From contig JAMCWX010000018.1 of assembly GCA_023480885.1 (NCBI GenBank), forward strand, positions 5,086-69,085: 64,000 nt of DNA, written 5' to 3'. Position numbers and translations under genes: made by a program. Positions 1 through 64,000 of the stretch are shown in pieces (position 1 is the first letter of the stretch; every line of letters starts with the position of its first letter). The DNA comes from Chloroflexota bacterium (GTDB lineage Bacteria; Chloroflexota; UBA6077; FW602-bin22; JACPRP01). Below the pieces are notes generated by a model that saw only the letters and a list, made by a program, of their open reading frames with translations, had not been told where the DNA came from and did not search any database.

Positions 1-72
1 AACTTCCCCCAATTGTTCTTAAGACCTTTTCAAGGTCACAACTTTGAAAAGGCCCTGTCTCGTCCATACAGT

Positions 73-471
73 CTAAAGTTTCACTCGGGGCAATGGGAAG
101 AGTGAGACCTCGTCCATTGGATAGTCGTCCACATTGCCGGTGACAATGGTTGCCTGGTGGGCATGGGCCGTGGCGGCAACTAATACGTCGGTGGTGGAGA
201 GGGTGATGCCGCGTCTGGCATTTTTGTAACGCCACTCTCCCGCTTGCTGGGCATCCTCGGGCCCGGTAGACAAGAAAGAGCAAGACATTAGTAGCTTGCG
301 TGCTACGACTCGGTGCTGGGGCCTGAGCCCAGCGTAGACTTCGGCAATAACCACATCGGACACGCAGAGGTACTCGCCTCGATTATGAAGAGACTGAATC
401 AACGACACGGAAGCTGGTATCCCGGCGAGGTAATCGATAACTGCATCGGTATCTAGCAAATAGTATCCCAT
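73..471 (-). CDS. vapC: PIN-domain VapC-type toxin
   Basis: N-terminal LLDTD, AEVYAG, and DVLVAATA...IVTGNVDDY PIN motifs; start overlaps the antitoxin stop at 471. Confidence 0.9.
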   Translation of the reverse strand: MGYYLLDTDAVIDYLAGIPASVSLIQSLHNRGEYLCVSDVVIAEVYAGLRPQHRVVARKLLMSCSFLSTGPEDAQQAGEWRYKNARRGITLSTTDVLVAATAHAHQATIVTGNVDDYPMDEVSLFPLPRVKL

Positions 472-755
472 TATCTTGACCGGGGTCCCGCCTTTCGCGC
501 GAGTCGGACATCGTCCTCCCTGCGCAAGGATCGCACCCAGGCGGATACCCTCTCAGGGGTTTTCCACTCAGGGTAAGACTCCAGGTCAATTGCGCCAGCC
601 GACTCTCGTAAAGCGGCGGATAAAGCCTCGCGTGATAGCTTCTCTCGAATCGCAGATTCCACAAAATGGCTGCGCTTGCGCTTTCCCGCCACGCGGTCCA
701 CCTCGGCGAGCAAGTCCTCTGGCAGGATTATGTGTGCACGCGTTGGCGCGGTCAT
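471..755 (-). CDS. Ribbon-helix-helix antitoxin (VapB-like)
   Basis: RAHIILPEDLLAEVDRVAGKRKRSHFVESAIREKL is RHH-like; coupled upstream of the PIN toxin. Confidence 0.8.
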   Translation of the reverse strand: MTAPTRAHIILPEDLLAEVDRVAGKRKRSHFVESAIREKLSREALSAALRESAGAIDLESYPEWKTPERVSAWVRSLRREDDVRLARKAGPRSR

Positions 756-797
756 ATGTTCGTACTCCTTCGTTAAAGCCCACTATAAAGCACATAT

Positions 798-826
798 ATG
801 GTACCACGAGAACGTTCGGCTGTCAA
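798..826 (-). promoter_or_regulatory. Sigma70-type promoter of the TA operon
   Basis: Minus strand TTGACA-17 nt-TACCAT, followed by an ATATGTG tract. Confidence 0.6.
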
Positions 827-854
827 TGGTGATGCCTGGTTGAATGCTAGATCG

Positions 855-1577
855 TTACGGGTTCCCGCCTCGCTCTAGCTGCTCGGCGAACTGGTCGGGG
901 AGGTCGCTGTGGCGGATGGCGTGGGCTGCCCTGGCTACGTCGTATTCTACGCGTTGAAAGGTCGCTTCGAGTTTCCCATTGGTTGCCTGGATCAGGGCAT
1001 AGCAGGAACGGGGATCGCCGTCTTTGGGCTTGCCGGCAGAACCGACGTTGACGAAGAGGACGCCTTCGACCTCTTTGGTGTAGGGTCGGTGAGTGTGGCC
1101 GAAGGCTAACACGTCGGCGTGGATGGCTTCAGCCAGCCGCTTGAAGCTAGACTGGGGGCGATCTTCGAAAAGGTACTGGTTGATGCGGCGGGGGCTGCCG
1201 TGCACCAGGAGGAAGCGCCGGCCGCCAGCTTCGAACCGTATCTCCCTGGAAAGGCTTCGCAGGAAGGCTTTGTTCTCGGCGGTGACGTGCGATTTGGTCC
1301 ATTCGAACGAGAGATCACCCAGCCGCTTTTCCTCGGGAAGCCGATAGGCGCAGCCGCAGTCGTCGCGGTCGAAGCCCACGCCTTCATCGTAATTACCCAT
1401 TACCGTGGGGACGCCCTTTCGGCGGACGAGGTCGATCACCTCGTTGGGGTACGGGGCGTAGCCGACGAGGTCGCCGAGGCAGTAGACATGGTCGACGCGG
1501 CGGGTTTCGATGTCGTTCAGGACGGATTCGAGAGCGGGCAGGTTGCCGTGGATGTCGCTGAAGATGGCTATTTGCAT
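855..1577 (-). CDS. Calcineurin-like metallophosphoesterase (ars-operon associated, YfcE-like)
   Basis: SDIHGN, LGDLVGY, GNYD, HGSP and GHTH motifs; extra DDCGCAY motif. Confidence 0.85.
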   Translation of the reverse strand: MQIAIFSDIHGNLPALESVLNDIETRRVDHVYCLGDLVGYAPYPNEVIDLVRRKGVPTVMGNYDEGVGFDRDDCGCAYRLPEEKRLGDLSFEWTKSHVTAENKAFLRSLSREIRFEAGGRRFLLVHGSPRRINQYLFEDRPQSSFKRLAEAIHADVLAFGHTHRPYTKEVEGVLFVNVGSAGKPKDGDPRSCYALIQATNGKLEATFQRVEYDVARAAHAIRHSDLPDQFAEQLERGGNP

Positions 1578-1688
1578 TTTGTTTCCTCGGTTCTAGAGCG
1601 GTTCGGTCACCGCTGCGCAAGTTTGATGGGCCCTCACCCCGGCCCTCTGGAAGCTATTCATCACTCACAAATCCCTGAGGCCCTTTCC

Positions 1689-1758
1689 AACCACGGAGGC
1701 ACAGAGGCACGGAGGGATGCGAATACATTAGCTCCGTTTCTCCGTGCCTCCGTGGTGA
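1689..1758. repeat. Palindromic 9-nt-period repeat element (family C)
   Basis: aaccacggaggcacagaggcacggag ... ctccgtttctccgtgcctccgtggtga inverted arms; overlaps the 3' end of acr3. Confidence 0.8.
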
Positions 1759-2897
1759 CGCTCCCGCGCAGATATGGGTAACGCATAGCTCCCAGAGGTA
1801 GATGAGACACTGGGGGGCTCAGCGAACAGGATTTGTTTGAGCCAGAGCGAGACGTAGACTAACCCTATCAGCACCGGCACTTCGATGAGCGGGCCGACTA
1901 CGGCGGCGAGCGCCTGGCCGGAGGCGATGCCGAAGACGCCGACGGCCACGGCGATGGCCAGCTCGAAGTTGTTAGACGCGGCCGTGAACGACAGGGTTAC
2001 GGTTTCCCTGTACTTGAAGCCTAACTTCCAGGATGCGAAGTAGGAAACGGCGAACATCACGCCGAAGTAGCCCAGCAGCGGGATGGCGATGCGCACGACG
2101 TCCAGGGGCAGGCGCAGGATTACCTCGCCTTTGAGCGAGAACATGACCACTATGGTGAAGAGCAGGGCAAATAGCGCCGTTGGGGCAAGCCGTGGCATGA
2201 AACTGCCTTCGTACCAGTCACGACCCCGCGACTTGATGCCCACGTAGCGGGTAACCATGCCAGCGATCAACGGAATGCCCAGAAAGACTAACACGGAGAG
2301 CGCGACGTCCCAAAACTCGATGCGGATGGCCTGGGCCGCGCCGAGTCCAAGCCACTGGGGCAGCAAGGTGACGTAGAAGTAGGCGAGCACAGAGAAGAAC
2401 AGCACCTGGAAGACCGAGTTGAGGGCGACGAGCACAGCGCAATACTCGCCGTCGCCGCCGGCCAGCATGTTCCAGATGAGCACCATGGCGATGCAGCGAG
2501 CCAGGCCCACGATGATTAGACCAGTGCGATATTCTGGCATATCAGGCAGCAGGAGCCAGGCGAGGACGAACATGATGAGCGGGCCGACGATCCAGTTCTG
2601 GACGAGCGACACGGCGAACATCTTCCCTGCCTGTCTTACCTTGCCCAGCTCTTCGTACTTCACTCTGGCGAGCACGGGGTACATCATCCAGAGCAGCCCG
2701 AGGGCAATCGGCAGCGAGACGCTGCTGATCCGAGCAGCGTCCAGGATCGTCGCTATATTCGGGTAGACGTACCCCAGGCCAAGCCCGAACGCCATAGCGA
2801 TGAATATCCAGAGAGGAAGAAACCGGTCGAGCGTTGATAATCGGCCGATAACATTGCCGGATGGCACTTCGGCCACCTCCGAGTTAGACACGCACAT
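1728..2897 (-). CDS. acr3: ACR3-family arsenite efflux transporter
   Basis: [36 protein letters not shown] and GPLIEVP signature motifs. Confidence 0.95.
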
Positions 2898-2900
2898 TCG

Positions 2901-3308
2901 CTACACCTCTTCTTTATTCGGAACACCACGATCTTCCGAATCGCAACAAGCGGCTAGAGTCGCATCTGCCCTAGTGGTATCCAGGATATCACGTAAGGTC
3001 GTCTGGAACGCCGCTACGCCAACAGGATCGAGTTTGTAGTAAACCCAACGCGCGTCGTGAAGATCACGCCTGTCCTGAACCAACCCCGCCCGCTTCAAGA
3101 GTCCCATATGGTAGGATACTGTGCCTTGACTGAGGCCAAGCGTCTCGGTCAGGTGGCAAACGCACTGCTCGCGCTCCCGCAGCATCAGGATAATCCGCAG
3201 ACGCACAGGGTCCGCCAAAGCCGTCAAGGCCGCCCAAACAGGAGCGTCGACCGGCAGATCCGCCTCCCGCAGGTCCTGCGCCACACGTCCGGCCAAATTG
3301 CCCTCCAA
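2901..3308 (-). CDS. arsR: ArsR/SmtB-family repressor (ArsR-1)
   Basis: LADPVRLRI, QCVCHL, SQGTVSYH, C-terminal CC; start may instead be TTG at 3296. Confidence 0.9.
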   Translation of the reverse strand: MEGNLAGRVAQDLREADLPVDAPVWAALTALADPVRLRIILMLREREQCVCHLTETLGLSQGTVSYHMGLLKRAGLVQDRRDLHDARWVYYKLDPVGVAAFQTTLRDILDTTRADATLAACCDSEDRGVPNKEEV

Positions 3309-3358
3309 CTATAAATTGATTGCTATCAATTTATAGTCTATTTCCGTGGTGATGTCAA
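3308..3358 (-). promoter_or_regulatory. arsR-acr3 promoter with 13-4-13 palindromic operator
   Basis: Perfect IR actataaattgat-tgct-atcaatttatagt (3308-3337) overlapping minus-strand TTGACA-17-TATAAA. Confidence 0.85.
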
Positions 3359-3447
3359 GCCTTCAAGTGACTTGTTTGCGCTGTCTGACACAGAGTTTTT
3401 CATCACTCAACGTTGCCCCACCTTGATTGCTATCCAGATTGATTGTC

Positions 3448-4671
3448 TCACGCCTGCTCCTCGGCCTTTCGCTTCGAGTGAGGCGCCAATTCGGGACTCG
3501 GCTGCGCCAGCGTGTCCGAGACGGCGACAAAGGCCGCTAACGCCAGGCCGAGAAGCAGCGCCGACCACAGACCGTAGAAGCTTTCGAACGAGTTCGCCTC
3601 CACCAGTCGGCCACCGATGCCTGTGCCGATGGCTCCCCCACCCATCATACAGAAGGCCACCAACGACATTGCCGTTCCTCGCGCCTTGGCCGCGAACTCG
3701 GTGGCCAGCGTCAGGAGCGTGGAATGCGCGAACATAAATCCTGTGCCGAGCAGCGCGATGGCCAGGACAACGGCGACGAAAGTTCCACCTAACACGAATA
3801 TCACCCCATCGCCGAGCGCCGCCAGGAGCAGGCCGATGACCAGTGTCTGTCGCCGTCCGATGCGTCCAGCAATTCCCCCACTCTTACGACCGGCGATGAT
3901 GGCGGCCAAACCGAACGCGGTCATCGTCGCTCCGATGGCCAGGTTGTCCAATCCAAATCGATGGCTGAGATAGGCACCCAGGTAGGAGAAGCTTCCCATA
4001 ATGAGTATGCCCTCCACCAGCACGACCAGGTAAGTACGAAGACTGCGCCCTTGCGTTAACAGATTACGGTACGGGGCTATGATCTCGCTGCGAGGATTGC
4101 CCGATACCGCGAGACCTCGACTGCGAACGATCAATAGAGCCGTAACAATCGCCGAAAGAGAGGCGTAGGCCAGGAAGACCCCACGCCAGCTCAGGAGGAA
4201 GGCGATGGCCCCGCCGATGCCCATCGAGAGACCCTGTCCCAGGAACGAGATGCCCATAAAGGAGCCAATCGCCCCCTGGCGTTCTTCCATCCTCACCGTG
4301 TCGCCTATGAGGGCCAGGGACACAGGCATGGTGGCGGCGGCGAAGGCCCCGGTGAGAGCCCGGTAGATGGTTAGATCGGTCAGCCCCGCGCCAAGGGCAG
4401 TGATGGCGGCCGCGATGGTGAACCCGATGAGAGTGAGTCGCATAACGCGGAGCTTGCCGTAGCGATCGGCGAGTGGCCCGTACAGCAACTGGAAAAGGGC
4501 GAAGGGAAGCATATAGGCGGTGATCAGCACCGCGGTACGCACTGGTGAAGCCCCAACGTCGCGGGCGATAGACGGCACGATAGGTGAGACCACCCAGTTG
4601 TCAGCCATCACAACAAAACCGGCGAGCCCCAGGCTGAGGATCAAGGGGGCCGCCTCCGCTCGCGTCTTCAT
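3448..4671 (-). CDS. MFS transporter (DHA1-like) within the ars cluster
   Basis: Motif A GPLADRYGKLRV; about 12 hydrophobic segments. Confidence 0.88.
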   Translation of the reverse strand: MKTRAEAAPLILSLGLAGFVVMADNWVVSPIVPSIARDVGASPVRTAVLITAYMLPFALFQLLYGPLADRYGKLRVMRLTLIGFTIAAAITALGAGLTDLTIYRALTGAFAAATMPVSLALIGDTVRMEERQGAIGSFMGISFLGQGLSMGIGGAIAFLLSWRGVFLAYASLSAIVTALLIVRSRGLAVSGNPRSEIIAPYRNLLTQGRSLRTYLVVLVEGILIMGSFSYLGAYLSHRFGLDNLAIGATMTAFGLAAIIAGRKSGGIAGRIGRRQTLVIGLLLAALGDGVIFVLGGTFVAVVLAIALLGTGFMFAHSTLLTLATEFAAKARGTAMSLVAFCMMGGGAIGTGIGGRLVEANSFESFYGLWSALLLGLALAAFVAVSDTLAQPSPELAPHSKRKAEEQA

Positions 4672-4675
4672 CGGC

Positions 4676-4924
4676 CTACCCTCTTGATAAAACAGTTACG
4701 ATCCACGAAGTGATCTCAGCCTTCGATGGAATCCGTCCCGCCGACTTCACCTCGCCGTCAATCACAAGCCCAGGTGTGGCCATGATGCCATAGCGCACGA
4801 TGTCTTTGTAGTCCGACACGTGCTGAACCTCAGCCGCAGCGTCCATTTCCGAGACGACTTCTTCGACCAGCGCCTCCAGTTTCTTGCAGTTCGCGCAACC
4901 AGAGCCAAGAACCTTGATGTTCAT
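4676..4924 (-). CDS. Small redox-active disulfide (thioredoxin-like, MTH895-type) protein
   Basis: IKVLGSGCANC...YGIMATPGLVIDG. Confidence 0.9.
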   Translation of the reverse strand: MNIKVLGSGCANCKKLEALVEEVVSEMDAAAEVQHVSDYKDIVRYGIMATPGLVIDGEVKSAGRIPSKAEITSWIVTVLSRG

Positions 4925-4959
4925 TGTGTTGTCTCCCGACTAGCATTTATTCAACAGAT

Positions 4960-6012
4960 TTACAAGACAGCGTTGAAAAGATAGCCCACGGCGATGATGC
5001 CCGTTCCCACCACGCCCAGAAAGACAGCGATTAGCTGCCATTTCAGCACGCGGCGCAGGATGATGACCTCAGGGAGGGAAAGAGCGATGACGCTCATCAT
5101 AAAGGCCAGCACCGTGCCGAGCGATGCCCCCTTTTCCATCAGCGCCTGCACCACAGGAATGATACCCGCCGCATTTGAGTACATGGGGATGCCCACCAGC
5201 ACCGCCGCTGGAACCGACCACCAGGCGCTCTTACCCATGATGCCCGCCATAAAATCTTCCGGAACGTAGCCATGGATAGCCGCACCCACGGCAATGCCGG
5301 CGATAACATAGGGCCAGACCTTGCCCACAATGTCCCGCACCGCCTGGACGGCGTAATCGATTCGATCGGTCCAGGATTGGTGCCCCTCTAACAGTTGGAC
5401 CTCGCCCATACGAACTTGATAAACCCAATCGGCCACCCAGCGTTCGAGGTGCAATCGCCCGATGATCCAACCCGCCGAGATGGCGACGCCGAGCCCGGTG
5501 GCGACGTAAAGAGCCGCAACGCGCCAACCGAACATTCCGAAGAGAAGGGCCAGCGCAACCTCGTTGACCATGGGGGCAGAGATGAGGAAAGAGAAGGTTA
5601 CCCCGAGGGGAACGCCCGATTCGACAAAGCCGAGAAAGAGAGGGACTGCCGAGCAAGAGCAGAATGGGGTGACGATGCCGAGGGTCGCGGCCAAGACGTT
5701 CCCAATCCCCTCGCGTCTCCCGCCCAGCGCCTTTCGCGCTCGCTCAGGGGTGAAGAACGAGCGCACAATACCCACGAGGAAGACGATCAGAGAAAGAAGC
5801 AAGAGTATCTTCGGCACGTCATAAAGGAAGAATCCGACCGCAGAACCGAGATGACTTGCCGGATCCAGCCCGAGCAGGCTGTACGAGACAGCTCCAGATA
5901 GAGGTTCGAGGTACTGATAAGCAGCGACCCAGAGCGCAGCGGCAATGACCAGCTTAACCCAGAGCCATGGCGCTGAAGCTGGCTGTTCTTCCACCTTCGA
6001 CATTGATCCCAT
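4960..6012 (-). CDS. ArsP/DUF318-family permease
   Basis: TPFCSCS, SAPMVNE, GIPMYSN and SLPE motifs; start placed after a GGAG SD. Confidence 0.88.
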   Translation of the reverse strand: MGSMSKVEEQPASAPWLWVKLVIAAALWVAAYQYLEPLSGAVSYSLLGLDPASHLGSAVGFFLYDVPKILLLLSLIVFLVGIVRSFFTPERARKALGGRREGIGNVLAATLGIVTPFCSCSAVPLFLGFVESGVPLGVTFSFLISAPMVNEVALALLFGMFGWRVAALYVATGLGVAISAGWIIGRLHLERWVADWVYQVRMGEVQLLEGHQSWTDRIDYAVQAVRDIVGKVWPYVIAGIAVGAAIHGYVPEDFMAGIMGKSAWWSVPAAVLVGIPMYSNAAGIIPVVQALMEKGASLGTVLAFMMSVIALSLPEVIILRRVLKWQLIAVFLGVVGTGIIAVGYLFNAVL

Positions 6013-6054
6013 CCTCAATCTCCACAAATCGTAGATGTCTTCAGTGTCTCACAT

Positions 6055-6080
6055 AATATATGCATCTTATTGCATATATT
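6055..6080. promoter_or_regulatory. ArsR-2 operator, copy 2 (10-6-10 palindrome)
   Basis: aatatatgca-tcttat-tgcatatatt, arms identical to 6458-6483. Confidence 0.8.
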
Positions 6081-6093
6081 CGCGCAAAATAGA

Positions 6094-6435
6094 TTAAGCG
6101 CACTTTGGGCAGACGCAACCGCTAACAACTGGTCTCTTCTCGTCAATCAGCAATCCAGAAGCCAACAAGAGGGATCGAACGCGCTGATCGACGATGCGGT
6201 AGAAGATGCGCTGGCCGTCTCGTCGATCTACGACGAGCCCCGCCTGGCGCAATTCAGCCAACTGCTGTGAAATGTAGGGTTGCGGGCGATCGAGGAGAGC
6301 GGCGAGATGACAGACGCACTCCTCTTCGCGGCATAGCTCAATCAGGAGACGCAGCCGAACTGGGTGCGCCAGTACTTGGAAAAGCTCCAAGGCATCCTCG
6401 ATGCTACCAGGAACCCCTGCAGAAACCTCTGTCAT
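6094..6435 (-). CDS. arsR: ArsR/SmtB-family repressor (ArsR-2)
   Basis: LAHPVRLRLL, EECVCHL, C-terminal CVCPKC. Confidence 0.88.
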   Translation of the reverse strand: MTEVSAGVPGSIEDALELFQVLAHPVRLRLLIELCREEECVCHLAALLDRPQPYISQQLAELRQAGLVVDRRDGQRIFYRIVDQRVRSLLLASGLLIDEKRPVVSGCVCPKCA

Positions 6436-6457
6436 ATGCCCCTTTCCGTTTGCATCA

Positions 6458-6509
6458 AATATATGCAGTCCGTTGCATATATTGTATCTCTCTAAACGGT
6501 CGTTGTCAA
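6458..6509 (-). promoter_or_regulatory. ArsR-2 promoter and operator copy 1
   Basis: Minus strand TTGACA-17-TACAAT overlapping IR aatatatgca-gtccgt-tgcatatatt. Confidence 0.85.
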
Positions 6510-6593
6510 TACGAGTCCAATCAAATGTTTCATCAAGAAAAGGCTTGGATTATAATATCTGATAATGTTTGCTGCTTGCGAGGAGTTATCTTG

Positions 6594-7163
6594 ATGAAAA
6601 GAACAGTTGATGAACTGATAGAGCGTTTGGAGAGCCCGGAGCGACGCCAATTAATGGACCTGGAAGCTGTACTAAGTCGTCTTCCTCTGACGCAATCCCT
6701 GGCCGTTGCCGACGTGGGTTGCGGGACGGGCTATTTCGCATTACCTTTGGGGAGTAAGCTAGCCAACGGGCTTGTCTATGCTATAGATGTCTCTCCCGAG
6801 ATGTTAGCCGTCGTGGATAAGAAGATTGCCACCGAGGGCAGGCGGAATATCGACACAGTGAGGTCAGAGGATGGCAAAATACCGCTGTCTGACGAGAGCG
6901 TCGATGGCGTGTTGACGGCATTTGTGCTGCACGAAGCTGAAAACCTGCCGGCGCTGCTGAAGGAAATTGGCAGGATACTGCGGTCCGATGGGTGGTTAGC
7001 TGTGCTGGAATGGAAGAAGGAAGAGACACCTGTGGGCCCGGCATTGGATGAAAGGCTGGCGCCAGAGGATGTAGCTGGTGAACTCGCGGCGATGGGGATA
7101 TCTCTCGTCGCTGTCCATGACATCAACGAGAACTACTATCTAGCATTGTTTGCTCGAAAGTGA
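6594..7163 (+). CDS. Class I SAM-dependent methyltransferase
   Basis: VADVGCGTG, YAIDVS and RILRSDG motifs; SD AGGAG upstream. Confidence 0.88.
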   Translation: MKRTVDELIERLESPERRQLMDLEAVLSRLPLTQSLAVADVGCGTGYFALPLGSKLANGLVYAIDVSPEMLAVVDKKIATEGRRNIDTVRSEDGKIPLSDESVDGVLTAFVLHEAENLPALLKEIGRILRSDGWLAVLEWKKEETPVGPALDERLAPEDVAGELAAMGISLVAVHDINENYYLALFARK

Positions 7164-7315
7164 ATCCACAAGCACAGACCGTAGTAATGTACGCCAGCAG
7201 ATCCGTTATGCCTTGATTGTTTAGCGGTTCGCGAGAGAACTGCGGTATATGGTGACGTCCAGTACGGACCACTTCAGTCAGGGCATCTGCCGTCTGGTAT
7301 TTGACCTTGAATCCA

Positions 7316-7345
7316 TTGACATAGACTGTTCGGCAGTGCTATATT
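7316..7345 (+). promoter_or_regulatory. Promoter for the Moco riboswitch-modA transcript
   Basis: TTGACA-18-TGcTATATT. Confidence 0.6.
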
Positions 7346-7364
7346 GCGACCAATTGAATATGTT

Positions 7365-7504
7365 CATCTCCGAGCCTTCCGTCCTAAGGGCGTGCGCCTA
7401 TGGACGCTGGAGGCCGTTCGCCGAAAAGGTGGGCCGCAAAGTAACCTTGCGGTCTCGGGTAGGGAAGGAAACGACCCTGCCTCCGCGTGTTGGGAAAGGA
7501 GATG
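7365..7504 (+). ncRNA. Moco (molybdenum cofactor) RNA motif / riboswitch
   Basis: P1 catctcc/ggagatg; conserved ctccgag, cctaag..tatgg, gggtaggg-aaggaaacga-ccctgcct and gggaaaggag; upstream of modA. Confidence 0.85.
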
Positions 7505-7521
7505 TCGGCTCGAGCCTAAGG

Positions 7522-7561
7522 CCCGGCTGCTTGTGCTTTCCCACGAGCGGCCGGGTTTTTT
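7522..7561 (+). terminator. Intrinsic terminator (riboswitch expression platform)
   Basis: cccggctgcttgtg/cacgagcggccggg stem followed by T6. Confidence 0.85.
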
Positions 7562-7594
7562 GCTGGCCACGGTTTCGACAGGGGCTGGTTCCGA

Positions 7595-7678
7595 GGGCGA
7601 ACACAAGGTTCGCCCCTACGACAATTTCTGTCGTGGCTAGCCTGTTCAACGGCGGGCGAACATGAGGTTCGCCCCTTC
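7595..7678 (-). repeat. Two tandem GTAG-type REP-like palindromes (family A)
   Basis: Minus strand gtag-gggcgaac-cttgt-gttcgccc (7595-7619) and a degenerate copy at 7654-7678. Confidence 0.75.
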
Positions 7679-7740
7679 ATGTTTTCGTATCATGCTGTGC
7701 GATTCGAAGTTGGCAATTTGGTGTGGAGGTTTGGGGTTTT

Positions 7741-8544
7741 ATGCGTCTCGGCAGGATATTGTCTGCGATTATGCTGGTCTTCGTGATTTCGGTCAGCGGT
7801 TGCGCTGGGCAGCAGAAGGTCGAAAACGGCGGGGGCTCGACCGCGAACAAACAGCTTCTGGTGTCAGCGGCCATCAGCCTGAAGGATGCGTTGACTGAGA
7901 TAAAGCAGGAATTCGAGAGCGGTCATCCAGGGGTGAAAGTGAATTATAACTTCGGCGCATCGGGTACGCTGCAACTGCAAATCGAACAGGGGGCACCTGT
8001 GGACGTTTTCGCGTCGGCGGGCGCGTCGCAGATGGACAGCCTGCAAAAGAAAGGCATCGTTTTGTCCGACACTCGCCGTGATTTCGCGGGGAACACGGCC
8101 GTGCTGGTCGCCCCCAAGAGTGCAAGCTTGCCAGTGTCATCCTTCTCGGATCTGACCAAGGCTGAGGTGAAACGGATCGCCATCGGCAATCCAGCGACTG
8201 TGCCCGCTGGTGACTACGCCAAGCAGATACTGGAGAATATGGGCGTATGGGAGGGCATCAAGAGCAAGCTCGTGATGGGCGAAAACGTCAGGCAGGTCCT
8301 GACGTACGTGGAGCAGGGCAACGTCGACGCGGGAATAGTCTACAGCACCGACGCGTCGACTTCCCATGACGTCACGGTGGCTGCCACGGCGCCCGAAGGC
8401 TCGTCTAAGCCGATAGTGTACCCGATCGCGGTTGTGGGGGCCTCGAAGCAGCCTAAAGAGGCTAAGGAATTCGTGGAGTTCGTGTCGGGCCCGAAGGGGC
8501 AAGCGGCGCTGGCAAAGTATGGGTTTTTGGTGGGGAAGAAGTAG
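7741..8544 (+). CDS. modA: Molybdate ABC transporter substrate-binding lipoprotein
   Basis: Lipobox VSGC; SAAISLKDA, FGASGTL, GAPVDVFASA, VPAGDYA and GIVYSTD. Confidence 0.93.
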   Translation: MRLGRILSAIMLVFVISVSGCAGQQKVENGGGSTANKQLLVSAAISLKDALTEIKQEFESGHPGVKVNYNFGASGTLQLQIEQGAPVDVFASAGASQMDSLQKKGIVLSDTRRDFAGNTAVLVAPKSASLPVSSFSDLTKAEVKRIAIGNPATVPAGDYAKQILENMGVWEGIKSKLVMGENVRQVLTYVEQGNVDAGIVYSTDASTSHDVTVAATAPEGSSKPIVYPIAVVGASKQPKEAKEFVEFVSGPKGQAALAKYGFLVGKK

Positions 8545-8548
8545 GGCA

Positions 8549-9592
8549 CTAGGCGACGGCTGGCCTTGGTTTGGGGGAGTTGACGACGTTCTGGGGCTGG
8601 CCGACAAGGAAGCCCCCGATGTTGGCGACGGAGATTTCGACTATTCGCTGCAGGGCCTCTTTGCTGTGAAACGCGATGTGGGGTGTGATCACGACGTTCT
8701 CGCGGCGGAGAAGCACGTGCTGACGCAGGAGCATCCGCAGCTTCTCCTCGGCCGCGGGCGCCGCCAGCAGCGCCCGTTCTTCTTTGATCAATTCCTCACC
8801 CTCGATGACGTCTAGCCCGGCTCCACCGACGATTCCTTCGTCGAGCGCCCAGATTAAGGCATCGGTGTCGACCAGCGCGCCACGAGCAGTGTTGATCAAT
8901 AACGCTCCCTTTTTCAGCGTGCTCAGGCGCTCTCTGTTGATAAGATGGTGAGTCTGAGCGGAGTAGGGTGCGTGGAGGGTGATGATGTCCGAGCGCCGCA
9001 GCAGGTCCTCGAGCGGAACGTACTGGAAACCGAGAACCTCGGCCACGAGACGGTTTGGCTTCATGTCGTAGGCGAGAACGTTCATGCCGAAGCCCTTGGC
9101 AATCCTGATGACGTGCAGCCCGATGCTGCCGGCGCCGACGACGCCCAGGGTCTTGTCCTTCAGATCGAACCCCTGGAGTCCCTCCAGCGAAAAGTTTCCC
9201 GCCACCGTGCGCACGTACGCCTTGTGGATGTTTCTAGATAACGACAGAATCAGGCCGAAGGTGTGCTCGGCCACGGTGTTCTCGCCATAGTACGGGACGT
9301 TGGACACGACGATGCCGCGACGATTGCACGTGTCGATATCGACGTGGTCGTAGCCGGTCGAGCGCGTGGCAATCATCTCCAGCGCAGGCATCTCGGCGAG
9401 AACGTCGGCGGTCAACTGCGAGTGGATGAAGACGGACACGACGCGCGCGTGCCTGGCCTTGTTCACAGAGCGCTTATCGAGTATCTCAGGAAAGAACGCC
9501 AGCGTCTGCCCCTTGAGGGCCTGCGCCGCGTAGTCACGCTCGTATTTCTCTACCTCGAAAAAGACGATGGCTTCGCCTCGGTTTGCAGGCAT
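8549..9592 (-). CDS. D-isomer-specific 2-hydroxyacid dehydrogenase (D-LDH-like)
   Basis: TRSTGYDH, GAGSIG, INTARG, GLDVIEGE and TPHIAF. Confidence 0.9.
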   Translation of the reverse strand: MPANRGEAIVFFEVEKYERDYAAQALKGQTLAFFPEILDKRSVNKARHARVVSVFIHSQLTADVLAEMPALEMIATRSTGYDHVDIDTCNRRGIVVSNVPYYGENTVAEHTFGLILSLSRNIHKAYVRTVAGNFSLEGLQGFDLKDKTLGVVGAGSIGLHVIRIAKGFGMNVLAYDMKPNRLVAEVLGFQYVPLEDLLRRSDIITLHAPYSAQTHHLINRERLSTLKKGALLINTARGALVDTDALIWALDEGIVGGAGLDVIEGEELIKEERALLAAPAAEEKLRMLLRQHVLLRRENVVITPHIAFHSKEALQRIVEISVANIGGFLVGQPQNVVNSPKPRPAVA

Positions 9593-9683
9593 GCCCGCCT
9601 CCTCTGCCCCACGAGATTTGCCTGGTGGACGGGCCGTGGCACCGTTGGATGTCAAGAGTTTTGCCGGTTATGGCACAGGGCGT

Positions 9684-9760
9684 GCGCAGGGTAAAGCCTG
9701 CGGCTACAAAATGTGCGCGAAAGCGCGCGAGACAATGTGGCCGCAACCTTCAGGTTGCGC
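9684..9760. repeat. Inverted pair of GTAG/GTGG REP-like palindromes (REPIN-like)
   Basis: gcgcagggtaaagcctgcggctaca ... tgtggccgcaaccttcaggttgcgc. Confidence 0.7.
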
Positions 9761-9931
9761 GTAACCCTAGCACCCTCGAGGAGATCGTGCTCGACCAAAC
9801 CGTGATTGCTCGCAGGTGCTCGCGTCTAACCGCCCATTTAGTGTCGTTGGGTGCAATGTGCGTGCCAGGGGATAGGAAGAATTGGCTATGCGAGTTTCGC
9901 GAATTTCCCAATATTTTCCCCAATAAACCGC

Positions 9932-9993
9932 TTGACAAAATGCTATTATGGTGTAGAATACCTCGTGGTGGGGAAAAGTGGGGTGTGGTGGGG
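9932..9993 (+). promoter_or_regulatory. dcw promoter with three MraZ boxes
   Basis: TTGACA-16-TAGAAT, then GTGGGG at 9968, 9978 and 9988 (10-bp period). Confidence 0.88.
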
Positions 9994-10103
9994 ACAACCT
10001 GCTGGAGGCAGCGGGTTGTCCCCAAGTCCTTTCTAGAACCTCTTAGCTCCTACCGTTGAACGTCCCCAGCCAGGAGGCAGGCATCAAAGCCTGGAGTGCC
10101 GCG

Positions 10104-10535
10104 ATGTTCATGGGCGAGTTCGAACATACCGTAGACGATAAGGGCCGGCTGGCGATACCAGCGAAGTTTCGCTCCAGGTTCGCCGACGGCCTTGTTGTAA
10201 CTCGCGGACTCGACGGCTGCCTTTTCGTCTTTACGGTCCTGGAATGGACCGCGCTGGCGGACAAGATAGCTAAGCTCCCCATGGCCAATCCTGACGCCCG
10301 ATCGTTTCAGAGGATGATGTTCTCGGGCGCTACGAATTGCCAGCTCGATCAGCAGGGCCGCTTCGTCTTGCCGACGTTTCTGCGCGAGAAGGCGGGCATA
10401 AGCAACGAAGCGGTGATCATCGGCGTGAACACGCGGCTGGAGATATGGGCCAGGGAGCGCTGGAACGAAATGCGCGACAAGGTAGAGGAAGAAGGCACGT
10501 TTATCGCCGAGCACCTGGCCGGGCTGGGCATCTAG
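10104..10535 (+). CDS. mraZ: Division/cell wall cluster repressor MraZ
   Basis: MFMGEFEHTVDDKGRLAIP, LDQQGR, RLEIW. Confidence 0.97.
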   Translation: MFMGEFEHTVDDKGRLAIPAKFRSRFADGLVVTRGLDGCLFVFTVLEWTALADKIAKLPMANPDARSFQRMMFSGATNCQLDQQGRFVLPTFLREKAGISNEAVIIGVNTRLEIWARERWNEMRDKVEEEGTFIAEHLAGLGI

Positions 10536-10542
10536 ACGAGAG

Positions 10543-11493
10543 TTGGACGCGAGAGCCGAACACATACCTGTCCTATACCAGGAAGTGCTCGCGGCGCTGG
10601 CCCCGCGAGCGGGTGGACGTTACATCGATTGCACATTAGGTGGCGGCGGACACGCTCTGGGCATACTGGAGCGGTCGAGTCCAGATGGCAGATTACTCGG
10701 AATCGATGCGGACCCAGAGGCTTTGAAAATCGCGACCGCGCGGCTGGAACCCTACAGGTCGCGATGCATCCTGATCAACGACAACTATATCAACGTCGGC
10801 AGGCTGGCCCGCGAGCGCAACTTCGTCCAGGTGGACGGCGTTCTGTTCGATCTGGGCTTCTCGACGATACAGATTGAGAGCCTGAACCGAGGATTCAGCT
10901 TCCGGGTCGATGCGCCACTGGATATGCGCTTCGATCCTCGCCAGGAGATCACGGCCGAAGACCTGATCAGCACGTCGACAGAGCAAGAACTGGCGGAGAT
11001 GATCTTCAAATACGGCGAGGAGCGGCGCGCGAGGGCTGTCGCGAGGGCCATCGTCGCCGAGCGGGCCAGGCGACCGATCGAGACGACGGGGCAGATGACC
11101 AGGATCATCGAACGCGTCGTGCCGAAGCAGGGGAAAATTCATCCGGCGACGCGAACGTTTCAAGCGCTTCGCATAGCGGTCAACCGCGAGCTGGAGAATC
11201 TCGAATCGGCGCTAGGACAGGTGGTGGAACTGCTGGCCCCTGGCGGAAAGCTGGCGGTAATCTCGTTTCATTCCTTGGAAGATCGGCTGGTCAAACAGTT
11301 CTTCGCCGCCGAGGCGCGAGGGTGCATCTGTCCGCCGAGGATTCCAGTTTGCGTTTGCGGCCACAAGGCTCGGCTGGAGATAGCGACGAAAAAGGCGATA
11401 GCGCCATCGTCGGAGGAAGTGCAAAGGAACCCGCGGAGCCGAAGTGCGAAGCTGAGGGTGGCGCGGCGGGTGGGGGTACGGCCCTCACCCTAA
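10543..11493 (+). CDS. rsmH: 16S rRNA m4C1402 methyltransferase
   Basis: HIPVL, DCTLGGGGH, PLDMR, FQALRIAVN, FHSLEDR, NPRSRSAKLR. Confidence 0.97.
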   Translation: MDARAEHIPVLYQEVLAALAPRAGGRYIDCTLGGGGHALGILERSSPDGRLLGIDADPEALKIATARLEPYRSRCILINDNYINVGRLARERNFVQVDGVLFDLGFSTIQIESLNRGFSFRVDAPLDMRFDPRQEITAEDLISTSTEQELAEMIFKYGEERRARAVARAIVAERARRPIETTGQMTRIIERVVPKQGKIHPATRTFQALRIAVNRELENLESALGQVVELLAPGGKLAVISFHSLEDRLVKQFFAAEARGCICPPRIPVCVCGHKARLEIATKKAIAPSSEEVQRNPRSRSAKLRVARRVGVRPSP

Positions 11494-11514
11494 CCCTTTC
11501 CCAGAGGGAGAGGG
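11479..11514. repeat. CCCTCACCC...GGGAGAGGG palindromic element (family B)
   Basis: 26 of 29 nt identical to 39014-39042; supplies the rsmH stop codon. Confidence 0.75.
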
Positions 11515-11570
11515 TACATAGGCTTGGGGACAAGGCCCCCGCTGGGGTGGTTGGGTTGGCTACGGGGATA

Positions 11571-11978
11571 ATGCGGGCGATACCGCTGGCTAGACAACGC
11601 GGCGAGACGAAATCTCTCCGCATACCGATGATCTTCATCGTAGCTCTGGGCGTGGCCGGGCTGGTCAGCTTGCTGTATCTTGCCCAAACCAGCACGGTGG
11701 CTACTGTCGGATACGACATCAAGAGGCTGGAAGACCAGAGGGCCCGGTGGCAGATGAAGAACGCGCAATCGAGAGTCAAGATTGCGGAACTCCAGTCCAT
11801 AGACCGCATCGAAAGGGATGCTAAGAGCCGTTTGAACATGGCGCCGCCAACCAAGATCATCTTTGTACCTGTCGAACTCAGCGCCAAGACAACCGTCGGC
11901 AGCGAAGCTGCGAGCTCTCAGGCTCGCGCCGAGGCCGACGCTGGCGCCAAGAGAACGCCGAAGGAAAGTTCACGGTGA
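11571..11978 (+). CDS. ftsL: FtsL-like cell division protein
   Basis: Single TM segment, coiled coil, RIERDAKSRLNM..P; located between rsmH and the PBP. Confidence 0.75.
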   Translation: MRAIPLARQRGETKSLRIPMIFIVALGVAGLVSLLYLAQTSTVATVGYDIKRLEDQRARWQMKNAQSRVKIAELQSIDRIERDAKSRLNMAPPTKIIFVPVELSAKTTVGSEAASSQARAEADAGAKRTPKESSR

Positions 11979-11988
11979 GACGATTACA

Positions 11989-13716
11989 TTGCACGAGCTT
12001 GAGGAACGACGTTGGCGCTTCTATACTCTGTTCACGGTAATTGCCGTTTTTATCCTCATCCTTATCTTCAGGCTGTTCTATCTCCAGGTAATCCAAAACA
12101 GCTACTATAGCTCTCTGGCCAAGAAAGAGCACTGGCGCGAGGAAACGATCCCGGCACAGCGCGGCACGATCTACGACACGAACGGGCACGTGCTGGCCAC
12201 CAGCGTCGGCTTTGAATCGCTCTACGCCATCACGAACCAGATCGCCAGACCAGAGAAGCTCGCTCGGGCGCTGAGCCCCGTCCTGGGGGAATCCGAGACC
12301 GAAATCGCGGCAAAACTGGCGACGAAGCAGAACGCCCCCACGTTGGTCAAAGCATATCTTCCCGAGGAGCAGGCAGACGCGGTGCGCAAGCTCAACCTGT
12401 GGGACGTCTACTTCCAGCCTGAATTCAAGCGCATGTATCCGGAGGGCAGCATCGCGGCACAGGTGCTCGGCATAGTTGGCCTCGAGTCGCAGGGGCTGAC
12501 TGGCATCGAGGCGAGATACAACGACGTTCTGGCCGGCAAGCCAGGCTCCCTGCTGGCCGAGAGAGACGCCACCGACGACGAGATAGCGCTCAGCGCCAGC
12601 ACGTACTCGCAGCCGCACAACGGGGGATCGATCACGCTCACCATCGACCGCTACATACAGAAGCTGGTCGAGCAAGAACTGGAGAAGGCTGTCGGTCAAT
12701 ACAAGGCAGCGGGGGGCACCATCGTCGTGATGGAGCCGAGAACTGGCGCCATTCTGGCGATGGCAAACCGACCCACGATCGACTTCAACGATCCGAACCT
12801 GTTCGCTGCCAGTCGAACTCCTATGTACAAGAACGCGGCGGTGAGCGATGCCTGGGAGCCGGGCTCGATCTTTAAGATAATCACGATGGCGGCTGGACTG
12901 GACACCAAGGCAGTTACACCCGATACCTCGTTCAACAATACTGGCAGCTTCGCCTACGGCGGCGGGGTGGTGCGCAACGTGATCACCCGACTGGGGCCAG
13001 AGACCATGACCCAAACGCTGCAGCGCTCCTCGAACATCGGTGCGGCCTTCGCGAGCACAAGGATGGGAGCGGACGCGTTCTACAGGTACGTCGAGGCCTT
13101 TGGCTTCGGGCAGCCGACGGGGATCGAGCTGCAGGGAGAATCGCCGGGCATATTGCGAACTAACAAGACGGGCAACTGGTATCCATTCGATCTGGCCACA
13201 AACGCCTTCGGCCAGGGCATCTCGGTCACGCCCATCCAGATGGTTACCGCCGTGTCGGCAGCGATTAACGGTGGCATCTTGATGAAGCCGTACGTTGTCA
13301 AGGAGGTAGTAACCGAGAAAGAGCGCCGCGAATATCATCCGACGGTTATCAGGCAGGTGATCTCGCCGCAGACCTCCAAGACGCTAGGTGGTATGCTCGT
13401 CTCTGTCGTGGAGCTTGTCGAGGGCGGACAGGTGAGGCTGGCGAAGGTGCCTGGCTATCATGTTGGGGGCAAAACCGGGACCGCGGAGATACCGACTAAG
13501 GAGGGCTATGGCAGCTCGGCGACGATCGCCTCGTTTGTCGGCTTCGGGCCGGCCGACGACCCGCGCTTCGTTATGCTGGTGAAGATCGATCGGCCCGAGG
13601 CGTCGCCCTGGGGCGAGACCGTGGCCTCGCCAGTTTTCCGGGCTATAGCGGAACAGTTGTTCACGTACATGAAGGTGCCGCCAGCGAGGGCGGTGACGCA
13701 GAATCAGGGCGGGTGA
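11989..13716 (+). CDS. ftsI: Class B penicillin-binding protein (FtsI)
   Basis: RGTIYDTNG, EPGSIFK (SxxK), SSNIG (SxN), GKTGT; TTG start inferred. Confidence 0.92.
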   Translation: MHELEERRWRFYTLFTVIAVFILILIFRLFYLQVIQNSYYSSLAKKEHWREETIPAQRGTIYDTNGHVLATSVGFESLYAITNQIARPEKLARALSPVLGESETEIAAKLATKQNAPTLVKAYLPEEQADAVRKLNLWDVYFQPEFKRMYPEGSIAAQVLGIVGLESQGLTGIEARYNDVLAGKPGSLLAERDATDDEIALSASTYSQPHNGGSITLTIDRYIQKLVEQELEKAVGQYKAAGGTIVVMEPRTGAILAMANRPTIDFNDPNLFAASRTPMYKNAAVSDAWEPGSIFKIITMAAGLDTKAVTPDTSFNNTGSFAYGGGVVRNVITRLGPETMTQTLQRSSNIGAAFASTRMGADAFYRYVEAFGFGQPTGIELQGESPGILRTNKTGNWYPFDLATNAFGQGISVTPIQMVTAVSAAINGGILMKPYVVKEVVTEKERREYHPTVIRQVISPQTSKTLGGMLVSVVELVEGGQVRLAKVPGYHVGGKTGTAEIPTKEGYGSSATIASFVGFGPADDPRFVMLVKIDRPEASPWGETVASPVFRAIAEQLFTYMKVPPARAVTQNQGG

Positions 13717-13774
13717 GAAAACTTCGCGCATCGTGGTAGAATAGGGGGAATATATCAGTTGTGGTGGTGCTTAC

Positions 13775-15151
13775 GTGCTGAGAATTAGCGACGTTCTGAT
13801 TGGCGTGGGGAGCCACAATCTGCCTCACGCGGTGTCGCCTGACCTCTGTTTCGCCGACGTGACCAACGATTCCCGCCTGGCCACCAGGGGCGCGCTTTTC
13901 GTGGCGCTGCGAGACGTGCGCGACGGGCACGATTTCATCCCGGACGCGTATCGCAAAGGGGCTGCCGGCGTGATAGCGGAGAGGCTGATCGATCTGGACG
14001 GGTGGCTGGAACGCTCGGCCAGACGGGATTTCGCCTACATAATCGTCGACGACTGCATCACCGCGCTGCAGAAGCTCAGCGCGTACTGGCGGAGCAAGCA
14101 CGGCATCCAGGTCGTCGGCGTGACCGGCAGTGTGGGCAAGACGTCGACCAAGGAGATGATCGCCACCGTTCTGTCGGAGGAGGTCAGGGTGCTTAGCAAC
14201 GAGAAGAACATGAACAACGAGATCGGCCTCCCTCTCAGCCTTCTGCGCCTGGACGACACGCACGAGAAGGCTGTGCTGGAAATGGGCATGTACGACATCG
14301 GCGAGATCAACCTCCTGTGTGCAATCGCCCGGCCACAGATCGGGGTAGTGACCAACGTCAGTCATTCGCACCTCGAACGGCTCTGGACGATCGAGCGCAT
14401 CGCCCAGGCCAAATCGGAACTGGTCGAAGCGCTGCCTGACGACGGCATCGCCATCCTGAATGGCGACGACCCACTGGTCAGCCAAATGGCCGCGAAGACC
14501 GGCGCCAGCCACATTTTCTTCGGCACGGGCTCAGAGTGCGACGTTCGTGCCACGCGAATTCGGGTGAATGGGCTCAAAGGGATCAGTTTCGACCTCGTGT
14601 ACGACGGCAAAACGGCGAGGGTAAAGACGCCGCTGCTGGGAAGACACACCGTGTATCCTTGTCTGGCAGCCGCCGCGGTGGGCATCGCACAAGGGATGAG
14701 CCTCGACGAGATCGCTCGCGCCCTGAAGAAGGCGCCATCTACCGTGCGACTGCAAGCCTTGCCTGGCAAGAACAGGTCTTCTATACTCGACGACACTTAT
14801 AACGCGAGCCCTGTTTCGACAAATGCTGCCCTCGACCTCCTGGCAAAGCTGCGTGGTCGCAGAATCGCGATCCTCGGCGACATGTTCGAGCTTGGCAGCT
14901 ACGAAGAGCAAGGGCATCGCGAGGTGGGAAGGCGGGCAGCACGCTCTGTGGACAGGTTGATCGTGGTGGGCAAGCGGGCACGCTGGATCGGAGACGAGGC
15001 GCTGTCGGCTGGCCTCAAGGCCGTGGAGTTCGCGGAGACGAACGCAGGGGTGTCGATAGAGCTGCAGCCGAACGATTACGTGCTGGTCAAGGGGTCGCGG
15101 GGGATGAGGATGGAAGAGATTGTGGCGAGGTTGGTGGAAGAGGGTGGCTAA
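13775..15151 (+). CDS. murF: UDP-MurNAc-tripeptide:D-Ala-D-Ala ligase
   Basis: VTGSVGKTSTK, NNEIGLP, DDTYNASP, LGDMFELG, KGSRGM. Confidence 0.95.
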   Translation: MLRISDVLIGVGSHNLPHAVSPDLCFADVTNDSRLATRGALFVALRDVRDGHDFIPDAYRKGAAGVIAERLIDLDGWLERSARRDFAYIIVDDCITALQKLSAYWRSKHGIQVVGVTGSVGKTSTKEMIATVLSEEVRVLSNEKNMNNEIGLPLSLLRLDDTHEKAVLEMGMYDIGEINLLCAIARPQIGVVTNVSHSHLERLWTIERIAQAKSELVEALPDDGIAILNGDDPLVSQMAAKTGASHIFFGTGSECDVRATRIRVNGLKGISFDLVYDGKTARVKTPLLGRHTVYPCLAAAAVGIAQGMSLDEIARALKKAPSTVRLQALPGKNRSSILDDTYNASPVSTNAALDLLAKLRGRRIAILGDMFELGSYEEQGHREVGRRAARSVDRLIVVGKRARWIGDEALSAGLKAVEFAETNAGVSIELQPNDYVLVKGSRGMRMEEIVARLVEEGG

Positions 15152-16100
15152 TAACGCAATCTTGCTCGCGCCGATATCGTTCCTGGTGGCCGTGGCGTGG
15201 ACGCCGTGGTTCATTGGACAGCTTCGCGCGCACAGGATGGGCAAGCAGATTCGCGTGGACGGGCCCAGCGGGCACATGGTCAAGGCGGGGACGCCGACTA
15301 TGGGCGGCTGGGTAATGGTGGGGACCACGGCGGTCCTGACGATGGCATTCATACGCGAGTGGGCAATCGCGCTGCCGCTGTTGATGGCCATTCTAGGCTT
15401 CGCCGTCTACGGCACCGTGGACGATTTCGCCAATCTGCGATCCAAGGAGGGCCTGGGCCTGAGGGTCCGTTTCAAGTTCCTGTGGCACAATGGCATCGCA
15501 CTGGCCATTGCGGCTGCGCTGTACTTCGTGTCGGGCGCGCAGACGGTCTCCGTGCCCTGGCTGGGAAGTTTTCAGATCGGCTGGTGGTTCATTCCCCTGG
15601 CGATGGTCACGATTTTCGCTACGACCAGCGGCGTGAACGAGACCGACGGGCTCGACGGCCTGGCCGGAGGGACAACGGCTATCGCGTACGGCGCGTTTCT
15701 AGCCATCGCCTTGCTGAACGGACAGAGCGCGGTGGCGGCGTTTTGCGCGATAATGATCGGCACCATTATGGCCTTTCTGTGGTTCAACGTGCACCCCGCC
15801 AGCGTCTTCATGGGCGATACGGGATCGCTGGCGCTGGGCGCTGGATTGGCAGTTGTGGCCCTGCTCACGGGGTGGGTCTTGCTGCTGCCCGTCGTCGGCA
15901 TGGTGTTCGTCGTGGAGTCGCTGTCGGTGATGCTACAGGTGGCCCATTTCAAGGCGACGAAAGGCAAGCGCATTTTCAAGATGAGCCCGTTGCACCATCA
16001 TTTCGAGCTCAGCGGCTGGGAAGAGGTGCAGATCGTGCAGCGCTTCTGGCTGGTTGGAGCGCTGGCCGCGGTGGTGGGTATAATCCTTGCAGAGGTGTAA
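15144..16100 (+). CDS. mraY: Phospho-MurNAc-pentapeptide transferase
   Basis: KAGTPTMGG, NETDGLDGL, FMGDTGS, PLHHHFEL; GTG start overlapping the murF end. Confidence 0.95.
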   Translation: MANNAILLAPISFLVAVAWTPWFIGQLRAHRMGKQIRVDGPSGHMVKAGTPTMGGWVMVGTTAVLTMAFIREWAIALPLLMAILGFAVYGTVDDFANLRSKEGLGLRVRFKFLWHNGIALAIAAALYFVSGAQTVSVPWLGSFQIGWWFIPLAMVTIFATTSGVNETDGLDGLAGGTTAIAYGAFLAIALLNGQSAVAAFCAIMIGTIMAFLWFNVHPASVFMGDTGSLALGAGLAVVALLTGWVLLLPVVGMVFVVESLSVMLQVAHFKATKGKRIFKMSPLHHHFELSGWEEVQIVQRFWLVGALAAVVGIILAEV

Positions 16101-16120
16101 GAGACAATGGGTTGCGGGCT

Positions 16121-16285
16121 CACCACGGAGACACAGAGACACGGAGGGGAAACCGATTTATCCCCTCTCCCTAAGACGCATAAGTCACATTACGGGTTGA
16201 AGGACGTTGCCAAGGCCAGATACCAGCGGGGGACAAGCCCCCCGCGCTACGTTGCGTCGACACACCTCTAGGAGCAGGGTGAGGG
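16121..16285. repeat. Composite repeat cluster (family C arm; family B arms enclosing a family A REP)
   Basis: caccacggagacacagagacacggag; cccctctccct; gcgggggacaagccccccgcgctac (16226-16250); ggagcagggtgaggg. Confidence 0.7.
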
Positions 16286-17698
16286 ATGAGTCTGTCGAAG
16301 GATAAGGTTTTCACAGGCAAGAGGGCTGTCTTGATCGGGTTGGGCACGCGCACGCACGTTAGCCTGGCGCGCTATCTGGTCAGGCGGGGAGCTGCCGTGA
16401 CGATCAGCGATGCCAAGCAGGAGGAACGGCTGCGGGAGGAGATCGCGCTGCTGGGGGACCTTCCGGTAAGGCTTTCGCTGGGTGGGCATCGCGCCGAGGA
16501 CGTGCTGGACGCCGACGTCATCTTCGTGACGCCCGGGGCGCCGCGCGAGCTGCCAGTCCTGGTCGAGGCGCAGAAGCGGGGCATTCCGATCAGCAGCGAG
16601 ATCGAGCTGCTCCTGGAAATATGCCCTGCCTCGGTCGTGGGCATCACAGGGAGCAGCGGAAAGACGACCACGACGACGCTGGTTGGCGAGATATTGAAGG
16701 CCGACGGACGCAAGGTGATGGTGGGGGGCAACATCGGAGTGCCGCTGATCGAGCGGATCGACGAAATGGACACGGAAACCTGGGTGGCGCTGGAACTCAG
16801 CAGCTTCCAGCTCGAATACGCCAGGAAAAGCCCGAAGATCGCCGCGATCCTCAACGTCACGCCGAACCATCTCGACAGGCACCATACCTTCGAGAACTAC
16901 CTCGAAGCGAAGAAGAACATCATCCACTACCAGGGTCCCGCCGATTACGCCGTGTTCAACCTGGACGATCCGGCATCCTGCGGCGTCGCGTCCGAAGCGA
17001 TTGGCCGAGTTCTGCTGTTCAGCCGCCAGAGCGAGGTGCGCGAAGGGGCGTACCTTCGCGACGGAACGATTCACGTGAGGCTGGGCGGGCTGGACAGAGA
17101 GGTGTGCCAGGTCGGCGAACTGAAGCTTCCTGGCGAGCACAACGTCGAGAACGCTCTCGCCGCCGCCGCCATCTCGACGGCCGCGGGGGCTCTTCCGAAG
17201 AGCATAGCCGCGGTGCTGACGAGCTTCGCAGGCGTGGAGCACAGGCTGGAACTGGTGCGGGAAATCGACGGCATCAAGTTCTACAACGATTCGATCGCGA
17301 CGTCGCCCGAGCGAGCCATCGCGGGCCTCCTGTCCTTCGAACAACAGGTGATCCTGATCGCCGGCGGCAAGAGCAAGCATCTGCCGTTAGACGAGCTGAT
17401 TCGTACGATGAGGCGTAAGGTGAAGTATCTGGTGCTTGCCAGCGAGCTGGGCCTGGAAATAGAGCAGGCTCTGGCAGGCGCCGACGAGGATGGAGTCATT
17501 CCGAGGTGCCATTTCGCCACTCTGGGCGAAGCTGCGCTGAAAGCGGCTGAGGTGGCGCGGCCTGGAGACATCGTCTTGATGTCGCCGGGGGGAACTAGCT
17601 TCGACGAGTTCAAGGATTTCGAGGAGCGGGGGCAGTATTTCAAGAAGCTGGTGCAGGCGCTGTCCGGGAAAGCGCCTGGTGAGGACGACCAGAAATGA
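16286..17698 (+). CDS. murD: UDP-MurNAc-L-Ala:D-Glu ligase
   Basis: GITGSSGKTTTT, GGNIG, ELSSFQL, HLDRH, YNDSIAT, SFDEFKDFEERG. Confidence 0.96.
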   Translation: MSLSKDKVFTGKRAVLIGLGTRTHVSLARYLVRRGAAVTISDAKQEERLREEIALLGDLPVRLSLGGHRAEDVLDADVIFVTPGAPRELPVLVEAQKRGIPISSEIELLLEICPASVVGITGSSGKTTTTTLVGEILKADGRKVMVGGNIGVPLIERIDEMDTETWVALELSSFQLEYARKSPKIAAILNVTPNHLDRHHTFENYLEAKKNIIHYQGPADYAVFNLDDPASCGVASEAIGRVLLFSRQSEVREGAYLRDGTIHVRLGGLDREVCQVGELKLPGEHNVENALAAAAISTAAGALPKSIAAVLTSFAGVEHRLELVREIDGIKFYNDSIATSPERAIAGLLSFEQQVILIAGGKSKHLPLDELIRTMRRKVKYLVLASELGLEIEQALAGADEDGVIPRCHFATLGEAALKAAEVARPGDIVLMSPGGTSFDEFKDFEERGQYFKKLVQALSGKAPGEDDQK

Positions 17699-18927
17699 GC
17701 ATGCGCTTTCTGAGCAAGGCATATAAGAATCAGTTTCAAGGCAAGGGACATCCCGATTACGCGCTGATGGGCATCATCGCCATATTGCTGGTGCTGGGAG
17801 TGGACATGGTTTACAGCGCCAGTTTCGTCATCGCTCACAACAGCCCGCTGTACCACAGCGATACTTATTTCCTCGTTCGACAGATGCTGTGGGTGGGGAT
17901 AGGCGTAGTGACCATGTTGGTGCTGATGCAGGTCGATTATCACAAGTATCAGCGATTCACCGTGCCGGGGATGGTCGTCATCATTTTGCTGCTCTTCGTC
18001 GTCATCGCCACCAGGCTCGGGCACAGCGCCTATGGCGCGCAAAGGTGGTTGAGCCTGGGTCCGCTACCCGCGATTCAGCCGAGCGAATTCGCGAAGCTGG
18101 TGCTGATTCTGTATCTCTCTAACTGGCTGTCGCGCCGAGGCGAGCGGCTGAAGGACCTGTCCAACGGCACAATTCCCTTCGCCATTATGCTCGGCCTGAT
18201 CACGGGCCTGGTGCTAATGCAGCCCGACCTGGGCAGCGCCTTCGTCATCGCCCTCAGCGCAGTTTGCCTGTTCTTCATCGCCGGAGCCGACCTGAAGCAT
18301 TTCATCGCCGGCGGCATCGCGGGAACGATCGCGCTGGTAATGCTGGCTTTGACGGAAGCGTATCGCTCACAGCGCATCGCGGCCTTTCTCGACCCGGAAC
18401 AGGACCCGCTGGGGGTCGGCTGGCACATCATCCAGAGCAATATCGCCCTCGGCTCGGGCGGCATCTTCGGATTGGGGCTTGGCGCCAGCAGGCAGAAGTT
18501 CTATTACCTGCCCAGCGCGCATACAGACGCGATCTTCGCGGTCATCGGCGAGGAGCTGGGACTGCTGGGAACGATGGCCGTGATCGGATTGTTTGCGCTC
18601 CTGGCCTATCGCGGCTACAAAGCGACGATGAAAGCGCCGGATTCGTTCGGCATGTTGCTGGCGGCGGGGATCACTTCGTGGATAACGTTCCAGGCGCTGC
18701 TGAACATCGCCGTGGTGACCTCGACGGTGCCATTCACGGGCATTACCCTGCCTTTCGTCAGCTACGGCGGCTCGTCGATGCTGGTTTCCTTTGCCGCCAT
18801 CGGCATTCTGTTGAACGTATCGAGACATCAAGTGGGATTCGTGCCGGAGAAGAATCGCAACAAGGGGGCCGAGCCAGCGATCAAAAGCGTGAGAGCGCGA
18901 AGCGCGCACCTAAGCCAGGCGGAGTAG
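17695..18927 (+). CDS. ftsW: SEDS peptidoglycan polymerase FtsW
   Basis: GAQRW, QPSEFAK, QPDLG, AHTDAIF, TGITLPFVSYGGSS. Confidence 0.95.
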   Translation: MSMRFLSKAYKNQFQGKGHPDYALMGIIAILLVLGVDMVYSASFVIAHNSPLYHSDTYFLVRQMLWVGIGVVTMLVLMQVDYHKYQRFTVPGMVVIILLLFVVIATRLGHSAYGAQRWLSLGPLPAIQPSEFAKLVLILYLSNWLSRRGERLKDLSNGTIPFAIMLGLITGLVLMQPDLGSAFVIALSAVCLFFIAGADLKHFIAGGIAGTIALVMLALTEAYRSQRIAAFLDPEQDPLGVGWHIIQSNIALGSGGIFGLGLGASRQKFYYLPSAHTDAIFAVIGEELGLLGTMAVIGLFALLAYRGYKATMKAPDSFGMLLAAGITSWITFQALLNIAVVTSTVPFTGITLPFVSYGGSSMLVSFAAIGILLNVSRHQVGFVPEKNRNKGAEPAIKSVRARSAHLSQAE

Positions 18928-18962
18928 CGAGACAATGTTTCACGAGAGGGGTGGTGGAGGAG

Positions 18963-19592
18963 ATGGAGATTAGCATACCATACATCTACGTGTTGGTGCT
19001 GCTGCTGGCAGCGTTTGGAGTGATGGGATTAGCACGGGGATGGGCACGAGACGCGGCTGCCCTGGCGGGAGTGTTCGTCTCGTGGATGGTGGTGGCGAAG
19101 CTCGGAGGGACGATCCTCGAGTTCGTCAACCGAGTTGCGCGGGCGATACTCTTTCTCACGCAGGGTGGCATCGAGACCGACGACCCGGCGCAGATGGCGG
19201 TCAGGCTCAGCAAGGTGCAGCTCGCCGATTTAGCGCATCCAGACGTGCCTCTGGCCCTGCTTTTCGGGCTCTTCATTCTGATCGTCTATCTTCTGTCGTC
19301 GCGCCTAATCGACCGCCGCACGACCTGGCCAGGGAAAGCGGGCGGCGCCCTTCTCGGCGCTCTGAATGGCTATCTAGTCTCATACGCGATGCTCCAGGCC
19401 CCTTCGCCGCGGACGAATATTCTGACGACGCTGACGTTTCCTGTCAAGGACATCGCGTTATTCCTGGGACAATATCTGGCGGCAGCGCTCATAATAGCGG
19501 TGGGCATCGTGATCGTCTTCGCGCTGTTTAACGGCATTCGAACGGCAAGGAGGTCCGCGGACGCGGGATGGGCACAAAAGAGGAAGGGTTAG
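18963..19592 (+). CDS. CvpA-like membrane protein in the murG position
   Basis: Strong SD GGAGG; GLARGWARD and GALLGALNG resemble CvpA-family motifs; 4-5 TM segments. Confidence 0.6.
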   Translation: MEISIPYIYVLVLLLAAFGVMGLARGWARDAAALAGVFVSWMVVAKLGGTILEFVNRVARAILFLTQGGIETDDPAQMAVRLSKVQLADLAHPDVPLALLFGLFILIVYLLSSRLIDRRTTWPGKAGGALLGALNGYLVSYAMLQAPSPRTNILTTLTFPVKDIALFLGQYLAAALIIAVGIVIVFALFNGIRTARRSADAGWAQKRKG

Positions 19593-20974
19593 GAGACCTG
19601 CTGCAGGACGTTCGTCGCATCCACATGATAGGCATAGGGGGTTCCGGCATGAACGCGCTGGCGAAGGTGCTAGCTGAGGCGGGCTACCAGGTATCAGGCT
19701 CGGACCTCAGCCTGTCCAAAACGACAGAAGCGCTTGCCAGCATCGGCATCGAGATCAAGCAGGGCCACGCCGCCGACAACGTCGCCGGCGCCGACCTGGT
19801 CGTGATCTCGTCGGCCATACCGGCGGACAATCCCGAGCTCAGCAAGGCGCGATCCCTTGGACTGCAGGTCGTGAAGCGGGCCGAGCTGCTGAGCGAGCTA
19901 ACGCGCCGCCAGCGCAGCATTCTCGTGGCGGGGACTCACGGCAAGACCACCACATCCTCCATGACAGCCTTGCTGTTGGAGCGCGCGGGCCTGGATCCGA
20001 CGATCATCGTCGGGGGTGATGTGATCGACCTCGGCACGAGCGCGAAGCTGGGGAAAGGGGATTATCTGGTCGCGGAGGCCGACGAGTTCGACCGCACTTT
20101 CCTGAAGCTTTCGCCCTGGACGGCAGTGATCACCAACGTCGAGGCAGACCATCTGGATTATTACGGGAGCCTGGACGCAATAGTCGAGGCTTTCGATAAG
20201 TTCATCGGGATGGTCCCCGAAGACGGCCACCTCGTCGCCTGCTGGGATGAGCCGCCGCTGCGCAAGCTGGCCCGCAGGCGAGGGCGCGGCGTCGTCAGCT
20301 ATGGCATCAGGTCCCAGGCAGATTGGCGCGCTGTGCGGATCAAGCCCAACGTGCTCGGCGGCAACGACTTCGAGGTGCGCCGGCGCGCGGAGCGCGTCGG
20401 CAGGTTCTCGCTGCAAGTGCCCGGCAGGCACAACGTGCTGAACGCGCTGGCGAGCATTGCCGCGGCCTCGTTGGTTGGAGTGGACCTCGATGAGGCCAGA
20501 GAAACGCTCGCCGGATTCAGGGGCGCCGCCCGCCGCTTCGAGCTGAAAGGAGCGGCGAACGGCATTGTCGTCTACGACGACTACGCGCATCATCCGACGG
20601 AGATAGCGGCGACGCTGAAGGGGGCGAGAGAGAGGCATCCGGGACGCATCTGGGCCGTGTTCCAGCCCCACACGTACAATCGCACCAAGCATCACCTGCT
20701 CGGCTTCGCGCGAGCGCTGGAACTGGCGGACCAGGTCGTAGTGACGGATATCTACATGCCCGCGGGACGCGAGGTCGATACGCTGGGGATATCGGCAAGC
20801 GACATCGTGCGAGCGATGAACCACGCGGCGGCGCGGCACATACCGAGGCTGGACGAGGTTGTGGCGCACGTCGTGCCGCGGCTGCAGCCAGGCGATATGT
20901 TGCTGACCATGGGCGCCGGGGACGTGAACAAGGTAGCGGTTGCGGTGCTAAAGCGGTTGGGGGAGAAGGGATAG
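19568..20974 (+). CDS. murC: UDP-MurNAc:L-Ala ligase
   Basis: IGIGGSGM, AGTHGKTTT, EADEFD, DHLDYY, DDYAHHPTE, FQPH, MGAGD. Confidence 0.96.
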   Translation: MGTKEEGLGDLLQDVRRIHMIGIGGSGMNALAKVLAEAGYQVSGSDLSLSKTTEALASIGIEIKQGHAADNVAGADLVVISSAIPADNPELSKARSLGLQVVKRAELLSELTRRQRSILVAGTHGKTTTSSMTALLLERAGLDPTIIVGGDVIDLGTSAKLGKGDYLVAEADEFDRTFLKLSPWTAVITNVEADHLDYYGSLDAIVEAFDKFIGMVPEDGHLVACWDEPPLRKLARRRGRGVVSYGIRSQADWRAVRIKPNVLGGNDFEVRRRAERVGRFSLQVPGRHNVLNALASIAAASLVGVDLDEARETLAGFRGAARRFELKGAANGIVVYDDYAHHPTEIAATLKGARERHPGRIWAVFQPHTYNRTKHHLLGFARALELADQVVVTDIYMPAGREVDTLGISASDIVRAMNHAAARHIPRLDEVVAHVVPRLQPGDMLLTMGAGDVNKVAVAVLKRLGEKG

Positions 20975-20993
20975 GGGGACGCAGGGCGGTGGG

Positions 20994-21021
20994 CACCACG
21001 GAGACACGGAGACACGGAGAG
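20994..21021 (+). repeat. Family C repeat arm
   Basis: caccacggagacacggagacacggagag. Confidence 0.75.
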
Positions 21022-21074
21022 GTGATCTTTCGGGGGGACGCCTGTCCGCCTCTCGTACCATGGAGGCATATACT

Positions 21075-22184
21075 GTGACACATAAATTACGAGTAGCAGT
21101 GATCTTCGGCGGGAGGAGTGGCGAGCACGAGGTCTCGCTGATGTCCGCCGAATCGGTGATAAACGCGATCGACAAAACCAAGTACGAGGTCGTGCCAATT
21201 GGCATAACTAAGGGAGGGCAATGGTTGGTGTCGGGAGACCCCATGTTGGCGCTTAAGAGCGCGGCGGCATCACCCGCGAAATCGTCCGCGCTGGTGGTCG
21301 ATCCATCGCAGCGGGGTCTCATCGCGCTGGAAGTGAACCAGGCATCTGGCGGCGGCCAGAAGCTCGACGTGGTGATCCCTGTGTTGCACGGAACGTATGG
21401 CGAGGATGGCACCATTCAGGGCCTGCTGGAGATGGCAGACGTGCCTTACGTCGGCGCCGGGGTGCTGGCGTCTGCCGTCGGCATGGACAAGAGCGTGATG
21501 AAAGCCGTCTTCGCCCAAAGAGGAATTCCCGTGCTGGACTTCCTCACGGTCAAGAAGAAGGACTGGCAGCGGGACGCCGAGGGATTGACGCACGAGATCG
21601 AACGGCGCATTTCCTATCCGTGCTTCGTCAAGCCAGCCTGCGGCGGTTCGAGTGTCGGCATCAGCAAAGTTCACTCACGCGCCGAGCTTGCGCCGGCGAT
21701 GCGCCTGGCCACCGAGTTCGACCGCAAGATCGTGGTGGAGAAATCGGCCCAGAACTTCCGCGAGATCGAGATCAGCGTCCTGGGCAACGACGAGCCAATC
21801 GCGTCCGTCCCAGGCGAGATAATTCCGTGCAACGAGTTCTACGACTATCGCGCCAAGTACACGGACGATAGGTCGCAACTGATCATCCCGGCGCGGCTTC
21901 CGAACGCGACGGTGAGGAAGGTCCAACGCCTGGCGGTCGAGGTCTTCAAGGCAGTGGACTGCGCGGGCATGGCACGCGTGGATTTCTTTGTGAGCAAGGA
22001 CGCCAGCAAGGTTTACGCCAACGAGATAAACACGATTCCAGGGTTTACGAAGATCAGTATGTATCCCAAGCTCTGGGAAGCCAGCGGCATAAGCTACGGC
22101 GAGCTAATCGACCGCCTCATCGAGCTTGCCATCAAGCGGCATATGGAGAAGAGACAGCTACGAACGTCGTACGAACTGGAGTAA
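21075..22184 (+). CDS. ddl: D-alanine--D-alanine ligase
   Basis: FGGRSGEHEVS, HGTYGEDG, GSSVGI, FYDYRAKY, NEINTIPG; GTG start after GGAGG. Confidence 0.96.
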   Translation: MTHKLRVAVIFGGRSGEHEVSLMSAESVINAIDKTKYEVVPIGITKGGQWLVSGDPMLALKSAAASPAKSSALVVDPSQRGLIALEVNQASGGGQKLDVVIPVLHGTYGEDGTIQGLLEMADVPYVGAGVLASAVGMDKSVMKAVFAQRGIPVLDFLTVKKKDWQRDAEGLTHEIERRISYPCFVKPACGGSSVGISKVHSRAELAPAMRLATEFDRKIVVEKSAQNFREIEISVLGNDEPIASVPGEIIPCNEFYDYRAKYTDDRSQLIIPARLPNATVRKVQRLAVEVFKAVDCAGMARVDFFVSKDASKVYANEINTIPGFTKISMYPKLWEASGISYGELIDRLIELAIKRHMEKRQLRTSYELE

Positions 22185-22187
22185 GAC

Positions 22188-22997
22188 TTGCCACGCCGGA
22201 TAGGGACAACACGAGGCACTCTGCATCGGCGGCCCAGGAAAAGAATAAGCCTTCCTACCGATATGTCTTTTCTCGGGCGCAAGTGGTCCAAGCGCTTCGG
22301 GGTCTGGGCACGCGACAAGCTGTTGTTTATTCTCGTTCTCGTCTTTCTTTTGTGGCTCGGGTTTTACTTTACGACGTCGCCCGACTATCGCGTAACAGAA
22401 ATCACGGTGACGGGCAACGTGCTCACCGCCTCGGAGGATTTAGTATCAGCGGCAGGCGTGCGCAATCAGCCTATCCTGTTGCTGAACCACAAGAAAGCGG
22501 AGGAATCCATTCTAAAACTGAGGGCGGTGAAGTCGGCCGAGGTTCGCTCCGAATTCCCGAATCACGCGTCGATCAGGGTGATCGAGCGAACCGCGGAGTA
22601 CATCTGGAAGGTGAAAGACACCTTGTATCTGGCCTCAGACGACGGTATCATAGTGGGTACGACGCCGACGGCGAACCAGATGGTCGCGCTGGTAGACGTC
22701 GACGGCACGCCGACAAATGTTGGGGGCCAGGTAGATGCCGATGCGCTCCACGCGGCGAAGGCGCTTTCCTCGCTTCTGCCGCGAGAGATGTCGATAACGC
22801 CAGCCTACTTCGAGTATTCGCGCTCGGAGGGGGTCGTGTTGCCCACGGACTTTGCGGGGCGCGTCGTCTTTGGTAAAATGGAAGACCTCGAAGACAAAGT
22901 GGCGACGTTCAAGGCGCTCAAGCAGGCGTTTCAAGAGAAAAACTTGAAGGTAAAATACGTCGATTTGCGCTTTAAGGATAAGCCCTATTTCCGGTAA
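22188..22997 (+). CDS. ftsQ: FtsQ/DivIB cell division protein
   Basis: TM segment, POTRA-like ITVTGN...FPNHASIRVIER, C-terminal YVDLRF. Confidence 0.85.
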   Translation: MPRRIGTTRGTLHRRPRKRISLPTDMSFLGRKWSKRFGVWARDKLLFILVLVFLLWLGFYFTTSPDYRVTEITVTGNVLTASEDLVSAAGVRNQPILLLNHKKAEESILKLRAVKSAEVRSEFPNHASIRVIERTAEYIWKVKDTLYLASDDGIIVGTTPTANQMVALVDVDGTPTNVGGQVDADALHAAKALSSLLPREMSITPAYFEYSRSEGVVLPTDFAGRVVFGKMEDLEDKVATFKALKQAFQEKNLKVKYVDLRFKDKPYFR

Positions 22998-23054
22998 AAT
23001 AGGCATCTGACAGATGACGGCCAGCCGTCTAACTAGACAAGGGGCAGAACATCC

Positions 23055-23432
23055 ATGTGGTTGCCAGCACTGGGGCTATTGATTGGCATTTTGATCGGCA
23101 TCTTCTTTTCGATCGGTATTCCGACGGAATACGCGCGCTACACGGCAATGGCGATCCTGGCCGCGCTGGACTCGATTCTCGGCGCGGCGCGGGCCGAGCT
23201 CGATGGGCAGTATGACAACGAGGTATTCATTTCGGGGCTGGTGACCAATGCGCTGCTGGCTGGACTGTTGACTTTTCTTGGCGACAGGCTGGGCGTGGAG
23301 CTCTTCATCGCGGGCATAGTCGCCTTCGGCGTGAGATTGTTCAACAACCTGGCGATCATTCGGCGGCAGCTCCTGATAAGAGCCAAGCGACGGCGCGAGC
23401 TGCGGGCGCGGATGCAGCAACAAGAGACGTAG
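23055..23432 (+). CDS. sbp: Small basic protein (Sbp/DUF1290)
   Basis: YTAMAILAALDSILG, FGVRLFNNLAIIRR. Confidence 0.88.
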   Translation: MWLPALGLLIGILIGIFFSIGIPTEYARYTAMAILAALDSILGAARAELDGQYDNEVFISGLVTNALLAGLLTFLGDRLGVELFIAGIVAFGVRLFNNLAIIRRQLLIRAKRRRELRARMQQQET

Positions 23433-23434
23433 TA

Positions 23435-23464
23435 CTTGTTCGTTATGTTATAAAAGAGTATAAT
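23435..23464 (+). promoter_or_regulatory. Internal ftsA-ftsZ promoter
   Basis: TTGTTC-17-TATAAT. Confidence 0.55.
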
Positions 23465-23548
23465 GTGGCGCAAGAAGCCACCCTAGGCTCGGCTGGTAGA
23501 GTGAGCGTGGTGGCTGGGCATTGCCCTAGAATGGTGGGGGGGACCTAG

Positions 23549-24817
23549 GTGGCCAGAGGCAAGACGATCGTCGCCATCGACGCCGGCACGACCAAGATCT
23601 GCACGTTGATCGCGGAGATCGGCAAAGAAGAAAACATCCACATAATTGGGGTTGGCGTTTGCCCTTCTCGCGGGCTGCGCAAGGGCGTAGTCGTCAACAT
23701 CGAGGAAGCTGTCGAATCTATCGGCACCTCGATCGAGAAGGCAGAACGCGTCTCTGGATACAAGGTCGTCAGCGGCTACGTCGGCATCGGCGGATCCCAC
23801 GTCGCCGCGCTCAACAATCGCGGCGTAATCGCCATCTCCCACAGCGATCGCGCCATTACGCACGAAGATATCGACAGGGCGGTTGAATCGGCGCGAGTGA
23901 TCAACGTGCCGAGCAATCGCGAGATCATCCACTCCATTCCCCGCCAGTTCATCGTCGACGGACAGGAAGGCATCAAGAATCCAGTAGGCATGGTCGGGTT
24001 TCGCCTCGACGTTGAGGCGCATATCGTCACCGGCGCGACGACGGGAATCCAGAACCTGGTGAAATGCGTCCACAGGCTTGGGGTCGAAGTCGACGACGTC
24101 GTCCTCGAGCCGCTGGCCTCTAGCGAGGCCGTGCTGACCGAGGAAGAAAAGGAAATGGGCGTCGTCCTGGCGGATATTGGCGGCGGAACTACTGGCGTGG
24201 CCGTATTCGTCGAGGGAGCGATTGCCCACAGCTCTATCCTTCCCGTCGGCGGCAACCATATAACCAACGACATCGCGGTCGGGCTGCGCACGCCCTTTGC
24301 AATGGCAGAGGAGATCAAGATCAAGCGCGGCCACGCTCTTTCCAGCCTCATCGATCCGTCGGAAGTGATAGAGATAACGACCTTTGGCAGAAACCAGAGG
24401 GAGAAGATTTCGCGAGCCCAGCTTTGCCAGATAGTCGAGGCAAGGCTCCAGGAGACCTTCGCGCTCCTGCAATCCGAGATCAAGAAGTCGGGCTACGATA
24501 CGCTCTTGCCGGCGGGCGTGGTGCTCACAGGCGGCACGTCGGAGATGGCCGGCATCGCCGACCTGGCCAGCGAGATACTGCAGGTGCCCGTGCGCATCGG
24601 CTATCCGTATGGCATACAGGGGCTCGTGGACAGCATAGGGGGGCCATCCTACTCGACGGGCATCGGCCTGCTTCTCTGGGGAGCGATGTTCGGGGAACAT
24701 TCCCCAACGCGAGCTTTCGGAGGGAAGGTAGCCGCGAAGAAGTCGAATGGCACGGGGCCAGATAGCTCGGGCATGTATGGCAGGGTCCGAGAGTGGTTGA
24801 AGACGTTTTTGCCGTAG
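23549..24817 (+). CDS. ftsA: Cell division protein FtsA
   Basis: [31 protein letters not shown]-terminal amphipathic helix. Confidence 0.96.
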
Positions 24818-24872
24818 GTTGAGAACTCGCACAAGGGGAGCGGTTGATTGTATAGAGGAAGGAGACATTGCG

Positions 24873-25931
24873 ATGGATACTGAGACCAGAACCTATTTCG
24901 CCAACATCCGAGTAGTGGGCGTTGGAGGTGGCGGCAGCAACGCCGTCAACCGCATGATCCAGGCAGAGGTCCAGGGAATCGAATTCATCGCCGTGAATAC
25001 GGATTACCAGGCGCTTCAGCGCGCTGATGCTGATAAGAAGATCCACATTGGAGACAAGCTGACCAAGGGTCTCGGCGCGGGTGGCAATCCCATCATCGGG
25101 ACCAAGTCGGCGGAGGAGAGCGCCGAGGAGCTTTACGAGGCGCTGAAAGATAGCGACATGGTCTTCATCACGGCCGGCATGGGTGGCGGCACGGGCACCG
25201 GCGCGGCGCCGGTGATCGCTCAGATAGCCCAGGAACTGGGCGCCCTCACGGTAGCGGTCGTGACCAAGCCCTTCACCTACGAAGGCGCCAAACGGCGTGC
25301 CGTGGCCGACGAGGGGCTCTCCAATTTGAAGGACAAGGTAGACACGCTAATCACAATCCCGAACGACAGACTTCTGCAGGTCGTCGAACGAAAGACCTCG
25401 CTGGAAGCCGCCTTTCGCGTCGTCGACGACGTGCTGCGCCAGGGCATCCAAGGCATTTCCGAGCTGATCACGGTGCCTGGCGTCATCAATCTCGACTTTG
25501 CCGACGTCAAGACCATTATGGCCCAGGCAGGCTCCGCGCTCATGGCCATCGGGCGCGGCGAAGGAGAAACGCGAGCCACAGACGCGGCCAAGGCGGCTAT
25601 AGCCAGTCCACTGCTCGAGGTATCCATCGACGGCGCCAAGGGCGTCCTGTTCAATGTTACTGGCGGGGCAGACCTGACGCTGTTCGAGGTAAGCGAGGCA
25701 GCCGACGTTATCTCCAAGGCCGCGGACCCCGACGCCAACATCATTTTCGGCGCCGTCATCGATCCCAAGCTGCAAAACGAGATAAGGATCACTGTTATCG
25801 CCACTGGCTTCGACGGAAAGATCCCCTCCGTGAAGCCGATTCCGACGGCCACCAAGCTGCGCGAGGTGCCGCTGCAGCAGCCTAGTCAGGGAGACGATCT
25901 GGACATTCCGGCGTTTTTGCGGCGACGGTAA
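24873..25931 (+). CDS. ftsZ: Cell division protein FtsZ
   Basis: [35 protein letters not shown]. Confidence 0.98.
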
Positions 25932-26086
25932 TCCGCCACCTGACTATACCCATACACACCCACCGCCTTCGCCCCCAGCGCGGTGATGGCCTCCGGGGTA
26001 CGATCGCCAAGGTGTTTTCGCAGGTCGGTAGGATAGACGGGATCCACCGGTCCGAACTGGACGATGAACAGATGCCCGTGTCCAGC

Positions 26087-26115
26087 TTGACACCCTAGCT
26101 ATCTAGCGTTATTAT
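26087..26115 (+). promoter_or_regulatory. Promoter of the helicase-MTase pair
   Basis: TTGACA-17-TATTAT with CTAG-CTAT-CTAG in the spacer. Confidence 0.65.
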
Positions 26116-26253
26116 TGCCCCTAGCACACTCTCGTTGCGCGTTCCCGCGCTTTTCGACAGCGCGGACCCGGCCATTGAGCGAGAACTCCGGCAATTGTTT
26201 TGAGGGGGACCGATTTTGCCAACTGGCAACACACCACCCAGGAGGCGGATTCG

Positions 26254-29200
26254 GTGACAATGTCATCTGACCTGACCTTCATTACGAATGAGCCCGGCAA
26301 TGCACTTAGAGATCGCTTCGGCGTCTTGCTCCGAGACGATACACGTTTCTTCGACTGCCTGGTGGGGTACTTCTTCGTCAGCGGCTTCTATGAGCTTTAC
26401 CCTGCCCTGGAGAATGTTGAGAAGGTTCGAATACTGGTCGGTCTCCGGACAGACAGGACGGCCTACGAGCTCATCCAGAGAGCCGGCGCGCAGGGCGAAC
26501 CGCCCTTGTTGTCCCACGCCTCGGCAAAAGAACAGGTGTCCAACGACGTGCTTGGCGAAATCGAACGTTCTCCGGACACCGCCGAGATCGAGACAGGCGT
26601 TCGCAAATTTGTGAAGTGGATTCGCTCAGGGAAACTCGAAATCAAAGCTTACCCTTCGGAGAATCTTCACGCGAAGGTCTACATTATGACTTTCGCCGAG
26701 GGAGATAGGGATAAAGGGCGCGTGATAACCGGCTCCAGCAACCTGACCCAGGCAGGGCTGCAGGCGAACCTGGAGTTCAACGTGGAGCTCAAGAACCGCT
26801 CTGATTATGATTTCGCCATCGCCAAGTTCAATGAGCTTTGGGACATGGCGGTGGACGTTTCGGAGCCCTACGACGACGCGATCACGAACCGGTCGCCCTA
26901 CGCCCAATTCGCCCCTCACGAGCTGTATCTCAAGTTTCTCTACGAGTATTTTCGCAATGAACTCAGCCGCCCGTCAGAGCTGGACGATGTCTTCGTCCCA
27001 ACCGGCTTCAAGAAGCTGAGGTATCAGGAAGAGGCGGTTCTCAACGCCCGCAAGGTCCTCGACGAATACGGTGGGGTATTTCTCGCCGACGTCGTTGGGT
27101 TGGGCAAGACATACATGTCGGCCCTGCTGGCACAGCAGCTCGATGGCCGCCACCTGGTCATAGCGCCGCCGCAGTTGCTAGATAGAGACAAGAGGGGCTC
27201 GTGGCCCAATGTGTTCGGCGATTTTCAGGTTCGGCAATCGGAATTCGTGTCAATCGGCAAGCTGGAGAGCCTCCTGGAACGCGACATCTCAGAGTACAAG
27301 AATGTCTTTATCGACGAGTCGCACCGCTTCCGCACGGAGACCACGCAGACCTACGAGACTCTCGCTCAGATCTGTCGGGGCAAACGAGTAATCCTCGTCT
27401 CGGCCACGCCCCTGAACAACACGCCCGGAGATATTCTCAGCCAGGTCAAGCTCTTCCAAAACGGCAAGGCGAGCACAATTCCCAACCTGCGCAACCCGGA
27501 GGCGTTCTTTGCGGGGCTGAATCGGAAACTCAAAGGTCTGGACAGGCGACGCGACCGCGAGCTTTACTTTCAGACCATTCAAGCCAACGCCAGGGCGACG
27601 CGCGAGAGGGTTCTCAAGTATCTAATGATACGGCGAACGAGAACCGAGATCGAGAGGTACTACGGCGAGGACATGAGGCAACAGGGGATAAAGTTTCCCG
27701 AGGTGAAGGACCCCGAGCCGCTCTTCTACAAGTTCAGCAAGCAGGAGAACGGAATCTTTGACGAGACAGTTCGTCTGCTAGTTTCCGAATTCAAATACTC
27801 ACGCTACAGACCACTCACGTATTACCGGGGCAAGAGGGCCGAGCAGGAGATTCAAAGCCAGCGCAACCTGGCCAAGTTCATGAAGATACTCATGATCAAA
27901 CGCCTCGAGAGCAGTTTCCACGCGTTCCGATTGACCCTCGACAGGTTCATTCGGTCGTACGAACGGGTGATCGACGAACTTAGGAACGGGAACGTCTACA
28001 TCAGCAAGAAACACATCAACAAGATATTCGAGGCGCTGGAGGAGGATAATCAAGAAGCCATTGAAAGATTGCTGGAAGAGGACAAAGCCGAGAGGCTGAG
28101 CGCGAGCGATTTCTCGGGCGATTTCCAGCGCGACCTCGATAGCGACTACAAGACGCTACTTAGCGTTAAGAAACTCTGGACGAAGGCCCGACGCGATCCG
28201 AAATGGGAGTCCTTCCGTGAAGTCCTCAAGTCGCAACCAGCTTTGAACAAGGGGAAGCTGATCATCTTCACCGAGTCACAGGAGACGGCTGCCTATCTTG
28301 CGGACCGAATCAGAGAAGAGGTCGAGCCCAGGGTAATTCTTTTTTCAGGGCAGGCGAGCGAAGACGCGCACAAGGACGTGATCGCGAACTTCGATGCCAA
28401 CGCTTTCCACCCGCGTGACGACTACCGCGTTCTCGTGAGCACGGAGGTCCTCTCCGAAGGCGTTAACCTCCACCGCTCGAACATCGTGATCAATTACGAC
28501 ATCCCCTGGAATCCGACCCGCCTCATCCAGCGCGTCGGGCGCGTCAACCGCGTGGACACTAAGTTCGACGAGATCCGCACCTACAACTTCTTCCCCACGG
28601 AGGAGAGCAATGACCTCATCAAGCTAAAGGAAGCGGCGGAAGCGAAGATTCACGGCTTCATCGAAATGCTTGGCGCGGACGCGCGCCTGCTGACCGAGGG
28701 CGAGGAGATCAAGTCCCACGATTTGTTCGCCAGGTTGAACTCCAGAAAGACCATCACAGGCGAGGATGAAGAGGAAGAGAGCGAGCTGGAATATCTGACT
28801 GAGATACGAGACGTCCGCGACAAGAACCCCGAGCTGTTTGCGCGCATCAAGCGCCTGCCGAAGAAGGCTCGCTCGACCAGGCATCTCCCGCTGGCGCCGG
28901 ATATGCCCGTCAAAGAGTTTCCGTCGCTGCTGACCTACTTCCGCCAGGGCCGGCTCGACAAGTTCTATGTGGCCCAGCAAGGCGCAACAGAGGCCGCCGA
29001 GCTGGATTTTCTGACCGCGGTCAAGATTCTCAAACCCGTTGACCCGTCTGAGCAGCGGCAGACAATCCCGCGAGATTTCTATGCCCTGCTCGACAAAAAC
29101 AAGGACGCCTTCGCCGCCGACACCAGCCCCGAAAACGACGACGCCATCCCCAGGCACAGAGGCGGCGCGAACGACGCCTATATCCTGAAACGGCTCAAGG

Positions 29201-29475
29201 CATGGGAAATCCGCCAGTATCCGGGCTTCACCGAGGACGACGAAGCGTACATCCAGCGGGTGATCCAGCTTCTGGCCGACGGCGCGCTCCCGAAGCCCAC
29301 CGCCAGGACGGTCGCGGAAGCATTGAAGAAGGTGAGCCAACCCCTGAGGGTTCTAGGTGTCCTCAAGCGGGACATCCCCTCGCAGTTCCTTCAGCCCACG
29401 CGAGCCCAGCAGACTTCCCAAACGCTCAGTCCCCGGGAAGTCATCCTCTCATCTTACCTGGTGGAGGAGAAGTGA
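26254..29475 (+). CDS. PLD-nuclease-domain SNF2-like helicase
   Basis: LHAKVY...GSSNLT (PLD-like); LADVVGLGKT, DESH, SATP, SEGVNL, WNPTRLIQRVGRVNR. Confidence 0.9.
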   Translation: MTMSSDLTFITNEPGNALRDRFGVLLRDDTRFFDCLVGYFFVSGFYELYPALENVEKVRILVGLRTDRTAYELIQRAGAQGEPPLLSHASAKEQVSNDVLGEIERSPDTAEIETGVRKFVKWIRSGKLEIKAYPSENLHAKVYIMTFAEGDRDKGRVITGSSNLTQAGLQANLEFNVELKNRSDYDFAIAKFNELWDMAVDVSEPYDDAITNRSPYAQFAPHELYLKFLYEYFRNELSRPSELDDVFVPTGFKKLRYQEEAVLNARKVLDEYGGVFLADVVGLGKTYMSALLAQQLDGRHLVIAPPQLLDRDKRGSWPNVFGDFQVRQSEFVSIGKLESLLERDISEYKNVFIDESHRFRTETTQTYETLAQICRGKRVILVSATPLNNTPGDILSQVKLFQNGKASTIPNLRNPEAFFAGLNRKLKGLDRRRDRELYFQTIQANARATRERVLKYLMIRRTRTEIERYYGEDMRQQGIKFPEVKDPEPLFYKFSKQENGIFDETVRLLVSEFKYSRYRPLTYYRGKRAEQEIQSQRNLAKFMKILMIKRLESSFHAFRLTLDRFIRSYERVIDELRNGNVYISKKHINKIFEALEEDNQEAIERLLEEDKAERLSASDFSGDFQRDLDSDYKTLLSVKKLWTKARRDPKWESFREVLKSQPALNKGKLIIFTESQETAAYLADRIREEVEPRVILFSGQASEDAHKDVIANFDANAFHPRDDYRVLVSTEVLSEGVNLHRSNIVINYDIPWNPTRLIQRVGRVNRVDTKFDEIRTYNFFPTEESNDLIKLKEAAEAKIHGFIEMLGADARLLTEGEEIKSHDLFARLNSRKTITGEDEEEESELEYLTEIRDVRDKNPELFARIKRLPKKARSTRHLPLAPDMPVKEFPSLLTYFRQGRLDKFYVAQQGATEAAELDFLTAVKILKPVDPSEQRQTIPRDFYALLDKNKDAFAADTSPENDDAIPRHRGGANDAYILKRLKAWEIRQYPGFTEDDEAYIQRVIQLLADGALPKPTARTVAEALKKVSQPLRVLGVLKRDIPSQFLQPTRAQQTSQTLSPREVILSSYLVEEK

Positions 29476-32400
29476 ATCGTAGCCAAGCGTACGACCTAGT
29501 CCGCCAGACATTCGCCCATAAGTTCGACAAGAGCCTCTTCGCGAGGGTCAGCAGGGAGCTCTTGAACCATATGGACGAGTCCAGGGCAAAGTCGTGGAAT
29601 AGCCAGTACGTGAAGGACGCCTTCAAGGGACACGTCCAGCGTTACGAACGCCTGGGCACGTACACCTCGCCGAAAAAAGAGAAACTAGACGTCTTGATTG
29701 TCTACCTGACCAGCGAATCCAAGCTCGAGCGCGCCCGCACGGCGATACGCAATTTTGTGGCGGACCACCTGAAAACCCGCGACGAAAAGGACGCCGCCCT
29801 CGTGGCGTTCGTCTCGCCCTCGGAAAGCACCTGGCGGTTCTCTTACATCAAAATGGAATACGCCTCCGTCGAAAAGCCCACCGGCAGAGTCGGCGTCGAA
29901 GCGCGCCTGACGCCGGCGCGGCGCTTTTCCTACATCGTCGGGGAGGGCGAGAGCTGCCACACTGCGCAGACCCGATTCCTGGGTTTGCTTCAAGATACCG
30001 CGACCGACCCGACGCTGGCGGATATCGAGGATGCATTCAGCGTCGAGGCCGTCACCAAGGAGTTCTTCACCAGGTACGCGGAGCTATTCGGGGAGATCCA
30101 CAAGGCGCTGGACAGGCTGGTCGTCAATGACGCGACAGTCCGCGACGAGTTCGCGGCCAAGGGCCTCAAGACCGTGGACTTTGCCAAGAAGCTTGTGGGC
30201 CAGATCGTGTTCCTGCACTTTCTCCAAAGGAAGGGCTGGCTTGGCGTCGGCAAGGGGCAGGACTGGGGCAGCGGCCCGCGCGATTTTCTGCGGCGGATGG
30301 CCAACGGCGAGTACGGCAAATACGACAATTTCTACAACGACGTTCTCGAGCCCCTCTTTTACGACACCCTCGCCACCGACCGCGGGCACGAGGCATGGTG
30401 CGATCGTTTCCAGTGCCGCGTCCCCTTCCTCAACGGCGGGCTCTTCGAGCCGCCTGGCGATTATGACTGGCGCAAGACGGACATCATCCTGCCCAACAAA
30501 TTGTTTACCAACGCCGAGCACGTGGAGGAGGGCATCAGGGGCACGGGTGTCCTCGACGTGTTCGATCGTTACAACTTCACGGTCAACGAGGCCGAGCCGT
30601 TGGAAAAAGAGGTGGCCATCGACCCCGAAATGCTCGGCAAGGTCTTCGAAAACCTGATCGAAGAAAACAGGCGGAAGGGGCTGGGCGCGTATTACACCCC
30701 GCGCGAGATCGTCCACTATATGTGCCAGGAAAGCCTCATCAACTACCTGGACACGGCGGTCAACGCGCGCGAGAAATCCCTCGTGCCGGAAAAACCTGAG
30801 CAAGGAAAGCTCTTTGGGGAACCCGAGCCGGTGCAGACCACGCTGAAAACGCCCGCGTATGAGGAAGTTGTTCCCCGTGCCGACATCGAAACCTTCGTCC
30901 GCCTGGGCGAGCAAATCTCCCACTACGAGGCAGTGGACACCAGGTATCCTGTTAAGATGCCGAAGAGTATCGAACAACACGCACGGTTGATCGACGAGAA
31001 GCTCGCCGAGATTACCGTTTGCGACCCGGCCGTCGGGTCGGGCGCGTTCCCCGTGGGGATGATGACCGAGATCGTCCGCGCCCGCTGCGCGCTCACGCCC
31101 TACTTCAACGACGTCCACGAGCGCACGCCATACCACTTCAAGCGCCACGCCATTCAGAATTGTCTCTACGGCGTGGACATCGACGCCGGCGCAGTCGAGA
31201 TCGCCAAGCTGCGCCTCTGGCTTTCCCTGGTGGTGGACGAAGAGGACGTGAAGCAGATCAAGCCATTGCCGAATCTCGATTACAAGATTGTGACAGGGAA
31301 CTCGTTGACCGGCGTGGAAAAGAATCTGTTCAACGTGGACCTTTTCGAACGACTGGAAGACTTGAAGCCACGCTATTTCAACGAGTCAGACAAAACCAGG
31401 AAGGGCACGTACAAACACGAGATCGATACTTTGATTCATTTGCTTACCAAAGGCAAACAGGCATTTGACTTCGAGGTGTATTTCTCCGAGGTATTCCACC
31501 TGAAGCGCGGATTTGACGTCATGATTGCCAATCCGCCATATGTTAGTCATGACCAGATAACCGAAGACAAGGACACACTCAGGCGCATTTTCAACGCCTA
31601 CAATGCCTTCGCTGATCTCTACTGCTACTTCCTTGAGCGGGCAGTTGACTTATTGCACCTTGAAGGCACACTAACTTTTATAACTTCGAACTCATACTTG
31701 AAGGCGGAGTACGGCGCTAAACTAAGATCACTTCTCCGCAAGAAAACAACAATTCGACAACTGCTGAATCTTGAGGTATCTCAGATCTTCTCTGACGCAA
31801 TTGTCAATGTGGCAATCCTGGTTGCACAAAAAACGGGCAGCCAAGGTGAAAGGCAAACAGACATGGCGAGGGTTAGCAACAGCACCTGGAACTCAGATGG
31901 TTTTCATGAGTTTGTGCGGTCCCAGTCCTTTTTCATCCCGTTGCAGCACTTTCTTAGCCCCCAGTGGAGCCTGGAAAAACCCGAGATTCTTGCGGTTCGG
32001 TCCAAAATCGAGATTGGGGGCCGCACGCTTAAGCAGATGGGGGCGAAGATCCGGCTTGGGGTGGCAACGGGCTGTAACGATGCCTTCGTTATCGATTCGG
32101 CAAAGCGAGAAGAACTTATCCTGGAGCAGAAGGCCAGCGCCGACATCATTGTACCTGTTATCAGGGGACGTGACGTGGAGAGATACGGCAACCTCAAACC
32201 CAGCCTATTCCTCATCGCGGCAAAAAATGGCGTTAATATTATGCGGGACTATCCGGCCATCTATGGACACCTTCATTCGTTCGGAGAGAAGTTCCGGAAG
32301 CGCGGCGCACAGGGCGAGAACTGGTGGAACTTAAGGGCATGTGCCTTCTACGACGACTTTAGCAAGGACAAAATTGTGTGGATGGAACTCAGTGATAAAG

Positions 32401-32789
32401 CGCGGTTTACCAAGTGCCAAGCGGGTGTCTGGTGCCTCAACTCCGCGTACTTTTTGTTACCTCCACACGCATGCTCCGCGAACTACCTTCTCGCAATTCT
32501 TAACTCTCGAGCAATCTACTTCTACTTCAAGCTGATCGCGCAGACCAGCGGCATGGGTGTACCACGATGGATTAACCTGTATGTGGAGCAGTTTCCAATC
32601 CCGAACGCAGCCCCTCAGATCAGGACGAAACTAGAGGATATGGTTGAATGTATCCTTTCACAAAAGCAGAGCAATCCCAAGGCCGGCACGTCGGCGCTAG
32701 AGCAGGAAATTAATGAGGCTATTTACCGGCTCTATGGTCTTACCGATGAGGAAATCGCCATCGTGGAAGAATCGACCCGTACGACGTGA
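29472..32789 (+). CDS. Type IIG/Eco57I-like N6-adenine DNA methyltransferase with C-terminal TRD
   Basis: GAYYTPRE, DPAVGSGAF, NPPY, FITSNS; TaqI-C-like C-terminus; GTGA overlap with the helicase stop. Confidence 0.9.
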   Translation: MNRSQAYDLVRQTFAHKFDKSLFARVSRELLNHMDESRAKSWNSQYVKDAFKGHVQRYERLGTYTSPKKEKLDVLIVYLTSESKLERARTAIRNFVADHLKTRDEKDAALVAFVSPSESTWRFSYIKMEYASVEKPTGRVGVEARLTPARRFSYIVGEGESCHTAQTRFLGLLQDTATDPTLADIEDAFSVEAVTKEFFTRYAELFGEIHKALDRLVVNDATVRDEFAAKGLKTVDFAKKLVGQIVFLHFLQRKGWLGVGKGQDWGSGPRDFLRRMANGEYGKYDNFYNDVLEPLFYDTLATDRGHEAWCDRFQCRVPFLNGGLFEPPGDYDWRKTDIILPNKLFTNAEHVEEGIRGTGVLDVFDRYNFTVNEAEPLEKEVAIDPEMLGKVFENLIEENRRKGLGAYYTPREIVHYMCQESLINYLDTAVNAREKSLVPEKPEQGKLFGEPEPVQTTLKTPAYEEVVPRADIETFVRLGEQISHYEAVDTRYPVKMPKSIEQHARLIDEKLAEITVCDPAVGSGAFPVGMMTEIVRARCALTPYFNDVHERTPYHFKRHAIQNCLYGVDIDAGAVEIAKLRLWLSLVVDEEDVKQIKPLPNLDYKIVTGNSLTGVEKNLFNVDLFERLEDLKPRYFNESDKTRKGTYKHEIDTLIHLLTKGKQAFDFEVYFSEVFHLKRGFDVMIANPPYVSHDQITEDKDTLRRIFNAYNAFADLYCYFLERAVDLLHLEGTLTFITSNSYLKAEYGAKLRSLLRKKTTIRQLLNLEVSQIFSDAIVNVAILVAQKTGSQGERQTDMARVSNSTWNSDGFHEFVRSQSFFIPLQHFLSPQWSLEKPEILAVRSKIEIGGRTLKQMGAKIRLGVATGCNDAFVIDSAKREELILEQKASADIIVPVIRGRDVERYGNLKPSLFLIAAKNGVNIMRDYPAIYGHLHSFGEKFRKRGAQGENWWNLRACAFYDDFSKDKIVWMELSDKARFTKCQAGVWCLNSAYFLLPPHACSANYLLAILNSRAIYFYFKLIAQTSGMGVPRWINLYVEQFPIPNAAPQIRTKLEDMVECILSQKQSNPKAGTSALEQEINEAIYRLYGLTDEEIAIVEESTRTT

Positions 32790-33108
32790 CTGCAGAAGAA
32801 CTTCTTTTCCGCTGACCCGCCTAGTACTTTGGGCCTCCCCTGTCCAGCCCAGTCGCTATCTCAGGAAACAGCCAGTTGATTGATTCGTTGGACGCCCATG
32901 GCAGACCTGGGCCAGCCCTTCGCACGAAGCGTTCCCCACATTCCGCTACCGCAGTATACTCATCGCCAGCAGACCGGCGCGAGAATAGTTTGGTTATCAT
33001 ACCCGTCCTTGTCCGCCACGGGCCTCGGTAGTAGAATAGATATTACAGGGTTGAACGGCCCTTCGTGCAAAGGCGATAGCGGCGCTAGCGCCAGGGGAAA
33101 CGGTACCT

Positions 33109-34134
33109 ATGTCGGAGAGCATCCAGGACATACTGTTTGTGGAGCTTGTCGGCGGCATCGGCGACCTGCTTATCGCGCTGCCGGCCATTCACGCCACAGC
33201 CCGCTCCCATCCCGATGCGCGCCTGAACGTCCTGACCTTCCCCGCGCACGCCGAGCTGATCGAGAAAGACCCGCTCATCGCGCGCATCTTCACGACGCCG
33301 CCTGAGGGCGGCTCACGGGATTACCTCTCTCAAACCGAAACCCTGCGCGACGTGCTCGCGAGCGAGCGTTTCGACGTCGTCGTCTCCGACGCATCCTATG
33401 GCGGCATCGACCGCCTGGTGGAAGGCAGCGGCGCAAGGCGCAAAGTATCACACCTTCGGCAACGATCCTCCGGAGAAGAATCGATCGAGGAGCGATTGGT
33501 CTCGCTCCTCGTCGACGAGGGCCTGGTCGACGCCGCTTTTCGCGGACTGATCGGGCGCATAGCGCTTAGCAGCGACGAGCGGCTATGGGCCAGGGTATGG
33601 CTGTGCAACAACCTGCCGGGACGAAAACGCAGCGCGGTCATTCATCCAGGGGCAGGAATGGCCATCAAGCGCTGGCCGACCGAACGCTTCGTTAGCCTAG
33701 GCAAGTGGCTGGCGCAAGAGGCTGAGCTTAATGTCATCATCTCGGCTGGCGACGAGAACCGTCTGGCCGAGGAGATCGCGCTCGGCGTCGGCGCCGACGC
33801 CTTCATACTGCCGAAGACCGGCCTCAGGAAGTTCGCCGCCATGGTTGCGGAGGCGGTCGTCTTCGCCTCAGTCGATACGGGGCCCGCTCGCGTTGCCGCG
33901 GCTGTGGGCACTTACGCCATCGTCCTGTTCGGTCCCAGTTGGGCTGGCCTGTACGGTCTTCGCGAGTCCAGCGTCAACCTCCAGTCGCCGAGACCATGCC
34001 CAGAGCGAATGCGATTCAATTTCGCCGAGCAGAGCTGCTGGCAAAGCGGCGTATGCATTTACCCCGAGATCCGATCGTGCGTCGAGGATATAGGGGTGGA
34101 GATGGTGGTGAGCGAGATACGGAAGGTTTTGTGA
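33109..34134 (+). CDS. Glycosyltransferase family 9 (heptosyltransferase-like)
   Basis: GGIGDLL, HPGAG..KRWP, DTGPARVAAAVG, LFGP. Confidence 0.85.
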   Translation: MSESIQDILFVELVGGIGDLLIALPAIHATARSHPDARLNVLTFPAHAELIEKDPLIARIFTTPPEGGSRDYLSQTETLRDVLASERFDVVVSDASYGGIDRLVEGSGARRKVSHLRQRSSGEESIEERLVSLLVDEGLVDAAFRGLIGRIALSSDERLWARVWLCNNLPGRKRSAVIHPGAGMAIKRWPTERFVSLGKWLAQEAELNVIISAGDENRLAEEIALGVGADAFILPKTGLRKFAAMVAEAVVFASVDTGPARVAAAVGTYAIVLFGPSWAGLYGLRESSVNLQSPRPCPERMRFNFAEQSCWQSGVCIYPEIRSCVEDIGVEMVVSEIRKVL

Positions 34135-34240
34135 GAACAGCCTGCCTGCTTATGTTGAGTGGCAGGGAGACCGAGTTGGATAGCAATACAATCCTTTAAT
34201 ACTCGCCTCCAGGATTCTTTCAAACTCCCTCCCAAACCTG

Positions 34241-34294
34241 TTGACAGGCACTAGATTTTGTGCTAAATTGCATACCGGGCACAAGATGTAGTAG
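34241..34294 (+). promoter_or_regulatory. nrdR-nrdJ promoter with tandem NrdR boxes
   Basis: TTGACA-17-TAAATT; boxes gcactagattttgtgc (34248) and gcacaagatgtagtag (34279), 31 bp apart. Confidence 0.85.
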
Positions 34295-34428
34295 TTATGC
34301 AAAGTAAGGCGAGGCATTCATCTATCTGGGACGTCGTTTCGCACCCTCGAAGCGTCGAATGAGATCGAAGACTCAAGCGAGCGTGCCCACGATACATCAC
34401 GACGCAACCATAGCACCACGCCCAGCCT

Positions 34429-34526
34429 GCTAGGAAGGACATTCTGGGATGCGTTCCCCCGCAATGCCCGGCTCAGGGGCTTGATAACTGAGACGCTAGG
34501 AAGGACATTCAAGGATGCGTTGCCCC
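34429..34526 (+). repeat. Direct duplication of the nrdR RBS/start region
   Basis: gctaggaaggacattctgggATGcgttcccc vs gctaggaaggacattcaaggATGcgttgccc, 66 nt apart. Confidence 0.85.
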
Positions 34527-35012
34527 TATTGTTCCGATTCGGAGACGCGTGTGACGGACTCCCGCGAAGGGGAGCGGACCGTGAGACGGCGGCGGGAGTG
34601 TCTCGCCTGTGGCCGTCGATTCACCACCTACGAGCGCGTAGAGTCGATCAGCACGTGGGTCGTCAAGAAGGATGGTCGGCGTGAGGCATTCGACGGCCAA
34701 AAGCTCATCGAAGGCATTCGCAAAGCGTGCGCCAAGCGCCCTGTCGCCACCGAAGTCATCGAAGGTCTCGTCAACGAGGTCGAAAGCGAGCTGCTCAAGC
34801 TGGGGCCAGTGGAAGTGCCGAGCAAGAGTATTGGCGAGATGGTCATACAGAGGCTGCGCGAGATAGACGACGTCGCCTACGTCCGATTCGCCTCGGTTTA
34901 CCGACAGTTCGCCGACGTGGACAATCTCATCGAGGAGATCGAAGATTACAAAGAGTGGAAGAAAAACACAAGCGTTCTGAAACATCAAATGAGCCTGTTG
35001 ACCCTGGATTAA
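34515..35012 (+). CDS. nrdR: Transcriptional repressor NrdR
   Basis: [25 protein letters not shown] cone, YVRFASVY. Confidence 0.97.
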
Positions 35013-35042
35013 TATATGCATCGAGATGTGAGGAGGGAGTGA

Positions 35043-37307
35043 ATGTCTGAATCGGTCAAGGTTAGCTTGTCTGCCAACGCCATCGCTGTGCTGGAAAGGC
35101 GATACCTTAAGAAGGATCTCGAGGGTAACCCTATCGAGACGGCCGATGACCTTTTCCGCCGAGTGGCAAGGAACATCGCCTCGGCTGAAATGAAGTACGA
35201 TCCTCAGGCCGACGTCGCCGAGGTCGAGGAACAGCTCTACCGAGTAATGGTCAATTTGGACTTCCTCCCGAATTCGCCGACGCTGATGAACGCGGGACGC
35301 GAGCTACAGCAGCTCTCTGCTTGCTTCGTCCTTCCTGTAGACGACTCGATGGAATCGATCTTCGACGCCGTCAAGAACACGGCGCTGATCCATAAAAGCG
35401 GCGGGGGCACTGGCTTCTCCTTCAGTCGCATTCGCCCCGAGAACGACCGCGTGCTCTCGACGGGAGGCATCGCCAGCGGCCCGATCTCTTTCATGAAGGT
35501 GTTCGACGCGGCGACGGACGCGGTGAAGCAGGGCGGCACCCGGCGTGGGGCCAACATGGCCATTCTCAACGTCGATCATCCCGACATACTGAAGTTCATC
35601 AGTTGTAAGAAGAACAACGACGTCTTCAACAACTTCAATATCTCGGTGGCGCTGACCGAGGAGTTTATGCGTGCCGTGGAGTTTGACGGCACCTACGATT
35701 TGATAAACCCGCGCAGCGGCGAGGTGGTGGAGACCGTCTCGGCCCGCAGGGTGTTCGACGCCATCGTGGAGATGGCCTGGACCAACGGGGAGCCGGGAAT
35801 CGTGTTCCTCGATCGCCTGAATCGCGATAACCCGACGCCGCACATCGGGCGCATCGAGAGCACCAATCCCTGCGGCGAGCAACCGCTGCTGCCTTACGAG
35901 TCCTGCAATCTCGGCTCGATCAACCTTGCCAGGATGGTGACCAAGAAAGACGGCACGGCCATCATCGACTACGCCAAGCTGGGACGGACTGTTCGAACGG
36001 CGGCGAGGTTCCTCGACAACGTCATCGACATGAACAAATACCCGCTGCCGCAGATCGAAGATATGACGAAGGGCAACCGCAAGATCGGCCTCGGCGTGAT
36101 GGGCTTCGCCGATATGTTGATTCAACTGGGCATCCGCTACGATTCACTGGAAGCTCTCAGGGTAGCCGACGACGTCATGCGCTTCATTCGGGACAGCGCG
36201 CGGCAGATGTCGAAGGAGCTGGCCGAGCAACGTGGCTGCTTCCCCAACTTCCGAGGCAGCGTCTATGATCGCATCGACGGTTCACAAATGAGAAACGCCA
36301 CCGTCACCACGATCGCTCCCACCGGAACCCTCAGCATCATCGCGGGCTGCTCGAGCGGCATCGAGCCAATCTTCGCCGTCAGCTACGTGCGCACCGTGAT
36401 GGACAACGACAAGCTGATCGAGGTTCACCCGATCTTCGAGGAGCAGGCCAGGCGGGAAGGCTGGTACAGCAAGGAACTGATGGAGAAAATCTCCACGCGT
36501 TCGTCGATACAGGACGTCGAAGAGATTCCTATGGCCACCAGAAGGATCTTTGTGACGGCCCACGACATCGAGCCTGAATGGCACGTGAGGATGCAGGCGG
36601 CCTTCCAGAAGTATACCGACAACGCCGTGTCGAAGACGGTAAACTTCAAACGCAGCGCCACCAAGGAAGGCGTCAGGAAGGTGTATATGCTCGCCTATAG
36701 CGAGGGATGCAAGGGTGTGACCATCTATCGCGACGGCAGCAGGGACCAGCAGGTGCTCAGCGTGGGTTCCGGCGAGAAACCCGAGACGAACAAGATCAAA
36801 GTGACGCCACGCTCTCGCCCGACTGTGACCACAGGGCACACGGAGAAGGTCAACACTGGATGCGGCAACCTGTATGTCACCGTCAACTCCGACGAAGAGG
36901 GCATCTGCGAGGTATTCACGCAGATGGGCAAAGCGGGGGGCTGCGCTTCGGCCCAATCGGAGGCTATCAGCCGCCTGATCTCCCTAGCCTTACGCTCGGG
37001 CATCGAGATCGAAGCCATCGTCAAGCAACTGAAGAGCATTCGCTGCCCCTCCATTTCGATGCGCGGCGGCATAGCGATCCTCTCGTGTCCTGACGCCATT
37101 AGCAAGGTGCTGGAGAAGGACGGCAAGAAGCTCAGCGCTAGCAGCAACGGCCACGACGCGAACAGCAACGGGCACGACGCGGCTCAGATTCAGCTTCCGC
37201 TGCCCATCAAGAATCTCGCGGGCGAATGTCCTGAATGCAGCAGCCTCATCGAGTACACCGATGGCTGCTTCCTCTGCCGCTCGTGCGGCTACTCAAAGTG
37301 CGGCTAG
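35043..37307 (+). CDS. nrdJ: Class II (AdoCbl-dependent) ribonucleotide reductase with C-terminal TSCPD/zinc-ribbon domain
   Basis: PNSPTLMN, SACFV, QGGTRRGANM, TNPCGEQ, TIAPTGT, CPEC..CRSCGYSKC. Confidence 0.95.
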   Translation: MSESVKVSLSANAIAVLERRYLKKDLEGNPIETADDLFRRVARNIASAEMKYDPQADVAEVEEQLYRVMVNLDFLPNSPTLMNAGRELQQLSACFVLPVDDSMESIFDAVKNTALIHKSGGGTGFSFSRIRPENDRVLSTGGIASGPISFMKVFDAATDAVKQGGTRRGANMAILNVDHPDILKFISCKKNNDVFNNFNISVALTEEFMRAVEFDGTYDLINPRSGEVVETVSARRVFDAIVEMAWTNGEPGIVFLDRLNRDNPTPHIGRIESTNPCGEQPLLPYESCNLGSINLARMVTKKDGTAIIDYAKLGRTVRTAARFLDNVIDMNKYPLPQIEDMTKGNRKIGLGVMGFADMLIQLGIRYDSLEALRVADDVMRFIRDSARQMSKELAEQRGCFPNFRGSVYDRIDGSQMRNATVTTIAPTGTLSIIAGCSSGIEPIFAVSYVRTVMDNDKLIEVHPIFEEQARREGWYSKELMEKISTRSSIQDVEEIPMATRRIFVTAHDIEPEWHVRMQAAFQKYTDNAVSKTVNFKRSATKEGVRKVYMLAYSEGCKGVTIYRDGSRDQQVLSVGSGEKPETNKIKVTPRSRPTVTTGHTEKVNTGCGNLYVTVNSDEEGICEVFTQMGKAGGCASAQSEAISRLISLALRSGIEIEAIVKQLKSIRCPSISMRGGIAILSCPDAISKVLEKDGKKLSASSNGHDANSNGHDAAQIQLPLPIKNLAGECPECSSLIEYTDGCFLCRSCGYSKCG

Positions 37308-37325
37308 CTGTGCTAGAATTAACTG

Positions 37326-39005
37326 ATGATATGGGAAATAAAGGCCGAAGCTAGACGCAAGCTCACAAGAGAACAGGGAACGATTGTCAAAGATTGGGGC
37401 GGCAGGATTCCTGTCGCCCTCGTTTACGCGAACAAGTACAACGTCGGGATGTCCAACCTGGGCTTCCAGACCGTTTACGGAATCCTGAACGCCGACGACC
37501 GCACGGTTTGCGAGCGAGCTTTCTGGGATGGCCAGCTCATGGATGGTTCGGGGAACGCCGTGCTCTCGATCGAGTCACAGCGCGAGCTGTCCGAGTTCGC
37601 GGTCGTGGCCTTCTCGCTCACGTTCGAGCTCGACTACTTCAACGTCGTGGCGATTCTGCGGCAGGCGAAGATACCTCTTCTGGCATCCGAACGTGACGAG
37701 AGGCATCCGATCGTAATCGCCGGGGGACCGTGTGTCATCGGGAACCCTGAGCCCATCGCCCCATTCTTCGACGCGCTGGCCATCGGCGAAGGCGAAGTTA
37801 TCGCGCCGCAACTCGTCGACGCGCTCAGCCAGGGGGCGGACCTGAGCCGGGGCGATTTGCTGGAGAAACTGGCGAATATCCCTGGCGTGTACGTGCCTTC
37901 CCTGTACGAGGTGGACTATAATGCCGACGGCACGGTCGCTCGCATCGCGCCGAAGGGAGGGCGGCGAGACATCGCTTTTCCAGTTGTCCGCCAGCACGTG
38001 CGCAGCCTGGACGAGTTCCCAGTGCGTTCGGTGGTGCTCACGCCGGATACCGAGCTGGGAGACATGTTCCTGATCGAGATATCTCGCGGCTGCTCGCGAG
38101 GATGCCAGTTCTGCCTGGCAGGATTCGTCTTCTTGCCGGTCCGCGAGCGATCGCTGGAGCAGATCGTCGACCTGGCGCGGGAAGGGTTGCGTTTTCGCAA
38201 GCGGATAGGGCTGGTCGGCGCGGCGACGACGGACTACTCGCGGATGAGCGAGCTAGTGACGCGCCTGCGCGAGATAGGCGCGCAGGTGGCGATTTCGTCG
38301 CTGCGCCTGGATTCGATCTCCGACGACCTGCTCAAGGCGCTGGTTGAGAGTGGCACGAAGACGATCACGCTCGCCCCCGAGGCTGGATCGGAGCGCATGC
38401 GCAAGCTGATCAAAAAGCGCATCAGCGAGGAGCAAATCTTCCGCGCCGTCGATATGTTGGCGAAATGGAAGATAAGCAGGCTAAAGCTATACTACATGAT
38501 CGGCCTGCCCAGGGAAACGATCGAGGATGTGGAGGCTATCGTCAAGCTCACTTTAGAGATGAAGGAAAGGCTGGAACAAAAGCGCGCGAAGGTCAGCATC
38601 GGCCTGAACGTAAGCCCCTTCGTGCCGAAGGCGCAGACGCCGTTTCAGCGCGAATCGATGATGACGGTGCCCGAGATCGAAGACCGCGTACGCCGCGTCA
38701 AGCGAGGGCTGCTCCCGCACAAGGTGCAGGTGCGGACGGAAAGCGCCGAATGGTCGGAAGCGCAAGGGGTATTGGCCAGAGGCGACCGGCGTCTCGCCGG
38801 CGTGCTGGCGGCGATGGAGAGGAACACGCTGAGCGAATGGCGGCGAGCGCTGGCAGAAGCTGGCCTGTCGGCCGATTTCTACCTGCGCCGTCCTCGGCCC
38901 GCCGACGAAGTCCTGCCGTGGTCGGTCGTCCGCAGCGGCGTGCGGCCAGGCATGCCGGCGCTGGAGTTTCGGCCGATTAAGAGCAGGGCGTTGGCGCAGG
39001 AGTGA
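37326..39005 (+). CDS. Radical SAM protein with B12-binding-like N-terminus
   Basis: GMSNLG, GGPC, GEGE, RGCSRGCQFC, APEAGSERMR. Confidence 0.88.
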   Translation: MIWEIKAEARRKLTREQGTIVKDWGGRIPVALVYANKYNVGMSNLGFQTVYGILNADDRTVCERAFWDGQLMDGSGNAVLSIESQRELSEFAVVAFSLTFELDYFNVVAILRQAKIPLLASERDERHPIVIAGGPCVIGNPEPIAPFFDALAIGEGEVIAPQLVDALSQGADLSRGDLLEKLANIPGVYVPSLYEVDYNADGTVARIAPKGGRRDIAFPVVRQHVRSLDEFPVRSVVLTPDTELGDMFLIEISRGCSRGCQFCLAGFVFLPVRERSLEQIVDLAREGLRFRKRIGLVGAATTDYSRMSELVTRLREIGAQVAISSLRLDSISDDLLKALVESGTKTITLAPEAGSERMRKLIKKRISEEQIFRAVDMLAKWKISRLKLYYMIGLPRETIEDVEAIVKLTLEMKERLEQKRAKVSIGLNVSPFVPKAQTPFQRESMMTVPEIEDRVRRVKRGLLPHKVQVRTESAEWSEAQGVLARGDRRLAGVLAAMERNTLSEWRRALAEAGLSADFYLRRPRPADEVLPWSVVRSGVRPGMPALEFRPIKSRALAQE

Positions 39006-39013
39006 AGGGGGCG

Positions 39014-39102
39014 CGGCCCTCACCCTAGCCCCCTCCCAGAGGCATGCGGGGCACCTCTCCCTCTGGGAGAGGTCGCCCGAACGGAGTAAGGGCGGGTGAG
39101 TG
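39014..39102. repeat. Family B palindromic element
   Basis: ccctcaccctagccccctcccagagg...cctctccctctgggagagg...gggtgag. Confidence 0.75.
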
Positions 39103-39133
39103 TTCGGGCTGGCTGATAGGTAGGAGACAGCAG

Positions 39134-39943
39134 ATGCAGAGGACGAAGAAGGGCGATGTCACCTATTGTCGGTTCGATAAGCTGTCGGGATTTCCCGAGG
39201 TAGTGCACGGCGTGTTTGGGCGCGGGGGTGGGGTGAGCCAGGGGTATTTTGCCTCGCTCAACGCGAGCTTCACGATTGGCGACGACCAGGAGGCCGTGGT
39301 CGCCAATCGCAGATTGTTATGTCAAGCGTTGGGGATCCCCTATACTTCGCTGGTCGTGGCCAAGCAGGTTCACGGGACGCACGTGGCCATTATCGACGAG
39401 GCGCGCCCCGTGGAGAGCCCTGAGGAGTGGTACGATCTACTGCCGCCGTCCGACGGAATCGCCACGTCCCTGCGCGGCGTGAACGCGCTGATGACCTTCG
39501 CCGACTGCGTTCCCCTGCTCTTCTTTGACCCGACGCACCAGGCAATCGGCATCGCCCACGGTGGCTGGAAGGGGACCGTGGCGAAGGTCGCCGAGCACAT
39601 GGTGGAGGAGATGAGGCTGGCGTTCGCCACGAACCCGGCGCATCTCGTAGTGGCCATCGGCCCTTCCATCGGGCCCTGTTGTTATGAGGTGCGGGAGGAC
39701 GTTATCTCGGCAGTGAGACACGCCTTTACGTACGCCGACGACCTGCTCGTAACGCAGCCGAACGGCTCCGTGCACTTCGACCTGTGGGAAGCAAACCGGC
39801 GGCAAGCGTTGCGGGTTGGGGTGCTGCCAGAACACGTGGAGGTTGCCAGGATTTGCACCGCGTGCAACACCGACGTTTTCTTTTCGAACAGGGCAGAAAA
39901 GGGTAAGACGGGGCGGTTTGGGGTCGTGATTGGGTTGCGTTAG
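39134..39943 (+). CDS. pgeF: Peptidoglycan editing factor PgeF (YfiH/laccase domain)
   Basis: QVHG, ADCVP, HGGWKG, IGPSIGPCCYEV, CTAC. Confidence 0.93.
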   Translation: MQRTKKGDVTYCRFDKLSGFPEVVHGVFGRGGGVSQGYFASLNASFTIGDDQEAVVANRRLLCQALGIPYTSLVVAKQVHGTHVAIIDEARPVESPEEWYDLLPPSDGIATSLRGVNALMTFADCVPLLFFDPTHQAIGIAHGGWKGTVAKVAEHMVEEMRLAFATNPAHLVVAIGPSIGPCCYEVREDVISAVRHAFTYADDLLVTQPNGSVHFDLWEANRRQALRVGVLPEHVEVARICTACNTDVFFSNRAEKGKTGRFGVVIGLR

Positions 39944-39977
39944 GTCTAATAGCAGCGACGTATCTGTGCATCCGTAT

Positions 39978-40002
39978 GGGCGACCGGCTGATCGCCCCTA
40001 CA
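39978..40002 (-). repeat. GTAG-type REP-like palindrome (family A)
   Basis: Minus strand tgtag-gggcga-tcagccgg-tcgccc. Confidence 0.7.
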
Positions 40003-40032
40003 TTGGCATTCAGGCGGAGGTTAGAACGACGA

Positions 40033-40773
40033 ATGGATGAAGCACAAGAGGTTAAGGAAACGATCAGGCAGAATCTGGCGCGGGTGCAGAATCGCATCGC
40101 AAATGCCTGCCAGCGGGTTGGGAGAAGGCCCGAGGAGGTGACGCTGGTGGCCGTCTCGAAAACGATGCATGCGCAGCGGGTGACGCTCGCCTGTGAGGCA
40201 GGAGTTCGCGACCTCGGCGAAAACCGCGTCCAGGAGGCGGCGACGAAGATTCCGCTGGTCAAGGCAGATGTTACCTGGCACCTGATCGGGCACCTGCAGA
40301 CCAACAAGGCGAAACAAGCCGTCAGCCTTTTCGACGTCATCCACTCTGTGGACAGCGTGAGGATCGCCGAGGCGATCGGCAGCTACGCCATCGCGCTGCG
40401 AAAGGAAATGCCAATCCTGCTCGAGGTCAACGTGTCTGGCGAGGCGACGAAATACGGCTTCGATCCTGTCGCTCTTCCCGCCGCGGTCGAGACCATTTCT
40501 CAGTTGCGGTCCGTTCGACTCGAAGGATTGATGACCGTTGCACCGATGGTGCGCAACCCAGAGGAAGCGCGGCCTTTCTTCGTCAGGCTAGGAGAACTGC
40601 GAGATGAGCTGCGAGATCGCTTTCCCGGCGCGATCGGACGGCACCTGTCGATGGGTATGACCGACGACTTCGAGGTTGCCATCGAAGAGGGAGCGACGAT
40701 GGTCAGGATTGGCAGAGCGATTTTCGGCGAAAGAAGCGTGCACTTTTCACCTGATTCTGCTACAATTAGTTAG
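40033..40773 (+). CDS. yggS: PLP homeostasis protein
   Basis: LVAVSK, GENRVQE, WHLIGHLQTNK, SMGMTDDF, VRIGRAIFG. Confidence 0.95.
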   Translation: MDEAQEVKETIRQNLARVQNRIANACQRVGRRPEEVTLVAVSKTMHAQRVTLACEAGVRDLGENRVQEAATKIPLVKADVTWHLIGHLQTNKAKQAVSLFDVIHSVDSVRIAEAIGSYAIALRKEMPILLEVNVSGEATKYGFDPVALPAAVETISQLRSVRLEGLMTVAPMVRNPEEARPFFVRLGELRDELRDRFPGAIGRHLSMGMTDDFEVAIEEGATMVRIGRAIFGERSVHFSPDSATIS

Positions 40774-40809
40774 CTTGCGCTGCGGCGGCGCTGATTTGCC
40801 GAATGAGGG

Positions 40810-41082
40810 TTGGCATTGGGAACTATGATCGTCGTCCGAAACTTCGTAGACGTTTTGTTTAACGTGCTGATACTGGCCATTCTGGCCAGAGCTATTCTGT
40901 CCTGGTTTCGTCTGGGACCGGATAACCCGCTGATCCAGATCCTTTACGACATCACCGAGCCAATACTGTCACCTCTGAGGCGTGTGATCCCTCCGCTGGG
41001 GGGCATGATCGACATCACCCCCATTATCGCCCTGTTCCTGCTGCGATTCCTCCAGCAGATGATTATGAGCGGTCTCTATTAG
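40810..41082 (+). CDS. yggT: YggT-family membrane protein
   Basis: ILSWF...ITEPILSPLRRVIPP..IDITP. Confidence 0.92.
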   Translation: MALGTMIVVRNFVDVLFNVLILAILARAILSWFRLGPDNPLIQILYDITEPILSPLRRVIPPLGGMIDITPIIALFLLRFLQQMIMSGLY

Positions 41083-41360
41083 CCAGCCGTCTTGCTTGAA
41101 GCCGCCGCCAGACGGCTCTTCAACTCGTCGCTGCTTAAACCAGCCACATCCACCAGCTTCTCCCGTCCGGCCTGTCCCGTGACTATCGAGATGTCCGCCT
41201 TGCTCACGCGCAGAATGCCTGCCAGCAGCGAGACCAGCGCCTTATTAGCCTTGCCCTCGACGGGAGGCGCCGTGAGCCGTATTCTGACGAGGTCGTCTTG
41301 AAATCCCACGATCTCGTTCTTAGAGGCGCCGGGCTGGACCCTGATCTTCAATCTGCCCAT
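41079..41360 (-). CDS. yggU: DUF167 (YggU) protein
   Basis: VQPGA, APPVEGKAN, GQAGREK. Confidence 0.9.
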   Translation of the reverse strand: MGRLKIRVQPGASKNEIVGFQDDLVRIRLTAPPVEGKANKALVSLLAGILRVSKADISIVTGQAGREKLVDVAGLSSDELKSRLAAASSKTAG

Positions 41361-41362
41361 CG

Positions 41363-42232
41363 CTATTCCCCGAGCAACTCTGGCAAATTGACGATTTGCA
41401 GACCCTTCGCGCGAAGCTCCTTGATAATGGACGGCAGCGCCTGCGCCGTCTTTTCCGTCGAGGCGTGATGCACGACGATGTAGCCAGCCTGAGTATTATC
41501 GATCACTCGTTTCCTGACGCTTTCCGTTGTGCTGTCATCTCGCCAGTCCGTCGAGTCGAGCGTCCAGTAGACGGCTTTATAGCCCTGCTGGGCCAGCACG
41601 GCCAGGAGGCGGTTGTCGTACGCTCCAAGAGGTGGGCGGAAGTACGGCTTGGGGACCACGCCGGCGACCTGCTTAATCGTCTCCTCAGTCCGCGTGAGTT
41701 GAGATACGATCTCGGCATTGCTGATCTCGGTCATGTCAGGATGCGAATACGAGTGGCTGCCGATGGTGTGTCCCTCAGCCACGATGCGTTTGATGAGGGC
41801 TGGATTGGCCTCCGCGAACTTGCCAGTGACGAAGAACGTAGTGTGGATGTGGTTTTCGCGCAGGATGTCGAGCACGGTCGCCGTGCTGCCGGCAGCCGCG
41901 CCTGAATCGAACGTCAGCGTCACCAGGGGCTTCTGCGTGCTGCCACGCACGATAAGCGGAGCCAGCGGGCCGCTGACGACGGCAGGCTTGGGAGCAGAGC
42001 TGACAGGCTTTCCAGTTGGGGTCGGGCTCGGCACAGATTTCGGCGTAGCGGTCGACGTCGCCGTGGCAGTTGGGACCGGAGTGCTCGTCGGCCGCGGGGT
42101 AGGGATGTCGGTAGTCGACGGTGTCGAAGTGAAAGCGACGTGAGGGGTAGGCTGGGCAGATGTTGAGGTACAGGCAACTGATATCGACAGCACCACCAGG
42201 AGAACTGTGCAGATGATTGTCAGGCGTCTCAT
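41363..42232 (-). CDS. Polysaccharide deacetylase lipoprotein (NodB/CE4)
   Basis: Lipobox SVAC, P/T-rich linker, LTFD, HSYSHP, FRPPLG, DSTDW. Confidence 0.9.
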   Translation of the reverse strand: MRRLTIICTVLLVVLSISVACTSTSAQPTPHVAFTSTPSTTDIPTPRPTSTPVPTATATSTATPKSVPSPTPTGKPVSSAPKPAVVSGPLAPLIVRGSTQKPLVTLTFDSGAAAGSTATVLDILRENHIHTTFFVTGKFAEANPALIKRIVAEGHTIGSHSYSHPDMTEISNAEIVSQLTRTEETIKQVAGVVPKPYFRPPLGAYDNRLLAVLAQQGYKAVYWTLDSTDWRDDSTTESVRKRVIDNTQAGYIVVHHASTEKTAQALPSIIKELRAKGLQIVNLPELLGE

Positions 42233-42306
42233 TCGACGTGACCTCCAAGAGCATAGTATCTTATGGGGTTGTGCACGTCAAGTTGGACGAGTGCCAGCCA
42301 ATCCCA

Positions 42307-42471
42307 TTATTTCACTTCCCGGTGCTCGGTGGTTTTTCGGCAGTACGGACAATACTTCTTCAGCTCAAGACGCCCTGGATGGGTTTTCACGTTCTTCTCC
42401 AGCCAGTAGTTGCGATTCTTACAAACAGCGCAGGCCGTGGGCACCAATACGCGCACTGCCTTTCTTGCCAT
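42307..42471 (-). CDS. rpmG: 50S ribosomal protein L33 (zinc-ribbon form), absent from the ORF track
   Basis: Manual translation MARKAVRVLVPTACAVCKNRNYWLEKNVKTHPGRLELKKYCPYCRKTTEHREVK; SD GAGGAGGT. Confidence 0.93.
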   Translation of the reverse strand: MARKAVRVLVPTACAVCKNRNYWLEKNVKTHPGRLELKKYCPYCRKTTEHREVK

Positions 42472-42664
42472 CAGCCACCTCCTCTTTCAAGCAGATCGTT
42501 CGTGTACACGCCGCAAGGGTTATGCCAGGTGTTGGGCCAGGTAGAGTGGGACAACGGGGCTTGGAAAGGCCATGATAGCTAGCTAACTTGCCTTGATTTT
42601 TTTCGGCACGCTGTGCTATAGTCACCCATTGACTGACTAGACGGCTTCCGAGGAGGATTGTACG

Positions 42665-43606
42665 GTGATTCAGGTTGACAAACTGACCAAGTACTACGGC
42701 GAACGCGCCGTGATCACCAACATCAGTTTCGACGTGCGGACGGGAGAAATCCTGGGCTTCCTGGGTCCGAACGGCGCAGGGAAGACGACGACGATGCGGA
42801 TTCTTGCCGGATTCATGCCCGCGAGCGGCGGCACGGCAAAGATAGCAGGTTACGACGTGCTCCGCCAATCGCTGGAGGCCAGGAGGAACATAGGATACCT
42901 GCCAGAGAACGTTCCGCTTTACCCTGACATTACCGTGGCCTCTTATCTCGACCTGATGGCCAAGCTGCGAGGTGTCTCTGGAAAGCGCAAGGCAGCGCGC
43001 GTGGCAGAGGTGATGGAAATCTGCCGGATTCGCGATGTCGCCGATAAGCTGATCGGCAAGCTATCGAAAGGATACAGGCAGAGAGTTGGCCTGGCCCAGG
43101 CCCTCGTTCACGACCCCAAGGTGCTTATACTTGACGAGCCCACGGTCGGCCTCGATCCGAAGCAAATCATCGAGACGAGACAGGCGATCAAACGGCTTGG
43201 CGGAGACCACACCATTATCCTCAGCACGCACATCCTGCCAGAAGTGAGCATGACCTGCTCCAGAGTAGTGATCATCAACGAAGGGAAAGTCGCCGCGGTG
43301 GACACGCCTGAGCAGCTTACCCGCCGATTGCAGGGGACCGAAAGGATCGAGCTTGAAGTTCGAGGATCGAATGGCTCAATCGTCAACTGCCTCCGCGCCG
43401 TACAGGGCGTCTTGAGGGTGGACACTTCCGACGTCGACGGCCGCCAACTATTCCTCGTCGAGTGTGCCAGCGGCGCGGATATCAGGGCGCAACTATCCGC
43501 AGCCATCGTTCACGGGGGCTTCGACCTGCTTCACCTGAGCAGCGTAGGGATGAGCCTCGAAGAGATATTCCTCAAGCTGACCACGAAGGAGGACATAGCC
43601 GCGTAA
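42665..43606 (+). CDS. ABC-2 transporter ATPase (GldA-like)
   Basis: GPNGAGKTT, LSKGYRQR, ILDEPTVGLDP, STHIL. Confidence 0.92.
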   Translation: MIQVDKLTKYYGERAVITNISFDVRTGEILGFLGPNGAGKTTTMRILAGFMPASGGTAKIAGYDVLRQSLEARRNIGYLPENVPLYPDITVASYLDLMAKLRGVSGKRKAARVAEVMEICRIRDVADKLIGKLSKGYRQRVGLAQALVHDPKVLILDEPTVGLDPKQIIETRQAIKRLGGDHTIILSTHILPEVSMTCSRVVIINEGKVAAVDTPEQLTRRLQGTERIELEVRGSNGSIVNCLRAVQGVLRVDTSDVDGRQLFLVECASGADIRAQLSAAIVHGGFDLLHLSSVGMSLEEIFLKLTTKEDIAA

Positions 43607-44316
43607 TGAGAAACGTATTGACGCTGACCGAAAAAGAACTAAGAACGTATTTTGTATCGCCGCTGGCGTACGTCGTGATAGCCGCGTTTTTGGTGGTCAC
43701 GGGAGTGTTCTTCGCGGGGATTTTCATCGGCTCGCATCAGGCAACTATGGAGTATACGTTCCAGAACATGAGCGTAATCTTGCTCCTGGTGTCTCCGATG
43801 CTGGCGATGCGTCTGTTGTCCGAAGAGCAACGTTCTGGCACCATCGAGCTTCTGTTGACTTCGCCAGTGCGAGACATAGAGGTTGTTTTGGGCAAGTTCT
43901 TCGCAAGCCTGGTCTTCCTGGTGACGATGCTGGGCCTCACGCTGTATTACGTGCTCCTCCTGACGAGGTTCGGCAGCCCCGAAGCGGGCCCGATCCTGTC
44001 GGGCTATCTGGGGATATTCCTATTGGGCGCGGCCTTCCTGGCCATTGGATTGTTCACCTCATCGCTGACTTCCAACCAGGTCGTCGCAGCCTTCTTGACC
44101 ATCGCGATTCTGCTAGTTCTCTGGGTACTGGACGCTCTGACGTCGATGTTCGGCTCGTCGGCATCAGCCGTGCTCAGCTACTTATCGCTGTCCAAACACA
44201 TCAGCGACCTGCCTAAAGGGCTGATCGATACGAAGGATCTCATCTATTTCCTCAGTCTGATCGTGGCCTGCATCTTTCTGACGACGAGATCGCTAGAGGC
44301 GAGGAGGTGGAGATAA
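43606..44316 (+). CDS. ABC-2 permease (GldF-like)
   Basis: KELRTYFVSPLAY, SEEQRSGTIELLLTSP, SSLTSNQ. Confidence 0.9.
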   Translation: MRNVLTLTEKELRTYFVSPLAYVVIAAFLVVTGVFFAGIFIGSHQATMEYTFQNMSVILLLVSPMLAMRLLSEEQRSGTIELLLTSPVRDIEVVLGKFFASLVFLVTMLGLTLYYVLLLTRFGSPEAGPILSGYLGIFLLGAAFLAIGLFTSSLTSNQVVAAFLTIAILLVLWVLDALTSMFGSSASAVLSYLSLSKHISDLPKGLIDTKDLIYFLSLIVACIFLTTRSLEARRWR

Positions 44317-45875
44317 TGTTACAGAGGGTATCGAACCGCCTTCCCGCAATCGCCGGCGGCCTTGGAGCAGCCAGCCTTGTAGTAGGTCTTGGCGCCTATC
44401 TGGTAACTGGGCAATTCGATCGGCAGGTGCTTATTCTGCTGGCTATTGGCGTGGCGCTACTGCTGATCGCCGCCTCGTATTATCCCCAGGAACTTCTGGC
44501 GATGTTACGAGGACGGTCTGTAAGATATGGCTCCAACACGTTCGCCACAATCGTCATTTTCCTGGCCATCCTTTCGCTGATCAACTTCTATTCCATCAAC
44601 CACTCCTACCGCTGGGACCTGACAGCGTCAAAGAAGTTCACGCTCTCGCAGCAGACGTTGAACATCTTGAACAAGCTGCAGGCACCGATGAAGCTCACAG
44701 CTTTCTACGCCAGTGGAACTTCTGCAGATTACGAGGATTTACTCAAGCAGTACAAGAGCGCATCGGACAAAATCGACTATCAGTTTATAGACCCTGACCG
44801 CATGCCGGCTGTTGCCCGCCAATACAAGATCCAGCAATACGGCACGACCGTCATCGAGTATCAGGGCAAGCGGCAAGACGTGACCGGCTTTGGCGAGCAG
44901 GACCTCACCAGCGCCATTCTGAAACTGACCAGCGAGAAGACGAAGAAGATATACTTCCTCGCCGGACACGGCGAATTGAACGTAGATAGCTTTGACGGGC
45001 CGGGCGGAGCGCAAATAAAGCAGGCGCTACAGGCTGAGAACTACGATGTCACAGTCCTCAACCTGGCGGCCAAAGGCTCTGTTCCCGACGATGCCGACGT
45101 CCTCGTCGTAGCGGGCGCGAAGAACCAGTTCCTCGACGACGAGAAGAAAGCGTTGAAGGAGTACCTCGACAAAGGCGGCAAGGCGCTGATTATGGTCGAT
45201 CCCCATGGATCGCCCAGCGTCACCGAAGTGCTCAAAGACTGGGGCATCGAAGTAGGCAACGGCGTCGCGGTCGACCCCGCTAGCTCTATAGCGAACCAGC
45301 CGCAGGTGCCCGTGGTGATGCAATACAACTTCAACCAGATCACCAAGGATATGACTCAGCAAATGACCATGTTCCCATTGGCCACCTCGATCACTGTGCA
45401 AAAGGACCTGCCCAAAGGCGAGACGACAGCGCCGCTGTTCCAGACGACCGACAAGGCCTGGCTGGAAACCGACCAGAAGGTCATCAAGTTCGACGAAGGG
45501 AAGGACGTGAGGGGTCCGTTGACCCTGGCCATGACGGTGCAGATGGGCGAAACGAGCCCGAAACAAAACCCGCAGAGTGCCGCGAAGGACGAGGCGCAGA
45601 AGCCGAAGACTCGCATGGTCGTCATTGGGAACTCAGCCTTCGCCAGCAACGATCTGGCCAAGGAGCCTGCGCTCGCCAACAAACATCTCTTCACGAACGC
45701 CGTCAACTGGCTGGCAGAGGACGAAGACCTGATCAGCATCGGTCCGAAGGAGCCGGCGATGAACCAGACATTCCTGACGGGGGCTCAGGAAAGCTTCGTG
45801 TTCTATAGCAGCGCGGTGTTCCTGCCTCTCCTGGTGATCATCGCTGGTGTGGCCGTGTGGTGGAACAGGAGGTAA
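44316..45875 (+). CDS. GldG-family ABC auxiliary component
   Basis: RWDLTASKKFTLS, FIDPD, EQDLTSAI, YFLAGHGE, NAVNWL. Confidence 0.88.
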   Translation: MLQRVSNRLPAIAGGLGAASLVVGLGAYLVTGQFDRQVLILLAIGVALLLIAASYYPQELLAMLRGRSVRYGSNTFATIVIFLAILSLINFYSINHSYRWDLTASKKFTLSQQTLNILNKLQAPMKLTAFYASGTSADYEDLLKQYKSASDKIDYQFIDPDRMPAVARQYKIQQYGTTVIEYQGKRQDVTGFGEQDLTSAILKLTSEKTKKIYFLAGHGELNVDSFDGPGGAQIKQALQAENYDVTVLNLAAKGSVPDDADVLVVAGAKNQFLDDEKKALKEYLDKGGKALIMVDPHGSPSVTEVLKDWGIEVGNGVAVDPASSIANQPQVPVVMQYNFNQITKDMTQQMTMFPLATSITVQKDLPKGETTAPLFQTTDKAWLETDQKVIKFDEGKDVRGPLTLAMTVQMGETSPKQNPQSAAKDEAQKPKTRMVVIGNSAFASNDLAKEPALANKHLFTNAVNWLAEDEDLISIGPKEPAMNQTFLTGAQESFVFYSSAVFLPLLVIIAGVAVWWNRR

Positions 45876-45878
45876 CTT

Positions 45879-46520
45879 ATGAGCTACAAGACGACGCTGA
45901 TCCTTCTAGCCATACTTGTCGCGGTCGGATTGGGCGTATACTGGCAAGATATTCGGCCTGGTCCCAAGAAAGAAGAAGCCAAGCCGACGCAAGTGTTCAA
46001 TTTCAAGTCCAACGACGTCAATGCGCTGGACGTTACGTATCAGGGCAAGACGACCGAGCTTCACAAGGAAAGCGAATCGCAGTGGAAGTTAAAGAAGCCT
46101 GAGGAGAGCGACGCGGACTACTGGAACGTGGAAGGGATGGTCGCGCGCCTGGGCACCTTAAACGCGAATCGGGTTTTGACCGAGACGACGGGGAACCTTG
46201 CCGACTACGGGCTCAACCAGCCTATTGCCGAAGCCACGATCGGCCTCGCAGATGGCAAACAGAGCAAGTTCATCGTCGGGGACAAGTCACCCGATGGGTC
46301 AGCCTATTACGTCAAGCGAGATGATTCGGATACTATCTTCCTGGTATCCACGTCTTTCATCAGCGACGTAGTGAAGCTGGCGACAAATCCGCCAAAGGCA
46401 AAACCCACGCCGACGCCGGCCCCGCCAACGGCGACGCCGGCACCCGCGCAGGCGACGCCAACGCCGGCCCAGGCGACGCCGGCACCGGCAGGAGCGACAC
46501 CGAGCCCCGCCGGCCAATAA
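45879..46520 (+). CDS. DUF4340-domain protein with C-terminal ATPxPAQ repeats
   Basis: N-terminal TM, LADYGLNQP, VGDKSPDGSAYY; usual position after GldG. Confidence 0.8.
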   Translation: MSYKTTLILLAILVAVGLGVYWQDIRPGPKKEEAKPTQVFNFKSNDVNALDVTYQGKTTELHKESESQWKLKKPEESDADYWNVEGMVARLGTLNANRVLTETTGNLADYGLNQPIAEATIGLADGKQSKFIVGDKSPDGSAYYVKRDDSDTIFLVSTSFISDVVKLATNPPKAKPTPTPAPPTATPAPAQATPTPAQATPAPAGATPSPAGQ

Positions 46521-46556
46521 CCAGGTTCTGGAATCGATCGAGAAGGAGGGCCGACA

Positions 46557-47201
46557 GTGGAGATAAGCTGGTTGGGACATTCTTGTTTCAGGATAAAGAG
46601 CAAGGACGCGACGATCATCACGGACCCGTACGACAAGTCCGTGGGTTACCAGATGGGACGAGTAAGCGCCGACATCGTCACGGTGTCCCACGACCACTTC
46701 GACCACAATAACGCGGCCGCAATTGGCGGCGATCCGAAGATCGTGAAGGGACCGGGGGAGTACGAGATCAAGGGAGTGATGATCACCGGCGTCCGGACCT
46801 TCCACGATTCTGAGGGCGGCAAGAAGCGAGGCAAGAACACCGTCTACCTCATCGAGGCCGACGACCTGGTGGTCTGCCATCTCGGCGACCTGGGGCAGGT
46901 GTTATCTGCCGAGCAGGCCGAGGAGATGAACAACGCGGACATCTTGATGGTCCCGGTCGGCGGGAACTACACCATCAACACCGCTCAAGCCGCCGAGGTG
47001 ATATCCCTCATCGAGCCGAAAATCGTCATTCCGATGCACTATAAGACAGACGTGGTCAAGCTAGAAATCGATCCGGTAGATAAGTTCTGCCGCGAGATGG
47101 GCATCAAATCGCCCCAACCCCAGCCCAAGCTAGTGATAAACAGGAGCTCCTTGCCAGCGGAATCACAGGTGGTTCTCCTGGATTATCGCAAGGGCTCTTA
47201 G
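46557..47201 (+). CDS. Metallo-beta-lactamase-fold hydrolase
   Basis: WLGHSCF, SHDHFDH, HLGDLG, IPMHY. Confidence 0.9.
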   Translation: MEISWLGHSCFRIKSKDATIITDPYDKSVGYQMGRVSADIVTVSHDHFDHNNAAAIGGDPKIVKGPGEYEIKGVMITGVRTFHDSEGGKKRGKNTVYLIEADDLVVCHLGDLGQVLSAEQAEEMNNADILMVPVGGNYTINTAQAAEVISLIEPKIVIPMHYKTDVVKLEIDPVDKFCREMGIKSPQPQPKLVINRSSLPAESQVVLLDYRKGS

Positions 47202-48448
47202 AGGATGTCCTTGGTCAGCGTCGTCAGGAAGTCGCGGTTGTTGGGCGTCTTTGCCATCCTGGTGAGCATCAACTCGACACCCTCGGTGCCGCCGATCGCG
47301 CTGACCATCCGCCGAAGCGTCCAGACCTGACGCAGCGTGGCCTCGTCCAACAGCAACTCTTCGCGGCGAGTGCCAGAGCGAGCGATGTCGATCGCCGGGA
47401 AAATGCGCTTTTCCGCGAGCTTTCGGTCCAGCACCAGCTCCATGTTGCCCGTGCCCTTGAACTCTTCGTAGATGACGTCGTCCATTCGGCTGCCTGTGTC
47501 CACCAGACAGGTCGCCATGATCGTCAGGCTCCCGCCCTCCTCTATGTTGCGAGCAGCGCCGAAGAATCGCTTTGGGGGGTAGAGGGCGACAGGATCGATG
47601 CCACCCGATAGCGTGCGGCCGCTGGGCGGCACTACCAGGTTGTAAGCGCGGGAAAGACGAGTGATGCTGTCCATCAGGATCACGACGTGCCGGCCGCACT
47701 CGACCAGCCGCTTCGCTCGCTCGAGAGCCATCTCGGCCACACGCGTATGATCTTCGACAGGCTCGTCGAAAGTGGAGCTTACGACCTCCGCCTTCACCGA
47801 TCGCTTAACGTCTGTCACTTCTTCTGGCCGCTCGCCAATAAGCAGGACCATTAAGTGAACGTCGTTGTAGTTGGAGGTAATGCCGTTGGCGATGTGCTTC
47901 AAGACAGTAGTCTTGCCCGCCTTGGGGGGAGACACGATCAATCCACGCTGTCCTCGTCCGATGGGCGAGACCAGGTTGATGATTCTCTGAGTAACATTGA
48001 TCGGCGCCGTCTCCAGGTTAAGCATATCACGCGGGAAGATTGGCGTCAGGGTATCGAAGTGAGGTCTTCGCTTGGCAATCTCGGGATCGAGGCTGTTGAC
48101 CGCCTCCACCCGCAAGAGGCCAAAATACTTCTCATTCTCCTTTGGCGGGCGTATCTGCCCCGTCACCATGTCGCCGGTGCGAAGACCGAAGCGACGTATC
48201 TGCGACTGCGAAACGTAGACGTCGGACGGACCTGGCAGGAAACGCTCCTTGCGCAGGAAGCCGAAGCCGTCCTCCACGATCTCGAGCACGCCTTCTCCGA
48301 ACAGAAAACCCTGCTGTTCAGTTTGGGCCTGCAGGAGACGCAGAACCAACTCCTGCTTCTTCAAGGCGCTGTAGCCTGTGATGCCAAGCTCTTTAGCCAT
48401 GTCCTGAAGTTCATCGCGGGTTTTCATTTCAAGTTCAGCGATATTCAC
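47198..48448 (-). CDS. rho: Transcription termination factor Rho
   Basis: [49 protein letters not shown]. Confidence 0.98.
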
Positions 48449-48922
48449 CTATAACTCCCTAATAGTTAATTAGAATCAGGCTAATGTGTTTCTTAATGAG
48501 AGATTTATGTTACGCCACCGTCGACCAGAACGAGCAAGAATTGAGCCCAGTTGCGCCGTCGATGGATCACCGAAGCATACTGTAAGTGCTGCTCATATTA
48601 ACAACGTGATTCTGGGAAGATTATTATCGGTTTTGTTCCGACGAATGCACCAGTCATTAGATAGTGGCGAGCCGTAAATGGTTCCTCAGTGGAGAGATGC
48701 GTAAAGGCTTCCTAGCATAGCGCCCCAAAGCGCGTAACTGATGATCTTGTGGGGAACTACTGCCACGACTCCAGGGTCGCGCTCTGAGGAGAAGCGATCC
48801 AGCGAAGGTACAGCTCCATGCTCACTTCAGAGCATAATTATATCATATCGTGTCAAGAGGGTGCAAAGCGAGCGAGCGCATAAGCCCTGACTGAGTGTTG
48901 TACGCGTGCTTGGGCGAATGCG

Positions 48923-49414
48923 TTAGTCCAGATCTAACTCCGCTTTGCACTGATTACACTTCATCGCACCGCGAAAAACTCTATTGCCGCATTCGGGACA
49001 TATATAGCGCGCCTCTTCGTCTCGAATCCATTTCTCAGTCCCGAACTCTCGTCGATATGGGACAGCTCGGAGAATAACCTTCTTGCCAACAGTCATAGGG
49101 AATTCGTCAATGTGGCGACAGGGAAAATCATCGCATTGATGACACCCGGTGAATCCTCTCTCGCTTGTGCATTTCCTGATCTCACACTGGCGACAATGCA
49201 TAAACTGCTCATCCGATAAGCAGCCACGGCACCGAATGCCTTCTACTGACAAGGCTTCGCAATTAGGGAGTGCGCCCTTGCCGGAAGTTCCTCCCTTGTA
49301 CAGACTTACCAGCCGCTCCTTCAGTTTGATGTTGTTGTCGCGGTGTGCAATGTAGATAGCACAGACACCGCAATAAAGGCCACAAGGGGAAATGAGATTG
49401 GAATTTGTCTCCAT
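48923..49414 (-). CDS. Cys-rich DUF3795-like protein
   Basis: PCGLYCGVC, CRGC, CEIRKC, CHQCDDFPC and a C-terminal zinc ribbon. Confidence 0.8.
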   Translation of the reverse strand: METNSNLISPCGLYCGVCAIYIAHRDNNIKLKERLVSLYKGGTSGKGALPNCEALSVEGIRCRGCLSDEQFMHCRQCEIRKCTSERGFTGCHQCDDFPCRHIDEFPMTVGKKVILRAVPYRREFGTEKWIRDEEARYICPECGNRVFRGAMKCNQCKAELDLD

Positions 49415-49535
49415 AGCTCTTGTCCCTCCAACCCTAAACTCAGACTTTCTTTGCCATTCGGGCAATGCTTCTCCAATTCCAGGAGAGTGTAATGCGGTTA
49501 AACCTTGCAGAAAAGAAGGGGAAATACCCCCCCGT

Positions 49536-50189
49536 TTACCGTCGCTCGTTGAACCTGGCCCAGTCCTCCAGGAACTTCTTTACGCCCACATCCGTCAAGG
49601 GGTGCTGGATCATCTGCAAGAGAACTTTGTAGGGCACGGTTGCGATGTGCGCACCAACCTTTGCGGCGGCGATAACGTGCAGCGGGTGCCGGATGCTGGC
49701 AGCGATCACCCGCGTTTCAATACCGTAACGACTGTAGATATCGACGATATCGGCAACCACTTCCATTCCATCGTGTCCAACGTCGTCGAGTCGACCGACG
49801 AAAGGACTGACGAAGGTCGCGCCGGCCAGAGCGGCCAGCAGCGCCTGATTGGCTGAGAAGCACAGAGTGAGGTTGGTCTTTACCCCTTCCTGCGACAGCT
49901 TCTTGGTTGCCTGGAGGCCCGTCTCGGTGATGGGGATCTTGATGGCCACGTTGGGGGCCCAGGTGGCGATTTGCATTGCCTCGCGAATCATCCCTTCGGC
50001 TTCAAGGCTGGTGACCTCGGCGCTCACTGGCCCATCGACGATGGAACAGATCTCTCGCACAGCCTCCTCGAAACCGATGCCGGTTTCCTTGGCCATCAGC
50101 GTAGGATTGGTCGTGACGCCACTGATGACGCCGAGCCTCGCGGCACGTTTGATCTCGTCGATATTCGCTGTATCCAGGAAAATCCTCAT
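49536..50189 (-). CDS. fsa: Transaldolase / fructose-6-phosphate aldolase
   Basis: [35 protein letters not shown]. Confidence 0.93.
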
Positions 50190-50227
50190 TTTGTCAGCAC
50201 TCCGATAGGAATTAGTCTGGCGGCAAA

Positions 50228-51868
50228 CTACGCGAGCATCTGCTCCAGCGGCAGCGGACGCTGGTCGCCATCGTGAAGCGTCTGTTTGGCCGCGCCGATG
50301 AAATCGCGGAAAAGCGGGTGCGGCCGCGTCGGACGAGACTTGAACTCGGGATGGAACTGGCAGCCAACCATCCACGGATGGTCGGCTATCTCGACTATCT
50401 CGACGAGCTTGCCATCCGGCGATAAGCCTCCGATAACCAATCCCGCGCCGGTAAGCAGATTGCGATATTCGTTGTTGAACTCGAAGCGGTGCCGATGTCG
50501 TTCGTGGATGACCTGCTGGCCATAGGCATTGGCCGCCTTAGTGTCGGGTACGAGCAAGCAAGGATAAGCACCAAGGCGCATCGTGCCACCCTTCTGCGAC
50601 ACATCCCGCTGCTCGGCCAGCATATCGATCACAGGATACGCCGTGCGGGGCTCGAACTCGGTGCTATTGGGCTCGTCGTTGCCGACGACACTGCGCGCCA
50701 GCTCGATGACCATCACGTGCATCCCTAGACAGAGGCCGAGATACGGGACCTTGTTAAGCCGGGCATACCGAGCGGCCTTTATCTTTCCCTCGATGCCACG
50801 ATAGCCGAAGCCGCCTGGAACGAGGATGCCGCTGACGTCCCGCAGCTCATTCTCGCCACCTTCCTGCTCGAGCACCTCCGCGTCGACCCACTTGACCACG
50901 ACATCGCGATCGTTATGAACAGCAGCGTGAGCGAGCGATTCTCGAACGGATAAGTAGGCGTCCTGTAACTCGACGTACTTGCCCACCAGGGCAATTCTGA
51001 CCTCGCTCTTGGGCCGCTTGATCTTCTCGACCAGGTTGCGCCAATCGGCCAGATCCGGCTTGTTCGGCAGTCCCAGCTTCTCGGCGATGAAATCGCCCAG
51101 CGACTCGACCTCAAGCAGCAGCGGCACTTCGTATATCGTCTCCGCTGTAGGTAGCGCGATCACGGCCCGCTTCTCGACGTCGCAGAACAAGCCGATCTTC
51201 TCTTTGAGGTCGTCATTCACTGGATGATCGGAGCGGCAAACGATGACATCGGGCTGGATGCCGATGCTGCGAAGCTCTTTGACGCTGTGCTGAGTAGGCT
51301 TGGTCTTGAGCTCTCCTGTGGCAGAGATATACGGCAGAAGGGTCACATGGATGTAAAGGGCATTCTGGTATCCGACTTCACGATGCATCTGGCGGATAGC
51401 TTCGAGGAATGGCAGGCTCTCGATATCGCCCACGGTGCCACCGACTTCCACGATGACGGCCTGCGCTCCCGTTTGCTTGGCCACCCGCTGGATTCGCTGC
51501 TTTATCTCGTTGGTGACGTGCGGCACGACCTGAATCGTGCCTCCCAGGAAATCTCCCCTGCGCTCCTTATTGATGACGGAGGTATAGACCTGCCCCGTGG
51601 TCACGTTAGATGCCTTCGTCAGGTTCACGTCGATGAAGCGTTCGTAGTGTCCCAGATCGAGGTCGGTTTCGGCACCATCCTCAGTGACGAAGCACTCGCC
51701 GTGCTGATAGGGGTTCATAGTTCCGGGGTCGACGTTGAGGTAAGGGTCGAGCTTCATGGCGGCGACAGAGATGCCACGGCTCTTGAGCAGGGTACCGATA
51801 GAGGCGACGGTGACCCCTTTTCCGACTGAGGATACTACTCCTCCTGTAACGAAAATGTACTTGGCCAT
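50228..51868 (-). CDS. pyrG: CTP synthase
   Basis: [43 protein letters not shown]. Confidence 0.98.
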
Positions 51869-52067
51869 CGTCTGACCCTCCTCACTCCTCACCTTGCAAG
51901 CGCCAGGCGGCACCACGTGCTCTACCAACCTGATCGTGTACCGCCAGCCAAACCACATCATATTCTACCAGATTTGGCGAACATTTTCTAACGTTTTGCG
52001 CCTACCGGTGGAATTTCCCATTATCGGGAGGGGATGGTATAATAACCGCCGAGGTGGAAACCGAAAG

Positions 52068-52673
52068 ATGGATTTTCTGTCCCTTCCCGCGTTGACAATC
52101 GACTGGCAGACCGAGCTGACCACGACGATCATCCCCGTGACCATAAAGGTTGCGGTTAGCGTTGTGGTATTGCTGCTCACGCTGCACCTCGCGGGCCGCG
52201 CGCGCAGAGCATCGCAGAAGAGCCTGACGCGAACAAAGGCCGATCCGAGCATCGTCGTCTTCATCGGCAGGCTCGCTCACATCGGCGTCCTGGCTGCTGG
52301 AACCGTGATAATACTGGGCATAATGGGCATCAGTTGGACAGCTCTGCTGGCCGTGGTCGGTGCCATAAGCCTGGCCATAAGCCTGGCGATTCAGGACGTG
52401 CTCAAGAACTTCGTGGCCGGCCTTTATCTGCTGATCGAGCGACCTTTCAGAGTGGGCGAGACTATCAAGATCAAGGACTTCGAAGGGAAGGTGGAGGATA
52501 TCGGCATCCGGACGACGATTCTGCGCACGGGAGACGGGCTACAGGTAGTAGTGCCCAACGCCATCGTCTTCACCGAGGTGGTCGTCAATATCAGTGGCGA
52601 GGTGCCTACTCTCCGACCACTTGAACCTGCACCTCACGGCGCCGAGGTCGATTATCGAAATCCACAAGGATGA
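52068..52673 (+). CDS. Short MscS-family mechanosensitive channel
   Basis: LAIQDVLKNFVAG...RPFRVGE, GKVEDIGIRTT, VVPN; lacks the usual C-terminal domain. Confidence 0.85.
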   Translation: MDFLSLPALTIDWQTELTTTIIPVTIKVAVSVVVLLLTLHLAGRARRASQKSLTRTKADPSIVVFIGRLAHIGVLAAGTVIILGIMGISWTALLAVVGAISLAISLAIQDVLKNFVAGLYLLIERPFRVGETIKIKDFEGKVEDIGIRTTILRTGDGLQVVVPNAIVFTEVVVNISGEVPTLRPLEPAPHGAEVDYRNPQG

Positions 52674-53022
52674 TCTGCTGCCAGGTTCCGAGGCTCAGCT
52701 TCCCGCTCTGCAACGGGACGACGAGGGAGGGCCCCATCATCGTGGCCCGAATATGCGAGAACCCGTTGCCGTCGCCCCAACGCGCATCGTGGTTGTAGGG
52801 AACGTTGCTAGGAATGAGTTTTTCCAGGGTGCGCTGAAGATCGGCGACGAGCCCCGGCTCGAACTCCATGGTCGAAACTCCCGCCGTCGATCCCCTGACG
52901 AACACCGTCACGAGGCCGTTGCGAATCTTCGAGGCAGCGACTTCCAGCTCCACTTTGTCAGTTATGTCGACGACGTCACAATATCCCTTGGATTGTACCG
53001 CGAAGGAAGCAGAAACGACCAT
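52606..53022 (-). CDS. yjbQ: YjbQ (UPF0047) family protein
   Basis: DITD, GSTAG, YNHD..GNGFSHIR, LGTWQQI. Confidence 0.92.
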   Translation of the reverse strand: MVVSASFAVQSKGYCDVVDITDKVELEVAASKIRNGLVTVFVRGSTAGVSTMEFEPGLVADLQRTLEKLIPSNVPYNHDARWGDGNGFSHIRATMMGPSLVVPLQSGKLSLGTWQQIILVDFDNRPRRREVQVQVVGE

Positions 53023-53032
53023 TCAGTACTCC

Positions 53033-53761
53033 TCACCAACCGTAGCTCAGGCGCATCCAAAGACGGGCAGGCAGACTCGCCTGCTGCATCTTGCGCTGAG
53101 TTTTCGCGATGTCGTAAGCCACGCGCCTGTGGGTAAAGGTTCGCCGGTCGAGGTCGAGCACGACGTATCGAGCATCGGCCACGCCATCGCGCGGCTGGCC
53201 CACGCTGCCAGGGTTGATTATCAGGCGCTGATTGCCCAATGGGAAAGGCCGCTCGTAAGATGGATCGAGGGTCGCGCACGTGCGCGCCGTCGCCGCGCAG
53301 GAGAATATCACGGGCACGTGGGTGTGCCCGACGAAGCAGTATGCCGTGGTAAAGTGGTCGAGGCTTGCCTCCGCAGCGCTGGAGTAGATTATATACTCCC
53401 AGATTGGATCCCGCGGACTTCCGTGGGCGAGAGTGAAGCCATTTCTTTCGAGCTTCGTCGGCAGATCCTCTAGAAATCGCCAGTTGGCTGGAGCCAACTG
53501 CTGCGCGGTCCATTCGGCAGCCGCCTGGGCATCGGGATTGAAGTCTTCCGTGCCGATGCGACCGATGGCTGCCCAGTCGTGATTTCCTGCGATACAGCAG
53601 TGATCGAAGCTGCGTAGATGATCGATGCATTCGTTGGGATCGGGTCCGTAGCCGACGACATCGCCAAGACACCACACCTCATCTACGTCCACGAAGTCGG
53701 CGGTAACGGCCTCGAAGGCAGCCAGGTTCGAATGTATATCTGAGACGACGGCAACCCGCAT
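53033..53761 (-). CDS. Metallophosphoesterase
   Basis: SDIHSN, LGDVVGYG, GNHD, HGSP, GHTH, NPGSVGQPRD. Confidence 0.9.
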   Translation of the reverse strand: MRVAVVSDIHSNLAAFEAVTADFVDVDEVWCLGDVVGYGPDPNECIDHLRSFDHCCIAGNHDWAAIGRIGTEDFNPDAQAAAEWTAQQLAPANWRFLEDLPTKLERNGFTLAHGSPRDPIWEYIIYSSAAEASLDHFTTAYCFVGHTHVPVIFSCAATARTCATLDPSYERPFPLGNQRLIINPGSVGQPRDGVADARYVVLDLDRRTFTHRRVAYDIAKTQRKMQQASLPARLWMRLSYGW

Positions 53762-53985
53762 TAGGTTTCCCTTTCAGGATAAGCCGGATTTCGTGGAAGT
53801 ATAGCACGGCGAGAGGGATTTGTTCAAAGGGCGATAGCTCGGAGGCGGACAGCATCACAGAGGTACGGAGAGGAGCGAACGCGCGGTGGCATTTTTGAAA
53901 TACTGAGTGTATAATCTGAACAACAGGCTGCCGACTTACATAGCCGCAAAGGATGCGTTTCGCCAGCGGGCAGTGAGGGAGCAAG

Positions 53986-54501
53986 GTGGCTCAAGAGAGC
54001 ACAGCCGCCATCGAGATCATCAGCCACAGTCCTGCCGAGACTCGTCGCATAGGGCGCCATCTTGGCAAGCTCCTACAACCAGGCGATCTGCTTCTGCTGG
54101 AAGGTCCATTTGGGGCGGGGAAGACAGTGCTGACCCAGGGGATCGCCAAAGGGGCGGGCGTCGAGGAGGTGGTCAGCAGCCCTAGCTTCACGCTGATAAA
54201 CGAGTATCAGGCAGGAAAAGCACCCAGGCAGGTTCGCGTATATCACGCGGACCTGTACCGCATCCACGGCGCCGACGAAGCGCTGGCATTGGGCCTCGAC
54301 GAGTATCTGGCTGGTCGAGGCATATTTATTGCGGAGTGGCCAGAGAACGTGGCCGAGGTTTGGCCGAGCGAGCGATTATGGATTCGCTTGCGTCTGGGGA
54401 AGGGCGACGAGCGCATAATCGATCTCGACGCACAGGGTATGAGATACGTCCAGTTGCTAGGGGAACTGGAACGAGAACTTCGAAGGGAAGCGAAGGGATG
54501 A
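53986..54501 (+). CDS. tsaE: t6A biosynthesis ATPase TsaE
   Basis: GPFGAGKT, SSPSFTLINEY, HADLYR, EWP. Confidence 0.95.
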   Translation: MAQESTAAIEIISHSPAETRRIGRHLGKLLQPGDLLLLEGPFGAGKTVLTQGIAKGAGVEEVVSSPSFTLINEYQAGKAPRQVRVYHADLYRIHGADEALALGLDEYLAGRGIFIAEWPENVAEVWPSERLWIRLRLGKGDERIIDLDAQGMRYVQLLGELERELRREAKG

Positions 54502-55208
54502 TTCTGGCCATAGATACGTCCACCTCCATTTCTACCATCGCACTGTTCGATGTGGACGTGCACGCCGAACTAACGTGGATAGCGGACCAAAAGCACACGA
54601 CTGAGCTACTGCCAGAGATCGGGCGCTTGCTGCAGCGGTGTGGCCTCAAGGCCGACCAGTTGAACGGGATTGTCGTGGCATTGGGGCCAGGGAGCTTCAA
54701 CGGCCTGCGCGTTGGGTTGAGCACCGCGAAAGGCTTATGCCTGGCTCTGAGGATACCGATAGTGGGCGTTGGCACGCTGGAGGCGCTGGCCTACCAATAC
54801 GCGCTGGCGAAGCTTCCAGTCCGACCGATCACCGACGCAGGCAGAGGCGAGCTGAACACGGCGCTGTATGAGATGAGAGATCGTACGTGGGTCGAACTAG
54901 AAGCACCGTGGATTGGCGGCATTGACGAAATCAGGCGTCGGATTTCGGCGCCGACGCTGGTATGCGGCGATACAAGAAAGGAAGCGGTGGTTCATCTGTG
55001 CCACGAGCTTGGCGGGCTTATCACAGAGCCCGCAGCGGCAGGATCGTTGCGACGCGCTGGATATCTGGCCGAGCTTGGCGGCAGGAAGCTGCGCGCAGGG
55101 AAGACTGACGATCTCGCTTCGCTGCAGCCAATATACCTGAGGAAACCAGCGATCACAGGGAGCACGCGGACCGATGCGCTTGCAGTTCGGCACCCCGTTG
55201 GCGGTTAA
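54498..55208 (+). CDS. tsaB: t6A biosynthesis protein TsaB
   Basis: ILAIDTST, GPGSFNGLRVG, DAGRGE, LQPIYLR. Confidence 0.95.
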   Translation: MILAIDTSTSISTIALFDVDVHAELTWIADQKHTTELLPEIGRLLQRCGLKADQLNGIVVALGPGSFNGLRVGLSTAKGLCLALRIPIVGVGTLEALAYQYALAKLPVRPITDAGRGELNTALYEMRDRTWVELEAPWIGGIDEIRRRISAPTLVCGDTRKEAVVHLCHELGGLITEPAAAGSLRRAGYLAELGGRKLRAGKTDDLASLQPIYLRKPAITGSTRTDALAVRHPVGG

Positions 55209-55317
55209 CATAGCAACCAACTTGCAGAAACTGGTCGATCTGGAGGATAATCGAATAGTAGACAGCTGTTCGATGCGCGTTGTGCTTCGAGGTCCAGCGT
55301 GAGGGAGGCAAGAGCGA

Positions 55318-56028
55318 TTGCCGTACATAGTACGACCTATGGAGATCGACGACATACCTGAGGTAACGGCGATTGAGCGGCAGTGCTTCAGCATGCCCTG
55401 GCCGGCTAACGCCTACCGTCGGGAACTGAGAGACAACAGGTTGAGCCGGTATATCGTCGCGGAGTGGGTGGAGAACGAGGAAGCCCGTGAGTGGCAGAAG
55501 AGCGCTCTCGCGCGGAAACAACAACTGCACGAGACAGCGGCCAGGGGAAAATCACCTGTCAGGAGGGCGCTGGAGCATCTTTTTCAAGGGTTGACAAGGC
55601 CAGAACAGGAGCCTCGGACGGTGAAGCTGGCCGGGTACGCGGGGCTCTGGCTGATGCTCGACGAGGCTCACGTGACGACGATCGCAGTCAGGCCGTCTCT
55701 AAGAGGCCAGGGTCTTGGCGAGCTGCTTTTCGTCGGCCTCACAGACCTTGCTATGGCCCTCGGCGCCAGGTACTTGACGCTCGAGGTCAGGGTCAGCAAT
55801 ATTGTGGCTCAAAACCTCTACAAGAAGTACGGGTTCCACGAGGAAGGCATCCGCAAGCGTTATTACAGCGACAACAGCGAAGACGCTTTGATTATGTGGA
55901 GTGAACCGCTGGGGTCAGCTTCCTTCCAGAACAGATTGGCCGACCTGAAATCGGCGCTGAACAAAAAGCTGGCGAAGGCAAAGCCTTTGCGAACAGAACA
56001 GGCAGAAGACAGCACAGCAGCTATGTAG
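55318..56028 (+). CDS. rimI: RimI-like N-acetyltransferase with internal insertion
   Basis: IERQCFSMPW, EAHVTTIAV, RGQGLG, LEVRVSN, RKRYYSDNSEDALIM. Confidence 0.9.
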   Translation: MPYIVRPMEIDDIPEVTAIERQCFSMPWPANAYRRELRDNRLSRYIVAEWVENEEAREWQKSALARKQQLHETAARGKSPVRRALEHLFQGLTRPEQEPRTVKLAGYAGLWLMLDEAHVTTIAVRPSLRGQGLGELLFVGLTDLAMALGARYLTLEVRVSNIVAQNLYKKYGFHEEGIRKRYYSDNSEDALIMWSEPLGSASFQNRLADLKSALNKKLAKAKPLRTEQAEDSTAAM

Positions 56029-56054
56029 TAACAAAACACGGGGCGAGGAGTGGG

Positions 56055-58907
56055 ATGTCTGAACTATTAGTCGTTTTCGATGGCAACGCGTTGCTTCACC
56101 GCGCCTTCCACGCCCTGCCCCCGCTGACCACCTCTAAGGGCGAGCTTGTCAACGCCGTCTACGGCTTCGCCTCGATGCTGCTTAAGGCGATGAACGAGCT
56201 CAAGCCGCGATACGCCGCGGTGACCTTCGACAAGGCAGCGCCCACGTTTCGGCATAAGGAGTTTGAAGAGTACAAGGCGCATCGCCCGAAGGCGCCTGAG
56301 GCCCTGTACGAGCAACTCGAGCGCATCAAACAACTGGTCGAGATACTCAACTTACCTGTTTTCGAAGTCGATGGTTACGAAGCCGACGACGTGCTGGGAA
56401 CGCTGGCAAAGCAGGCATCTGAGCAGCACGTGGAGACGGTAATTGTGACGGGAGACTCTGACGCCCTGCAACTGGTTAGCGAGGACGTCAGGGTGCTCGT
56501 ACCTGGCAAAGTGTTCGCGAACACGATCATCTACGACAAAAAAGCCGTGCGGGAGAAGTACGGGCTGGAGCCGAAGCAACTGGCCGATTTCAAAGGACTG
56601 AAGGGCGACCCCTCGGACAACATTCCCGGCGTGCCGGGCATTGGCGAGAAGACCGCGACGAAACTCTTGAGCCGGTTTGGCTCGGTCGAGGAGGTTTACG
56701 CTCACCTCGACGAGGTGGACAGCAAGACACGTAAGCTTCTCGAAGAGCACCGCGATCAGGCGATGCAGAGCAAGCGGCTCGCAACCATCGTCACCGACGT
56801 GCCCATCGAGCTCGACCTCGACAAGTGTCGCGTCGGGACGTACGACCGCAGCAGAGCCGTCTCGCTATTGCGCGAGCTGGAGTTCCGCAGCCTGTTGGGC
56901 AGATTGCCTGAGCTACGAGTCGAGGCCCGCGCAACACAAGCCGTGCGAACCGAGACAGATGGCTCCGGTTCGCGGGCGGTTCAGATGAATCTCTTTGGCA
57001 CGCTGGGCAACAAGGGAAGCGAACCTACAGCCGTCGACGATCCGCAGGTTACCACTTCGGCTCATTCGCCGTCGGCAGCGGCGACGTGTTCTACAATCTC
57101 GACCAAGGAAGCGCTGGAGGAACTGGTAAGAAGAATTCATCCCGGCTCAGCCATCACATTCGACGTGGAGACGACCCACAAAGACGCGATGCGTGCGGCG
57201 CTCGTAGGCATAGCGATTTCGCTGGATCCAGAGCACGTCTTCTACATTCCGGTCGGCCACAGAGAGACGCTGCAGGGCGATGCAGCGGAGAATATGAGCC
57301 AACTTCCTCTCGATCTTGCTCTGAACACGTTGAGGCACATTTTCGAGGATCCGGCAATCGAGAAGCTCGCCCACAACGGGAAATATGATATCACGGTGCT
57401 CGAACGCAACGGCGTAGTCGTGGCGGGGCTATCGTTCGACACGATGATCGCGGCCTATCTGGTCGACCCGTCTCAGCGAGCGCTGAACTTGAAGGATCTT
57501 GGCTTATCGAAGCTAGGCGTCGAAATGACGCCGATAGAAGCGCTGATTGGCAAGGGGAAGTCACAGATCACGATGGCAGAGGTGCCGATCGAGCTTGCGG
57601 CCAAATACTCCTGCGGCGACGCGGAAGTGACCCATCGACTGGCACAGGTGTTGGAGCCACAGCTCAAGGAGGCTGACCTCTGGAAGCTGTTCGTCGACGT
57701 GGAGATGCCGCTGGTGCCAGTGCTGGCAAAAATGGAGCAGCACGGAGTGGCGATCGACGTCCAATTCCTGCACGGCCTTTCAGCAGAGCTTCACGCAAAA
57801 CTGTTGGAGTTGGAACAGCGCATTCACGATAGCGTGGGCCACAAGTTCAACATCAACAGCACACAGCAACTGGGGAAGATACTCTTCGAGGAGTTGCGAC
57901 TGCCGACGTCGCGACGTACGAAGACGGGCTTCAGCACGGAAGCCGATGTCCTGGAGGATCTGAGAGGCACCCATCCCGTCGTAGAGCTCGTGCTAGAATA
58001 CCGTCAGTTGACGAAGATGAAGTCGACCTACGTCGACGCGCTGCCGTTGATGATCAATCCGCTAACTGGGCGTTTGCACACGTCGTTCAACCAGACGGGA
58101 ACGATTACAGGCAGGCTCAGCTCCAGCGAGCCTAACCTGCAGAACATCCCGATTAGAACCGACCTTGGGCGAAAGGTTCGAGGTGCCTTCACCACCGGCG
58201 AGGCGGAGAGCGTGCTGCTGAGCGCGGACTATTCGCAGGTCGAGCTGCGCATTATGGCCCACATCTCCCAGGATAGACGGCTGCTCGAAGCATTCGCGGC
58301 CGACGAAGACATTCACGCGGCGACGGCGACCGAGATTTTCGGAGTGCCGCTGGACAGGGTAACGGCGCAACAGCGCCGCGTCGCGAAAGTAGTGAATTTT
58401 GGCATTATCTATGGCATTAGCGACTTCGGGCTGGCCGCAGGAGCAGGCTTGTCCAGACGTGATGCCTCCATATACATCGACAAGTACCTGGGTAGATATG
58501 GAGGCGTGAGCAAGTACATCGAGGATACCAAGCGCCAGGCGGAGGAGCGGGGATATGTCACCACGATCCTCGGTCGAAGGCGATACTTGCCAGAGATAAA
58601 CGTGGACCATCGCGTGGCAAGACAGGCAGCCGAGAGGATGGCAATCAACATGCCTATCCAGGGTACGGCAGCAGATATCATCAAGATCGCGATGATCAGA
58701 TTGGACCGGGCGATGACGAAGCGGCGGCTGCGCAGCAAGATGATCCTCCAGGTTCACGACGAGCTGGTGTTCGAAGTGCCCAGGCACGAACTCGAAGAGA
58801 TGCGCGAGCTGGCGATCGAGATAATGGAGAACGCGATGCCGCTGGCCGTGCCGCTGAAAGTGGACGTCAAGGTAGGCGTTAACTGGAACGAGATGGAGGA
58901 ATGCTAG
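56055..58907 (+). CDS. polA: DNA polymerase I
   Basis: 5'-3' exo (DGNALLHR, YEADD, GDPSDNIPG), 3'-5' exo (FDVET, HNGKYD), polymerase (DYSQVELR, QVHDEL). Confidence 0.98.
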   Translation: MSELLVVFDGNALLHRAFHALPPLTTSKGELVNAVYGFASMLLKAMNELKPRYAAVTFDKAAPTFRHKEFEEYKAHRPKAPEALYEQLERIKQLVEILNLPVFEVDGYEADDVLGTLAKQASEQHVETVIVTGDSDALQLVSEDVRVLVPGKVFANTIIYDKKAVREKYGLEPKQLADFKGLKGDPSDNIPGVPGIGEKTATKLLSRFGSVEEVYAHLDEVDSKTRKLLEEHRDQAMQSKRLATIVTDVPIELDLDKCRVGTYDRSRAVSLLRELEFRSLLGRLPELRVEARATQAVRTETDGSGSRAVQMNLFGTLGNKGSEPTAVDDPQVTTSAHSPSAAATCSTISTKEALEELVRRIHPGSAITFDVETTHKDAMRAALVGIAISLDPEHVFYIPVGHRETLQGDAAENMSQLPLDLALNTLRHIFEDPAIEKLAHNGKYDITVLERNGVVVAGLSFDTMIAAYLVDPSQRALNLKDLGLSKLGVEMTPIEALIGKGKSQITMAEVPIELAAKYSCGDAEVTHRLAQVLEPQLKEADLWKLFVDVEMPLVPVLAKMEQHGVAIDVQFLHGLSAELHAKLLELEQRIHDSVGHKFNINSTQQLGKILFEELRLPTSRRTKTGFSTEADVLEDLRGTHPVVELVLEYRQLTKMKSTYVDALPLMINPLTGRLHTSFNQTGTITGRLSSSEPNLQNIPIRTDLGRKVRGAFTTGEAESVLLSADYSQVELRIMAHISQDRRLLEAFAADEDIHAATATEIFGVPLDRVTAQQRRVAKVVNFGIIYGISDFGLAAGAGLSRRDASIYIDKYLGRYGGVSKYIEDTKRQAEERGYVTTILGRRRYLPEINVDHRVARQAAERMAINMPIQGTAADIIKIAMIRLDRAMTKRRLRSKMILQVHDELVFEVPRHELEEMRELAIEIMENAMPLAVPLKVDVKVGVNWNEMEEC

Positions 58908-59786
58908 GTGCCGGAACTGCCCGAGGTACAGACTATCGTGCACGATTTAGGGGCAAAGCTGAATGGGCGGCGATTCGTGGACGTCGACGTTTACTGGCAG
59001 CCTACCATCGCGGAGCCCGAGGCTGAGGCTTTCCGGCGGCAAATGATCGGGGAGGAGATCACGGGGCTGTGGCGCCGCGCCAAGTTTGTCGTAATGGGCC
59101 TCTCAGGTGGCAACAGGCTGGTGATACACCTGCGCATGACAGGTCGGCTGTTGTGGATGGATGCCGAGGCTCCGGCGGACAAGCACACCAGGGTCGTGTT
59201 GCATCTGGACAATGGAAAAGAACTGCGACTGGTGGATACGCGCAAGTTCGCCCGCATCCGTCTTTTGACTCCAGCGGGATTCGAAGCGCTGAGCGCTTCG
59301 CTTGGGATCGAGCCCCTCGGCAAGGAGTTCACCAAGGAGAAGCTCAGGGAAATCGTGCGAGCGCGAGGGCAGAAGATCAAAGCGTTGCTGTTGGACCAGC
59401 GCTACATCGTGGGCCTGGGCAACATTTACGCCGACGAGGCGCTCTTTGTGGCGCGGATACATCCCCTGCGCCCGGCCAACTCGCTGACAGCGGAGGAAAC
59501 GGAGAGGCTCTACAGCGCAATCCAGCGCGTGTTGGAAGCGGGCATAGAAGACAGGGGAACGACGATCGACACTTACCTCGATGCGATGGGAAGGCCAGGC
59601 AGGCATCAGAGCAATCTGAACGTGTATCATCGAACGGGAGAGCCCTGCCTGCGCTGCGGCACGCCGATAGAGCGCATCACCATCGGCGGTCGCAGCACTC
59701 ATTTCTGTCCGCAGTGCCAGCCTATGGCTTCACCAGCTTCCGGAATCTCTCTTCCTTCGCGAAAGGTCCGATCACAGCGAGGTTGA
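58908..59786 (+). CDS. mutM: Formamidopyrimidine-DNA glycosylase
   Basis: PELPEV, HLRMTG, GLGNIYADE, zinc finger CLRC..CPQCQ. Confidence 0.97.
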   Translation: MPELPEVQTIVHDLGAKLNGRRFVDVDVYWQPTIAEPEAEAFRRQMIGEEITGLWRRAKFVVMGLSGGNRLVIHLRMTGRLLWMDAEAPADKHTRVVLHLDNGKELRLVDTRKFARIRLLTPAGFEALSASLGIEPLGKEFTKEKLREIVRARGQKIKALLLDQRYIVGLGNIYADEALFVARIHPLRPANSLTAEETERLYSAIQRVLEAGIEDRGTTIDTYLDAMGRPGRHQSNLNVYHRTGEPCLRCGTPIERITIGGRSTHFCPQCQPMASPASGISLPSRKVRSQRG

Positions 59787-60987
59787 TCCTGTCGTGGACG
59801 AAGATCTCCCTGGCAACGCGATGGAGGTCGGGCACGGAGATGGAATCGATGATCTTCACCACCTCCTGCAAGGTGAAAATACGATCCAGAATCAATTCCT
59901 GGCCGCCAAGCCACGAAGCCACTGAGCGGGTATCCTCAAGCCTTAGCAGGAGGCGGCCTTTCCAGAACTCCTTGGCCTTAGCCACCTCGTATTCAGGCAA
60001 GTTTTCCTTAATTTTGTCGATCTCGCTCAAGGCCGCCTCGATGGTCTTGTCGACGCGCTTTGGATCGACGCCAGCGTAAATGACCGCGGAGCCGGCATCG
60101 CGGTAGTGGTTGATATAAGAGTGCACATCGTAGGCGAGACCGCGCTTCTCTCTGATCTCAAGGAAGAGCCTGGAACTCATGCCCTCGCCCAGCACAACGT
60201 TGAGCAGATCCAGAGCGTAGCGGTCGGGATGGACGTACGAAAGGCCGGGGTAGCCAATGCAAACCTGTGCCTGTTCGGTTTTTCTTTGCTGCAAACGAAC
60301 GCGGGTCTCGCCGGGAGGTATGATCGTGGGCTCACCAGCTAAGACAGGGGCTGCGCGCCATTCTCTGACCAGCGGTTCGAGCGTGTCTACGACCTGGCTA
60401 TGGCTCAAGGGCCCGGCGACGGCGATGACCGCGGCGCCGGGCAGGTAGCGATCGTGCAAGTACTGGAGCATCTGCTCGCGAGTTATGCTGCGAACCGATT
60501 CCTTGGTGCCGGCGATGTCGCGGCCTAAAGGCTGATCCCCCCACATCGTCTCGTCGAAGAGGACGTGCACCCAGTCCTGTGGGGTATCGACAAGCATATT
60601 GAGCTCTTCGACGATCACTTTGCGCTCTTTCTCGATTTCCACTGGATCGAACTGAGAGTGCAGGAGGATGTCGGTGAGCACATCGGCTGCGGTTGGCCAG
60701 TGGTTGTGAGCGACCTTGGCCCAGTAAACGGTGATTTCCTTGCCCGTTTCGGCATTGAGCACGCCGCCGGTGCCCTCCACGGCCTCCGAAATGTCTTTGG
60801 CGGCAGGACGCTTTTGCGTGCCTTTGAACAGCATATGCTCAATGAAATGGGAGATTCCACTGATCTCTCTTGCCTCGTTCCTCGACCCGGCGCTAAAGAA
60901 GATGGCCACGCTAACGGAGAGAGCATAGGGCATCTGAGAGGTGACTACTCGCAAGCCGTTATCCAGGACCGTCTTTTCGTACTCCAT
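59722..60987 (-). CDS. M16-family zinc peptidase
   Basis: HFIEHMLFKGT (HxxEH), SSRLFLEIREKRGLAY. Confidence 0.93.
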   Translation of the reverse strand: MEYEKTVLDNGLRVVTSQMPYALSVSVAIFFSAGSRNEAREISGISHFIEHMLFKGTQKRPAAKDISEAVEGTGGVLNAETGKEITVYWAKVAHNHWPTAADVLTDILLHSQFDPVEIEKERKVIVEELNMLVDTPQDWVHVLFDETMWGDQPLGRDIAGTKESVRSITREQMLQYLHDRYLPGAAVIAVAGPLSHSQVVDTLEPLVREWRAAPVLAGEPTIIPPGETRVRLQQRKTEQAQVCIGYPGLSYVHPDRYALDLLNVVLGEGMSSRLFLEIREKRGLAYDVHSYINHYRDAGSAVIYAGVDPKRVDKTIEAALSEIDKIKENLPEYEVAKAKEFWKGRLLLRLEDTRSVASWLGGQELILDRIFTLQEVVKIIDSISVPDLHRVAREIFVHDRINLAVIGPFAKEERFRKLVKP

Positions 60988-61236
60988 GGGCCTCCTACAC
61001 CTGCACAGAATCAGTGCTGCTCGCACAGGAGCAGCAATCGGCGGCGCTTAATCCCAATGATAGCACGGAAATGGCCAAAAATCTAGCAAGCGTGCCAGTT
61101 AGTCAAGGCTGTTGACGTCTGCTTGTGCGCACGCAAAACAAGCTATCCAACATGGCCTCCTTCTGCCACTTGCCCTGTTCTCGTTTATCTCGTCCAAGAT
61201 AACAACATTGAAAGGCAGGCTGGAAGCTGTACCCTA

Positions 61237-61265
61237 TTGATTTTTGCTTTTTGTTCATATATACT
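61237..61265 (+). promoter_or_regulatory. Promoter of the zinc-ribbon gene
   Basis: TTGATT-17-TATACT. Confidence 0.65.
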
Positions 61266-61403
61266 GCGCGCGGTGGTACACGTTTAGGATACTACGGTCA
61301 GCAGCGAACCAGCCCTCCGGCGCTGAAGGGCACCACGGCGATCCTAACGCACGGCGCTTGCCCCGACTAAACTGTGACCAACTATCACAAGAGGAGGTCA
61401 AAG

Positions 61404-61700
61404 GTGGAGTTCAAGGACAAGACCCTAACTTGCCGAGAATGCGGTGTTAACTTCGTTTTCACCGCTGGCGAGCAAGGGTTCTACCAAGAGAAGGGACTCC
61501 TTAACGAGCCGCAGCGCTGTCCTGCTTGCCGTGCAGTCAGGCGGCGCGAACGCTCTGGTGCTGCGCCGCGCGAGATGCATCCCGTCGTCTGCGCTGAGTG
61601 CGGTACAAGCACCACGGTTCCCTTCCTACCGCGGAACGATCGACCTGTCTACTGCAGCTCTTGCTACGACAAGGTTCGCCTTGCGGGCAACGTAGGCTAG
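61404..61700 (+). CDS. Double zinc-ribbon protein (zf-trcl plus CxxC-x17-CxxC)
   Basis: FKDKTLTCRECG..FVFTAGEQ..P.RCPACR; VCAECG..VPF.P..RPVYCSSC; SD GAGGAGG, GTG start. Confidence 0.9.
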   Translation: MEFKDKTLTCRECGVNFVFTAGEQGFYQEKGLLNEPQRCPACRAVRRRERSGAAPREMHPVVCAECGTSTTVPFLPRNDRPVYCSSCYDKVRLAGNVG

Positions 61701-61770
61701 TGGCGGATGGGAGGACGATCCGGGGGAACCCGTTAGGGGTCAGCGTCTTGCGCTGAAACCGCAGCCCTCA

Positions 61771-61802
61771 GAGCCGGGAGAATATCCCGGCTTCACTTTT
61801 TT
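61771..61802 (+). terminator. Intrinsic terminator
   Basis: gagccggga-gaata-tcccggctt followed by a T tract. Confidence 0.75.
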
Positions 61803-61906
61803 CGAGTTGCTGCGCTATGGTACAAAAATGCGCTGAACCGCAAAGAGCGCAAAGATCGCAGTGGACAACAGGACACCAACCACCAACGAAAACCTCAAAT
61901 TGTTCA

Positions 61907-61935
61907 TTGACATAGGCACATGTTTAATGTATACT
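61907..61935 (+). promoter_or_regulatory. Near-consensus promoter with no adjacent ORF
   Basis: TTGACA-17-TATACT. Confidence 0.75.
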
Positions 61936-61940
61936 TGGGG

Positions 61941-62058
61941 AAAATAAAGGCAGGGCGCGAGGCTGGGCGTCGGTAGACGCCGAACGGGAATCCCGCGATG
62001 AGCGGAGAGGTGAGGTAAAATCGAGTGCGATTGTGTAGCGTCCAGTCTTTATTTTTTT
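61941..62058 (+). ncRNA. Candidate stand-alone small structured RNA (~118 nt), family unknown
   Basis: Starts 6 nt after the -10 box; 5' aaaataaaggcagggcgc pairs with 3' gcgtccagtctttatttt; three internal hairpins; ends in T7. Confidence 0.6.
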
Positions 62059-62203
62059 GTTTCTGCCTTCAGGCCAACGGCCGGCAATCTCTCGGCAGCA
62101 GATAGGCGCGTTCAGCGTTAGAACAAACTTCCTTCGACGTGCGGCTTGATTTGCCACAAAGCTAAGGTATACAATAATTCTAGCAGCACAGTGGCGGTGG
62201 CAG

Positions 62204-62647
62204 ATGAAAAAGTACGAGCGTGAGATAGCCGATCTACTGGACAAAATGGACAAGTTCATTCCGGACGAGTCCCCCAGCCACCGCGCCAGGAGGAGCTTCG
62301 ACCGCTACATTCGTCGCGCTATGAGCGCAATTCCGTCCTGGAGCACAATCGCATCCTGGGACATCACCCCAACGTCTTTGATGGTAGCCAGCATCGCATT
62401 TGCTTTTGCGGCGGCCCTTCTCAGTAGCATACTTCGCCCTGCTGCACCTCTCGCGAGCATCGCCAGCGTAGCCTTGCTGCTGGCGGCAATTATCTTACAA
62501 GCGTTGGGCCGGCGAAGGCGGCCAGAACGACGCTGGCGCGGACGCGTAATAGATCTGGACGACTACCGAAGAACCTCTGCTTTCGGTTTAGGCTATCGGT
62601 GGCGTATGGTCTGGAACAGGTTCTGGCGCGGACGCAAGAAGTACTGA
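62204..62647 (+). CDS. Hypothetical membrane protein (2 TM)
   Basis: KYEREIADLL N-terminus, two hydrophobic helices, RRWRGRVIDL; promoter-like TTGATT-18-TACAAT upstream. Confidence 0.65.
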   Translation: MKKYEREIADLLDKMDKFIPDESPSHRARRSFDRYIRRAMSAIPSWSTIASWDITPTSLMVASIAFAFAAALLSSILRPAAPLASIASVALLLAAIILQALGRRRRPERRWRGRVIDLDDYRRTSAFGLGYRWRMVWNRFWRGRKKY

Positions 62648-62660
62648 TGTGGAGTGACGA

Positions 62661-63029
62661 ATGAAAGGCGTGCTCAGATGGTTTGCTGTCTTTGCAGCTT
62701 CCTTTTTGGTAGCCAAACTGGTCGAGAGCCTGTTAACTTCGAAGCAGGGCAGGAGACTCGCCGAGTCCACCGGCTCGGCTGTCTTTCTTAGCGAAGAGGG
62801 CAGAAACGTCGTTAGCAGGTACTCTAAAGAAGCAACTGGCGTGATTCTTGACGCTCTGCTAAGCCGCCAAGAACGGCGGGCTTTGGCCAACGGCTCGGCG
62901 TCCCATTGGCCAAACCTGTTCGAAGATGCCGCGACGACGATGTCGGCCACGGGATCCCTGCTGCGAATCGTGGCCGATCTTTGGCGCGAACGACAGGAAC
63001 TAGGCAGGAGCCAGCCCCGCGCAGGCTAA
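62661..63029 (+). CDS. Hypothetical protein
   Basis: SD GGAG, follows the previous gene by 13 nt. Confidence 0.55.
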   Translation: MKGVLRWFAVFAASFLVAKLVESLLTSKQGRRLAESTGSAVFLSEEGRNVVSRYSKEATGVILDALLSRQERRALANGSASHWPNLFEDAATTMSATGSLLRIVADLWRERQELGRSQPRAG

Positions 63030-63062
63030 AGCCCAATGCGGTTTACTTGAGGGCCAAGGCTT

Positions 63063-63122
63063 CACCACGGAGACACGGAGGCTATTTGAGGTAGGCTCCG
63101 TGTTCTCGGTGCCTCCGTGGTT
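63063..63122. repeat. Family C palindromic element between convergent genes
   Basis: caccacggagacacggag ... ctccgtgttctcggtgcctccgtggtt. Confidence 0.8.
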
Positions 63123-63138
63123 ACTTCTCCGCGCCTGG

Positions 63139-64000
63139 CTAGCGTCCTGGCAATATGAGCGACATTGCGGAGAAGTTAACGCCCTCTGAGGTGGTCCATG
63201 CCTGCATTAGGCGCTGCTGGCTCATCGTCCTATACGCGCCAACGGTGTTGCCCTGGAAGGCAGGATCGTGGTAGATCACGTTGCCGTCGGCGTCGAGGCC
63301 CAGAAACACGATATAGTGATCTCCCCACCAACTGCTTCGCTCGTGGCCTGGCAGGCTTCGGTAGCGCACTAGCAGCATCGTCGGGTGTCCACCGCGAATT
63401 TCCTGCCTCAGGTCGTCAATCGTCCACTTTCGGTACTGCTTCGGGCCTGAGTAAGGGCCACTCACCTGAAAGCCACGCTTCTCGGCCGCGTAGACCAGCG
63501 ATTTCCAGTCTGATCCACCATCAAGTCCCCAGTAGCCTGTGCTCTGATTTACCAGGCGCCGCAGGTCGTCAGTCGACCAGTTTTTCTCGTAATAGGCCAT
63601 GAGCATCCCAAGAACGGCAGGACCGCAGTTACCTTCCTCGTAGGCAGTGCCGTCGAACTGGCTGCGATAAGGCACCTGCATGCTCGATTCCTGCCCGACG
63701 TTCGCGTCCTGGTCCCCTGGAGCAGGGGAGGAACCGCTGGCATCTGGCATCCTGAGCGCCTGCCCCGGCATCAGCTTATCTGGGTCCGCAAGCCCGTTGA
63801 GCCTGGCCAGATCATCAACAGTGACGCTGTGGCTGCGCGCAATGGCCATCAGCGTATCGCCAGGTGCCACGACGTGCTGCTTGTGATCGCTGGCCTGCGG
63901 AGCAGGCTGCGAACTACTTTGGACGAGCACCAGCTTTTGTCCAACTCTTAGGAAGTCTGGCGATCTCAAGCCGTTCAGCCGAACCAGCGTGTCGACGCTA
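63139..64000 (-). CDS. LysM-repeat protein with C39-like cysteine peptidase domain (5' end outside the window)
   Basis: HVVAPGDTLMAIA LysM; VPYRSQ, NCGPA, DHYIV, HDP; frame open to the window edge. Confidence 0.85.
   Translation of the reverse strand, partial: SVDTLVRLNGLRSPDFLRVGQKLVLVQSSSQPAPQASDHKQHVVAPGDTLMAIARSHSVTVDDLARLNGLADPDKLMPGQALRMPDASGSSPAPGDQDANVGQESSMQVPYRSQFDGTAYEEGNCGPAVLGMLMAYYEKNWSTDDLRRLVNQSTGYWGLDGGSDWKSLVYAAEKRGFQVSGPYSGPKQYRKWTIDDLRQEIRGGHPTMLLVRYRSLPGHERSSWWGDHYIVFLGLDADGNVIYHDPAFQGNTVGAYRTMSQQRLMQAWTTSEGVNFSAMSLILPGR

What the first reader, a model, noticed from the sequence alone, without database searches (positions are those of the whole stretch)
61907..62058. Orphan ~118-nt small RNA with its own consensus promoter
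Seen: TTGACA-17-TATACT is followed 6 nt later by a segment whose first 18 nt pair with 62038-62055 (one A-A mismatch, G-U pairs) and which ends in T7. Inside are three hairpins (ggcgtc-GGTA-gacgcc, ccgc-GATGA-gcgg, aatcg-AGTG-cgatt) joined by purine-rich linkers, giving a four-way junction. It contains no plausible ORF (only a 6-codon one), and the next gene has its own promoter-like element near 62146-62175. I do not recognise it as tRNA, SRP, 6S, tmRNA or a known riboswitch. Inference: an independently transcribed, possibly undescribed sRNA.
Basis: partly seen in the sequence, partly recalled or inferred. Interest (0 to 1): 0.75.

Follow-up and report, generated by a model that had tools for sequence, protein, structure and literature searches.

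The report
New conserved small RNA in Chloroflexota
This is a real gene for a small, tightly folded non-coding RNA with its own promoter, shared by about ninety sequences from uncultured Chloroflexota, matching no catalogued RNA family; what it does is still unknown.

Summary
A near-consensus promoter (61907-61935) precedes a ~118-nt segment (61941-62058). Its ends form an 18-bp helix closing three hairpins, and it ends in T7.

It is not an orphan. One copy per genome occurs in 15 of 66 genomes of the window's Chloroflexota class, and in at least 7 of 151 sampled genomes of a second class. 69 metagenome contigs also carry it (89 loci, 77 distinct).

The helices covary: 17 of 29 pairs have compensatory changes. 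The ~36 purine-rich junction nucleotides and the P2 stem are almost invariant.

A promoter sits at the same distance in 74 of 76 distinct loci. A terminator follows in 57 of 73.

Flanking genes differ between lineages and are often convergent, so it is a stand-alone gene, not a riboswitch or leader.

Rfam 15 gives no match. The genome has SRP RNA and RNase P RNA elsewhere. No CsrA, Ro, Hfq or L7Ae gene was found in it.

The only recurrent neighbour is the ordinary cca gene (32 of 89 loci). One inversion of an inherited adjacency can explain that.

Best reading: an undescribed, trans-acting structured RNA whose invariant junction binds a specific partner. The partner and the RNA's expression remain untested.

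The parts
61907..61935 (+). Sigma-70-type promoter: -35 TTGACA (61907-61912), 17-nt spacer, -10 TATACT (61930-61935)
   Evidence: Scores 11 of 12. The same arrangement lies at the same distance in 74 of 76 distinct homologous loci, against 21 of 333 control windows.
61941..62058 (+). Predicted primary transcript of the structured RNA (~118 nt). The start is inferred from the promoter spacing and the end from the T7 run.
   Evidence: Fold of -46.1 kcal/mol, z = -3.73. CM R1 scores 105.9 bits. One copy in the genome.
61941..61958 (+). P1, 5' strand (pairs with 62038-62055)
   Evidence: All 10 outer P1 pairs show changes on both sides across 76 distinct sequences. Cognate flanks pair at a median of -16.4 kcal/mol, against -9.1 for non-cognate flanks.
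61959..61965 (+). J1/2, GAGGCUG, invariant
   Evidence: Invariant in all 15 BLAST-found genomes and in A3 (part of it was fixed by the search pattern).
61966..61981 (+). P2 hairpin: 6-bp stem of almost invariant sequence with a variable, mostly GNNA tetraloop
   Evidence: A compensatory C-G to U-A change appears in the divergent member G248.
61982..61992 (+). J2/3, with an invariant A.GGGA core
   Evidence: This segment differs in the divergent member G248.
61993..62005 (+). P3 hairpin of variable length
   Evidence: 3 of 4 pairs have compensatory changes, for example C-G 42 versus U-A 33. Its length varies, so the core is 79-95 nt.
62006..62018 (+). J3/4, purine-rich, with an invariant GAGGUAA
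62019..62032 (+). P4 hairpin: 5 bp, with a tetraloop ending in an invariant G
   Evidence: 2 of 5 pairs have compensatory changes (U-A 57, C-G 11, G-C 8).
62033..62037 (+). J4/1, GUGUA, nearly invariant
62038..62058 (+). P1 3' strand (62038-62055) running into the T7 run (62052-62058). Here P1 probably doubles as the terminator stem.
   Evidence: Read directly from the sequence. In most other lineages a separate hairpin plus T-tail follows P1 instead (57 of 73 loci against 15 of 205 controls).
61374..61700 (+). Upstream neighbour, not part of the RNA: a double treble-clef zinc-finger protein with its own terminator-like site at 61771-61793
   Evidence: Pfam zf_Tbcl 6.3e-22 and zf_Tbcl_2 1.2e-19. 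Terminator scan. It holds the same position in 4 loci of this lineage.
62146..62647 (+). Downstream neighbour, not part of the RNA: promoter-like sites (62146-62178) and a 147-aa two-transmembrane protein (62204-62647)
   Evidence: Only sub-threshold Pfam matches to DUF4231 and SLATT_3. No homologue lies downstream of the RNA in other lineages.

Best explanation
The stretch is a stand-alone gene for a small stable structured RNA of a family not yet catalogued. Shown: a sigma-70-type promoter lies at a fixed distance. An 18-bp helix made from the two ends (P1) closes a four-way junction with hairpins P2, P3 and P4. The helices covary, while about 36 purine-rich junction nucleotides and the P2 stem are almost invariant. 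There is one copy per genome, and the gene neighbourhood is unrelated between lineages. Inferred: transcription starts at about 61941. It stops at the T7 run directly after P1 in this lineage, giving about 118 nt. In most other lineages it stops at a separate terminator hairpin 30-45 nt further on, giving about 150-165 nt. Inferred mechanism: the RNA acts in trans. The invariant junction folds into a compact tertiary core that serves as a specific docking site for a cellular partner. My odds for the partner are roughly 45% a protein (a ribonucleoprotein or sequestration role) and 25% a small ligand or metal ion. The peripheral loops and the length of P1 and P3 are free to vary. The RNA is accessory rather than essential, because close relatives lack it.
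For: Promoter: 11 of 12 in the window. At least 8 of 12 in 74 of 76 distinct loci against 21 of 333 controls, with -35 TTGAC in 69 of 76.
Structure: RNAalifold on a plain MAFFT alignment of 15 genomes gives 29 pairs, 16 of them with compensatory changes. On 76 distinct sequences 94.1% of cells are paired against 81.6% in shuffles and 34-56% when partners are slid; 17 of 29 pairs have changes on both sides. A MAFFT-only alignment of 70 sequences recovers P2, P3 and P4. An alignment-free flank test supports P1.
Strand: 98 G-U cells against 1 A-C cell.
Terminators: 57 of 73 loci against 15 of 205 controls.
Stand-alone gene: Pfam-confirmed convergent genes lie downstream (cca, PMT_2, PrsW), and the same-strand downstream genes are unrelated.
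Copy number: one match per positive genome.
Distribution: 15 strong matches in 66 class genomes; 4 of 4 in a second order; 6 strong matches (85.5-106 bits) plus one divergent member (G248, 50.8 bits) in 151 genomes of that second class.
No catalogued family.
Core lengths of 79-95 nt are not multiples of three, which argues against coding.
Against: No transcript was seen, so expression, ends and abundance are all inferred.
No partner is identified. CsrA, Ro/TROVE, Hfq and L7Ae genes were not found in this genome, which is 88.7% complete.
Near-total invariance of the junction is at least as typical of ligand-binding or catalytic RNAs as of protein-binding ones.
Much of the invariance in the 89-locus set is forced, because 24 positions were fixed in the pattern used to collect those loci. 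Only the 15 BLAST/CM-found genomes and G206 and G248 are free of this bias.
Alignment A3 was fitted to the model, which favours the model's structure.
Confidence: 0.5

Rival explanations
1. The conserved junction is a ligand- or metal-binding aptamer, or a catalytic core (ribozyme), carried on a stand-alone RNA.
For: About 36 junction nucleotides are nearly invariant while loops and helix lengths vary. This is the conservation pattern of riboswitch aptamers and small ribozymes (general knowledge). The junction is very G-rich, with four invariant GG tracts. The P1-closed four-way junction followed by a terminator resembles aptamer architecture.
Against: No known aptamer or ribozyme family matches. 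There is no gene association that would name a ligand.
Confidence: 0.25
2. It is a base-pairing regulatory sRNA that uses the unpaired purine-rich J3/4 segment (13 nt, with GAGGUAA) as a seed against pyrimidine-rich targets.
For: It has a stand-alone promoter and terminator cassette and a 13-nt conserved unpaired segment.
Against: Conservation covers all four junction strands and a whole stem, not one seed. No Hfq gene was found. No target search with power was possible, since a 9-mer has over 100 chance sites in 3 Mb (my estimate).
Confidence: 0.1
3. It is functionally tied to the CCA-adding enzyme (an RNA end-repair or quality-control partner or substrate), by analogy with Y RNAs encoded beside RNA-repair genes.
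For: A cca-type gene (PolyA_pol head, RNA-binding and HD domains) lies within about 2 kb in 32 of 89 loci. In 24 it is upstream on the same strand and in 8 it is downstream and convergent, spanning three GTDB families. Within genus g31 the four RNA-negative genomes also lack any PF01743 gene.
Against: This cca is the ordinary single-copy gene, found in 54 of 66 class genomes whether or not the RNA is present. Lineages f1 and f13 and the second class have the RNA far from cca. One small inversion converts one arrangement into the other, so inherited adjacency suffices. Loss of both by one deletion is also expected for neighbours. ARAGORN sees nothing tRNA-like in the element. No Ro gene was found.
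Confidence: 0.08
4. It is a cis-acting riboswitch or leader for the gene downstream (here the 147-aa membrane protein at 62204).
For: It has aptamer-like architecture followed by a terminator. A same-strand gene starts 146 nt downstream here and at a similar distance in the sister genome G001.
Against: The downstream gene has its own promoter-like sites. Downstream genes are non-homologous between lineages: a two-transmembrane protein, a ~166-aa secreted protein, an FmdB-type zinc ribbon followed by PlsX, and an Iso_dh-cupin fusion. In at least five contexts they are convergent. The terminator hairpins lie beyond P1 and do not overlap it.
Confidence: 0.04
5. It is only an elaborate bidirectional terminator or a chance structure with no RNA function.
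For: An A-run and a T-run flank a stable structure, and the minus strand also folds well (z = -3.99).
Against: The 80-nt interior is conserved at 73-85% identity across families with compensatory changes. A dedicated promoter is conserved. G-U pairs fit one strand only.
Confidence: 0.01

Closest known systems
Orphan stand-alone structured bacterial ncRNAs found by comparative genomics (raiA motif RNA, OLE, ROOL, GOLLD); named from my own knowledge, plus the abstract of PMC12968392 seen in the listing
   Same: A stand-alone gene with a conserved multi-helix junction, near-invariant unpaired nucleotides, no consistent gene association and unknown function.
   Different: No sequence or structure match to any of them in Rfam 15. 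It is much smaller (core about 80 nt). It is restricted to a few lineages of uncultured Chloroflexota.
Y RNA / YrlA with Ro (Rsr)
   Same: The 5' and 3' ends form a long closing helix around a branched module. In some lineages the gene lies beside an RNA end-processing gene (cca).
   Different: No TROVE/Ro gene was found in the genome. The closing helix is not conserved in sequence, so there is no Ro-binding site. The loops are not tRNA-like. There is no Rfam match.
CsrB/RsmZ-type protein-sequestering sRNAs
   Same: Several unpaired GGA/GAGG-containing segments and a terminator. One relative gave a sub-threshold PrrB_RsmZ match (25 bits against a cut-off of 44).
   Different: No CsrA gene was found. 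The GGA motifs sit in junction strands of a rigidly conserved fold, not in repeated hairpin loops. The match is below threshold and is absent for the window's copy.
Four-way-junction riboswitch aptamers (SAM-I, NiCo/czcD, Mn2+ yybP-ykoY); the resemblance is recalled, not tested by structure comparison
   Same: A P1-closed four-way junction of about 80-120 nt with invariant junction nucleotides and variable peripheral loops, followed by an intrinsic terminator.
   Different: No match to these families in Rfam. There is no conserved downstream gene class. The terminator does not overlap P1. Many downstream genes are convergent.
6S RNA
   Same: A small, probably abundant stand-alone RNA with a strong promoter and paired ends. 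RF00013 finds no 6S RNA in this genome.
   Different: The fold is a four-way junction with a 4-12-bp P3, not a ~180-nt rod with a central bubble. Its distribution within genera is patchy. There is no RF00013 match on the element.

Membership tests
Any Rfam 15 family | A covariance-model match at or above the family's gathering score | tested here: not met
   No match on the element at E <= 1 over 55000-64000. Only 13.7-15.1-bit matches to short hairpin models, far below their cut-offs, at E <= 10 on 61930-62070. Nine relatives gave only a sub-threshold PrrB_RsmZ match, 25 against 44 bits.
Cis-acting riboswitch / leader | Consistent association with one class of downstream gene on the same strand | tested here: not met
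   Downstream genes are unrelated between lineages, and convergent in at least five contexts.
Cis-acting riboswitch / leader | An expression platform (terminator or SD-sequestering helix) that competes with the aptamer's P1 | tested here: not met
   Terminator hairpins start 10-15 nt beyond P1 without overlap. No alternative pairing is conserved across lineages.
CsrB/RsmZ family | A CsrA/RsmA partner encoded in the genome | tested here: not met
   PF02599 was not found in G000, which is 88.7% complete; the positive controls gave matches.
Y RNA / YrlA | A Ro (TROVE) partner gene | tested here: not met
   PF05731 was not found in G000.
Y RNA / YrlA | A conserved Ro-binding closing stem | tested here: not met
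   The sequence of P1 varies freely.
Y RNA / YrlA | A tRNA-like module | tested here: not met
   ARAGORN reports no tRNA-like gene in L001.
6S RNA | A ~180-nt rod with a large central bubble | tested here: not met
   The consensus structure is a four-way junction with a short P3.
6S RNA | An RF00013 match | tested here: not met
   RF00013 has no match anywhere in G000.
SRP RNA / RNase P RNA (divergent housekeeping RNA) | It would have to be the genome's only copy of that RNA | tested here: not met
   A large-type SRP RNA lies at C73:20601-20779 (96.2 bits). RNase P RNA lies at C50:18558-18968 (321.4 bits). The new RNA is also missing from most class genomes.
Hfq-dependent base-pairing sRNA | Hfq encoded in the genome | tested here: not met
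   PF17209 was not found in G000.
Hfq-dependent base-pairing sRNA | One conserved single-stranded seed | tested here: not met
   Conservation covers all four junction strands, not one seed.
K-turn / L7Ae-bound RNA | An L7Ae-family protein encoded in the genome | tested here: not met
   PF01248 was not found in G000. I could not place a consensus K-turn in the junction by eye (inference).
Stand-alone structured sRNA gene (generic kind) | Its own promoter | tested here: met
   A sigma-70-type promoter at a fixed distance in 74 of 76 distinct loci, against 21 of 333 control windows.
Stand-alone structured sRNA gene (generic kind) | Its own terminator | tested here: met
   A hairpin plus T-tail follows in 57 of 73 loci, against 15 of 205 controls.
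Stand-alone structured sRNA gene (generic kind) | A conserved secondary structure with covariation | tested here: met
   Compensatory changes in 16 of 29 pairs and 17 of 29 pairs.
Stand-alone structured sRNA gene (generic kind) | No coding potential | tested here: met
   Core lengths of 79-95 nt are not multiples of three.
Stand-alone structured sRNA gene (generic kind) | A detected transcript of the predicted size | not testable with these tools
   No RNA run holding the sequence was listed.

The most novel reading that the evidence does not exclude
The invariant, G-rich four-way junction is a new natural RNA fold with a chemical job of its own. It would be an undescribed ribozyme, or a ligand or metal sensor carried on a trans-acting RNA. 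Four GG tracts are conserved even in the most divergent member. Its core may therefore be built around stacked G-quartets or a guanine-N7 metal cluster, with P2 and P3 emerging from the loops.
Probability: 0.2. Interest if true: 0.85.

Novelty: new member of a known kind. Interest (0 to 1): 0.6.

Why it matters
Chloroflexota are abundant in soil, groundwater, hot springs and mine drainage, but most are uncultured and their RNA biology is almost blank.

This family is compact, with a core of about 80 nt. It is clearly real, because its helices covary and it has a dedicated promoter and terminator. Its junction is conserved more strictly than many riboswitch aptamers.

That makes it a tractable candidate for a new RNA-protein complex, a new ligand-binding fold or a new ribozyme. 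The core can be transcribed and probed in vitro without culturing the host.

The covariance model built here also lets the gene be annotated in MAGs. It marks a trait that is gained or lost between close relatives, which could be used to find the partner by phylogenetic profiling.

Tried and rejected
Expression: no RNA holder was listed. Three metatranscriptome runs of the same study held next to none of the words, and no contig of theirs laid on 61700-62300. This says nothing either way.

Rfam: three scans found nothing. The 25-bit PrrB_RsmZ match in one relative is below the 44-bit cut-off.

Weak CM matches: G062 (22.8 bits), G180 (27.1 bits) and G226 (24 bits) lack the conserved core and were rejected by eye.

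Pattern scans: 1 of 20 genome hits (L060) is a chance match, and so are 4 of 73 metagenome hits (L073, L105 and L134, which share the L060 sequence, plus L136). They have no structure and no CM match. They were still inside the counts. The promoter, terminator and flank-pairing counts were redone without them, and none of the four had a cca match.

Hidden divergent copies: a filter-off CM search of 18 cca regions from RNA-negative genomes gave at best 13.5 bits.

Viral contigs: 0 matches.

tRNA adjacency: 3 of 95 loci.

Shared unknown flanking protein: none across lineages.

Partner families CsrA, Ro, Hfq and L7Ae: not found in G000.

MAFFT-only alignment of 70 sequences: it failed to align P1. 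RNAalifold instead proposed pairing GCUG of J1/2 with UAGC. All four pairs are invariant, and the pairing is broken in G248. I kept the P1 model because the adjacent pair covaries.

Antiterminator idea: in genus g31 the terminator's 3' half resembles J2/3 (CAGAUGGG). No such relation holds in other lineages, so I did not adopt a riboswitch platform.

The strict terminator rule (23 of 75) missed obvious terminators and was replaced.

Literature: three full-text searches and one passage of 10.64898/2026.10.21.760802 turned up nothing on this RNA. bioRxiv supplements were not seen.

Earlier findings of this scan: none by sequence or place. The six found by words concern unrelated RNAs in other phyla.

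Full report
OBSERVATION.
- The promoter is TTGACA (61907-61912), a 17-nt spacer and TATACT (61930-61935). It scores 11 of 12 in the promoter scan.
- An A-run starts at 61941. Positions 61941-61958 pair with 62038-62055, with one A-A mismatch and two G-U pairs.
- Three hairpins lie at 61966-61981, 61993-62005 and 62019-62032.
- A T7 run lies at 62052-62058.
- RNAfold gives the same four-way junction at -46.1 kcal/mol, with z = -3.73 and 1 of 200 shuffles as good.
- The opposite strand also folds, but later evidence fixes the strand.
- The window is G000:C69, from a 3.09-Mb, 76-contig assembly that is 88.7% complete. It holds one copy.

NOT AN ORPHAN.
- BLAST against 60 relatives found the central ~95 nt at 73-85% identity in 14 of them, with E between 1e-35 and 1e-6. 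All other hits were short and at chance level.
- A plain MAFFT alignment of the 15 sequences has 48-50 invariant columns. RNAalifold predicts 29 pairs, 16 of them with compensatory changes.
- A covariance model, R1, was then used on wider sets. It found 2 of 27 genomes in the window's order.
- In the class it found 15 strong matches (99.7-125.8 bits) in 66 genomes. By family these are f1 2/2, f13 5/5, f14 6/11, f16 1/10 and f18 1/1, with none in 13 other families.
- In an even sample of 151 genomes of the phylum it found nothing convincing outside that class.
- A pattern built from three invariant motifs, scanned over one genome per species of all prokaryotes, gave 20 hits. Nineteen are real, and all are uncultured Chloroflexota by their titles or by the tool's placement.
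- Five of these lie in a second class. There the model finds 4 of 4 genomes of one order. In a sample of 151 genomes of that class it finds six strong matches (85.5-106 bits) and one divergent member, G248, at 50.8 bits.
- The same pattern found 73 metagenome contigs. Four are chance matches, leaving 69 real.
- Viral contigs gave none.
- In total there are 89 true loci, 77 of them distinct.
- The tallies include two unpublished genomes, G019 and G064.

STRUCTURE.
- On the 76 distinct sequences aligned to the model, 94.1% of cells form standard pairs. Shuffles give 81.6%, and sliding the partners gives 34-56%.
- 17 of 29 pairs show changes on both sides. These are all 10 outer P1 pairs, 3 of 4 in P3 and 2 of 5 in P4.
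- That alignment is fitted to the model, so I ran two checks that do not depend on it.
- First, MAFFT plus RNAalifold on 70 distinct sequences recovers P2, P3 and P4. It also shows 98 G-U cells against 1 A-C cell, which fixes the + strand.
- Second, an alignment-free test pairs each sequence's 18-nt flanks. Cognate flanks reach a median of -16.4 kcal/mol. Non-cognate flanks reach -9.1, and 7.4% of those reach the cognate median.
- P2's stem sequence is almost invariant, but the divergent G248 carries a compensatory C-G to U-A change in it.
- The four junction strands (7, 11, 13 and 5 nt) are purine-rich and nearly invariant.
- One caveat applies. 24 positions were fixed by the collecting pattern. 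Unbiased invariance therefore rests on the 15 BLAST/CM-found genomes plus G206 and G248.
- Core lengths of 79-95 nt, from P3 indels that are not multiples of three, exclude a coding explanation for the overlapping antisense ORF.

TRANSCRIPTION UNIT.
- A sigma-70-like promoter with at least 8 of 12 matches lies at a fixed distance in 74 of 76 distinct loci, against 21 of 333 control windows. The -35 box begins TTGAC in 69 of 76.
- The predicted start is at the base of P1.
- A hairpin of -12 kcal/mol or better followed by a T-rich tail lies within 140 nt in 57 of 73 loci, against 15 of 205 controls. The tail usually starts 50-69 nt after the core.
- In the window's own lineage the T-run follows P1 directly. 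P1 itself probably serves as the terminator stem, giving a transcript of about 118 nt.
- These ends are inferred. No RNA data could be found (see Tried and rejected).

CONTEXT.
- Downstream genes differ by lineage. Here and in G001 it is a two-transmembrane protein.
- In genus g31 it is a ~166-aa secreted protein followed by a methyltransferase-glycosyltransferase fusion.
- In f13 it is an FmdB-type zinc ribbon followed by PlsX.
- In the second class it is an isocitrate-dehydrogenase-like/cupin fusion.
- Elsewhere the downstream genes are convergent: cca, a PMT_2 protein and a PrsW protease.
- The terminators lie beyond P1 and do not compete with it. The element is therefore a stand-alone gene, not a riboswitch or leader.
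- The one recurrent neighbour is a CCA-adding-enzyme gene, present in 32 of 89 loci: 24 upstream in tandem and 8 downstream and convergent.
- That gene is the ordinary single-copy cca, present in 54 of 66 class genomes regardless of the RNA.
- RNA-negative genomes have no diverged copy of the RNA next to cca.
- One small inversion links the two arrangements, so I treat the association as a weak lead.

WHAT IT IS NOT.
- No Rfam 15 family matches.
- The genome has its own large-type SRP RNA and its own RNase P RNA.
- RF00013 finds no 6S RNA, but the fold and the patchy distribution do not fit 6S.
- No CsrA, Ro, Hfq or L7Ae gene was found in G000. Each result carries the 88.7% completeness caveat.
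- ARAGORN sees no tRNA-like gene at the element.

MECHANISM (INFERRED).
- The RNA is made from its own strong promoter and folds into a P1-closed four-way junction. It is released either at P1 plus the U-run or at a separate terminator.
- Peripheral loops and helix lengths drift freely. The junction and P2 are frozen. The function must therefore lie in a precise tertiary core.
- I read that core as a docking site for a specific partner acting in trans.
- My odds are: protein partner about 45%, small ligand or ion about 25%, catalysis about 10%, base-pairing about 10%, other about 10%.
- Close relatives within one genus lack the RNA (g31: 5 of 9 positive). It is therefore accessory, not essential.

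NOVELTY.
- Three full-text searches and the Rfam scans found no description of this RNA.
- I file it as a new family within the known kind 'stand-alone structured bacterial ncRNA of unknown function'.
- Its closest analogues in kind, though not in sequence, are raiA, Y RNA, RsmZ-type sponges and four-way-junction aptamers.

Noticed in passing
G052, G044, G061, G057, G037 (genus g31 of the window's class): Five of nine genomes of this genus show no PolyA_pol (PF01743) gene at all, so no recognisable CCA-adding enzyme, at 57-93% completeness. Four of the five also lack the RNA.
   Followed up: partly
L051 (= G030 contig) and L052 (= G050 contig): Two MAGs titled 'Sphingomonadaceae bacterium' and 'Proteobacteria bacterium' in their public records are placed by the genome tool in the same Chloroflexota class as the window, and they carry the RNA. 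The titles look mislabelled.
   Followed up: no
window 61374-61700 (+), terminator-like site 61771-61793: A 108-aa protein with two treble-clef zinc-finger domains (zf_Tbcl, zf_Tbcl_2) lies directly upstream of the RNA promoter. The same neighbour is present in 4 loci of this lineage (L001, L002, L116, L129).
   Followed up: partly
window 62204-62647 (+): A 147-aa two-transmembrane protein downstream has only sub-threshold matches to DUF4231 and SLATT_3 (effector-type 2TM domains). It is conserved in the sister genome G001.
   Followed up: no
G000, whole genome: RF00013 (6S RNA) and the small-SRP model find nothing. The SRP RNA is of the large type (C73:20601-20779). A 6S RNA is either missing from the assembly or too divergent to detect.
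   Followed up: partly
g31-type loci, e.g. L053 about 2935-2965, and L050, L057, L058, L066: The promoter spacer of the RNA gene is itself conserved in this genus (TTGACTCGAACCGTTTTGCA...). The terminator has a conserved sequence whose 3' half resembles J2/3 of the RNA. This could be an operator site or lineage-specific regulation.
   Followed up: no
L155 (G003:C31) about 2755-2894: A short palindromic unit (GTGCAGAGGGGAAACCCCTCTGC-like) occurs at least twice about 115 nt apart next to cca. It may be a repeat element or a small CRISPR-like array.
   Followed up: no
f13-type loci, e.g. L054, L067, L075, +130 to +490 after the RNA: An ~82-aa FmdB-type CxxC zinc-ribbon gene lies between the RNA and plsX, with a conserved stretch of intergenic sequence before it.
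   Followed up: no
window 63829-63881 (-): A weak chance-level match to a microRNA model (mir-15_2, 24.4 bits against a cut-off of 80) lies inside the LysM/C39-peptidase gene. It is of no significance.
   Followed up: no
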